DNA of 38,857 bases from Rickettsiales bacterium (GCA_947503755.1 CANNFC010000002.1:1-38857), one strand, 5' to 3'; positions 1-38,857 are shown, counted from the first letter of the stretch. A program made the numbers and translations. Notes: a model not told the origin generated them from the sequence alone.

Positions 1-1361
1 ACACTACCAGATTGTGCACGATAATTAGTTGCATCGGTTTTAGAAAAATCAAATAATATTTTATTGTTATCATAAACTGAAGATAGCATTCTTTCACCAC
101 CGCCAAGGGAAATACAGCTATTTAATGTAGTATCGCTAAGAGCAGAGTTGTAGTAATAGATATTACCAACATAGCCTCGATAATAACCGTGGTTCCAGTT
201 AAAATTGGAATCGTTAACCTTGGAACCGCAACTAATAGTATAAGGAAGAAAATAAACATTAAAAAAACCAGCATTGTCTGTTCTGGTTTTTGTTTTAATG
301 TTTCCTCCATAAATATCGGTAATTTTTAAATAACGTATTTTATTATTATAACGAATGGTAATTATCATTCCATCTACATAATTTGCTTGTTCGGCAGTTG
401 TAAGAACAATACTAAGAAGTGCTGGCATATGAGCAGTTGCAAATTCCACTATTTCTACTGCATTGGTGCCAACACTTACACCTACTCCTGCATAACTTAT
501 TCCATAATAATCACCATATTCTGGGTAAATTAGATATTTAGAACAACCAGTTTCACAATAAGCTGCCGTTCCTCTAGCAGATTCTGTATGGGTTTCTGTG
601 GTGCTGGTAGGTTTAGCATAAATTATTGCTGTAAAGTTATTTTTATAAACTGTGTGATTTGCTGGGGTTTGTAAGCAAGAATTGCCTGCATCAAAAAATA
701 ATGCAGGAGAAGACCCGAAAATATTATTGGCATATTTTGGAGGTGTATTTCTTTGGTTTAAAGTTTTTGTACCAGCTGAATTTGTCCAGCTAGTAAAGTT
801 GGCACCGTTTGTGCCTGTTGCAGGCACAATAAATTGCTCCGTTGGTGAGCATTCTCCAGTTTGGCTCACTGTAGAAGAAGCATGACCATTATAATTGGTA
901 TAGTTTCCTTCGCTACTCCACCCAAAATTGCTGACATTTTTGGTTGAGTCGGCTTGTTGCACAATAAAGATGGTTGCTTGATCGTTGCCGGCAATATCGG
1001 AACGAGAAATATTGAAATTATTGTTGCTAGCATAAAAACCAAGCAACGAATTATCGCCGTTAAAAGCAACTGCCGAACCATTATTAATGCCGTTAGTTTG
1101 GTTTTTAAATAAAATATCGCCGCCGGTTTTGCATTGATTATTACACAAAGTGCCATTTGCTAAAGTAATATAAGAAACATTGCTAGTGCAGGCTTTGCCA
1201 AAAGTGCAAGGATAAGAATTGTTGGGATAAATTGGTTGAAAAGTAAATTTTGGTCCTGTTGGTTTGAGATCATTCCACTTGGTGATGGTTGTATTGTTGG
1301 CAACATTTTCGATTTCAAAAGAACCATAGGTGTTATCTTTGGCTTCGAGCCATAAAGTGAG
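1..1361 (-). other. LamG-like domain 4 (truncated by window edge) with a fifth LamG-like domain inserted at ~105-905
   Basis: LTLWLEAKD...TKWNDLK...TIFIVQQ...SNFGWSSEG, then ~267 aa (FTSWTN...PALFFD...GVGVSVGTN...YRGYVGNIYYYNSALSD), then ERMLSSVYDNNKILFDFS, which aligns by eye with NKLMQISTDSADNGKFKFDFS of domain 1. Confidence 0.7.
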
Positions 1362-4300
1362 ATTATTGGTTATTGGTGGAGTGCAACCTTGCATTTGTAA
1401 GCCATCAGCATCGCAAGTGTAGGTGATATTGGTGGCGGTTTTGACATAGCCAGAAGCGGTATTACACTCAATATTGGCAATGTTTGTTTGGCTTGGTGTA
1501 TATGTATAAGAAAAAGAGGTAGATCCAGTAAAACTTGCGGTTTTTTGATAAGCTTTCCAGCCATTTATTTTGTTGTTAGCATCAAAATCAATAGAGCATG
1601 CAACCGATTGGCAACTACCTCCTATTAAAGAGCCAACTCCGCCATTACTAGAGCATTGAGCAGTTAAAGTGGAAAAGCCAGAGTTTAAAACTGGTTTATA
1701 ACCATTGATGCAATAAACAGTGTTGGCGTGTGTTACTTGCGAATTACTTGCAGAATTGGTGGCACTGGCAACATTAGTGATATTGCAAGTATTTGCCTGA
1801 CAAGGATTGGTTATGGTTTCGGTTTCTGCTAAACAACTTATAGTTGGCGATCCGTAATAAAAAGGAAGACACCTAACGTTGGTGCCGTTAATGGTTGTAG
1901 AAAAATTGGTGTTGATGCCAAGTGGAGAATTAATAATAATATTATTTGCCAAGGCTTCAAGTTCGGTAAAAACACAATTATTAGAAGTGCAGGCGCCAAT
2001 TGTGGTGGTGCCGTTATTTGGGCTACAAATAAAATTACCACTACTGCAAATACTTGTATCTGTGGTAGGAGTTGTTGGTTTGTTATAGCCAAAAGCACAA
2101 GTTAAATTTGGATTATCTAAAATACCTTGGCAACTTGTGGCTGTTGTGGCGGTTATAGTTTGATTGCCGTTAGTTAAGTTAACGGTGCAATTGTTGGTAG
2201 AACAACCAGCATAATTACTGTCATTACAAACAACTGTCGAGCCGCCAGGACTGTTGTATCCTGTGTTGCAACTAATGTTTTGATTGTGTTTATAAGTTCC
2301 GCTTACTAAATCTGGTCTAGTTGGCACAGTGCAATCTCGATAACAAGTTGGCACAACTCCATCGGTGTTTAATCCGCAAACTACAGAAGTGCCATTAGAA
2401 CCATTGCTATAGCCAGTAGCACATTGCACTGCGGTGTTATGATTATAGGTGCCAAAAATAATATCAGTTCTGCTTTGGCTAGGCACAGTGCAGTTAAGAT
2501 AGCATTTGCCATTTCCAGAAACATTGCTTAAAGAATTATAGTCGCCACCATATTGAGTGCAGTTTGCATTCATGGCAAAACCAGAAGTAGCAGTTCTGGT
2601 GCTGGCATTTCCCATGGTAAAACCACTTTGGCAAAGCATAGCTTCATTATGCAAATAAATATTTTTGGTAGTTTTTACACCGCTAGTATCGCTTGCATTA
2701 GAGATGCTACATATTTTAGTAAAGCCCCATTTAGTGGCGAGATAATCTTGCACATTTATTCGATCGGCATCTGACAGAACTGTATTATAAACGATTATTT
2801 CTCCTATTTTGCCACTAAAACCCTCGGCAATTTTTAAAACACCATTTGTTGCAGAAGTAAGAGAGTTTGTGGTTGTTGTATCAAGAACTGTAAAACTATT
2901 GTTATTGCTATTTTCTCTGTTATCTTGATAAGCTTTAACGGCATTACCATTTACAGTGATGGAGATAATTCTGGGATCGTTGCTAGAAGTATTTGAAGTT
3001 GAGGTGTAGGCAGCGTTGCCAAGTGTTATTTTGGTTTGATTGCTTGTAGTATAATTTTCGAGCTTAAATAAATTATTGGCAGTTTCTTGCCATAAAAAGC
3101 TACTGCCACCGTTAGATGTAGCTTGCTGCACAATAAAAATTGTAGCTTGTTTTGAAGTGGTGTTAATTAATTTACTTAAATCAGCATTGTTTGATGTTAA
3201 GGTAGAACTACCGCTAAAACTAATTGCCGAGTTATTATTGATGCCATTTGCACCAGTAACATAAGTGGCATTACCACCGCTAAAATTAAATTTTGTGGTA
3301 GTGGTTTCTTTGATATCGTTCCATAAAGCAATTGCAGAAGGCGGATTATTTTCACCGAAAGAAGAAAGGGTATTATCTTTGGCATCTAACCATAAAGATA
3401 TATTGATTGTATTTGGTGGTGTGCAACCGCTTAAAGTTATTGTGCTGTTAATGCATTTGTATTGTGGGCTTCCAGTATAGCCAGCACTGCATAAAACAGA
3501 ATAATTAGAAGGAATGTTAGTTGTGGTTGTTGTATAAGATAGATATACTTTTTTACTGCTTCTATTAATAATATTATCGCCAAATTTATAAGCTCCCCAA
3601 CCAATGATTTTACCATTTGCATCGCCAGTAATTGAGCAAAATTGCCATTTTTTGGCTAAATAATCGTGAACTGTAGCTACTTCGTTATCGCTAAGAGATT
3701 TATTATAAATCATTAATTCTGCAACTTCGCCAGCATAATATTCTATATTATTCAATTTTCTGCCGACAACAAAATAACCATTACCAGTAGTCAACTTATT
3801 TAAGTTGTCACTTTTAATTTTACTGTCAGTATTATTAAAAATATTGACATAACTACTTGCACTATTGATGTTATTTATACTCATGCTAGAAATGTTGCCA
3901 AGACTATTGTTGGAACTAATGCAACCATTTGCTATATTATTACAATAATAATCGGCATTTTCTCCAGAAAAATAAGCAAAATTATTCATAAATAACATAC
4001 CAGCTCTCTTAGAATTTTGTAAAGAGTTAGAATTTTGTTCAAATAAAGTCATGGTACTAGGAGAATTTATTTTATGCACTGCAATCATAGTGTAACTATC
4101 TGAACCATTAGTAATTGGCATCATATTTTGTGTTGTAGTAAACAAAGAATCATTGCCATCAAAACTAATAACCGGCATATTGTTATAATTAGCAGAGGTT
4201 GTTTTGTAGGTTGGTTTGTTGGCATCGGTGCCTTGAGTAACTTCGGTTGTAGTTCCGCCAGCACTATTTATTTTGCTTATCCAGGTGCCAATTTTTTCGT

Positions 4301-7300
4301 TTGGTGCCGTTCCTGATTTCATAATAGAGCTGGCATCGTTAGCATCTAGCCACAAAGTGAGTGAAGAAGCTATGCCGATATTATAAAATTCGTTTGGCAC
4401 ACAATTTCCGCCAAAAACCCTACCAAGTAAAATATTATTACAGTCGGCAGTAATTGGAGCTGTTTGAGTAAAGCCAGTTTTGCAAGTAATCGGATCGCCA
4501 TGAGTAAAGGTTGTTAAAGTTCCACTTCCGCCAACAATGTTTGGATTTAAAACATTGCATCTATTGATGGTGCAAGTGCCAACAGTGAGTGTTGAGCCAC
4601 TAGATGTGCAATCTAATTTACTGTTAACAATTGCAGAAAAAAAACTATCAACCAATGGTTTGCTATAACCATAAGGGCATTTTGCTCCACCAGTGTTTGT
4701 TGTTGCACCAAGATTTGCAGTTGAGGCATCGGCAAGAATAGTGCTATAAGCGGTGCCATGATCATATGGAGTGGTGCTTGCTAGAGTAGATCCGCCTACT
4801 GAATTATCTTTATTAAAAGTTACATAGCATTTGTTGATACTGCAACTGCCACTAACACTAGCATCTCCGCCATAAAGCGGGCAATTGGCAGAAATGGTGC
4901 CGTTGTAGCCTCTATCGCAAGTTAAAGGCGCTTGATGATCCACTGTTTGATTAGCAAACCCGTTGGCGATTGTGGTATCCCTTGTTACATAACCATAGAC
5001 ACTTGGAGTAATTCTTGTGCAAATTTTTGGAGAGAATCCCCATTTAGTTGCCAAGTAATCTTGCACATTAACTCTTTCGGTATTGTTTAATGATCTTTTA
5101 TAAATAATAATCTCGCCTAATTTGCCAACAAAATCGTTGGCAATAGTAAGAGTGCCAGAGGTGGAAGAAATGCTAGAAGCGGTGTTGTTGTTGATGATTG
5201 TCAAAGCATTTTGATAAGCAATCGTGCCACTAATAGATTTTACTATCGATATTAAAGTTGGGCTTGTGCTATAAGATTGATTTGATGATTTATAGCTTGC
5301 AGTAGGAGAAAAATCGAATTTAAATTTGCCGTTATCGGCAGAATCGGTAGATATTTGCATTAATTTATTAGCACCATCTTGCCACAACAAGCTTGAATTT
5401 CTGCTGGCATTTTCTGATTTTTGCACAATAAAAATGGTAGAGTCGGTGTTGTTGCTAATAATTTTCGCCTTATCAACGGTGGCAGAAAAACTTTGACCGC
5501 TTAAATTAAGAGCGGGTTTGCCATTTATAGCACTAAGGTTTTGCGAAGCAGGGCTTGAAGCGGTAAAATTAATTTTATTAGCACTTAAATCTTTCCATGT
5601 AGTAATATTACTTAAATTACTACCAAAAGAGTTATAAGTGTTATCTTTGGCTTCAAGCCACACACCAAGATCGCTATAATAGGCAGGGCCACAACCTTGA
5701 ATGGCTAGATTATTTCGAGTTGGGCAAGTATAACTTATATTTGAACCAGTAATAGGTGTATAGCCAAAAGAAGTATTGCAAGATAGCGAGCCAGAAGCTA
5801 ATGATGAGGCAGAAAAATCGAGAGCAACAGAGCCAGAAATGATATTTGAGGTAAGAAGATTAGCAATTGGTACTGCTTGCCAATTTGAACCATTGTCGCT
5901 CGTAGTAAATTGCAAAACAGCTCCGCCACCATTTTCATACCACCATATGTTTAAAGGAACTATATCGCCATTATTTAAGTTAATACCATTAGAAGATCTT
6001 AATGTTGTTCCTTGATCTTGCCAAGAATAAACTATATTTTGACCATTTAAGTTAATGACCACTCCATCATCGGTATAGGCACCAAAATAATGAACTCCTG
6101 TTCTAGTTGCTTTATAATAACCGTTAAAATTAATAATCACACCATCGGATCTGTTGGTATCTAAAATATTTTCATTATCCCAGTCATAGTAAACAATACT
6201 AGTAGTTCCAGAAGTTATTATCGGATTGTTAGATCTATCGTTATAACTACTGTTATTTCTTATGTATGTTGTATAATTTAAGCCAGTATTTGCATAAGTA
6301 TAAGCACCAAAGTTGTTGATAATATTGTTTTCACCAGTAGAAATTTGGCAAGCAATGCGGTTGCAACCTTCAAAAATTGCAGGTGTGTTGTGTGTTTCGC
6401 ATTTGTATTTGGCTATACCATCATAACCAGGTGCACAAGTTAGGCCAGCAGTTTCGATTGCTATATCGGTATAATCAAAATTAGTTAAGCCAGTTACTTT
6501 ATAGCCAGTGGTGTTTGGATTTGTGCAGGTTATTCTGGTGCAACTGCCACCAGTGATTTTGCCGGTAGTGGCGGTGGCATAATCGTTATTTAGGCAGTTG
6601 GCAGTGAGAGCTCCTGCACTAGATACATAACCTTTAAGGCAATAAATTTGTTGAGTGTGACTTACTTTTGAAGGTGCTAAAGCACCAGCGGTGCCACTTG
6701 TTAAAGGAACCAAGCATTCATTGGCGGCACAAGAGCCGTTAATGGTGATTGTGTTATTGTTTGTATCGCATAAATAATTAAGTGGGACGAGATTATCGTT
6801 ATAGCCATAAGCACAAGATAACAAACCTTTTTGAGCTGTCTTTTTATATTCAACCAAAGTGGGATTGGCTTGTGAAGAATCTTTAATTACACTGCTGTTG
6901 TATAAAATAGTAGCAAGATCTGTTCTGCTTAACACTCTACACATTTTACCCAAACAGGTTTTGCTAGTGGAATCAAAATATTTAGCATCGTTGATAGTTC
7001 TGTCGATATTAGAAACCGCACATCCACAATTAAATGTGGTGGTTTGATATTTATTTGAATCGCCTTGACAACTATTTTGATCGATGTTGCCATTATAATA
7101 TCCATTAACACCATCTATAATGCCATCTAATATACTGCAATTTACTGAGCAATTATTATTATCTAAAGCGTTGCAAAAATTTTTCCCTTCCTCTCTTAAA
7201 CCTTTTGTATTTTTAAGGCAGGCTTTTTGGCATGCTTTGCTTATTGTAAAATCTGAACCACCAGAAAAACATTTAATCACAATATCTAAAGATGCATTAA

Positions 7301-8063
7301 AAGTATCGTTGGTTAAATCGGAAACATATTGTTTTAAAACGTCTTCTTGACATTGGTAAGAAGTTATATTTAACGATTCACCGTTAGAAATTGTTTTGTA
7401 AATGCCAGTTCTGCTACTGTGTGTTTTGTCTTCATAAAGTTGATTTTCTGGAATATTACATAATTCAGAAGTGCTTTCTGCAACAGTGGTTGTGTCGCTA
7501 AATTGATTGGTGTTACTAAAATCGCTAAAAGAAGCGGTTGTTTTATCGCCAGTGTCAAAAATTTTATAATTGGCAAAGCCATCTGGTGCAAAATCGCTAG
7601 TGCCTAATGCAGGAATTAAATAACCATAAAAATTGCCGTAGCGATTAATAGCATCTTCTTTGGCAATACCTAAAGTTACATAAGGTATTTCGCCGTAATA
7701 ATAGTAATAATCAATATTGTTTATTTTTATAATTTTTGTTGTTAGTCCAGCACAACCTTCAGCTTGTCTTGCCACTTCCTCTCCGGTTCCGCCAGTAGCA
7801 GGGCAGGGCAGAACCATATATCTACAATCACCCTCTTTACATCCTGCACTATTTTTTAGTTTGAGTGCTTCGATTTTATTTTTAATGTTTTGTATTCTTT
7901 TATAATCTACTTTTGTTTGTTTATAGAGGTTTTCAAAGCTATTTACAGCCAAAAAACTAATAGCAACAAGGGCAAAAATAATCAATAAAATCGAGGCATC
8001 AAGCAAGCTAAAGCCTTTTTTAGTTGATTTATTGAAATGTTTTGCTAGTTGCTTGTTTAACAT
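1..8063 (-). CDS. Giant (>=2687 aa, 3' end outside window) prepilin-type N-terminal cleavage/methylation domain protein with Cys-rich modules, PA14 and LamG-like domains; putative pilus-associated adhesin
   Basis: ATG at 8063-8061 gives MLNKQLAKHFNKSTKKG|FSLLDASILLIIFALVAISFLAV, then LPCPA and GEIPYVTLGIAKEDAINRYGNFYGY (pilin-like head motifs). The same frame was read codon by codon without stops over 1-1400 and translated through most of the rest. An internal stop would have produced a long ORF in the supplied track, and none is listed, which fits an ORF running off the window edge. Confidence 0.93.
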   Translation of the reverse strand, partial: MLNKQLAKHFNKSTKKGFSLLDASILLIIFALVAISFLAVNSFENLYKQTKVDYKRIQNIKNKIEALKLKNSAGCKEGDCRYMVLPCPATGGTGEEVARQAEGCAGLTTKIIKINNIDYYYYYGEIPYVTLGIAKEDAINRYGNFYGYLIPALGTSDFAPDGFANYKIFDTGDKTTASFSDFSNTNQFSDTTTVAESTSELCNIPENQLYEDKTHSSRTGIYKTISNGESLNITSYQCQEDVLKQYVSDLTNDTFNASLDIVIKCFSGGSDFTISKACQKACLKNTKGLREEGKNFCNALDNNNCSVNCSILDGIIDGVNGYYNGNIDQNSCQGDSNKYQTTTFNCGCAVSNIDRTINDAKYFDSTSKTCLGKMCRVLSRTDLATILYNSSVIKDSSQANPTLVEYKKTAQKGLLSCAYGYNDNLVPLNYLCDTNNNTITINGSCAANECLVPLTSGTAGALAPSKVSHTQQIYCLKGYVSSAGALTANCLNNDYATATTGKITGGSCTRITCTNPNTTGYKVTGLTNFDYTDIAIETAGLTCAPGYDGIAKYKCETHNTPAIFEGCNRIACQISTGENNIINNFGAYTYANTGLNYTTYIRNNSSYNDRSNNPIITSGTTSIVYYDWDNENILDTNRSDGVIINFNGYYKATRTGVHYFGAYTDDGVVINLNGQNIVYSWQDQGTTLRSSNGINLNNGDIVPLNIWWYENGGGAVLQFTTSDNGSNWQAVPIANLLTSNIISGSVALDFSASSLASGSLSCNTSFGYTPITGSNISYTCPTRNNLAIQGCGPAYYSDLGVWLEAKDNTYNSFGSNLSNITTWKDLSANKINFTASSPASQNLSAINGKPALNLSGQSFSATVDKAKIISNNTDSTIFIVQKSENASRNSSLLWQDGANKLMQISTDSADNGKFKFDFSPTASYKSSNQSYSTSPTLISIVKSISGTIAYQNALTIINNNTASSISSTSGTLTIANDFVGKLGEIIIYKRSLNNTERVNVQDYLATKWGFSPKICTRITPSVYGYVTRDTTIANGFANQTVDHQAPLTCDRGYNGTISANCPLYGGDASVSGSCSINKCYVTFNKDNSVGGSTLASTTPYDHGTAYSTILADASTANLGATTNTGGAKCPYGYSKPLVDSFFSAIVNSKLDCTSSGSTLTVGTCTINRCNVLNPNIVGGSGTLTTFTHGDPITCKTGFTQTAPITADCNNILLGRVFGGNCVPNEFYNIGIASSLTLWLDANDASSIMKSGTAPNEKIGTWISKINSAGGTTTEVTQGTDANKPTYKTTSANYNNMPVISFDGNDSLFTTTQNMMPITNGSDSYTMIAVHKINSPSTMTLFEQNSNSLQNSKRAGMLFMNNFAYFSGENADYYCNNIANGCISSNNSLGNISSMSINNINSASSYVNIFNNTDSKIKSDNLNKLTTGNGYFVVGRKLNNIEYYAGEVAELMIYNKSLSDNEVATVHDYLAKKWQFCSITGDANGKIIGWGAYKFGDNIINRSSKKVYLSYTTTTTNIPSNYSVLCSAGYTGSPQYKCINSTITLSGCTPPNTINISLWLDAKDNTLSSFGENNPPSAIALWNDIKETTTTKFNFSGGNATYVTGANGINNNSAISFSGSSTLTSNNADLSKLINTTSKQATIFIVQQATSNGGSSFLWQETANNLFKLENYTTSNQTKITLGNAAYTSTSNTSSNDPRIISITVNGNAVKAYQDNRENSNNNSFTVLDTTTTNSLTSATNGVLKIAEGFSGKIGEIIVYNTVLSDADRINVQDYLATKWGFTKICSISNASDTSGVKTTKNIYLHNEAMLCQSGFTMGNASTRTATSGFAMNANCTQYGGDYNSLSNVSGNGKCYLNCTVPSQSRTDIIFGTYNHNTAVQCATGYSNGSNGTSVVCGLNTDGVVPTCYRDCTVPTRPDLVSGTYKHNQNISCNTGYNSPGGSTVVCNDSNYAGCSTNNCTVNLTNGNQTITATTATSCQGILDNPNLTCAFGYNKPTTPTTDTSICSSGNFICSPNNGTTTIGACTSNNCVFTELEALANNIIINSPLGINTNFSTTINGTNVRCLPFYYGSPTISCLAETETITNPCQANTCNITNVASATNSASNSQVTHANTVYCINGYKPVLNSGFSTLTAQCSSNGGVGSLIGGSCQSVACSIDFDANNKINGWKAYQKTASFTGSTSFSYTYTPSQTNIANIECNTASGYVKTATNITYTCDADGLQMQGCTPPITNNLTLWLEAKDNTYGSFEIENVANNTTITKWNDLKPTGPKFTFQPIYPNNSYPCTFGKACTSNVSYITLANGTLCNNQCKTGGDILFKNQTNGINNGSAVAFNGDNSLLGFYASNNNFNISRSDIAGNDQATIFIVQQADSTKNVSNFGWSSEGNYTNYNGHASSTVSQTGECSPTEQFIVPATGTNGANFTSWTNSAGTKTLNQRNTPPKYANNIFGSSPALFFDAGNSCLQTPANHTVYKNNFTAIIYAKPTSTTETHTESARGTAAYCETGCSKYLIYPEYGDYYGISYAGVGVSVGTNAVEIVEFATAHMPALLSIVLTTAEQANYVDGMIITIRYNNKIRYLKITDIYGGNIKTKTRTDNAGFFNVYFLPYTISCGSKVNDSNFNWNHGYYRGYVGNIYYYNSALSDTTLNSCISLGGGERMLSSVYDNNKILFDFSKTDATNYRAQSGS
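2727..3401 (-). other. LamG-like domain 3 within the giant protein
   Basis: ISLWLDAKD...IALWNDIK...TIFIVQQ...FSGKIGEIIVYNTVLSDADRINVQDYLATKW. Confidence 0.85.
3645..4361 (-). other. LamG-like domain 2 within the giant protein
   Basis: LTLWLDAND...IGTWISK...NNMPVISFDG...YAGEVAELMIYNKSLSDNEVATVHDYLAKKW. Confidence 0.85.
5040..5669 (-). other. LamG-like (ConA-like jelly-roll) domain 1 within the giant protein
   Basis: LGVWLEAKD...ITTWKDLS...INGKPALNL...TIFIVQK...FVGKLGEIIIYKRSLNNTERVNVQDYLATKW. Confidence 0.85.
5853..6284 (-). other. PA14 domain within the giant protein
   Basis: Translation GLNYTTY...VYYDW...FNGYYKATRTGVHYFGAYTDDGVVINLNGQNIV...LNNGDIVPLNIWWYENGGGAVLQF...VPIANL matches the PA14 pattern, including the DDG motif. 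Confidence 0.85.
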
Positions 8064-8369
8064 TTTTAATTAACAAGCTTGTTTGGTTAGGTTGTTTTGC
8101 ATAAGATTTAAAGACGGGAAATGATATTATAAGCTTTCAAATTCTAGAAAAGGAATTTTTGTTTTCAATCTCTTCTTGTTCTTTTGTTATAAAAAAATGC
8201 TGTATTAATATAAATTGAAACAATAGATATTATAACATTTCCATTAACTAAAACCATAGTATTATTTTAATTAATGGAATTGGTATTGCCATGCAACTTC
8301 ATCAAAAACATTGCTTTTGATAAAAAGTAATTTTAAAATGATGTTTTTAATTTTTTTATCTTTTAAGTT

Positions 8370-9686
8370 ATGATTCAGCGATATTCTTTGCCCGAAATGA
8401 GCTTTATTTGGCAGGCAGAAAACAAATATCAAATTTGGTTTGAAATCGAAATGCTTGCCACCGAGTGTTTAGAGCAACTCAACATTGCTCCAGCGGGCAC
8501 CACCGGCAGGCTTCGGCAAAATTTTGCCAAAGCTGGTGGCAAATTTAATGTAGAAAGAATCGATGAAATCGAGCAAACCACCAAGCACGATGTTATTGCT
8601 TTTCTCACCCATTTGGCCGAACTTACTGGCGAAAATTCTAAATTCATTCACTATGGCATGACCAGCTCTGATGTGCTTGACACTGCTTTATCGATGCAAT
8701 TAACACAATCTTGCGATTTGTTAATCACTAAGTTAGAAAAACTGTTAGAAGCTCTAAAAAAACAGGCTTTCTTACACAAAAATACTGTATGTGTTGGCAG
8801 ATCGCACGGCATTCATGCCGAGCCAACCACTTTTGGCTTGAAAATGGCTAGGTTTTATGCCGAATTTAAGCGAAATTTACAACGTTTAAAAATGGCAAAA
8901 CAAGAAATTGCTATTTGTGCCATTTCGGGGGCGGTGGGCACTTTTGCCAACATTGCTCCACAAGTGCAAGATTTTGTAGCCAACAAGCTTGGCTTGATTT
9001 CTGAAACCATTTCTACTCAAGTAATTCCAAGAGATCGTCATGCTTTTTTCTTTGCCACTTTGGCGGTTATTGCTTCTAGCATCGAAAACATTGCGGTTGA
9101 AATTAGGCATTTACAACGAACCGAAGTTTTAGAAGTCGAAGAATTTTTTAGCCCAGGACAAAAAGGCAGTTCTGCTATGCCTCACAAAAGAAACCCGGTA
9201 TTAAGCGAAAATCTCACTGGTTTGGCAAAAATGGTGCGAAGTGCTGTGGTTCCTGCCCTAGAAAATGTTGCTTTATGGCACGAAAGAGATATTTCTCATT
9301 CTGCGGTTGAGCGATTCATTGCCCCTGATTGTTGCATCACTCTTGATTTTGCTTTGCACCGACTCACTTTATTGGTAGAAAATTTGTTGATTTACCCGCA
9401 AAATATGCAAAAAAATCTCGATAATTTGGGTGGCTTGGTTTATTCGCAACGAGTTTTGCTGGCTTTAATCGAAGAAGCCAACATTTCTAGAGAACAAGCC
9501 TATGCTTTGGTGCAAAAAAATGCTATGAAAATCTGGAGAAAAGAAGAATCTAGTTTTTTGTCTTTACTTGAAAAAGAACCAGAAATAATCAACAAATTAG
9601 GCAAAGAAAAGTTGCAATCATTGTTTGATATTGGCTATCATCTAAAGCATGTCGATCATATTTTTCAACAAGTTTTTAATAATTAA
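8370..9686 (+). CDS. purB: Adenylosuccinate lyase
   Basis: MIQRYS start, HDVIAF, IHYGMTSSD, GRSHGIHAEPTTFG, signature GSSAMPHKRNP, LWHERDISHS. Confidence 0.97.
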   Translation: MIQRYSLPEMSFIWQAENKYQIWFEIEMLATECLEQLNIAPAGTTGRLRQNFAKAGGKFNVERIDEIEQTTKHDVIAFLTHLAELTGENSKFIHYGMTSSDVLDTALSMQLTQSCDLLITKLEKLLEALKKQAFLHKNTVCVGRSHGIHAEPTTFGLKMARFYAEFKRNLQRLKMAKQEIAICAISGAVGTFANIAPQVQDFVANKLGLISETISTQVIPRDRHAFFFATLAVIASSIENIAVEIRHLQRTEVLEVEEFFSPGQKGSSAMPHKRNPVLSENLTGLAKMVRSAVVPALENVALWHERDISHSAVERFIAPDCCITLDFALHRLTLLVENLLIYPQNMQKNLDNLGGLVYSQRVLLALIEEANISREQAYALVQKNAMKIWRKEESSFLSLLEKEPEIINKLGKEKLQSLFDIGYHLKHVDHIFQQVFNN

Positions 9687-9689
9687 GCA

Positions 9690-10829
9690 ATGAACTTACT
9701 TTTTGAAGCTTTAAAGCAAGTGAAACACTCATCTTTGCTTATTCTTTTTCCTAATGGTGAAAAAAAAATATTTGGCGAAGATACCAGCAATATTTGTGAA
9801 ATTATTATTTTAGACGAAAATAATATTTCAATATTTTTTAGTGATGGCGATATTGGCTTTGGCGAGGCTTATATTCGCAATCAATGGTCTAGCCCGAATT
9901 TGCCAGATTTGTTAGCTTTTTTTACTATCAACAGCAAATATCTCGAAGAATTTTTGCATCAAAACCGTTGGCAAGCTTGGTGGTTGTATCTTAAATGCTG
10001 GTTTAATAAAAATACCAAAAAAGGCAGTAAAAAAAATATCGAATTTCATTACGATCTTGGCAATAATTTTTATAGTTTGTGGCTTGATCAAACTATGACT
10101 TATTCTAGCGGTTTATTTTTGTCACCGCAAGACGATTTGCAACAAGCCCAAATCAACAAATATCATAACATTCTTAATAAGTTAAAAACAGGCTCAATTC
10201 TTGAAATTGGTTGCGGTTGGGGCGGTTTTGCTAATTTGGCAACTCAACATAATTTTTCTGTAACTGGCCTTACTCTTTCTAAGCAACAACAGCAATATTG
10301 TCAAGAAAATTTTCACAAAAATCAACAGTTTGAGGTTAAGCTACAAGATTATCGCGACGAAAACAATGTTTATCAAAATATTGTCTCTATCGAAATGTTT
10401 GAGGCGGTTGGCAAACAATATTGGGAAACCTATTTTAACAAAATAAATCAATGTTTAGCTAGCAAAGGCAAGGCGGTTTTGCAAATTATCACTATCGATG
10501 AAGATATTTTTGAGCAATATCAAAACAGAGTTGATTTCATTCAAAAACATATTTTTCCAGGCGGAGTTTTGCCAACAAAAAACATCATACGAAATTTAGC
10601 TAAAAAATATAACTTTAACATTGTAAGCGAAACCGCTTTTGGTCTTGACTATGCTAAAACACTAAAAATTTGGTTAGACAATTTTAATCAACAAATTAAT
10701 ACGGTTTTATATTCTGGTTTTAACCTCGAATTTGTAAGAAAATGGCAGTTTTATTTAAGTTATTGTTATGCTGGTTTTGTGGCTAATCGCACCGATGTTG
10801 TGCAATTTGAACTAGAAAAGAAAAATTAG
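9690..10829 (+). CDS. cfa: Cyclopropane-fatty-acyl-phospholipid synthase family SAM-dependent methyltransferase
   Basis: NIEFHYDLGNNFY, LDQTMTYS, LEIGCGWGG, SIEMFEAVG, FIQKHIFPGG. Confidence 0.88.
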   Translation: MNLLFEALKQVKHSSLLILFPNGEKKIFGEDTSNICEIIILDENNISIFFSDGDIGFGEAYIRNQWSSPNLPDLLAFFTINSKYLEEFLHQNRWQAWWLYLKCWFNKNTKKGSKKNIEFHYDLGNNFYSLWLDQTMTYSSGLFLSPQDDLQQAQINKYHNILNKLKTGSILEIGCGWGGFANLATQHNFSVTGLTLSKQQQQYCQENFHKNQQFEVKLQDYRDENNVYQNIVSIEMFEAVGKQYWETYFNKINQCLASKGKAVLQIITIDEDIFEQYQNRVDFIQKHIFPGGVLPTKNIIRNLAKKYNFNIVSETAFGLDYAKTLKIWLDNFNQQINTVLYSGFNLEFVRKWQFYLSYCYAGFVANRTDVVQFELEKKN

Positions 10830-10832
10830 AAT

Positions 10833-11738
10833 ATGGCAAAAATAATTTTTATGGGCACCGCCAGTTTTGGTTTGCCAACTTTGCAAAATATTTTGCAAAG
10901 AAAACAGCATCAAGTTGTGGCAGTCTACACCAAGCCCCCACAAGTGGCGGGCAGGGGGCAGAAAATGCAACTCACACCAGTGCATCAGTTGGCGATAGAG
11001 CATAATTTGCCAGTTTTTACCGCAGAAAACCTCAAAGAAAAATCCGTTGTTGAGCAATTTTTAGCTTTTAATGCCGATTTGGCTTTGGTGATTGCCTATG
11101 GTTTATTGCTTCCGCAAGCTATTTTGCAAGCTACAAAATTTGGTTGTTTTAATTTGCATCCTTCAAGTTTGCCCAAATTTCGCGGGGCTGCTCCAATTCA
11201 GCGATCGATTATGAACCAAGAGTTAGACCTAGATGTTTGTATCATTAAAATGGATGCCGGGCTTGACAGTGGCGATATTGTTAGCAAAAAAAATGTTGGC
11301 ATTAAAAATCAAACCTATCAAGAAGTGGCAAGCAAAACAGCTCAAATTGGTGCCGAACTTTTTTTAGATTTACTGCCAAAAATAGAGCAAAATAATGTTT
11401 TTTATGAAAAGCAAAATCATCAACTTGCCACTTTTGCCAAAAAAATTAGTAAAGATGAGTGTTTGCTTGATTTTTCACAAACAGGCGAAAAATTATTGGC
11501 AAAAATATTGGCTTTAAGCGGTTGTTTAGGGGCTTATTTTGTGCATAATGGCGAATTAATAAAAATACTTGATGCAGATTTTATTGCTTGCAATCACAAT
11601 CAGCAAATTGGAGAAGTTGCTAAAAACTTTGCAATTTATTGTCAAGATGGTTATATTTTGCCAAAAATAGTGCAGAAATCTGGTAAAAAACCAGCAAATC
11701 TTAAAGATTTTTTACTTGGCTATCGCTTGTATAAATAA
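10833..11738 (+). CDS. fmt: Methionyl-tRNA formyltransferase
   Basis: IIFMGT..F, VYTKP..AGRG, NLHPSSLPKFRGAAPIQR, MDAGLDSGD. Confidence 0.96.
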   Translation: MAKIIFMGTASFGLPTLQNILQRKQHQVVAVYTKPPQVAGRGQKMQLTPVHQLAIEHNLPVFTAENLKEKSVVEQFLAFNADLALVIAYGLLLPQAILQATKFGCFNLHPSSLPKFRGAAPIQRSIMNQELDLDVCIIKMDAGLDSGDIVSKKNVGIKNQTYQEVASKTAQIGAELFLDLLPKIEQNNVFYEKQNHQLATFAKKISKDECLLDFSQTGEKLLAKILALSGCLGAYFVHNGELIKILDADFIACNHNQQIGEVAKNFAIYCQDGYILPKIVQKSGKKPANLKDFLLGYRLYK

Positions 11739-11741
11739 CTC

Positions 11742-11767
11742 TCCTGCAAAATAATTTTTTTTGCGGA
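11742..11767 (+). terminator. Imperfect stem-loop just after fmt
   Basis: tcctgcaaaa...ttttgcgga, 3 bp after the stop codon. Confidence 0.3.
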
Positions 11768-11897
11768 AGGTGGAGATAATATCTGTGCTATCTAATTACT
11801 CCCATCTCGAATGGATAGTCAAGCCGCCATTGGCAGTTCGGTTCGGCTGGGGGGCGAAAAAAACCATAAATTACCACTCGCTTGCACTCATGCAATT

Positions 11898-11944
11898 ATA
11901 CCATTTCTCATATTTATAAGCTATATAAATATGAGAAATGGTAT
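11898..11944. repeat. Perfect 21-bp inverted repeat with 5-nt loop
   Basis: ataccatttctcatatttata-agcta-tataaatatgagaaatggtat. Confidence 0.9.
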
Positions 11945-12097
11945 TAGATGAAGACTAGAACATAAACCTAGATATTATTAAAATTAAAAGCAATTAAATT
12001 GATTTAAACTCTTGAAATTTATTTTATTAATTGAAAAAATATCATCAACGATTTTTTTTATCGTTAACAATTTACGAACTTTAATTAATTTTAAAAT

Positions 12098-12595
12098 ATG
12101 AAACAAAAACAACAATATCTGAATGATATTAAAGTTAGCCTTAGATCTATCACTGCAGATCAGGCAAAAGAAATTTCAGCAGATTCACAGCATAAAATCT
12201 TGAATAATTTAAGTCTTGAAGAAGTTGAAAGTATTTGTAATACTATGTCACAAGAAGATTTTCCATCAATTTTAACAAGTTTAGATAATCTGCTAGAAGA
12301 ATCAAAAAGACATAATCCTCGTAATGGTAGGCTACTGTCTTCAGGAATGCTAGATGTTGTTCAAGAATTATATACTTCGGTGAGTGAACCGCGAAAGATA
12401 CCAGTACCTTCAGGATTGGGAGAAATAGAAGAAAACATGCTAGCAGCGCCAGGAGATGGATCAAGATTAGGACGACTATTAAAAAGAGCTCAGAACCACC
12501 CTGTTAAATTATTTATACCTAGTTCAGCACCTAGTTCAGCACGAACGATCAGCTGGTTTAATTCAGCACGATCAGCTGGTTCTTCTGCAAGATAA
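12098..12595 (+). CDS. Hypothetical protein (orphan-like, Ser/Ala-rich C-terminus)
   Basis: 165-aa ATG ORF after an AT-rich promoter-like gap and followed by a hairpin; no family recognised. Confidence 0.75.
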   Translation: MKQKQQYLNDIKVSLRSITADQAKEISADSQHKILNNLSLEEVESICNTMSQEDFPSILTSLDNLLEESKRHNPRNGRLLSSGMLDVVQELYTSVSEPRKIPVPSGLGEIEENMLAAPGDGSRLGRLLKRAQNHPVKLFIPSSAPSSARTISWFNSARSAGSSAR

Positions 12596-12602
12596 AAAAC
12601 AA

Positions 12603-12640
12603 ATGGTCTAGTCTAAAAGTGTCTAGACCATATTTTATTT
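12603..12640 (+). terminator. Stem-loop plus T-rich tail after the orphan ORF
   Basis: atggtctag (12603-12611) pairs with ctagaccat (12623-12631), followed by attttattt. Confidence 0.55.
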
Positions 12641-12821
12641 CAGTTGTGCTAAACGCAACAACACGATTATTTCAGTTGTGCTAAACGCAACAACACGATT
12701 ATTTCAGTTGTGCTAAACGCAACAACACGATTATTTCAGTTGTGCTAAACGCAACAACACGATTATTTCAGTTGTGCTAAACGCAACAACACGATTATTT
12801 CAGTTGTGCTAAACGCAACAA
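12635..12821. repeat. Perfect tandem array, 32-bp unit x ~5.8
   Basis: Unit ttatttcagttgtgctaaacgcaacaacacga starts at 12635, 12667, 12699, 12731, 12763 and 12795 (last copy partial); no spacers. Confidence 0.97.
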
Positions 12822-12846
12822 GGCTAAAAATAACTAAAATTTCTCC
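12821..12846 (+). repeat. Internal fragment of the MITE family
   Basis: aggctaaaaataactaaaatttctcc is identical (26 bp) to 28652-28677. Confidence 0.85.
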
Positions 12847-12860
12847 TCAAAAAATGATAT

Positions 12861-13097
12861 CTAGTTTTTGACAATGGTTTTGATTTGCACAGCATGTAAA
12901 ATGTTGGTGTTAAGCACCGATTCGAGTGCTTTGTTAACCATTTTGTGTTGCATAATTTTGCTTTGATTGGCAAAAGAACTGTCAATAATTGTGATGCTGT
13001 AATGATCGTTATCGTCGACTAAAGAATCAATAATAATTTCGGCAGAAGGAAAAGATTTTTTTAAAAGAGCAAATAAATTTTCTTTAGCAATTGGCAT
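12861..13097 (-). CDS. bolA: BolA/IbaG family protein
   Basis: Start re-called at ATG 13097 (MPIAKENL); DDNDHYSITIIDSSF, QHKMVNKAL, LHAVQIKT. Confidence 0.92.
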   Translation of the reverse strand: MPIAKENLFALLKKSFPSAEIIIDSLVDDNDHYSITIIDSSFANQSKIMQHKMVNKALESVLNTNILHAVQIKTIVKN

Positions 13098-13101
13098 AAA
13101 A

Positions 13102-13527
13102 TTAATAATATCGTTTGAGAGTTGTTTGTGGAGTGTTGATGTTTTGCTGATTGTTGTTGATAGTGATGTTATGCACTTTTTGTTTGAAATCGGCACAATG
13201 ACCAGTAAAAAAAGTGATTACCACTGCAGAATCAAGCATACACCTAACTCCGTTGGCGGTTGTTGAGCCATAAATATTGGTAGGAAAAGTGCCCCACCAA
13301 ATTGGAGTGTTAAAATTAGCAGAACCATAATTTGGTTTAACTAAGGTTATGTTATATTCTTTGACAGGTAAATTTAAAATTGCTGGAGTGTAGCCATGGC
13401 TTTGACCATCGATGATGATTTGGGCATTGGTTGGGTTGCTGTTAATAGCAATATCTCTTGATTTGTTGTTAAAAAAAGCACAAGAAAAAGTGCAAAATAA
13501 TAAAAGAAGACTAAAAATTTTTTTCAT
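13102..13527 (-). CDS. PEGA-domain lipoprotein
   Basis: MKKIFSLLLLFCTFSC lipoprotein signal; INSNPTNAQIIIDGQSHGYTP...YNITLVKPNY PEGA pattern. Confidence 0.85.
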   Translation of the reverse strand: MKKIFSLLLLFCTFSCAFFNNKSRDIAINSNPTNAQIIIDGQSHGYTPAILNLPVKEYNITLVKPNYGSANFNTPIWWGTFPTNIYGSTTANGVRCMLDSAVVITFFTGHCADFKQKVHNITINNNQQNINTPQTTLKRYY

Positions 13528-13541
13528 AGATTAATAAAAGA

Positions 13542-14417
13542 TTATTTTTTCCAGCGGTTATGCACCCAAAACCATTGTTCTGGATTTTTGCTAATGATAT
13601 TTTCTAAGCTTTGATTTATTTGTAAAGTAAGTTTTTGTAGATTTTGTTGATTATTGCTTAAATTGTTTACTGCAAGCGGTTTTTCTAGGTGTAGCGAAAA
13701 AGAAAATTGTTGATTTTTTCGTAAAATATAACCCAAAACCAAAGGAACTTGATATTTAAGGGCGATTTTTGCCAGTGAAGCCGAGGTAATGGCGGGTTGA
13801 TGAAAAAAATCAACCAAAATGCCGTCACTAATTTTTTGATCGGCTAAAATAATGACCCATTCACCTTTTTTGATGGCATTAATAATTTGCCTGTTGCCTT
13901 GAGTGCCTTTTTTAATCAAAGAAACCCCTCGAAGTTTAGCGGTAAAAAATTCGACCCAAGGATTGTTGAGCGGGCGATAAACGGTATGCACTTTTAAGCC
14001 TTGATTTAGCAGGGTTTTAGGGCCAATTTCCCAGTTGCCAAAATGTGCAGAAAAAATAATGCCACCAGTTTTTTGTTGCTTTAGTTGTTTTAATTGTTGT
14101 TGAGTTTGCTGATTTATGGCAACAAATTGGGCTAATTTTTGACCAGACATACCGCCGATATGCACAAATTCTGCAATAATTTTGCCCAAATTAAACCACA
14201 TTTTGGTTAGAATTTGCTGTTTTTCGCTGTTGTTTTTGTGTGGAAAAGCTAAAGATAGATTGTTGTAGGCTAATTTTTGCACTTTTAATTTTTTGCCAAC
14301 AAAAATGGCTATTTTACCAGCGATATTGCCAATAAAATTAACAGGAAAAATTCGAAAAACCATCAGCCCAAAAAGCACCAAGATTGTTTCAAGTAAATAG
14401 CGAAGTTGTTTTAACAC
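13542..14417 (-). CDS. lpxL: Lipid A late acyltransferase (HtrB/MsbB family)
   Basis: SAHFGNWE, ILADQ, PEQWFWVHNRWK; adjacent to lpxK. Confidence 0.9.
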   Translation of the reverse strand: MLKQLRYLLETILVLFGLMVFRIFPVNFIGNIAGKIAIFVGKKLKVQKLAYNNLSLAFPHKNNSEKQQILTKMWFNLGKIIAEFVHIGGMSGQKLAQFVAINQQTQQQLKQLKQQKTGGIIFSAHFGNWEIGPKTLLNQGLKVHTVYRPLNNPWVEFFTAKLRGVSLIKKGTQGNRQIINAIKKGEWVIILADQKISDGILVDFFHQPAITSASLAKIALKYQVPLVLGYILRKNQQFSFSLHLEKPLAVNNLSNNQQNLQKLTLQINQSLENIISKNPEQWFWVHNRWKK

Positions 14418-14429
14418 AAAATTAAAGTT

Positions 14430-15392
14430 TTATAAAATTTTTTTAATCATTTTAACTAGCGATTCTTCGTTGTCAAATATTAATTCAATATCTAGATAAG
14501 CGATTTGCTGTTGTATTTCTGCCGAAAATTTTACCCAATCTTTTTTGGTGGTGATGGGAGTGAGACCAAAACTTTTGCTATGATTGATAATTTTTTGCAG
14601 ATCGGTATTGCTGTAGGTATAATGATCGGCAAAAACTTTGGTTTCTGCTAGTTGTAAATTATGTTTTTTGAGTAGTTGAAAAAATTTTTCTGGATAGGCC
14701 AAGCCACAAAAAGCAAACAACTTTTTTTGCCAAAATAGCTCGATGTTTTTTATAACAAGATTGGCAAAAAATATTGGCTTATTTTGAGAAGCTAAAATTT
14801 GCTGTAAAGTTTCGCTGTGATTAATCACAACAAAAGCATCTGCCAAAGCCAAACCGCTTGCAATGGTTTGTCTGAGAGGGCCCGCTGGTAATAAAAAATT
14901 ATTGCCAAACAAAATGAGGCCATCGATGACTAATAATTTTAAACTATATTGTAAAGTAAAATTTTGCAAACCGTCGTCTAAAATGATGGCTTGGCAATTT
15001 GGCTGGTGTTGTTGGATAATTTTTGCCCCTAAATAGCGATTTTTACTCACCGCCACATTGCCAACTTGATTTAGCAACAAGGCTTCGTCGGCAATATTTT
15101 GAGCTTGATTTTGCCAAAAAAAATGCTGTTGATTTTTTTTGCCTAAATAACCTCGAGTTAAATAAGAAAAATCAATATTTTGCTGATGTAATAATTTGCC
15201 TAAAGCAAGTGCCACAGGTGTTTTGCCAGAACCGCCAGCAATGAGGTTGCCGATGCAAATGCTGGCAATATTGATTTTTTGAGGTTTGGTTAGCTTTTTT
15301 TTGAGTAAAAAAATAGCAAAATACAGCCAAGAAAAAGGTAAAAGAAAAATAGCAACAATATTTTTACTCTGCCAAAATTTCGGTGTTTTCAT
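14430..15392 (-). CDS. lpxK: Tetraacyldisaccharide 4'-kinase
   Basis: ICIGNLIAGGSGKTP, TRGY, ILDDGLQ, LLPAGPLR, FADHY, TTKKDWVK. Confidence 0.96.
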   Translation of the reverse strand: MKTPKFWQSKNIVAIFLLPFSWLYFAIFLLKKKLTKPQKINIASICIGNLIAGGSGKTPVALALGKLLHQQNIDFSYLTRGYLGKKNQQHFFWQNQAQNIADEALLLNQVGNVAVSKNRYLGAKIIQQHQPNCQAIILDDGLQNFTLQYSLKLLVIDGLILFGNNFLLPAGPLRQTIASGLALADAFVVINHSETLQQILASQNKPIFFANLVIKNIELFWQKKLFAFCGLAYPEKFFQLLKKHNLQLAETKVFADHYTYSNTDLQKIINHSKSFGLTPITTKKDWVKFSAEIQQQIAYLDIELIFDNEESLVKMIKKIL

Positions 15393-15933
15393 CTTGGTAG
15401 AGTTTTTTTTGTGGTTCTTCTAAAGGTGCTGCATAACAAGGTATTGTTATTGTTTCGCCATTTATTGGACCATATAATCGAAAATATTGTTCTAATTCAT
15501 CTGTGAAATATGCTTTTGGTGTTGTATGTGTTTCTAGTTGTTCTCTTGTTATTGTTTTGCCCTTGTTTTGATTTAAAAAATCGTATAATTTTTTCATCTG
15601 ATCTAAACTTTCAACAGCAGAATTGAATGTTTCTTGATTTAAGCCAAATATCTTAACATCGCATCTTAAAAAATTAAATTGAGAAAAATCAAAATTATCT
15701 GGATTTTTTTTAAATTCTTCAGCTAAATATTGTTCGAAAGATATTGGTGAACCGTTTGTTGGATTTAGTTTATTAATAAGTTCTTGTAATTTTTGCTTTA
15801 TTGTTTTTAGTTCTTCTGGATTTTGTTGTGTAGTCATTATTGCTGGTGCACTTTGCGATCTAGGTAATTGTGGATCGGTTTTTTCAAAATGAACAAAGGT
15901 GTTTTTTACAGGAAGTATTGATTCTTCAGGCAT
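15364..15933 (-). CDS. Hypothetical protein between tRNA-Leu and lpxK
   Basis: 189-aa ATG ORF; its 3' end overlaps the lpxK start; no family recognised. Confidence 0.7.
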   Translation of the reverse strand: MPEESILPVKNTFVHFEKTDPQLPRSQSAPAIMTTQQNPEELKTIKQKLQELINKLNPTNGSPISFEQYLAEEFKKNPDNFDFSQFNFLRCDVKIFGLNQETFNSAVESLDQMKKLYDFLNQNKGKTITREQLETHTTPKAYFTDELEQYFRLYGPINGETITIPCYAAPLEEPQKKLYQDENTEILAE

Positions 15934-15969
15934 ATTTTTGTGAGTTTTTTGGTGTTGTCAAGTTAGTTT

Positions 15970-16054
15970 TGGTGCGGATGGAGGGACTTGAACCCACATG
16001 CCGTGAGGCGCTAGATCCTAAGTCTAGTGCGTCTGCCAATTTCGCCACATCCGC
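15970..16054 (-). tRNA. tRNA-Leu (anticodon TAG)
   Basis: Reverse complement GCGGATGTGGCGAAATTGGCAGACGCACTAGACTTAGGATCTAGCGCCTCACGGCATGTGGGTTCAAGTCCCTCCATCCGCACCA: cloverleaf, long variable arm, encoded CCA. Confidence 0.97.
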
Positions 16055-16205
16055 TTAAAATAAATAGTATTTTTTGACAAATTTTAATTAAATGTTTTTT
16101 TATAAGCAAGTAAAAAAATAAAATAAATTACAATAAAAATATAGCTAAATTGTTTTTTTGATTTAAAATCATCAAAAATTAACTCAAAATATTTTTTTCA
16201 TAACC

Positions 16206-17459
16206 ATGAATGTAAAATCAACATTTTTACAACAATTTATTGCGCGAGGTTTTTTTGCTCAATGCACCAACCTAGAAGAGCTCGATTTGCAACTGCTTAA
16301 TGCTCAAAACAACGGCAAGCCTATGGTTGCATATATTGGTTTTGATTGCACCGCTCCATCTTTGCATGTGGGTAGTTTAATGCAAATTATGATGCTTCGC
16401 TTGTGGCAAAAACACGGCAATTTGCCTATTGTTTTGGTGGGCGGTGGCACCACTCAAATTGGCGATCCTTCTGGTAAAGATGAGGCAAGAAACTTATTAA
16501 GTTTGGCTCAGATCGCCACAAATACCGCAGGAATTCAGCAAACATTAAGTTCTTTTTTAGATTTTAACAATCAAAAACTAGCAAATTCGGCAATTTTAGT
16601 CAATAATCAAGATTGGCTTTTAAACCTCAATTATTTGCAGTTTTTAAGAGATATCGGCAAGCATTTTTCTATCAACAAAATGTTGAGTTTTGATTCGGTA
16701 AAACTTCGCCTGCAAAGAGACCAGCCGCTATCTTTTTTAGAGTTTAACTATATGCTTTTGCAAGCTTACGATTTTTTGCAACTTTATCAACAGCATTCTT
16801 GCACTTTGCAAATTGGTGGCTCCGATCAGTGGGGCAATATTGTCAACGGCACCGAACTAATTCGCAAATTCTATGCCCACAAACAGCAAGAGCATCGACC
16901 AGTTTTTGGCCTTACCTCTCCTCTTCTTACTACTGCTGATGGCAAAAAAATGGGTAAAACCGCAAATGGAGCGGTTTGGTTAAGTGCTGATTTGCTTAAT
17001 CCTTTTGAATTTTTTCAATATTTTCGTAATGTTTGTGATGATGATGTCGAAAAATTTTTGAAACTTTTCACCGACCTAGATTTAGAGCAAATTTCTTATT
17101 TTTGTCAAAACCAAAATATTAATCAAAACAAAGAAATTCTAGCTTTTGAAGCAACTAAAATTTGTCATTCGTCAACACAAGCAACAGAAGCATTAGAGAG
17201 GGCCAGGGCAATTTTTGTCAGCAAAGAAAATTTTCCGAGTTTTAGTTTTGCATTAAACAATGAAAGTAAAAAATTAACCGATATTTTGCTTGAAATTAAA
17301 GCTAGCCCTTCAAAAAGTGAGGCAAAAAAACTAATACAGGGCGGGGCGGTAAAAATAAACAAACAAGCTGTTCTTGATGTTTTTCATAGTTTTAATCAAG
17401 CTCAAGAATTTGAACTTTCAGTTGGCAAAAAAAAGTTTTTTAAAATTATCTTAATATGA
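16206..17459 (+). CDS. tyrS: Tyrosine--tRNA ligase
   Basis: YIGFDCTAPSLHVGS, QIGGSDQWGN, KMGKT, C-terminal S4-like domain. Confidence 0.97.
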   Translation: MNVKSTFLQQFIARGFFAQCTNLEELDLQLLNAQNNGKPMVAYIGFDCTAPSLHVGSLMQIMMLRLWQKHGNLPIVLVGGGTTQIGDPSGKDEARNLLSLAQIATNTAGIQQTLSSFLDFNNQKLANSAILVNNQDWLLNLNYLQFLRDIGKHFSINKMLSFDSVKLRLQRDQPLSFLEFNYMLLQAYDFLQLYQQHSCTLQIGGSDQWGNIVNGTELIRKFYAHKQQEHRPVFGLTSPLLTTADGKKMGKTANGAVWLSADLLNPFEFFQYFRNVCDDDVEKFLKLFTDLDLEQISYFCQNQNINQNKEILAFEATKICHSSTQATEALERARAIFVSKENFPSFSFALNNESKKLTDILLEIKASPSKSEAKKLIQGGAVKINKQAVLDVFHSFNQAQEFELSVGKKKFFKIILI

Positions 17460-18439
17460 ACAAAAATATTCTAGCTATCGGCAATGCTATCACCGATATT
17501 GTTTGCAATGTCGATAAACAATTTTTGCTTGATAGCGGTTTAGTTGAAGGCTCGATGTGCTTGATAGAGCAAAATCAAGCCAAAAAATTTGCCGATCTAC
17601 TTAGCCCAAACATAATTTTAGCGGGCGGTTCTGCTGGAAATACCGCTGCAACTCTTGGTTTGTTTGGTGTGGCAACGAGTTTTTTTGGAGTGCTTGGTGC
17701 CGATAATTATGCTGATAGTTTTGTTGCTTCTTTGCAAGAAAATGGGGTTGATTTTATCGGAAAAAACCTTGCTAATCAAGTTTCGGCAAGCTCTTTTATT
17801 TTGGTAAGCGAAAGTGGCGAAAGAACCATGGCAACCCATTTGGCTTCTGCTTGCGATTTTGCAATTGCTGATATGCAAAAAATTGCTTGGCAAAATTTTC
17901 ATACCATCTATATTGAAGGCTATTTATACGATAAACCAAGCACCATAAAAGCTATTAACTATGCCATCAAGCAGGCTTTGCAACACAACATTAAATTGGC
18001 TTTTTCTTTATCTGATTTATTTTGTGTAAATCGCCATAAGCAAGATTTTTTAAATTTATTGCCAAAGCTAAATTTATTGTTTGCCAACAAGCTTGAAATT
18101 GCCAATTTATGCTCTAATCAGCAATTTAGTTTAAGCGAAATTCAGCAGTTTTGTCAAATTAATCCAAAGCTTACCATTGTTATCACCGATAGTGGCAATG
18201 GTTGTTTCGTGGTCAATAATCAACAAATTATTCAGGTGCCAACCGATAACATCAAGCCTCTTGACACCACGGGGGCTGGCGATATTTTTGCCTCTGGTTT
18301 TTTATATGGTTTACAACAAAATTATAACTTATTGGAATCGGCAAAATTTGCAAATTTTTTAGCAGGAAAAATCATCACACAATATGGGGCTAGATTTAAT
18401 CATCAGCAAATAACCGAAATAAAATCTTATGCAAAATAA
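17456..18439 (+). CDS. PfkB-family carbohydrate/adenosine kinase
   Basis: IGNAITD, GGSAGNT, GERTMATHL, DTTGAGDIFASGF. Confidence 0.92.
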   Translation: MNKNILAIGNAITDIVCNVDKQFLLDSGLVEGSMCLIEQNQAKKFADLLSPNIILAGGSAGNTAATLGLFGVATSFFGVLGADNYADSFVASLQENGVDFIGKNLANQVSASSFILVSESGERTMATHLASACDFAIADMQKIAWQNFHTIYIEGYLYDKPSTIKAINYAIKQALQHNIKLAFSLSDLFCVNRHKQDFLNLLPKLNLLFANKLEIANLCSNQQFSLSEIQQFCQINPKLTIVITDSGNGCFVVNNQQIIQVPTDNIKPLDTTGAGDIFASGFLYGLQQNYNLLESAKFANFLAGKIITQYGARFNHQQITEIKSYAK

Positions 18440-19874
18440 TAATTTTTTATGGTCTAGCGATAGCTTAAATATTGCTCTAAACGATTTTTTGCTTGCAAAA
18501 ATTACCAACCATATTTTGGCAACAGAAATTTTTTTAGATAGTCGCAAAATAGTTGTTGATGGTATTTTTTTGGCAATTAGCGGTCAAAATTTTGATGGTC
18601 ATAATTTTGTTGAATCCGCTCTAAATAATGGGGCAAAAGTAGCAATTGTCAGCGATACAAACAACTTAACTCATCTTGATGCAAGCCGATTGGTTGTTGT
18701 AAAAAACACTATGCAGGCTTTATCTGCCTTGGCAGCATATAAAAGAAAACAAACTACTGCCAAAATTATTGCCATCACAGGTAGCATAGGCAAAACCAGC
18801 ACAAAAGAGATGTTGCAATTGTCTTTAAATTCTGTTGGCAAAACTTATTTTAGCAAAGGTAATTTTAACAATCACATTGGTCTGCCTCTTTCTTTGGCGA
18901 ATATGCCTAATGATTGCGATTATGCTATTTTTGAAATGGGTATGAATCATGCCAACGAAATTAAACCGCTATCGCAATTAGCCAAGCCAGATATTGTCAT
19001 CATCACCACCATAAAACCAGTGCATATCGAGTTTTTTAACAACGAACAAGAAATTGCTTTGGCAAAAGCCGAAATTTTTGCTGGTCTAAATAAAAATTTT
19101 GGACAAGTGTTGATTAATAAAAACAATCTGCATTATCAATTTTTATATGAGCAAGCCCTGCAATATGGCATTTCTCCTGCTCATATTTTTAGTTTTAGCG
19201 ACGATCTTTCTGTTGAGGCAGATTATACAATTACAAATGCCAAAATTAACAACATCAATAGCTGTCAAATTGTTGCAAAGCATCAAAAACATTCTTTCAA
19301 TTATCAATTAAACAGCATCAATCAAAGCATTATTAGCAACTCAATTATTATTGTGGCTTGTTTGCATTTGCTAAAAATCAATTTAGATCTTGCTTTAAAA
19401 ACATTAGAAACTTTCAGCAATTCTGCTGGTCGGGGCAAATTAATTACTTTATCTTGTTTGCAAAAAGAGTTGTTTGTGTTAGATGACACCTACAATGCTA
19501 GTACTGCTTCTATGAAATCTGGCATTCTTGATGCAAAAAATTATCAACAAATTTTGCAAAATGATCGTCTAATTTTGATTTTAGGCGATATGCTAGAGTT
19601 GGGAGAAAAATCTTTAGAGCTTCATCAAGAGGTGCTTGATTTTGCTTTGCAACAAAAACCAGATCTATTAATTTTAGTAGGCAAGAATTTTACAAAATCT
19701 ATTGCAAATTATGTTGCAAAATTACAAAATACTAATTTAATTGTTTATTCTAACTCTAATTTAATTGCTTGTAGTATATTTGGCTTGTTGCAAAACAAAG
19801 ACTTTATTTATATTAAAGGTTCTAGGGGTATAAAAATGGAAAATATCATTAATTATTTAACTTCTCTATGCTAA
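18429..19874 (+). CDS. murF: UDP-N-acetylmuramoyl-tripeptide--D-Ala-D-Ala ligase
   Basis: ITGSIGKTSTKE, NFNNHIGLPL, EMGMNH, DDTYNA, GDMLELG, KGSRG. Confidence 0.96.
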   Translation: MQNNNFLWSSDSLNIALNDFLLAKITNHILATEIFLDSRKIVVDGIFLAISGQNFDGHNFVESALNNGAKVAIVSDTNNLTHLDASRLVVVKNTMQALSALAAYKRKQTTAKIIAITGSIGKTSTKEMLQLSLNSVGKTYFSKGNFNNHIGLPLSLANMPNDCDYAIFEMGMNHANEIKPLSQLAKPDIVIITTIKPVHIEFFNNEQEIALAKAEIFAGLNKNFGQVLINKNNLHYQFLYEQALQYGISPAHIFSFSDDLSVEADYTITNAKINNINSCQIVAKHQKHSFNYQLNSINQSIISNSIIIVACLHLLKINLDLALKTLETFSNSAGRGKLITLSCLQKELFVLDDTYNASTASMKSGILDAKNYQQILQNDRLILILGDMLELGEKSLELHQEVLDFALQQKPDLLILVGKNFTKSIANYVAKLQNTNLIVYSNSNLIACSIFGLLQNKDFIYIKGSRGIKMENIINYLTSLC

Positions 19875-20920
19875 ACGGTTTAGAAATAATGCAAATCGCC
19901 TGGATGAAGAGTTTCTATTGCTTTCTTTTTGCTTATATTGTTGCCTTTTTTGGCATTAAAGAATATATTAAAATTGTTAAAGCAAAAAAGTTATTTCAGC
20001 CAATAAGAAACGACGGCCCGCAACAGCATTTAGCCAACAAAAAATCAACTCCAACTATGGGTGGCATTTTTATTGTTTTGGCAACTTTGCTTACTACTAT
20101 TGTTTTTATCGATATAACTAATCAATATATTTTAATTTTATTAACAACAATGCTCTTTTTTGCTGGCATTGGCTTGATTGACGATGTATTAAAAGTGTTT
20201 AAAAATAACCCCAAAGGTTTTGCAGGTAAATATAAAATTATTTTGCAATTTATAATGATCGGCTTGGTTTTTTTGTGGTTGGGAAAGGTGAATAATTTAC
20301 ATTTAAGTCCGCAAATTAATTTACCATTTCATCTTGATACACAAATTTTGCTACCATTATTTTTATACATTATTTTTGTTAATTTTGTTGTAGTTGGTTC
20401 TGCGAATTCAGTAAATTTAACAGACGGTTTAGATGGCTTGGTTTCGGTGCCTGTGGTCATTAATTTATTGTGTTTAGTGCTGATTGTTTTTGCTGTTGGC
20501 AACCCACTTTTTGCTTTTAAATTAAACATTATGCACATTAATAATATCAAAGAAATTATCTTTTTTTGTTATGCTCTTATTGGGGCGGTTTTGGCATTTT
20601 TAAGTTTTAATCATAAACCGGCAAAAATTTTTATGGGCGATGTGGGTAGTTTGGCGATTGGTTCTGTTTTGGGCTTGATTGCTATCATTATCAAACAAGA
20701 AATTATTTTTTTCATTATTTCTTTGCTTTTTGTGTTAGAAGCAATATCGGTAATTTTACAGGTTTCTTCTTATAAATTAACCAAAAAAAGAATTTTTTTG
20801 ATGGCTCCACTTCATCATCATTTCGAAAAATTAGGCTGGTCAGAAACCAAAGTGGTGAGAAAATTTTGGCTAATGTCTTTATTATTTGCCATTCTAGGAT
20901 TAACTTTATTTTTTAATTAA
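19868..20920 (+). CDS. mraY: Phospho-N-acetylmuramoyl-pentapeptide transferase
   Basis: [35 protein letters not shown]. Confidence 0.97.
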
Positions 20921-20925
20921 ACTAT

Positions 20926-22212
20926 ATGTCTCAAACTGTTAAATTAATTCTGCCAAACAATCAAGAAATAATTTTACCAATTCATCAGCCTTCTATTGGG
21001 CAAAGTGTGATTGACATCACTTCTCTTTACAAAGAAACCGGTATGTTTACTTACGATCCTGGTTTTTTGTCAACCGCTTCTTGCGAATCAAAAATAACCT
21101 ACATCGACGGCGAAAAAGGTTTGTTAAGACATGGTGGTTATGACATCGAAGATTTAGCTAAAAATAGCGAATATTTAGAAGTTGCTTATTTGCTTTTAAA
21201 CCAAAAATTACCAAATAAAGAACAATATCAAAAGTTCTGCCAATCGGTAAAAAATAATATGTTGGTTCACGAGCAACTCAATATTTTATATCGAGGCTTC
21301 CCCAGAAAAGCCCATCCAATGGCAATTATGGTGGGTGCAGTGGCTTCTTTATCTGCTTTTTATCATGAAACTGTCGATGTTTCTAATGCCGATGGCAGAG
21401 ACGATGTTGCCTATAAAATTATTGCGAAAATGCCAACTTTGGCAGCTATGGCCTATAAATATTCTATTGGTGAGCCAATAATCTACCCTAGGCACGATCT
21501 TGGTTTTGCCGAAAACTTTTTGCATATGCTTTTTGCTAAACCAACTCACTACTACAAAGTAAGCCCAACTATCGCCAAAGCAATGGAGATAATCTTTATT
21601 TTGCATGCCGATCATGAGCAAAATGCTTCTACCTCTACCGTAAGGCTTGCAGGCTCTTCTGGTGCCAATCCTTTTGCTTGCATTGGTGCTGGCATTTCTT
21701 CTTTGTGGGGTCCAGCGCACGGCGGAGCCAATGAAGAAGTGATAGAAATGTTGCAAGAAATTAACAGCATCAACAACATTCCTCACTACATTGCCAAAGC
21801 AAAAGATAAAAACGATCCATTTCGTTTAATGGGTTTTGGTCATCGAGTCTATAAAAACTACGATCCAAGAGCCTCGGTGTTAAAAAAATCTTGCTATGAA
21901 GTTTTAGGAGAATTGGGGGTAAAAGATCCGCTTCTAGATATCGCTCTTGAACTAGAAAAAATAGCTTTAAACGACGATTATTTTATTTCTAGAAAATTAT
22001 TTCCTAATGTCGATTTTTATTCTGGCATTATCTATAAAGCCCTCGGCATTCCAAACAACTTATTTACAGTGATTTTTGCCATTGCCAGAAGTGCTGGCTG
22101 GATAGCTCAATGGAAAGAAATGATCGAAGATAAAGCCTTTAAAATAGGCAGACCAAGACAGCTTTATACAGGATCGGTGCAAAATAGTTATTTACCAATT
22201 GAAAATAGATAA
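20926..22212 (+). CDS. gltA: Citrate synthase (type II)
   Basis: [53 protein letters not shown]. Confidence 0.98.
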
Positions 22213-22215
22213 AAA

Positions 22216-24792
22216 ATGTCCTTAAATTTTTCTGTTTTACAAGAATATTTCAAAAAATTAAAATCTAAAAAAACAGAAAAATCTAGTGCTGGTAATGCTA
22301 AAAAAAAGCCCTTAGAACAAGAACAATATAACTTTTTACCTTTTGTTTCGCATTACAATCAAAACACCATCATCACCAAAAACGGCGAGTTAATTCAAGT
22401 AATTAGATTGGTTGGTTATAATAATTCTTCCATTTTACACGAGTTAACCAACCTACGCGATTCTATTCGCTATGCTTTAAAAACTTATGTTGACACCAAC
22501 AATATCGCTATCTGGATTACCACTATTAGAAGAAGAAAAAATATTTCACCCGAAGGAGATTTTGATAATTATTTTACTAAAAAAATTAACGACTTTTGGG
22601 AAGAAAAAAACAATTGGCATAACGATTTTATCAACGAGCTATACATTAGCATTGTCATTGAAGGCTTTGATACTTCGGTGGTTAATTTTAAAACTTTTTT
22701 CTCTTCTTTTTCTTATTTTACCACCAAGTTTGCCCACCAGAAATATCTAGAAAATTCTCATCAAAAACTAAATAATATTTGCAATCAAATTGTCGATTTT
22801 TTATGCGATCATGGGGCGAAAAAACTTGGTTTAATTGAATGGAATGAGGTTGTTTATTCCGAAATTATGCGATTTTTTGGTAAAATTTGCAATTTACAAG
22901 AAGATTATTATCCGCTAGTTACTAACGAAATTTGTCAAGAAATATCACAAAATAAAGTGATTTTTGGGGGCAGACAAATTGAGGTCAACACCAATAAAGG
23001 CAAAAGTTTTTCGGCAATGTTTAGTTTAAAAGAATATTTCGATCTCAATCTTCGTTCTTTAGATAAAATTTTGCAACTACCGTGCGAGTTTATTATTTCG
23101 CAATCGCTTGATTTTTTTGCTGATAAAAAAAATATTACCCAAGTAAAAAAAGATCAATACGAGGTTTTAAAACTCTCGGAAAGTCTAGATTTTGCCAAAG
23201 TAATTGGCTTAGATAAATATATTGCTTTTGACGACGGCAATAAAAAAGAATCAACACCAGAAGAAACAGAAGACAAAGAAAAAATAGTTTTTGCCAAAAT
23301 ACAAACAACTATTATGATAATCAACAATGTATTAAAAAATCTCGAAGAAGATGTTAAATTAATTACCGAGCAATTTCGTTTTTTAGGTGTGCCAATCATT
23401 CGAGAAGATATTTTTTTAGAACATTGTTTTTGGTCTCAATTGCCTGCCAATTTTATTTTTTTAAAACGTCAAAAAATCGCTCCTCTTAGCTATTTTGCTA
23501 CTTTTTCTACTCTACATTCTTTTTCTTCTGGTAAGTTAAATGGCAATTCTTGGGGCCCTGCCATCGCAACTTTTCGCACCATTATGAAAAACCCCTATTT
23601 TTTTAATTTTCATTACGATTCGTTTGGCAATACTTTGGTTTTTGGCAATAAAAATTCTGGCAAAAGAGCTATCACCAATTTTTTGCTTGCCCAAGCAAAA
23701 AGAATCAACCATAGCTTGTTTTATTTTGATTTTAACAACAACAATTTACCTTTTATTTCGGCTTTGTCGGGCGAAAGTTTTTATTTGCCTTTGCCAAGTA
23801 AAAGAAATATTTCTTATTTAGAGCAAAAACTCGCTCTTAATCCGTTATTTTTAGAAGATAACAACACCAATCATCGTTTTTTATCAGAATTTTTGTTTAG
23901 TATTTTGGCAAATAATAGCAAAAATATCACCGAACAGCACAGAATAATCATCAATCAAAAGCTTGACATTGCTATTGATAATAAAATAACTGATTTTTTG
24001 CAGTTAAAAGATTTATTTCAAGAAGAACAAGATATTTGGCAAGCATTTAACAATTTAGAGCTTACAAGTTTTTATGATATTTTTAATCACCAAAGCGAAA
24101 TAAACTGGCAAAATCCCAATTTAGCCTTTAATTTAAGCGAAATCCTGCCCGATCAAACTATGTTTAGTTTTGTTTTGCAATATTTACTGCATAAAATTAT
24201 CGAAATGTCTTCTGAAAATAAAGTTATTGCTGTTTTTCGCGATCCTTTACAAATGCTTACCAATGGCTATTTAGAGCAGATATTTTTTAAATTCTGTGAA
24301 AATCTAGAAAAAAAGTTTGGTATTACGGTTTTTATTGTTGATGATGAAGAAAAAAATGTGCAAAATAGCTTGCTTGCAAAAATCAACGATATCAGTCATA
24401 CCAAAATTATTGGTGCCATAAATTCTGATCCTCAAAATATTGCCAAAGCTCTTAATTTAAGCGAAGAAGAGGCGAAAATCGCTCCTTATATTGGCGATCA
24501 GCCAGAAAAAACTTTCTTGCTAAAAAATGATTTTGATTCGGTTTTTGTTAATTTTGAATTAAAAAATCATTTACCAATATTAAAAATTTTATCTTCTTCG
24601 CCAGAAGAAATCTCTATTATTGAAGAAATTATGCAACAAGCAGAAAATAAAAATCCACAAGAATGGCTTGATAATTTTTTTGAAATCGTCGACATTTTAG
24701 AGCAAGAAAAACAAGAATCTATTAAGCAAGCTAAAAAAGCCGAAAATGTTAGAAAGGCAAAAATTAGCAAAGCTAGTAGATATATCGATTAA
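22216..24792 (+). CDS. virB4: VirB4-like T4SS protein with degenerate ATPase motifs (RvhB4-II-like)
   Basis: LPFVSHYNQNTIITKNGELIQVI, FWSQLPANF, NSWGPAI...PYFFNFH; Walker A reads GNKNSGKR and the Walker B position reads IAVFRDP. Confidence 0.9.
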   Translation: MSLNFSVLQEYFKKLKSKKTEKSSAGNAKKKPLEQEQYNFLPFVSHYNQNTIITKNGELIQVIRLVGYNNSSILHELTNLRDSIRYALKTYVDTNNIAIWITTIRRRKNISPEGDFDNYFTKKINDFWEEKNNWHNDFINELYISIVIEGFDTSVVNFKTFFSSFSYFTTKFAHQKYLENSHQKLNNICNQIVDFLCDHGAKKLGLIEWNEVVYSEIMRFFGKICNLQEDYYPLVTNEICQEISQNKVIFGGRQIEVNTNKGKSFSAMFSLKEYFDLNLRSLDKILQLPCEFIISQSLDFFADKKNITQVKKDQYEVLKLSESLDFAKVIGLDKYIAFDDGNKKESTPEETEDKEKIVFAKIQTTIMIINNVLKNLEEDVKLITEQFRFLGVPIIREDIFLEHCFWSQLPANFIFLKRQKIAPLSYFATFSTLHSFSSGKLNGNSWGPAIATFRTIMKNPYFFNFHYDSFGNTLVFGNKNSGKRAITNFLLAQAKRINHSLFYFDFNNNNLPFISALSGESFYLPLPSKRNISYLEQKLALNPLFLEDNNTNHRFLSEFLFSILANNSKNITEQHRIIINQKLDIAIDNKITDFLQLKDLFQEEQDIWQAFNNLELTSFYDIFNHQSEINWQNPNLAFNLSEILPDQTMFSFVLQYLLHKIIEMSSENKVIAVFRDPLQMLTNGYLEQIFFKFCENLEKKFGITVFIVDDEEKNVQNSLLAKINDISHTKIIGAINSDPQNIAKALNLSEEEAKIAPYIGDQPEKTFLLKNDFDSVFVNFELKNHLPILKILSSSPEEISIIEEIMQQAENKNPQEWLDNFFEIVDILEQEKQESIKQAKKAENVRKAKISKASRYID

Positions 24793-24816
24793 TACCATCT
24801 TTTAAATTATAACACT

Positions 24817-25500
24817 ATGGATCAAGCCAAAATTGCTCTTGCTTTAAAAATCAATAAAAAAAACAACTTGTGGGCAGAAGAAATGGCGAAAGTTTTGCCA
24901 AATTATCATATCGACAGCAATATTAGATTGGCACATTTTTTGGCACAAATCTGCCACGAAAGCAATTATTGTTTGCAACTTGCTGAAAATCTTAATTATA
25001 CTGATGTTGCTTTGCTTAAACTGTGGCCAAAATATTTTAACAATAATTTAGCCAGTCAATATGGCAGAAACAACAATCATTCTGCCAATCAAGAAGCTAT
25101 TGCGAGCATTGCATATGCCAACCGTTTAGGCAATGGCGATGTGGCAAGTAAAGATGGCTATAAATATCGAGGAAGGGGCTTGATTCAGATTACTGGCAAA
25201 GCGAATTATCAGCAATTGTCGCAACATTTGTTTGGCAACAACGATTTATTAAATAACCCAGATTTATTAAGCAATAACAAAGAAATTAGCATAAAATCGG
25301 CTTGTTGGTTTTGGCAAAAAAATAATTTGAATACCTTGGCAGATCAAGAAAACATTGTTGCCATCACCAAAATAATCAACGGCGGTCAAAATGGCTTGCA
25401 AGATCGCCAAAAAATTTTACAAGAGATGGAAAAAATATTCACAGTAACTGCCTGTGTTGTTGACAAAAATTATCAATTTTCTTTGCCAAATGAAAATTAA
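24817..25500 (+). CDS. Glycoside hydrolase family 19 (lysozyme/endolysin-type)
   Basis: LAHFLAQICHES, ENLNY, YANRLGNG, YRGRGLIQITGKANY, SACWFW, TKIINGG. Confidence 0.92.
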   Translation: MDQAKIALALKINKKNNLWAEEMAKVLPNYHIDSNIRLAHFLAQICHESNYCLQLAENLNYTDVALLKLWPKYFNNNLASQYGRNNNHSANQEAIASIAYANRLGNGDVASKDGYKYRGRGLIQITGKANYQQLSQHLFGNNDLLNNPDLLSNNKEISIKSACWFWQKNNLNTLADQENIVAITKIINGGQNGLQDRQKILQEMEKIFTVTACVVDKNYQFSLPNEN

Positions 25501-25954
25501 CATTATTACCGTAGGCAAATTTGACGATATGGGCTACCAAATTGCTTTTGAGAATTATCTGAAAAGAATAAAATTATATAAAGTAGAATTAAAAGAAATT
25601 AACCTAAAATTCAGCAAAAATCACGAAATAGCCAAGATAAAACAACAAGAACAAGAAGCGATTTTACAATATTGCAAACCGCACAGCACCAATATTTTAC
25701 TTGATGAAACAGGTAAAGCACTTTCTAGTAAGCAGTTTGCTAATTATTTACAGCAACAAATGATGTTAACCTCTGAACTTAACTTTATTATCGGCGGAGC
25801 TTTTGGGGTGAGTGATTATTTAAAGCAAAACACTAGTTTAATTTGGTCGTTAAGTTTGCTTACTTTGCCTCATTTGTTGGTAAGAACTTTGCTGTGCGAA
25901 CAAATTTTTCGAGCCCAAACAATTATTAACAATCATCCTTATCATAAAATTTAA
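25490..25954 (+). CDS. rlmH: 23S rRNA m3psi1915 methyltransferase
   Basis: Start re-called at ATG 25490 (MKINIITVGK); LDETGK..SS, FIIGGAFG, LPHLLVR..L.EQIFRA, HPYHK. Confidence 0.95.
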   Translation: MKINIITVGKFDDMGYQIAFENYLKRIKLYKVELKEINLKFSKNHEIAKIKQQEQEAILQYCKPHSTNILLDETGKALSSKQFANYLQQQMMLTSELNFIIGGAFGVSDYLKQNTSLIWSLSLLTLPHLLVRTLLCEQIFRAQTIINNHPYHKI

Positions 25955-25965
25955 ACGAAGTTTAT

Positions 25966-25996
25966 TAAATGCCCCTTCCACGGGAAGGGGCATTTA
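25966..25996. terminator. 14-bp GC-rich stem-loop between convergent rlmH and lipB (bidirectional terminator / REP-like)
   Basis: taaatgccccttcc-acg-ggaaggggcattta. Confidence 0.75.
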
Positions 25997-26042
25997 GATC
26001 GAACACCGCTTGACACTTCGCACCAAAAGATGAAAAATGGTA

Positions 26043-26705
26043 TTAGGGGTTTCTTTTATGAAAAGTATGGTAAAAACTATTTTGAAGGAGCTGATTGAAA
26101 TTTTCTAGATTGCAATTTGGTTGAAGTTGCTTGATAGAAGTAACTCCATATTGTTGCCAAGATAAGCCACAAGGCACGATGTTGTGAAAATATTTTAGAT
26201 CTGGATCAATATTGATGGCGATGCCATGGTAACTAACCCACTTTCTTAGCTTAATGCCGATGGCAGAAATTTTTTGTTCTTGATGGCTATTTTGCACCCA
26301 CAAGCCCACACGATCTGGTCGAGTTTCGGCAAAAATATTAAATTGTTGTAAAGTATCAATAATCCACTGTTGTAAAAAATGCACAAAACTAGCGATATCG
26401 GGGTTTTTTGGTGAAAAAAAATGTTTTAGATCTAGCAAAACATAAACAATTTTTATGCCTGGACCATGGTAGGTGTATTTGCCACCGCGATTGGTTTCAT
26501 AAATAGGAATTTCGGCAGAATTATTAAGCAGATCTGTTGGTTTAGAGCTGATGCCGGCAGTGTAGAGATGAGGATGTTCTAAAACCCAAATTTGACTTTT
26601 TGCTTGTTTATTAATGATTAAATTGACCTGCTCTTCCATTTTGTTGATGGTTTCTTGATAGGGCAGGGGCTGATTAAAAAAAAGCCATTCTAAATCAAGA
26701 TTCAT
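26043..26705 (-). CDS. lipB: Lipoyl(octanoyl) transferase
   Basis: Start re-called at ATG 26705, overlapping the crcB stop; LEHPHLYTAG, RGGKYTYHGPG, KISAIG, HGIAIN, IVPCG. Confidence 0.95.
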   Translation of the reverse strand: MNLDLEWLFFNQPLPYQETINKMEEQVNLIINKQAKSQIWVLEHPHLYTAGISSKPTDLLNNSAEIPIYETNRGGKYTYHGPGIKIVYVLLDLKHFFSPKNPDIASFVHFLQQWIIDTLQQFNIFAETRPDRVGLWVQNSHQEQKISAIGIKLRKWVSYHGIAINIDPDLKYFHNIVPCGLSWQQYGVTSIKQLQPNCNLENFNQLLQNSFYHTFHKRNP

Positions 26706-27100
26706 AACTTGGTAACGAGATAATAGCCAGCAAACATTGCTAGAATTGAAAAAAATAAAGAAGAAAAAGTATAAATTAGAGCTTGCCAATATTGATTTGC
26801 CAAAAAAAGACGTAAAAAATCGAGCGAAAAAGCAGAAAAAGTGGTAAAACCGCCCAATAAACCAACCAAAAAAAAAGTTTTAAGATTGTAGTGATTTAAA
26901 TGATAATTAAAAAAAGCAAAAGCAAGACCAGCTATAAAACAGCCAAGAACATTAATAAAAAAAGTGGCAAACGGAAAAGAAGAATAACCAATTAACAAAG
27001 AATTAGTTTTGGTGTGATAAGTAAAATACCAGCCCAGCAAAAACCGCAAACAAGAGCCAAGAGCTCCGCCAATTGCCACAAGAAAAAGAGTTAAAACCAT
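26702..27100 (-). CDS. crcB: Fluoride channel Fluc/CrcB
   Basis: GGALGSCLR, FPFATFFINVLGCF, GLLGGFTTFSAF. Confidence 0.95.
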   Translation of the reverse strand: MVLTLFLVAIGGALGSCLRFLLGWYFTYHTKTNSLLIGYSSFPFATFFINVLGCFIAGLAFAFFNYHLNHYNLKTFFLVGLLGGFTTFSAFSLDFLRLFLANQYWQALIYTFSSLFFSILAMFAGYYLVTKL

Positions 27101-27106
27101 AGAAAA

Positions 27107-28333
27107 TTAAATAATTTTTGCCCCTTCAAAACTTTGTAAAATATTCTTGACAAGCTCGGTGTTGAGATTGTTTTGTTCTGCATTTGTATGATTTAGGTTG
27201 TTAAAATCAAGCAAAGTTTGTTTGAGATCGGGCAACGATAAAATGTGCACAATTTTAATGAGCATAATTTCAAAAGCAAGGGCAGGAAGCAAGGCTGTGT
27301 TGATTTCGTGAATAGATTTATTGATTAACTGCCAACAGCGAAGTAAATGATTAAGGTTTGTTTGATGGGCGATTTGTTTGACGGTGGCGAGTTGACTTTG
27401 GCTATAATTGAAGTTGCTTGCAATATTGAGTTTGCTGATGCAAATATTGTGAATAATTTCTAATAAATCTTTGACAATAATAATTAAATCGCTGTTGCTT
27501 TGTTGAATTTGGTGAAAAATTATTAACGATTCGTTGATGTTGCCTTGCAATAAAGCCGAAATTAGGGCTAGATTTTGATCTTGGTTGTTGGCACCAAGCA
27601 TTTCGGCAACAACAGAAGTTGGTAAAAATTGTGTGTAGGCATTAATTGCCAAGGCTTGATCTAAAAAAGACAAAGCATCTCGCACCGAGCCTTCTGATAT
27701 TTTGGCAATGATTTGCAAGGCCGATTCTTCGGCGGTGAAGTTTTCTTGTTGTAAAATTTTTTGTAGATGATTTACCATATCGGCAGAACTTAATCGAGAG
27801 AGATTAAATTTTTGACAACGCGAAAGAATGGTTTGTGGCACATCGCGAATTTCGGTGGTAGCCAAAATAAATTTAACATGGGTTGGTGGTTCTTCTAGCA
27901 GTTTTAGCAAGCAATTAAAAGCTTCTTCGGTAAGCATATGCACTTCATCGATGATATAAACCTTATATTTGGCAAATATCGGCGAATAAATTGCGGTGGC
28001 AATTAGCTCGCGTATGTCGTCGATGCGACGATGATCTGCGGCATTAATTTCGATGACATCTGGATGCTGTGATTTGCTGATGTCAAGGCAGTTTTTGCAT
28101 TTACCGCAAGCCATGGCGGTGTTTTGCATGCTGATGTCAAGGCAATTGATGGTTTTGGCAATGATGCGTGCAGTGGTGGTTTTGCCGATGCCACGAATGC
28201 CACATAAGATATAGGCTTGATGCAGTTTGTTGTGAATGATGGCATTGGTTAGAGTGGTGGTTAAAACTTCTTGCCCAACGAGTTCGCCAAAATTTTGGGG
28301 GCGATATTTTCTAGCTAAAACTAAATAAGACAT
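27107..28333 (-). CDS. dnaX: DNA polymerase III subunit gamma/tau
   Basis: LARKYRP, GIRGIGKTT, Zn-binding Cys cluster, IIDEVHML, LEEPP, SRC. Confidence 0.97.
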   Translation of the reverse strand: MSYLVLARKYRPQNFGELVGQEVLTTTLTNAIIHNKLHQAYILCGIRGIGKTTTARIIAKTINCLDISMQNTAMACGKCKNCLDISKSQHPDVIEINAADHRRIDDIRELIATAIYSPIFAKYKVYIIDEVHMLTEEAFNCLLKLLEEPPTHVKFILATTEIRDVPQTILSRCQKFNLSRLSSADMVNHLQKILQQENFTAEESALQIIAKISEGSVRDALSFLDQALAINAYTQFLPTSVVAEMLGANNQDQNLALISALLQGNINESLIIFHQIQQSNSDLIIIVKDLLEIIHNICISKLNIASNFNYSQSQLATVKQIAHQTNLNHLLRCWQLINKSIHEINTALLPALAFEIMLIKIVHILSLPDLKQTLLDFNNLNHTNAEQNNLNTELVKNILQSFEGAKII

Positions 28334-28365
28334 AATTTTTTTAGTGCAAATGGTGGTGCAAATGT

Positions 28366-28451
28366 AAGTGAGAATGACCTAGTTTTGCAATTTTTGGGCT
28401 GCTTTCTTTCAAATCTGACCCATTAAAAAAGAATACTACCCATTCTCACCA
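28366..28451 (-). ncRNA. ffs: Signal recognition particle RNA (4.5S)
   Basis: Minus strand GTGAGAATG...GGGTCAGATTTGAAAGAAAGCAGCCC...CATTCTCAC: helix-8 motif with GNRA loop and terminal stem, immediately upstream of dnaX; ends approximate. Confidence 0.85.
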
Positions 28452-28563
28452 AAGAAAAATTTTATTGCTCTTTTTTTTATAAGCAAGATGTTTTTATAAT
28501 TTGTTAAATAAAATCGTTGATTTTGATTTTGTAAAGAAATAATATTTTAATTTATTATATAAT

Positions 28564-28725
28564 GGCACTGTTGCATTCTAAATTATATTTTACTTTATTT
28601 GCCATTTTTGGTATAAATTTCAGCTATTTTTAGCCTAATATGCTTAATATGAGGCTAAAAATAACTAAAATTTCTCCGTGAAAACATAGCAAAAAATTAA
28701 AACAAATTTAGAATACAACAGTGCC
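28564..28725. mobile_element. MITE copy 1 (162 bp)
   Basis: TIRs ggcactgttgcattctaaatt / aatttagaatacaacagtgcc (1 mismatch); 5-bp direct repeat ataat at 28559-28563 and 28726-28730; interior homologous to 37276-37434. Confidence 0.92.
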
Positions 28726-28753
28726 ATAATGCTCAATTTTATTTAAATTTAAT

Positions 28754-30187
28754 ATGCAAATATCTTTTCAAAAAGCTAAAAAATCTGCTGTTAAAGCAAG
28801 CATCAATGTGCATGTTGTTGCTAACGAAACCAGTGGTGAAATTATTGAATTAGCTCAAAATAATCCGCAGTTTAGCAACAAGCCGTTGCAGGTTTGTTAT
28901 GTGAGTATCGATAATGTTTTACAGCTTGTTATTAATGCTGGTAATCTCAAAAGCCTAAATGTGGTTGATTGGCAAAAAATTGGTGGCAAAATTGTGGCAA
29001 CTTTGAATGCCGGTAAATATCAAGAAGCTATTGTAAATACTCATTTTGAGGCTTCTGAAAATGCTCTTGCTAATTTAGCTTTTGGGGCGAAACTGCAATC
29101 TTATATTTTTAACAAATATTTTTTTGAAAAACAAACAGAAAAAACACTGTCTTTGCAAGATTTTACAATTGTCACTGGTAAATTTTCGGAAGTAAAAAAA
29201 CAATTTAGTAATCTCGAAATTTTGGCTAACAATATTTATTTGGTAAGAGATTTGGTTTCTGAGCCAAGCAACAAGCTCGATCCCGAAATTTATGCCAAGT
29301 TTTGCAGTGAAATTGCTGTGCCAGGTTTAGAAATTGAAATTTTAGACGAAAAGCAAATGCAAAAATTAGGTATGAATGCTTTGCTTGGTGTGGGTAAAGG
29401 TAGTGAAAAAAAATCACAACTTGTTGTGTTGAAATGGATGGGTGGCAAAAAAAATCAAGCCCCTCTAGCTTTTGTAGGAAAAGGTGTTACTTTTGATACT
29501 GGTGGCATTTCGATTAAACCTGCTAACAATATGGAAGATATGAAAACCGATATGGCGGGTTCGGCGGTGGTAGTTGGTTTGTTAAAAAATTTAGCCGAAA
29601 GAAAAGCCAAAGTAAATGCGGTCGGTGTTATTGGTTTGGTCGAAAATATGCCTTCTGGCACCGCTCAAAAACCAGGAGATGTGGTTGTTTCTATGTCGAA
29701 ACAAACAATAGAAGTTATCAACACCGATGCCGAAGGTCGATTGGTTTTAGCAGATGCTTTGCACTATACTAACACCAAATTTAAACCGCAATTTATTGTT
29801 GATTTAGCGACTCTTACAGGTGCTATTATTGTGGCATTGGCTGATTGTTATGCTGGTTTATTTAGCAATAACGATGATTTGGCAAAATCTTTGCAAGATT
29901 GCGGTTTGGCAACTGGTGAAAAATTATGGAGATTGCCTTTGGGTGAAGAATACGACGAAATGATTAACTCCGATGTTGCCGATATGAAAAATGTTGGTGG
30001 CGGTAGAGGTGCTGGTAGCACTACCGCGGCTCAATTTTTGCAACGATTTATTGGTGACACTCCGTGGGCTCATCTCGATATTGCTGGTGTTGCCTGGAAA
30101 GGTAAGGGCGATGTTTTGGCAAAAAAAGGTGCCACTGGTTTTGGTGTGCAGTTGTTGAATGCTTTGGTGGAAAAATACGAGAAATAA
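28754..30187 (+). CDS. pepA: Leucyl aminopeptidase (M17)
   Basis: VGKGVTFDTGGISIK, MKTDMAG, NTDAEGRL, HLDIAG. Confidence 0.97.
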   Translation: MQISFQKAKKSAVKASINVHVVANETSGEIIELAQNNPQFSNKPLQVCYVSIDNVLQLVINAGNLKSLNVVDWQKIGGKIVATLNAGKYQEAIVNTHFEASENALANLAFGAKLQSYIFNKYFFEKQTEKTLSLQDFTIVTGKFSEVKKQFSNLEILANNIYLVRDLVSEPSNKLDPEIYAKFCSEIAVPGLEIEILDEKQMQKLGMNALLGVGKGSEKKSQLVVLKWMGGKKNQAPLAFVGKGVTFDTGGISIKPANNMEDMKTDMAGSAVVVGLLKNLAERKAKVNAVGVIGLVENMPSGTAQKPGDVVVSMSKQTIEVINTDAEGRLVLADALHYTNTKFKPQFIVDLATLTGAIIVALADCYAGLFSNNDDLAKSLQDCGLATGEKLWRLPLGEEYDEMINSDVADMKNVGGGRGAGSTTAAQFLQRFIGDTPWAHLDIAGVAWKGKGDVLAKKGATGFGVQLLNALVEKYEK

Positions 30188-30190
30188 AAC

Positions 30191-31474
30191 ATGAAAAAAC
30201 TGATAATCACTGGTGGCAAAGCTTTAAACGGCGATGTTTATATCACTGGGGCGAAAAATGCTTCTTTGCCTTTGATGGTTGCTTCTATTTTAACTGCAGA
30301 AAAGCTTACTCTTGGTAATTTGCCTCATGTTTCTGATGTTGCAACTATGGTTAATTTGTTGGCAAGTTTAGGGGTTGAAATTAATTTTAATGGCAACAAT
30401 GCCAATGCTGGCAACAAGGCTAGAGTAATAGAATTGCAAGCTCACAACATCAACAATCCTTCTGCCGACTACAATTTAGTGCGAAAAATGAGGGCATCTA
30501 TTTTGATTTTAGGCCCTCTTTTGGCAAGATTTGGTTATGCTAAGGTTTCGTTGCCAGGTGGCTGTGCCATTGGCACAAGGCCAGTTGACTTGCATTTAAA
30601 AGCCCTAGAAAAAATGGGGGCAACTTTTCAGCTCAACGAAGGATATATTGAGGGCAGGGTGCAAGGAAAATTAAAAGGGGCGGAAATTCATTTTGATAAA
30701 GTTTCGGTTGGAGCAACAGAAAATATTTTGATGGCTGCTTGTTTGGCAGAGGGTGAAACCAATATTTTTAACAGTGCTAGAGAGCCCGAAATTGTTGATT
30801 TAGCAAACTGTTTAATTGCTATGGGGGCAAAAATTAGTGGTGTAGGTAGTTCGCAAATTACTGTGCAAGGTGTTTCTTCTTTGCATTTTGCAATACATAA
30901 AATTATTGCCGATCGCATCGAAGCTGGCACCTATGCTATTGCCGCGGGCATTACTGGTGGTAAAATTAATTTACATAATCTAGAAAGTCATATTTTAAAC
31001 TCTTTTAAACAAGATCTAGAACAGGCTGGTTTGCAATTTAAGTCGATAGCACACGATGTTGTCGAGGTGAGTAGCGGTGCAACCATTAATGCTACCAATA
31101 TTTCTACCAATCCTTACCCGGGTTTTCCTACCGATATGCAAGCTCAATTTATGGCTCTAATGACTGTGTCAAATGGGGTGAGTTGCGTTGAAGAAAATAT
31201 TTTTGAAAATCGTTTTATGCATGTGTTAGAACTAAACAGAATGGGTGCCAACATTGAGTATCACAACAAATTGGCAATAGTGAAAGGTGTTGTTAATTTG
31301 CAAGGTGCAGAAGTGATGGCAACCGATCTTAGAGCCTCTGTTTCTTTGGTTTTGGCGGGCTTGGTGGCGAAAGGGCAAACTATTGTTAACAGGCTTTATC
31401 ATCTTGAAAGAGGCTACGAAGATTTAGCAGAAAAGCTGATTAATTGCGGAGCAGATATTAAAATTATTTATTAA
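30191..31474 (+). CDS. murA: UDP-N-acetylglucosamine 1-carboxyvinyltransferase
   Basis: GAKNA, LPGGCAIGTRPVDLH, PGFPTDMQ, ATDLRA. Confidence 0.98.
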   Translation: MKKLIITGGKALNGDVYITGAKNASLPLMVASILTAEKLTLGNLPHVSDVATMVNLLASLGVEINFNGNNANAGNKARVIELQAHNINNPSADYNLVRKMRASILILGPLLARFGYAKVSLPGGCAIGTRPVDLHLKALEKMGATFQLNEGYIEGRVQGKLKGAEIHFDKVSVGATENILMAACLAEGETNIFNSAREPEIVDLANCLIAMGAKISGVGSSQITVQGVSSLHFAIHKIIADRIEAGTYAIAAGITGGKINLHNLESHILNSFKQDLEQAGLQFKSIAHDVVEVSSGATINATNISTNPYPGFPTDMQAQFMALMTVSNGVSCVEENIFENRFMHVLELNRMGANIEYHNKLAIVKGVVNLQGAEVMATDLRASVSLVLAGLVAKGQTIVNRLYHLERGYEDLAEKLINCGADIKIIY

Positions 31475-31478
31475 AATT

Positions 31479-33998
31479 ATGATGAACGGTTTATTTAAAA
31501 AAATTTTTGGTTCGGTCAATGACAGAACTATCAAAAATATCGCCCCTCTTGTGCTTCACATTAATAGTTTAGAGGCCGATTTGCTTAATCTTTCTGATTC
31601 TCAATTACAAGAAAAAACTGTTTACTTGCAAAATCAACTATCTGCTTGGCAAACTTTAGAACAAATACTGCCACTAGCTTTTGCCGTGGTGCGAGAAGCT
31701 AGTAAAAGAGTGCTTAACATGAGGCATTTCGATGCACAATTGATGGGTGGCATTATCTTGCATCAGGGCAAAATAGCCGAAATGGGCACAGGCGAAGGAA
31801 AAACACTGGTGGCAACCTTGCCAACCTATCTTAATGCTCTTACCAATCAAGGTGTGCACATCGTTACTGTCAACGATTATTTAGCCAAAAGAGATGCCGA
31901 ATGGATGGGCAAAATACATCGTTTTTTGGGCTTAACTGTTGGTTGTCTTACCAACGAATTATCCGATCTCGATCGCAAAAATGCTTATCAGTGCCACATT
32001 ACTTATGCTACCAATAACGAGCTGGGCTTTGACTATTTAAGAGACAACATGAAATATAGTCTCAACGATATGGTGCAAAGAAGAAATTTTGCCATTGTCG
32101 ACGAGGTTGATTCAATTTTGATAGACGAAGCCAGAACTCCGCTAATTATTTCTGGGCCAACCAACAATAATTCGCAACTTTATCAACAAATAAACAGTTT
32201 AATTGCTTTTTTAAAACCAGCAGATTTTCAGATCGAAGAAAAAGATAGATCGGTTTTTTTTACCGAACAAGGCATTGAAAATGTTGAATCTTTGCTGAAA
32301 AAACAAAAAATTATCAATCACGATTCTTCTTTATACGAGCCAAACAATATTTCTTTAGTTCATCATCTTAATCAAGCATTAAAAGCCCATTATCTTTTTA
32401 AAAATGAAACCGATTATATTGTTAAAGATAATTCTGTAATTATCATCGACGAATTTACAGGTAGAATGCAAGAAGGCAGAAGGTTTTCTGATGGTCTGCA
32501 TCAGGCACTTGAAGCAAAAGAAAACATAAAAATTCGCAACGAAAATCAAACTCTTGCTTCTATTTCTTTTCAAAACTATTTTCGACTTTACAATAAACTA
32601 GCGGGCATGACGGGCACGGCAAGCAATGAAGCGGTAGAATTTGACGAAACCTACAATTTATCTGTGGTTTCAATTCCGTCTCACAAACCAATTGCCAGAA
32701 AAGATTTTAACGACGAAATTTATAAAAATATCGAAGCAAAACATCGGGCAATTGTTAAGGCAGTAAAAGAAGCTCATGAAAAGCAACAGCCGGTTTTGCT
32801 TGGCACGGTAAGCATTGAAAAATCCGAAACCATTTCAAAAGTATTGACGAAAAATAATTTGCCACATCAAGTTTTAAATGCCAAATATCATGCTAAAGAG
32901 GCCGAAATTATTGCCAAAGCAGGCAAGGTAAAAGCTATCACTATCGCCACCAATATGGCAGGCAGGGGCACCGATATTATGCTTGGCGGTAATCCAGAAG
33001 TTGAAATCAAAAACTATACCGATCCCAAAAAAATTGCTGAAATTTTAGAAAAAATTAAAACCGATAAACAAACTGTGATTGATGCTGGTGGTTTGTTGGT
33101 TTTAGGCACCGAAAGGCACGAAAGCAGAAGAATCGACGATCAGCTTAGGGGTAGGGCGGGCAGACAGGGCGATCCGGGGGTTTCTAGGTTTTTTGTGGCT
33201 CTTGACGATGATTTGATGAGAATTTTTTATTCAGAAAAAATGACTAATTTTTTAGCTGGTTTATCTTTGCCAGAAGACGAGCCAGTTACTCATGGTTTGA
33301 TTACAAAAAGCTTAAAAACCGCTCAAAAAAAGGTTGAAACTCACAACTATGAAATCAGAAAAAATCTCTTAAAATTTGACGATATTATTAATTTTCAAAG
33401 AAAAAATATTTATCAACTACGAAATAAAATTATTTCGCAAACCGATATTTTGCCACAAATTTTGCAATATAGCAACCAAATTGTTCTCGATTTATGTGCA
33501 GATGCTATGCCAAAAAATAGCTATCCCGAGCAATGGTTGCTATCTTCTCTTGATGCCGAATTATTTAGAATTTATGCACTAAAATTAAATTTAGTTGAGC
33601 TTGCCAAGCAAGATGACAAACAACACATTATACAAGCAATTACAACTGCGGTTGACAATTTATTTGTCGAAAAAATCGCCAATATTGGAGCAGAAAATTT
33701 TGCCGAAATAGCCAAGCAAATTTTTCTTACCGTGCTCGATAACGAATGGAAAGATCACCTGCTTTCTCTCGATAAACTTCGTCAAGGCATTAATTTACGA
33801 GCCTATGCTCAAAAAGATCCGTTAATCGAATATAAACAAGAAGCCTTTGTTTTATATGAAGATATGATGTTGCGAATTGAAGAAATGGTGGTTTCGCATT
33901 TAAGTCATGTGCAAATTAGTCAAGAATCTCTTGCGGTTGATAATGTTGAAGATATTGCAAAATTAACCAATAAAAAAACCAAAAATTCTAAAAAATAG
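31479..33998 (+). CDS. secA: Preprotein translocase ATPase SecA
   Basis: MGTGEGKT, DEVDSILIDEARTPLIISG, IATNMAGRGTDI, QLRGRAGRQGDPG. Confidence 0.98.
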   Translation: MMNGLFKKIFGSVNDRTIKNIAPLVLHINSLEADLLNLSDSQLQEKTVYLQNQLSAWQTLEQILPLAFAVVREASKRVLNMRHFDAQLMGGIILHQGKIAEMGTGEGKTLVATLPTYLNALTNQGVHIVTVNDYLAKRDAEWMGKIHRFLGLTVGCLTNELSDLDRKNAYQCHITYATNNELGFDYLRDNMKYSLNDMVQRRNFAIVDEVDSILIDEARTPLIISGPTNNNSQLYQQINSLIAFLKPADFQIEEKDRSVFFTEQGIENVESLLKKQKIINHDSSLYEPNNISLVHHLNQALKAHYLFKNETDYIVKDNSVIIIDEFTGRMQEGRRFSDGLHQALEAKENIKIRNENQTLASISFQNYFRLYNKLAGMTGTASNEAVEFDETYNLSVVSIPSHKPIARKDFNDEIYKNIEAKHRAIVKAVKEAHEKQQPVLLGTVSIEKSETISKVLTKNNLPHQVLNAKYHAKEAEIIAKAGKVKAITIATNMAGRGTDIMLGGNPEVEIKNYTDPKKIAEILEKIKTDKQTVIDAGGLLVLGTERHESRRIDDQLRGRAGRQGDPGVSRFFVALDDDLMRIFYSEKMTNFLAGLSLPEDEPVTHGLITKSLKTAQKKVETHNYEIRKNLLKFDDIINFQRKNIYQLRNKIISQTDILPQILQYSNQIVLDLCADAMPKNSYPEQWLLSSLDAELFRIYALKLNLVELAKQDDKQHIIQAITTAVDNLFVEKIANIGAENFAEIAKQIFLTVLDNEWKDHLLSLDKLRQGINLRAYAQKDPLIEYKQEAFVLYEDMMLRIEEMVVSHLSHVQISQESLAVDNVEDIAKLTNKKTKNSKK

Positions 33999-34016
33999 TA
34001 AGGAGCAAACTAGTTT

Positions 34017-35591
34017 ATGAGTAGAAGAATTTATCTTTACGATTCCACTTTACGAGACGGGGCTCAAACTAGCACTGTTAACTTTAATGTGCAAAATAAA
34101 ATAGATCTTTCTTTTGCTCTTGATAAGCTGGGCATCGACTACATCGAAGGCGGTTGGCCAGGTGCCAACCCAACCGATGATAATTTTTTTGCCAAATTGC
34201 CGAGTTTGCAAAATTCCAAGTTTGTGGCTTTTGGTATGACCAAAAAAAACGGCATTTCTGCCGAAAACGATCCTGGTCTTAATGCCCTTACCAACAGTTC
34301 TGCTTCGGCGGTTTGCATTGTTGGTAAAAGCTGGGATTTTCATCTTAAAAATGCTTTACAAATCACTTCGCAAGAAAACGAACAAATCATTTTGCAATCT
34401 TTACAACACATTGTGGCAAAAAAAAAGCTGGCGATGTTTGATGCCGAGCATTTTTTTGACGGCTATAAAGCTAATCCTGGTTTTGCTTTGCAGGTTTTAA
34501 AAACCGCCTATCAGGCCAACCCAAGATGGATTATTCTATGTGATACCAACGGTGGCACTTTGCCAAGCGAAATAAAAAGCATCGTTTTGGAGGTTGTAAA
34601 ACACCTACCAGGTAGCCAACTTGGCATTCATTGCCACAACGACACAGGCAATGCGGTTGCCAACTCTATTATGGCGGTTGAAGCCGGTGTTTGTCAAGTG
34701 CAAGGCACCATTAATGGTTTGGGCGAAAGGTGTGGAAATGCTAATTTAATTAGTCTTATTCCTACATTAAGTTTAAAAATGGGCTACGATTTAGGTAAAA
34801 TAAATTTAAAAAAACTAGTGCCAATTTCAAAATTGCTAGACGATATTCTTAACAAAGCCAGCGACGATTTTGCCCCATATGTCGGTAAGTTTGCCTTTGC
34901 TCATAAGGGCGGTTTGCATGTTTCGGCGGTTAATAAAAATCCGCAATCTTATGAACATATCAACCCCGATTTGGTTGGCAATCAAAGGCAAATTTTAGTT
35001 TCCGACCAAGCTGGCAGATCAAACATTATCGCCAGATTGCAAACTTTGGGTTTTGACAAAAACTATTCTGCTGAAAAAGTTAATCAATTGGTTAGTTTGG
35101 TAAAACAACAAGAATCTTTGGGATATTCCTACGATACGGCAGATGCCAGTTTTGCCTTATTGACTTGTAAATTTTTAGATAATTTACCTAATTTTTTTGA
35201 GCTAATTAGTTTTAAAGTGCAAGACGAAAAAAAACTTACCGATCGTAATGTTTTTGCTATTAACTCTGAAGCGGTAATTAAAATTAAAATAAATCAAAAA
35301 ACCATTATTAAAGTTGCCGAAGGTAATGGGCCAGTTAATGCTCTAGATAAAGCTTTGCGAAAATCGCTGATTTTTAAATATAAAATATTAAAACACATCA
35401 AACTCATTGATTATAAAGTGCGAATTTTAACTTCACAAAAAGGCACCAAAGCAATCACTAGGGTGCAAATTCAAAGCCTCGACACCATAACAGGCAAAAC
35501 TTGGCAAACCATTGGAGTTGCCGAAAATATTTTAGATGCTTCGTTTTTGGCCTTACAAGATAGCATTATTTATCGCTTATGGCAAGAATAA
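34017..35591 (+). CDS. cimA: Citramalate synthase (LeuA/CimA family)
   Basis: YDSTLRDGAQ, YIEGGWPGANP, FDAEHFFDG, LCDTNGG, FAHKGGLH, GNGPVNALD. Confidence 0.92.
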   Translation: MSRRIYLYDSTLRDGAQTSTVNFNVQNKIDLSFALDKLGIDYIEGGWPGANPTDDNFFAKLPSLQNSKFVAFGMTKKNGISAENDPGLNALTNSSASAVCIVGKSWDFHLKNALQITSQENEQIILQSLQHIVAKKKLAMFDAEHFFDGYKANPGFALQVLKTAYQANPRWIILCDTNGGTLPSEIKSIVLEVVKHLPGSQLGIHCHNDTGNAVANSIMAVEAGVCQVQGTINGLGERCGNANLISLIPTLSLKMGYDLGKINLKKLVPISKLLDDILNKASDDFAPYVGKFAFAHKGGLHVSAVNKNPQSYEHINPDLVGNQRQILVSDQAGRSNIIARLQTLGFDKNYSAEKVNQLVSLVKQQESLGYSYDTADASFALLTCKFLDNLPNFFELISFKVQDEKKLTDRNVFAINSEAVIKIKINQKTIIKVAEGNGPVNALDKALRKSLIFKYKILKHIKLIDYKVRILTSQKGTKAITRVQIQSLDTITGKTWQTIGVAENILDASFLALQDSIIYRLWQE

Positions 35592-35877
35592 ACAGCCTAA
35601 CAATAGACAAAAGAGCTCTTGGTGATTGTGGTCCCTGTAAGATCCGATTCTAAGATCCGATTCACGGTATCGGCAGAATAGGTTATAAAAGTTTGATGAC
35701 AAAACTCAGTTTACATAATCCGTTTAATATTAACTCTTCTAATCCAGATAATTTTTTTGGCATAGCGGGATCTGTTAATGCCAATTTTGCAGGTCCTTGT
35801 CTTATATTTAAGCCAGCATTGACTTTTCTTGGCTCTAATGAAAAAGATTTCGCTAGTGACGGGTTGGGATCAATTTA

Positions 35878-35923
35878 CATAAATAAATATCACACTTAGA
35901 TCTAAGTGTGATATTTATTTATG
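35878..35923. repeat. Perfect 46-bp spacerless palindrome
   Basis: cataaataaatatcacacttaga|tctaagtgtgatatttatttatg; followed by a second hairpin ggaattatt...aataattcc (35923-35945). Confidence 0.92.
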
Positions 35924-36012
35924 GAATTATTATAAGAATAATTCCTACCGAAATAGAAGAAATAATAAATTTTTTAAAAAATATACCTTATGAAGAAAAA
36001 GTCCAGCAATAT

Positions 36013-38424
36013 TTATGGTTTACACTCAGATCTACAGTATCTTTGATCTAACTGAACTACTTGACATTCGTTTAGTGTTTGATTCGGTTTTTTTACATAT
36101 TTTAACATCTTTTGACAGATCTCATTTCTTGCTGTATCTTCTGGTCTTAACTCTCTCATTGATAGCATAAGTTCTGATGGGCTTTGTTCATCTTTTTTAT
36201 GAATGCTTGGATCTGCACCTTTTTCTAGTAATAATATTGTTATTTCAAAATATTTTTTTCCATCTTCTACTGGAGCTTTACTTGATATTGGTTTTGATTC
36301 TACTTGAATTTTTAACATTTTATGAACTGCCAACATCAAGCTGGTGAGACCTTTTTTATCTCATAAATTAACATGAGGAGCAGGATTTTTTTCTAACAAT
36401 AATTTTACTATACTTGCAGAATCATTTAAACATGCTGCAATCAAAGCAAAAGAATCACCCATTTGGTTTTTTAAGTTAGCATCTGCTCCTTTTTCTAACA
36501 ATAGTTCTACTATATCTGAAAGATTAGCATGACATGCGATAAACAAAAGAGATTCACCTCTTATGTTTTGTAAGTTAAAATCTTCTGTTTTTTCTAACAA
36601 TAATTTAAAATAATCTAATTGTTTTGTAGCAATAGCATAAACAAAAAGAGGATAAAGATCTATTCCACTAGACTCTGTTCCCCTTGCTTCTTCTTGTAAA
36701 TATTTTTTTAAAAGATTAAAAGCATTTATATTGTCACTAGAAAATGCAGTACATAAATATTAAAACAATTCTGTTAGTTATATTTCTTTATTTTTATAAT
36801 ATTTCTCCAATTAATTTTTTTATATTTAAATCATCTGCATGGCCAATTATAGACAAAATAATAAGTTTACTTTTTATTGACATAATATTTCGATCTTCTT
36901 TGGGTATCAAAACATCTAATTCGTTAATAAAATTTTTGAACTTTGAATTTTGTGATATACAATCTAAAATAGCACTGATTTCTCCTAAACTTGGTTTTAA
37001 TGTAGAGTAAATTTTTTGAATAAATTTTTTCTGGTCAAATAAATTATGATAAATGCCATATTTTAACATTTTTTTAATATCATCTTTCGCTAATTCAAAT
37101 AAATCATTTTGTAAAGTTTGATTTTGTGAAACATCACATAAAATATCTAGTGCTAGTTTGGTATCGTTTGCTAAAATATTTTTGAATTTATTTTTAAAAA
37201 ATCCAGAAAAATCTTTTGGTTGTTTGCAGTTTTTTATTAAATTGTCAATTGTTGTTTGTTTGGTTTCTTGATTTTGGGACTGTTGCATCACTAATTTGTT
37301 TTAATTTTTTGCTAGTTTTGAGAAGAAATTTTGGCTATTTTTAGCCTCATATTAAGCATATTAGGCTAAAAATAGTTGAAATTTATACCAAAAATGGCAA
37401 ATAAAGTAAAATAAATTAGTGATGCAACAGTCCCATTTTGTATCTGTTCTAATAATTTTTCCACTTTCTGCTCTATTTGTTCATTTTGTTTAATTGCTTT
37501 TTCTGGCACTTCTGTTTCACCTGCATCTGCTGTTCCCGCTAATGCTGTAAATTGATTTGAAGTATTAGCTGGTTCAGCTGGTTTTGTTGATTTCAAAGAA
37601 GGTGAATTCTTTCTTGTTTTAACTGCCTTTTTAAAGCAATCTGAATTTTTGATTGTTTTAATAAAGTCATTTAATTCTGTAGGGTTGACTTTAAGATGCT
37701 ATTCAAAACCAGATAAGTGAGGGATGATTAAAAATCTATCGCCACAAAACATTGTTAATAAAGCATTTCTTTTGCTATCGTCTTTTTTTTGATGAGATGC
37801 TCCGTCGCACTCAATAACAAATTGGGTTATTTTTTTGGTTTGTGGATCGGTAATTGTTATCACAATATCACCAGTTCCAACGAGGTTTTTTATGTCATCT
37901 TTTTCATTAATTATAACACCTTCTTTTGCCACACTCACATAGCCAGATAATATTCCTGAAAAGTAATTCACTTTCAAGATGGCTATGTAAATCTCTCTGA
38001 AAATCGGTTATTGTTGCCGTTTGTTGTAATATTGATTTTGCAAATTCTTGCAATTCATCTGATTGAAAAAAACCTTCATATTTGCTTATTATTTTTTTAA
38101 TTTCTTTGGCAGTCTCGATTTTTAATAATTGAAGTGCGATAGAATCTTTATAAATACTATTTTGATAATAAAAGATGGTTTAATTTTTTTAGATAAAGAG
38201 GCAGTAATTTATCATCGCTTTCTGTTGTTGTTCTATCTTTCTTTAATATAGCTAAAACTTTTTCTAAAAATATTTGTTCAGATGTTTTTTGACCTGAATT
38301 TAGTGCTCTTAGTTCGTCGATAAAATTGATAGGCATTTTCATTAAAATTGATTAAAAATATATATCATTCCTACTGCTTTTATTAATGTGTGGCTTGATA
38401 GCATTAAGCGGTTCTCGATGCACA
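36013..38424 (-). pseudogene. Decayed RAP/DUF559-like plus ankyrin-repeat gene
   Basis: Collinear fragments joined across in-frame stops (TAA 38352, TAG 37699, TGA 36361), frameshifts (~38170, ~37960, ~36790) and a MITE. Motifs TITDFQRDL...DIVI...VIECDGASH, and ankyrin repeats (GESLLFIAC...IVELLLEKGADAN; LLLEKGADPS). Confidence 0.82.
37276..37434. mobile_element. MITE copy 2 (159 bp, inverted relative to copy 1)
   Basis: Perfect 22-bp TIRs gggactgttgcatcactaattt / aaattagtgatgcaacagtccc; 5-bp direct repeat atttt at 37271-37275 and 37435-37439; removing it restores the frame EQIQN-QETKQ. Confidence 0.95.
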
Positions 38425-38649
38425 ATTCCTCTTCTACAAGAAGGGGTGCCCGCGGATAAGCTGGGCGGGGTAGTGTCGGCAAGTAGATCTCGGATATTCC
38501 CCTTCTTGTAGAAGGGGTGGACGCGATAGCGGACGGGGTAGTGTCGGCAAGTAGATCTCGTATTCCCTCGAAAAAACATCGGCCGAAAATCGGCTCCTAA
38601 CACTACCCCGTCGACCTTGCGGTCTCCACCCCTTCTAAAAAAGGGGAAT
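38425..38649. repeat. Cluster of three GC-rich REP-like units (two direct, one inverted)
   Basis: attccYcttct..agaaggggtg...cggggtagtgtcggcaagtagatctcg at 38425-38492 and 38496-38560; inverted copy at 38600-38649. Confidence 0.88.
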
Positions 38650-38654
38650 TTTGC

Positions 38655-38713
38655 ACCGCATTCGATCTGAATTCCTGCACTAAAAGCAGCGGGAATTTAG
38701 ATCGAAGTGCGGT
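38655..38713. repeat. Imperfect long hairpin (second REP-like type)
   Basis: accgcattcgatctgaattcc...gggaatttagatcgaagtgcggt; shares atttagatcgaa with 25992-26003. Confidence 0.7.
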
Positions 38714-38857
38714 ATTTATTTGTGGAAATGATATAAAATATCTGCAACAAAACTGCTCATAATTTGGGTTATTTAAGTTTTATAAGTTTTATATAGCGAT
38801 AATTTTGGTTGTTTTTTGGGTAAATCGGCTGATTATTTTCATCTGTTCTGTTTTCAA

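Follow-up and report, generated by a model that had tools for sequence, protein, structure and literature searches.

Introduction

The closest described counterparts of the protein analysed here are the modular pilins, in which non-pilus domains are grafted onto a type IV pilin module. In the portions of Raynaud et al. 2021 (PMC8179133) drawn on here, the class is defined through a match to IPR012902, and its architectures include pilins with PF13385 or PA14 modules, which are thought to be tip-exposed. Streptococcus sanguinis provides two examples (PilB, a pilin with a vWA domain, and PilC, a pilin with a ConA-like lectin domain), and the “most extreme case” named there has 860 residues with 12 motif copies (PMC8179133). 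As set out in the parts of the two articles used here, CofB of ETEC and TcpB of Vibrio cholerae are large minor pilins of type IVb pili, which are located at the tip and initiate assembly (PMC8179133, PMC10191384), and in tip complexes the capping subunit has no Glu5 (PMC10191384).

The window examined in this study (the whole stretch of analysed DNA, 38,857 nucleotides) comes from a small freshwater Rickettsiales-like bacterium. The initial annotation had proposed that it encodes a pilin fused to a huge multivalent adhesin arm, and had presented this as the best candidate for an undescribed system. Sequence analysis supports the core of the first proposal; the second is not supported as worded, because pilins with grafted LamG (PF13385) or PA14 domains are a described class, as the consulted portions of PMC8179133 make clear.

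Results

The minus-strand frame said to run from ATG 8063 to the edge is present in the ORF list as a protein of 2,687 aa with an open 3' side (P0001, Table 1), and no in-frame stop interrupts its translation. The start is unambiguous, because merely two sense codons separate the upstream stop from this ATG. The window corresponds to G000:C2:1-38857, so the gene is truncated by the contig end and not by the window. At a G+C content of ~35%, ~7% of random codons are stops (by arithmetic), which excludes a 2,687-codon open frame by chance.

Logan contigs from three lake or freshwater DNA runs, belonging to three studies, cover 30/30 bins of positions 1-8400; they are short and variant-rich across the arm, and no single one spans the whole giant gene. 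The internal repeats are 25-46% identical at the protein level and only 37-71 bases long at the DNA level, a divergence too great for collapse. Three short contigs from one RNA library give a hint of transcription, with possible DNA carry-over.

Orthologues were found in three related genomes (64-66% identity across the first 290 residues). In two of them colinearity extends across ~790 aa, and the third (G020) lacks only the PA14 cassette. Residues 1-290 were matched in 25 of 41 related genomes, a count that includes G000, and a second giant subfamily carries FS[LF]ND at the signal. Every giant relative found is likewise open at a contig end. The arm also has a complete relative of 3,202 aa, P0174 (E 1.9e-120), with a lipoprotein-like N-terminus and without a pilin module, which indicates that arms of this kind can be displayed without a pilus.

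Table 1. Features of the giant protein P0001 and their positions in the window
Feature	Residues (aa)	Nucleotides	Strand	Remarks
P0001 frame		3..8063	(-)	2,687 codons, ATG at 8063; 3' side truncated by contig end
Leader peptide, basic, Gly-terminated	1-17	8013..8063	(-)	Predicted prepilin peptidase site between G17 and F18
Pilin module	18-160	7584..8012	(-)	Hydrophobic alpha1-N, Asp +5, long helix (20-72 in the model), small beta head; LPCPA 85-89, GEIPYVTLGI 124-133
Cys-containing low-confidence region	161-390	6894..7583	(-)	pLDDT <50 from aa 184
Three Sushi/CCP-like four-Cys modules	392-567	6363..6890	(-)	392-445, 450-508, 513-567
PA14 domain	592-717	5913..6290	(-)	Pfam match; also GLEYA
Sushi-like module preceding LamG-like domain 1	735-791	5691..5861	(-)	
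LamG-like domain 1	800-1011	5031..5666	(-)	
Sushi-like modules	1015-1221	4401..5021	(-)	1015-1074, 1169-1221, degenerate one in between
LamG-like domain 2	1236-1476	3636..4358	(-)	Sub-threshold Pfam Laminin_G_3
Sushi-like module preceding LamG-like domain 3	1498-1547	3423..3572	(-)	
LamG-like domain 3	1556-1782	2718..3398	(-)	
Sushi-like array	1785-2234	1362..2711	(-)	Five or six recognisable modules, among them 1858-1907, 1911-1959, 2041-2088, 2093-2151, 2175-2234
LamG-like domain 4, N-terminal two thirds	2236-2402	858..1358	(-)	Profile positions 1-147/238
LamG-like domain 5, different subtype	2403-2650	114..857	(-)	Probably inserted in domain 4
Tail, probably domain 4 resumed	2651-2687	3..113	(-)	Contig end truncates

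The class III-like signal claimed for the N-terminus is evident in the translation, where KKG↓FSLLD (the arrow marks the predicted cleavage site) precedes a hydrophobic stretch. The three orthologues read TA↓F, HG↓F and TG↓F, with G or A at position -1 and F at +1; prepilin cleavage falls after Gly or Ala according to the consulted part of PMC10191384. The pilin-head motifs LPCPA and GEIPYVTLGI, also listed in the initial annotation, are conserved among 17 family members, in which P86, C87, P88 and A89 hardly vary and C104, G124, P127, L131 and Y148 do not vary at all. Moreover, residues 1-290 align with proteins of ~320 aa that have canonical A/G↓F/Y-T-L-I/L-E signals together with LPCPA and G.IP..LG, and the stretch from aa 161 to ~282 is shared with a 698-aa paralogue encoded on contig C22. 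The +5 residue is Asp, not Glu, in the giant protein, its orthologues, the C22 paralogue and the second giant subfamily. When this position was read by a regular expression in the best 150 family representatives, E was returned for 137, D for seven and Q for one; four of the five unread cases are E by eye.

Pfam N_methyl gave no match to the giant protein at E<=1, and a six-frame search of the genome with it matched 10 other genes and not this one. The genome contains 12 pilin-like genes, among which the giant gene and that of the 698-aa paralogue alone have Asp5 and no N_methyl match. N_methyl was matched by seven of the 17 family members. A profile of the pilin module retrieved 10,155 representatives at E<=1e-3 (202 at E<=1e-30), and eight of the 10 top matches scanned contain N_methyl at E<=0.01, five of these above the cut-off; several members bear the public name [quoted passage not shown]. 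These profile comparisons place the first ~160 residues in a large type IV pilin-like family, and the alignments show homology of the N-terminal module to canonical prepilins.

For the first ~180 residues, where a missing pilin fold would speak against the initial proposal, a pilin-like long helix and sheet are predicted. The AlphaFold model (mean pLDDT 54; block means of 58-87 across residues 21-180) places a helix at residues 20-72 and strands at 109-151, where pLDDT is 62-87. In VIA, pilins and pseudopilins take up all of ranks 1-13 among 48,161 PDB chains, and T4b pilins, T4a pilins and pseudopilins are represented among the best matches; the Z values are at most 5.3, which is low and in a range common among unrelated chains. 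The top match is the T4b major pilin CofA (9iuf; Z 5.3, rmsd 3.9, 123 residues aligned). Foldseek returned nothing at E<=0.001 (best E 0.46).

As judged from its sequence, the arm of >2,500 residues is arranged as beads on a string, with ~12 Sushi/CCP-like modules, one PA14 domain and five LamG-like domains. The repeats initially described as “Cys modules” are present, and their identity is corrected here to Sushi/CCP-like. An alignment of 45 modules of ~50-60 residues has four invariant Cys and the consensus C..GY.G...Y.C; the profile built from it matched CCP/Sushi domains in 35 of 35 PDB matches at E<=1 (best 7.6e-7), and the nearest ESM Atlas clusters are CCP-type proteins. With a single-module model (pLDDT 63.5), Foldseek gave a best E of 4.4, and three of the five weak rows were SCR proteins. 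The CCP repeats known from animals and poxviruses (Crry, CR1, DAF, factor H) have the same four-Cys spacing and C..GY.G...Y.C core. In contrast, Pfam Sushi (PF00084) found no match in 10 segments of the giant protein at E<=10, and the Trp conserved between Cys3 and Cys4 in the Sushi family is mostly lacking in the window modules displayed. P0135, a family member from elsewhere, passes Pfam Sushi with 31.9 bits (cut-off 20.7).

The PA14 domain reported earlier was recovered above the cut-off of 24, with 31.4 bits when the whole protein was scanned and 38.6 bits for the excised piece (profile positions 2-127/147), and GLEYA matches the same piece with 27.9 bits (cut-off 26.2). All five of the proposed LamG-like domains are likewise present, except that the fourth is apparently interrupted by the fifth. 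Pfam Laminin_G_3 (PF13385) matches domain 2 alone, with 20.8 bits, below the cut-off of 27.6. The LamG-like assignment received 99.2% probability (E 5.6e-20) in hhalign. In a local LamG profile, domains 1-3 score highly, having been included in its construction, and domains 4 and 5, which were left out, score 1.3e-11 and 2e-9. Against the pilin heads of the same genome, tblastn with the LamG-like domains gave E values from 2.5e-10 to 1.7e-4, and PF13385 is above the cut-off in two of the six small-pilin heads of the genome (34.7 and 31.8 bits). Domain 5 shares homology with the head of a pilin of 321 aa from a relative, and for every LamG-like type the genus also has an ordinary ~300-aa pilin that bears it as its head. 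These small N_methyl + Laminin_G_3 pilins have heads homologous to the five LamG-like domains of the giant protein, whereas they bear a single head, have Glu5 and belong to another alpha1 family than its LPCPA-type module. The tail after domain 5 aligns with domain 4 at a local score of 43 (shuffles 28.8 +/- 4.7, maximum 49), colinear with the point at which that domain breaks off. Domain 5 is probably nested within domain 4, which the tail probably resumes, the evidence for the latter being weak.

The TyrRS encoded in the window best matches MAGs labelled Rickettsia, Midichloriaceae and Rickettsiaceae, which fits the original taxon guess. The window search also agrees with the statement that pilus machinery genes are absent from this stretch; no pilus gene adjoins the giant gene, and those of the genome are scattered. 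The search for pilD, pilB, pilC and a secretin elsewhere in the genome, proposed in the initial annotation, revealed all four: PilB (T2SSE, 423 bits, with MshEN), PilC (T2SSF family; present in 20/22 genus genomes), PilD (A24_N_bact, 81.6 bits; Peptidase_A24, 46.5 bits) and a secretin (108 bits). The genome also encodes a separate PilT-like ATPase of 343 aa, as well as DsbA and DsbB. In this 95%-complete genome PilN and a small major pilin were looked for and not found, and for PilM the matches were weak, with a sum of 34.1 bits for one frame. Of the three findings that the initial annotation named as contrary to its proposal (a stop or frameshift in the frame, no predicted pilin fold, no machinery in the genome), none was encountered.

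Discussion

The giant protein carries at least one non-pilus domain after a pilin module and is, on its domain order, a modular pilin, though one without a match to IPR012902/PF07963. It shares with the modular pilins described in the parts of PMC8179133 drawn on here the grafted carbohydrate-binding modules of the LamG/ConA-like and PA14 types, as well as the proposed tip location and adhesin role. It differs in its Asp at +5, its Sushi/CCP-like spacers and its occurrence in a diderm with a secretin. With at least 2,687 aa and ~19 extra domains it far exceeds the 860-residue case named in the consulted text; Dataset S1 of that article may include examples that are larger than this case or that bear Sushi domains (PMC8179133).

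The other comparisons, likewise limited to parts of the cited articles, concern proteins of the pilus tip. CofB and TcpB resemble the giant protein in that extra beta domains follow the pilin module via a linker (PMC8179133, PMC10191384), whereas CofB, compared by description, carries two such domains and, as a trimer, docks a secreted partner, and the arm analysed here is ~10x longer. The tip-capping minor pilins GspK/PilK are also bulky and non-canonical at +5, which suits a subunit with no neighbour above (PMC10191384); in contrast, the giant protein, again compared by description, keeps a carboxylate (Asp) and lacks the GspK-type alpha-domain insertion. The T4a tip adhesins PilY1/PilC are similarly large and modular, with variable effector modules, but PilY1 is a non-pilin that docks via a C-terminal beta-propeller, whereas the anchor of the giant protein is its own pilin module (PMC8179133).

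We consider it probable (roughly 0.65) that the giant protein is a modular minor pilin which acts as a pilus-borne adhesin. Its hydrophobic helix would insert it into the inner membrane, PilD would cut after Gly17, as predicted, and the many disulfides of the arm would form in the periplasm. The alpha1 helix would then carry the protein into a type IV pilus, most probably as the first, tip-located subunit because of its bulk and non-canonical +5 residue. The thin arm would be pushed through the secretin in front of the fibre, where it may attach to the surface of a host, a prey organism or a particle as a far-reaching, multivalent adhesin of the lectin type; it could be drawn back when the pilus retracts. 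Several points count against this reading: the missing N_methyl match and the Asp at +5, the low VIA Z values, the lack of a Foldseek match at E<=0.001 and the low mean pLDDT, the distance of the giant gene from the scattered pilus genes, the unsuccessful searches for PilN and a small major pilin and the weak PilM matches, the arm of P0174 on a protein with no pilin module, the truncated 3' end and the faint hint of transcription. In addition, we know of no precedent for a pilin of ~0.28 MDa passing through a secretin.

It is unlikely, though deserving of some weight, that the protein never polymerises and is a membrane-anchored surface or periplasmic protein, whose N-terminus has degenerated to a plain signal-anchor and whose arm is displayed or released by other means. 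This would be consistent with the combination of Asp5 and a missing N_methyl match in just two of the 12 pilin-like genes, with the similar arm that P0174 bears on a lipoprotein-type anchor, and with the remoteness of the giant gene from all pilus genes. On the other hand, every orthologue and the second giant subfamily retain G/A at -1, F at +1, an acidic residue at +5 and the motifs of the head, which points to selection on pilin-specific positions and not on hydrophobicity alone. Anchoring in the inner membrane would, in addition, confine the lectin and Sushi domains of this diderm to the periplasm, where they would have no evident ligand.

We regard it as improbable that the protein serves a type II secretion-like system instead of a surface pilus, either as a component of the pseudopilin type or as a cargo-adapter, with the arm only briefly at the secretin. 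The T2SSE, T2SSF, Peptidase_A24 and Secretin families are common to T2SS and T4P, and the results for PilN and PilM would also suit such a system. However, the genome has an extension ATPase with an MshEN N-domain and a separate PilT-like ATPase, which we take to fit a retractile pilus, and the best structural matches take in T4b and T4a pilins besides pseudopilins. To our knowledge, moreover, known pseudopilins carry no arm of >2,500 aa. Very improbable, finally, is an assembly artefact (repeated modules joined into a chimera) or a decaying, unexpressed pseudogene: the contig edges that end the giant gene and all its giant relatives and the short, variant-rich Logan contigs would allow it, but the length of the stop-free frame at this G+C content, the divergence of the repeats, the full bin coverage by runs from three studies and the colinearity of the orthologues, apart from one PA14 cassette, argue against it.

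To conclude, the giant protein of this Rickettsiales-like bacterium is an extreme example of an already described kind of protein, whose unusual points are its size, its Sushi rod, its conserved Asp5 and its Rickettsiales-like host. A start resembling that of a pilus subunit, followed by a long chain of sugar- and protein-binding modules, suggests that it probably forms a very long, sticky pilus end.

A single open frame truncated by the assembly

The minus-strand frame that the initial annotation had followed from ATG 8063 to the window edge is indeed a single open frame of 2,687 codons, with an open 3′ end and only two sense codons between the ATG and the upstream stop. Since the first base of the window is also that of contig C2 in its genome (G000; 1.29 Mb in 87 contigs, 95% complete), the gene has been truncated by an assembly break. 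At the approximately 35% G+C of the window, about 7% of random codons are calculated to be stops; a chance origin of the frame is therefore ruled out, and the frame is real. The missing C-terminus was not found on any other contig end of G000, and an orthologous fragment from the related genome G003 was unusable as a completion, because it ends differently (about 165 aa of Cys modules, then a stop).

In three DNA runs, each from a different lake or freshwater study, Logan contigs covered all 30 bins of window positions 1-8400. The region encoding the arm, i.e. the part of the protein beyond its pilin module (positions about 1-6450), was represented by short contigs with many variants, including an in-frame 6-base deletion at 1497 present as a variant in all three lake runs, whereas the 5′ end of the gene (6458-8400) was found in long contigs with 1-5 differences. 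This contrast between a variant-rich arm and a nearly identical pilin end and upstream region suggests strain-level diversification of the arm. The internal repeats of the protein share only 25-46% identity, as revealed by a scan with 120-aa fragments, which was used instead of a whole-protein self-BLAST that returned the self-hit alone. In an RNA run (X20), 5 of the 30 bins were matched by three short contigs, two of them with many differences, which is insufficient for a claim of expression. Five further open frames of 1,841-2,393 aa are present in G000 (see the table).

Locations of the features discussed in the text
Feature	Location	Strand	Remarks
Giant pilin-like protein	window 3..8063	-	3′ end open
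VirB4/CagE-type ATPase gene	window 22216-24792	+	858 aa; alone after citrate synthase
GH19 (chitinase class I / lysozyme-like) match	window 24817-25500	+	227 aa; next after the VirB4/CagE-type gene
Asp5 paralogue	L011:1491-3587 (G000 C22)	-	698 aa; signal A/FSLID
TrbL/VirB6-domain protein	L016:6846-10727 (G000 C25)	+	1,293 aa; domain near C-terminus, 49.3 bits
Second-subfamily giant	L032:6937-14835 (G022:C8)	+	signal KKG/FSFND
Second-subfamily giant	L033:6233-13690 (G014:C10)	+	Asp5 pilin, runs off contig
PilB	G000		T2SSE 423 bits + MshEN
PilC	G000		T2SSF 150 bits
PilD	G000 C5		A24_N_bact + Peptidase_A24
Secretin	G000		108 bits
PilT-like ATPase	G000		343 aa
Third T2SSE protein	G000		may be VirB11
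DsbA, DsbB	G000		both encoded
N_methyl pilin genes	G000 C9, C20, C26, C31 (three tandem), C50 (two tandem), C68, C84		several with LamG-like heads
Further long frames	C30 1-7179	-	no tblastn match to giant; one of these five runs off its contig
	C17 8581-14901	+	no tblastn match to giant
	C45 1407-7235	-	no tblastn match to giant
	C33 3965-9661 and 9665-15187	+	no tblastn match to giant

The N-terminal module belongs to a large pilin-like family

The proposed class III-like signal and hydrophobic helix are present: a basic leader and KKG/FSLLD (the slash marks the candidate cleavage site) are followed by about 22 mostly hydrophobic residues. The first 290 residues gave matches in 25 of the 41 related genomes, a count that includes G000. 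Orthologues (64-66%) occur in G020, G012 and G003, every one cut by a contig end. A second giant subfamily was identified in G022 (2,633 aa) and G014 (2,486 aa); both proteins are open at the contig end, and nearly all of their sequence consists of several dozen Sushi-like modules. The same search retrieved proteins of about 320 aa, arranged in tandems of three, with canonical signals (A/YTLLE, G/YTLIE and A/FTLIE). NKRLPCPA and G.IP..LGL occur both in these proteins and in the giant, in which the corresponding LPCPA and GEIPYVTLGI motifs were earlier read as those of a pilin head. C104, G124, P127, L131 and Y148 do not vary in a 17-member alignment, and P86-C87-P88-A89 vary very little; Pfam N_methyl was matched by 7 of the 17 members, with no match in the giant.

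A profile of the module (175 positions) searched against 1.84 billion representatives yielded 10,155 matches at E<=1e-3; 5,621 of these reached E<=1e-10, and 202 reached E<=1e-30. N_methyl was present in eight of the ten top matches scanned (five over the cut-off), and several top matches are publicly named [quoted passage not shown]. The best 150 of the 10,155 representatives have a median length of 345 aa (90th percentile 631, maximum 1,871), and 142 of them contain PCPA. A relative of 1,871 aa (P0009) has been recorded.

The AlphaFold model of the N-terminus (17-row alignment) had a mean pLDDT of 54, with block means of 58-87 for residues 21-180 and, from 181 onwards, of 22-44, and comprised a helix (20-72) with strands after it. 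Foldseek retrieved nothing from the PDB at E<=0.001 with the pilin module. In a VIA-align comparison with 48,161 chains, ranks 1-13 were exclusively pilins and pseudopilins (among them CofA 5.3, TcpA 4.2, EpsG 4.1, PulG 3.9, PilA4 3.8), all at low Z, and these values carry weight only through the uniformity of those ranks. An NCBIfam search of the whole protein returned 0 families; a word-indexed search of proteins of 1,477-4,703 aa with the first 420 residues gave no match, and a genome-contig search for related loci with the giant as single protein gave no relative. A TcpS match on the hydrophobic helix (20-22 bits, cut-off 28) was set aside, as were chance matches to Hydrophobin_2, PoNi_N and SieB.

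A probable lectin and Sushi-like arm

The PA14 domain noted earlier (aa 592-717) scored 31.4 bits when the whole protein was searched and 38.6 bits when its piece was searched separately, and is the sole Pfam-supported domain of the arm; GLEYA scored 27.9 bits on an arm piece. The five LamG-like domains also stand; Pfam Laminin_G_3 gave just one match, sub-threshold. Small pilins of G000 (about 290-350 aa) carry N_methyl and Laminin_G_3 heads (over the cut-off in three and two, respectively, of six scanned), and these heads match the giant's repeats in tblastn (E 2.5e-10 to 1.7e-4). A local LamG profile, built from domains 1-3 of the giant and five small-pilin heads, with domains 4 and 5 left out, recovered both of the latter: domain 4 (E 1.3e-11) aligned over aa 2236-2434 with profile positions 1-147 of 238, and domain 5 (E 2e-9) over aa 2418-2650. 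A 321-aa pilin of the related genome G009 has a head with 27% identity to domain 5, and hhalign matched domain 5 to the other LamG set with a probability of 99.2% (E 5.6e-20). The last 37 residues of the giant align to LamG-like domain 1 directly beyond the point at which domain 4 breaks off (score 43, against 28.8 +/- 4.7 and a maximum of 49 for shuffles); domain 5 is thus, on weak evidence, probably inserted within domain 4.

The Cys modules recognised in the initial annotation are likewise present, and can now be described as Sushi/CCP-like. In 45 aligned modules (34 of them from G022, 7 from the window and 4 from G003), four Cys are invariant and a C..GY.G...Y.C core is apparent. All 35 PDB matches of the resulting profile at E<=1 are CCP/Sushi proteins (best Crry, 7.6e-7), and the nearest ESM Atlas clusters, which we treat as a lead only, are Sushi (0.93). 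Pfam Sushi was passed by one family member from elsewhere and by none of the window's own modules. A model of a single module (pLDDT 63.5) gave Foldseek values of E>=4.4, with nothing from the PDB at E<=0.001. The giant contains 12 such modules at i-E<=0.003, seven of which are within the profile. Overall, the giant very probably belongs to the pilin family and bears a long arm of lectin and Sushi modules.

The arm as a probable set of exchangeable parts

The PA14 cassette (region of aa 592-740) is absent from the G020 orthologue (L021, G020:C96) and kept in those of G012 and G003; this is a whole-domain gain or loss between species of one genus. The G003 fragment, an orthologue of aa 2306-2650 with 56% identity, carries Cys modules in place of LamG-like domain 4 both before and after domain 5, and ends about 165 aa further on. 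A complete public protein of 3,202 aa (P0174) has an arm in common with the giant (E 1.9e-120), containing PA14 twice and LamG-like and Sushi-like modules. In place of the pilin module it has a lipoprotein-like signal at its N-terminus, as read from the sequence, and a glycine-rich region; the arm seems to be portable between anchors. Every lectin-type domain of the arm recurs as a small-pilin head within the genus. This recurrence, the coming and going of PA14 and the lipoprotein-anchored arm together point to a fast-evolving recognition surface composed of exchangeable parts.

Pilus machinery and genome context

As previously stated, the window itself lacks pilus machinery: the remainder comprises housekeeping genes together with one VirB4-like and one GH19-like gene, and no pilus gene. 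The search elsewhere in G000 recovered PilB, PilC, PilD, a secretin and a PilT-like ATPase, scattered amid housekeeping genes. PilC was recovered from 20 of 22 genomes of the genus, the two exceptions having completeness values of 70% and 57%; among the 41 relatives the count is 35. PilN (PF05137) had no match in the 95%-complete G000, and PilM matches there were weak. The ten N_methyl genes of G000 all lie in frames of 241-386 aa. No pilin shorter than 200 aa was found in this genome, and the major pilus subunit is therefore not obvious; it may itself be lectin-headed. A complex prediction of the module (aa 18-160) with the three tandem LPCPA-family pilins of C31, run without controls, scored 0.01 against a mark of 0.32, a value that speaks neither way on binding.

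The TyrRS encoded in the window has 83% identity to that of a lake MAG labelled Rickettsia and 50-53% to those of MAGs labelled Midichloriaceae and Rickettsiaceae. The 1,293-aa protein of C25 is an enlarged VirB6 of the kind found in Rickettsiales. The scatter of T4SS genes is consistent with a Rickettsiales-like genome, and the TyrRS matches and the VirB6/TrbL protein fit a freshwater Rickettsiales-like alphaproteobacterium.

Aspartate at position +5

Asp at +5 is found in the giant, its three orthologues, the 698-aa C22 paralogue and the second giant subfamily. Among the best 150 family representatives it occurs in only seven, all close to the giants within the query profile; 137 have Glu by regular expression, and of five that gave no reading four have Glu by eye. 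One family member of 1,157 aa has kept Glu5. A review describes a pairing of Glu5 with the N-terminal amine of the next subunit up, and the capping of tip complexes by a subunit without Glu5 (PMC10191384). A changed +5 residue in the bulkiest pilins would fit a capping subunit. The C22 paralogue resembles the first approximately 280 residues of the giant (27% identity, E 9e-14), has a Cys-rich body without Pfam matches, and has orthologues in G012, G003 and G016.

Relation to modular pilins and biological meaning

The suggestion that this protein represents an undescribed system is not upheld, since the concept of modular pilins is already established. As set out by Raynaud et al. 2021 (PMC8179133), these comprise more than 1,200 proteins in 264 architectures, PF13385 and PA14 modules among them; they are expected to be tip-exposed, and the most extreme case has 860 residues. 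The giant fits this concept, but is about three times longer than that case and lacks the IPR012902 signature used in that search, which it would therefore have escaped. Among the papers listed in a literature search, none dealt with Sushi-bearing pilins, judged by title or abstract. What sets the giant apart is its size, the conservation of Asp5 and the lineage of its host.

We infer candidate cleavage, polymerisation, tip location and adhesion for the giant. Our fullest reading, to which we would give roughly three chances in ten, is that a distinct Asp5 class of giant pilins caps the retractile T4P of Rickettsiales-like bacteria that live free or as epibionts. A lectin line with Sushi joints, of about 0.3 MDa, would be thrown through the secretin and reeled in, acting as a long-reach catcher of eukaryotic hosts that would predate intracellular life in the order, and its arm would be quickly rebuilt by cassette exchange with ordinary pilin heads and lipoprotein-anchored adhesins. 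If the module is only an anchor that never polymerises, the giant would still be a large surface protein with Sushi, PA14 and LamG domains, from a lake bacterium not yet in culture, albeit of ordinary interest.

The giant also stretches the modular pilin concept, by its length and by its place in a diderm, in which the whole arm would need to pass through a secretin. T4P components occur in basal and some crown Rickettsiales, for which a role in host attachment has been proposed (PMC10847448, PMC9352585); in the accessible text of these two papers the word "pilin" is absent and no pilus-borne adhesin is named. The giant is a concrete candidate molecule for the proposed pilus-mediated host attachment in Rickettsiales, as the component in contact with the host.
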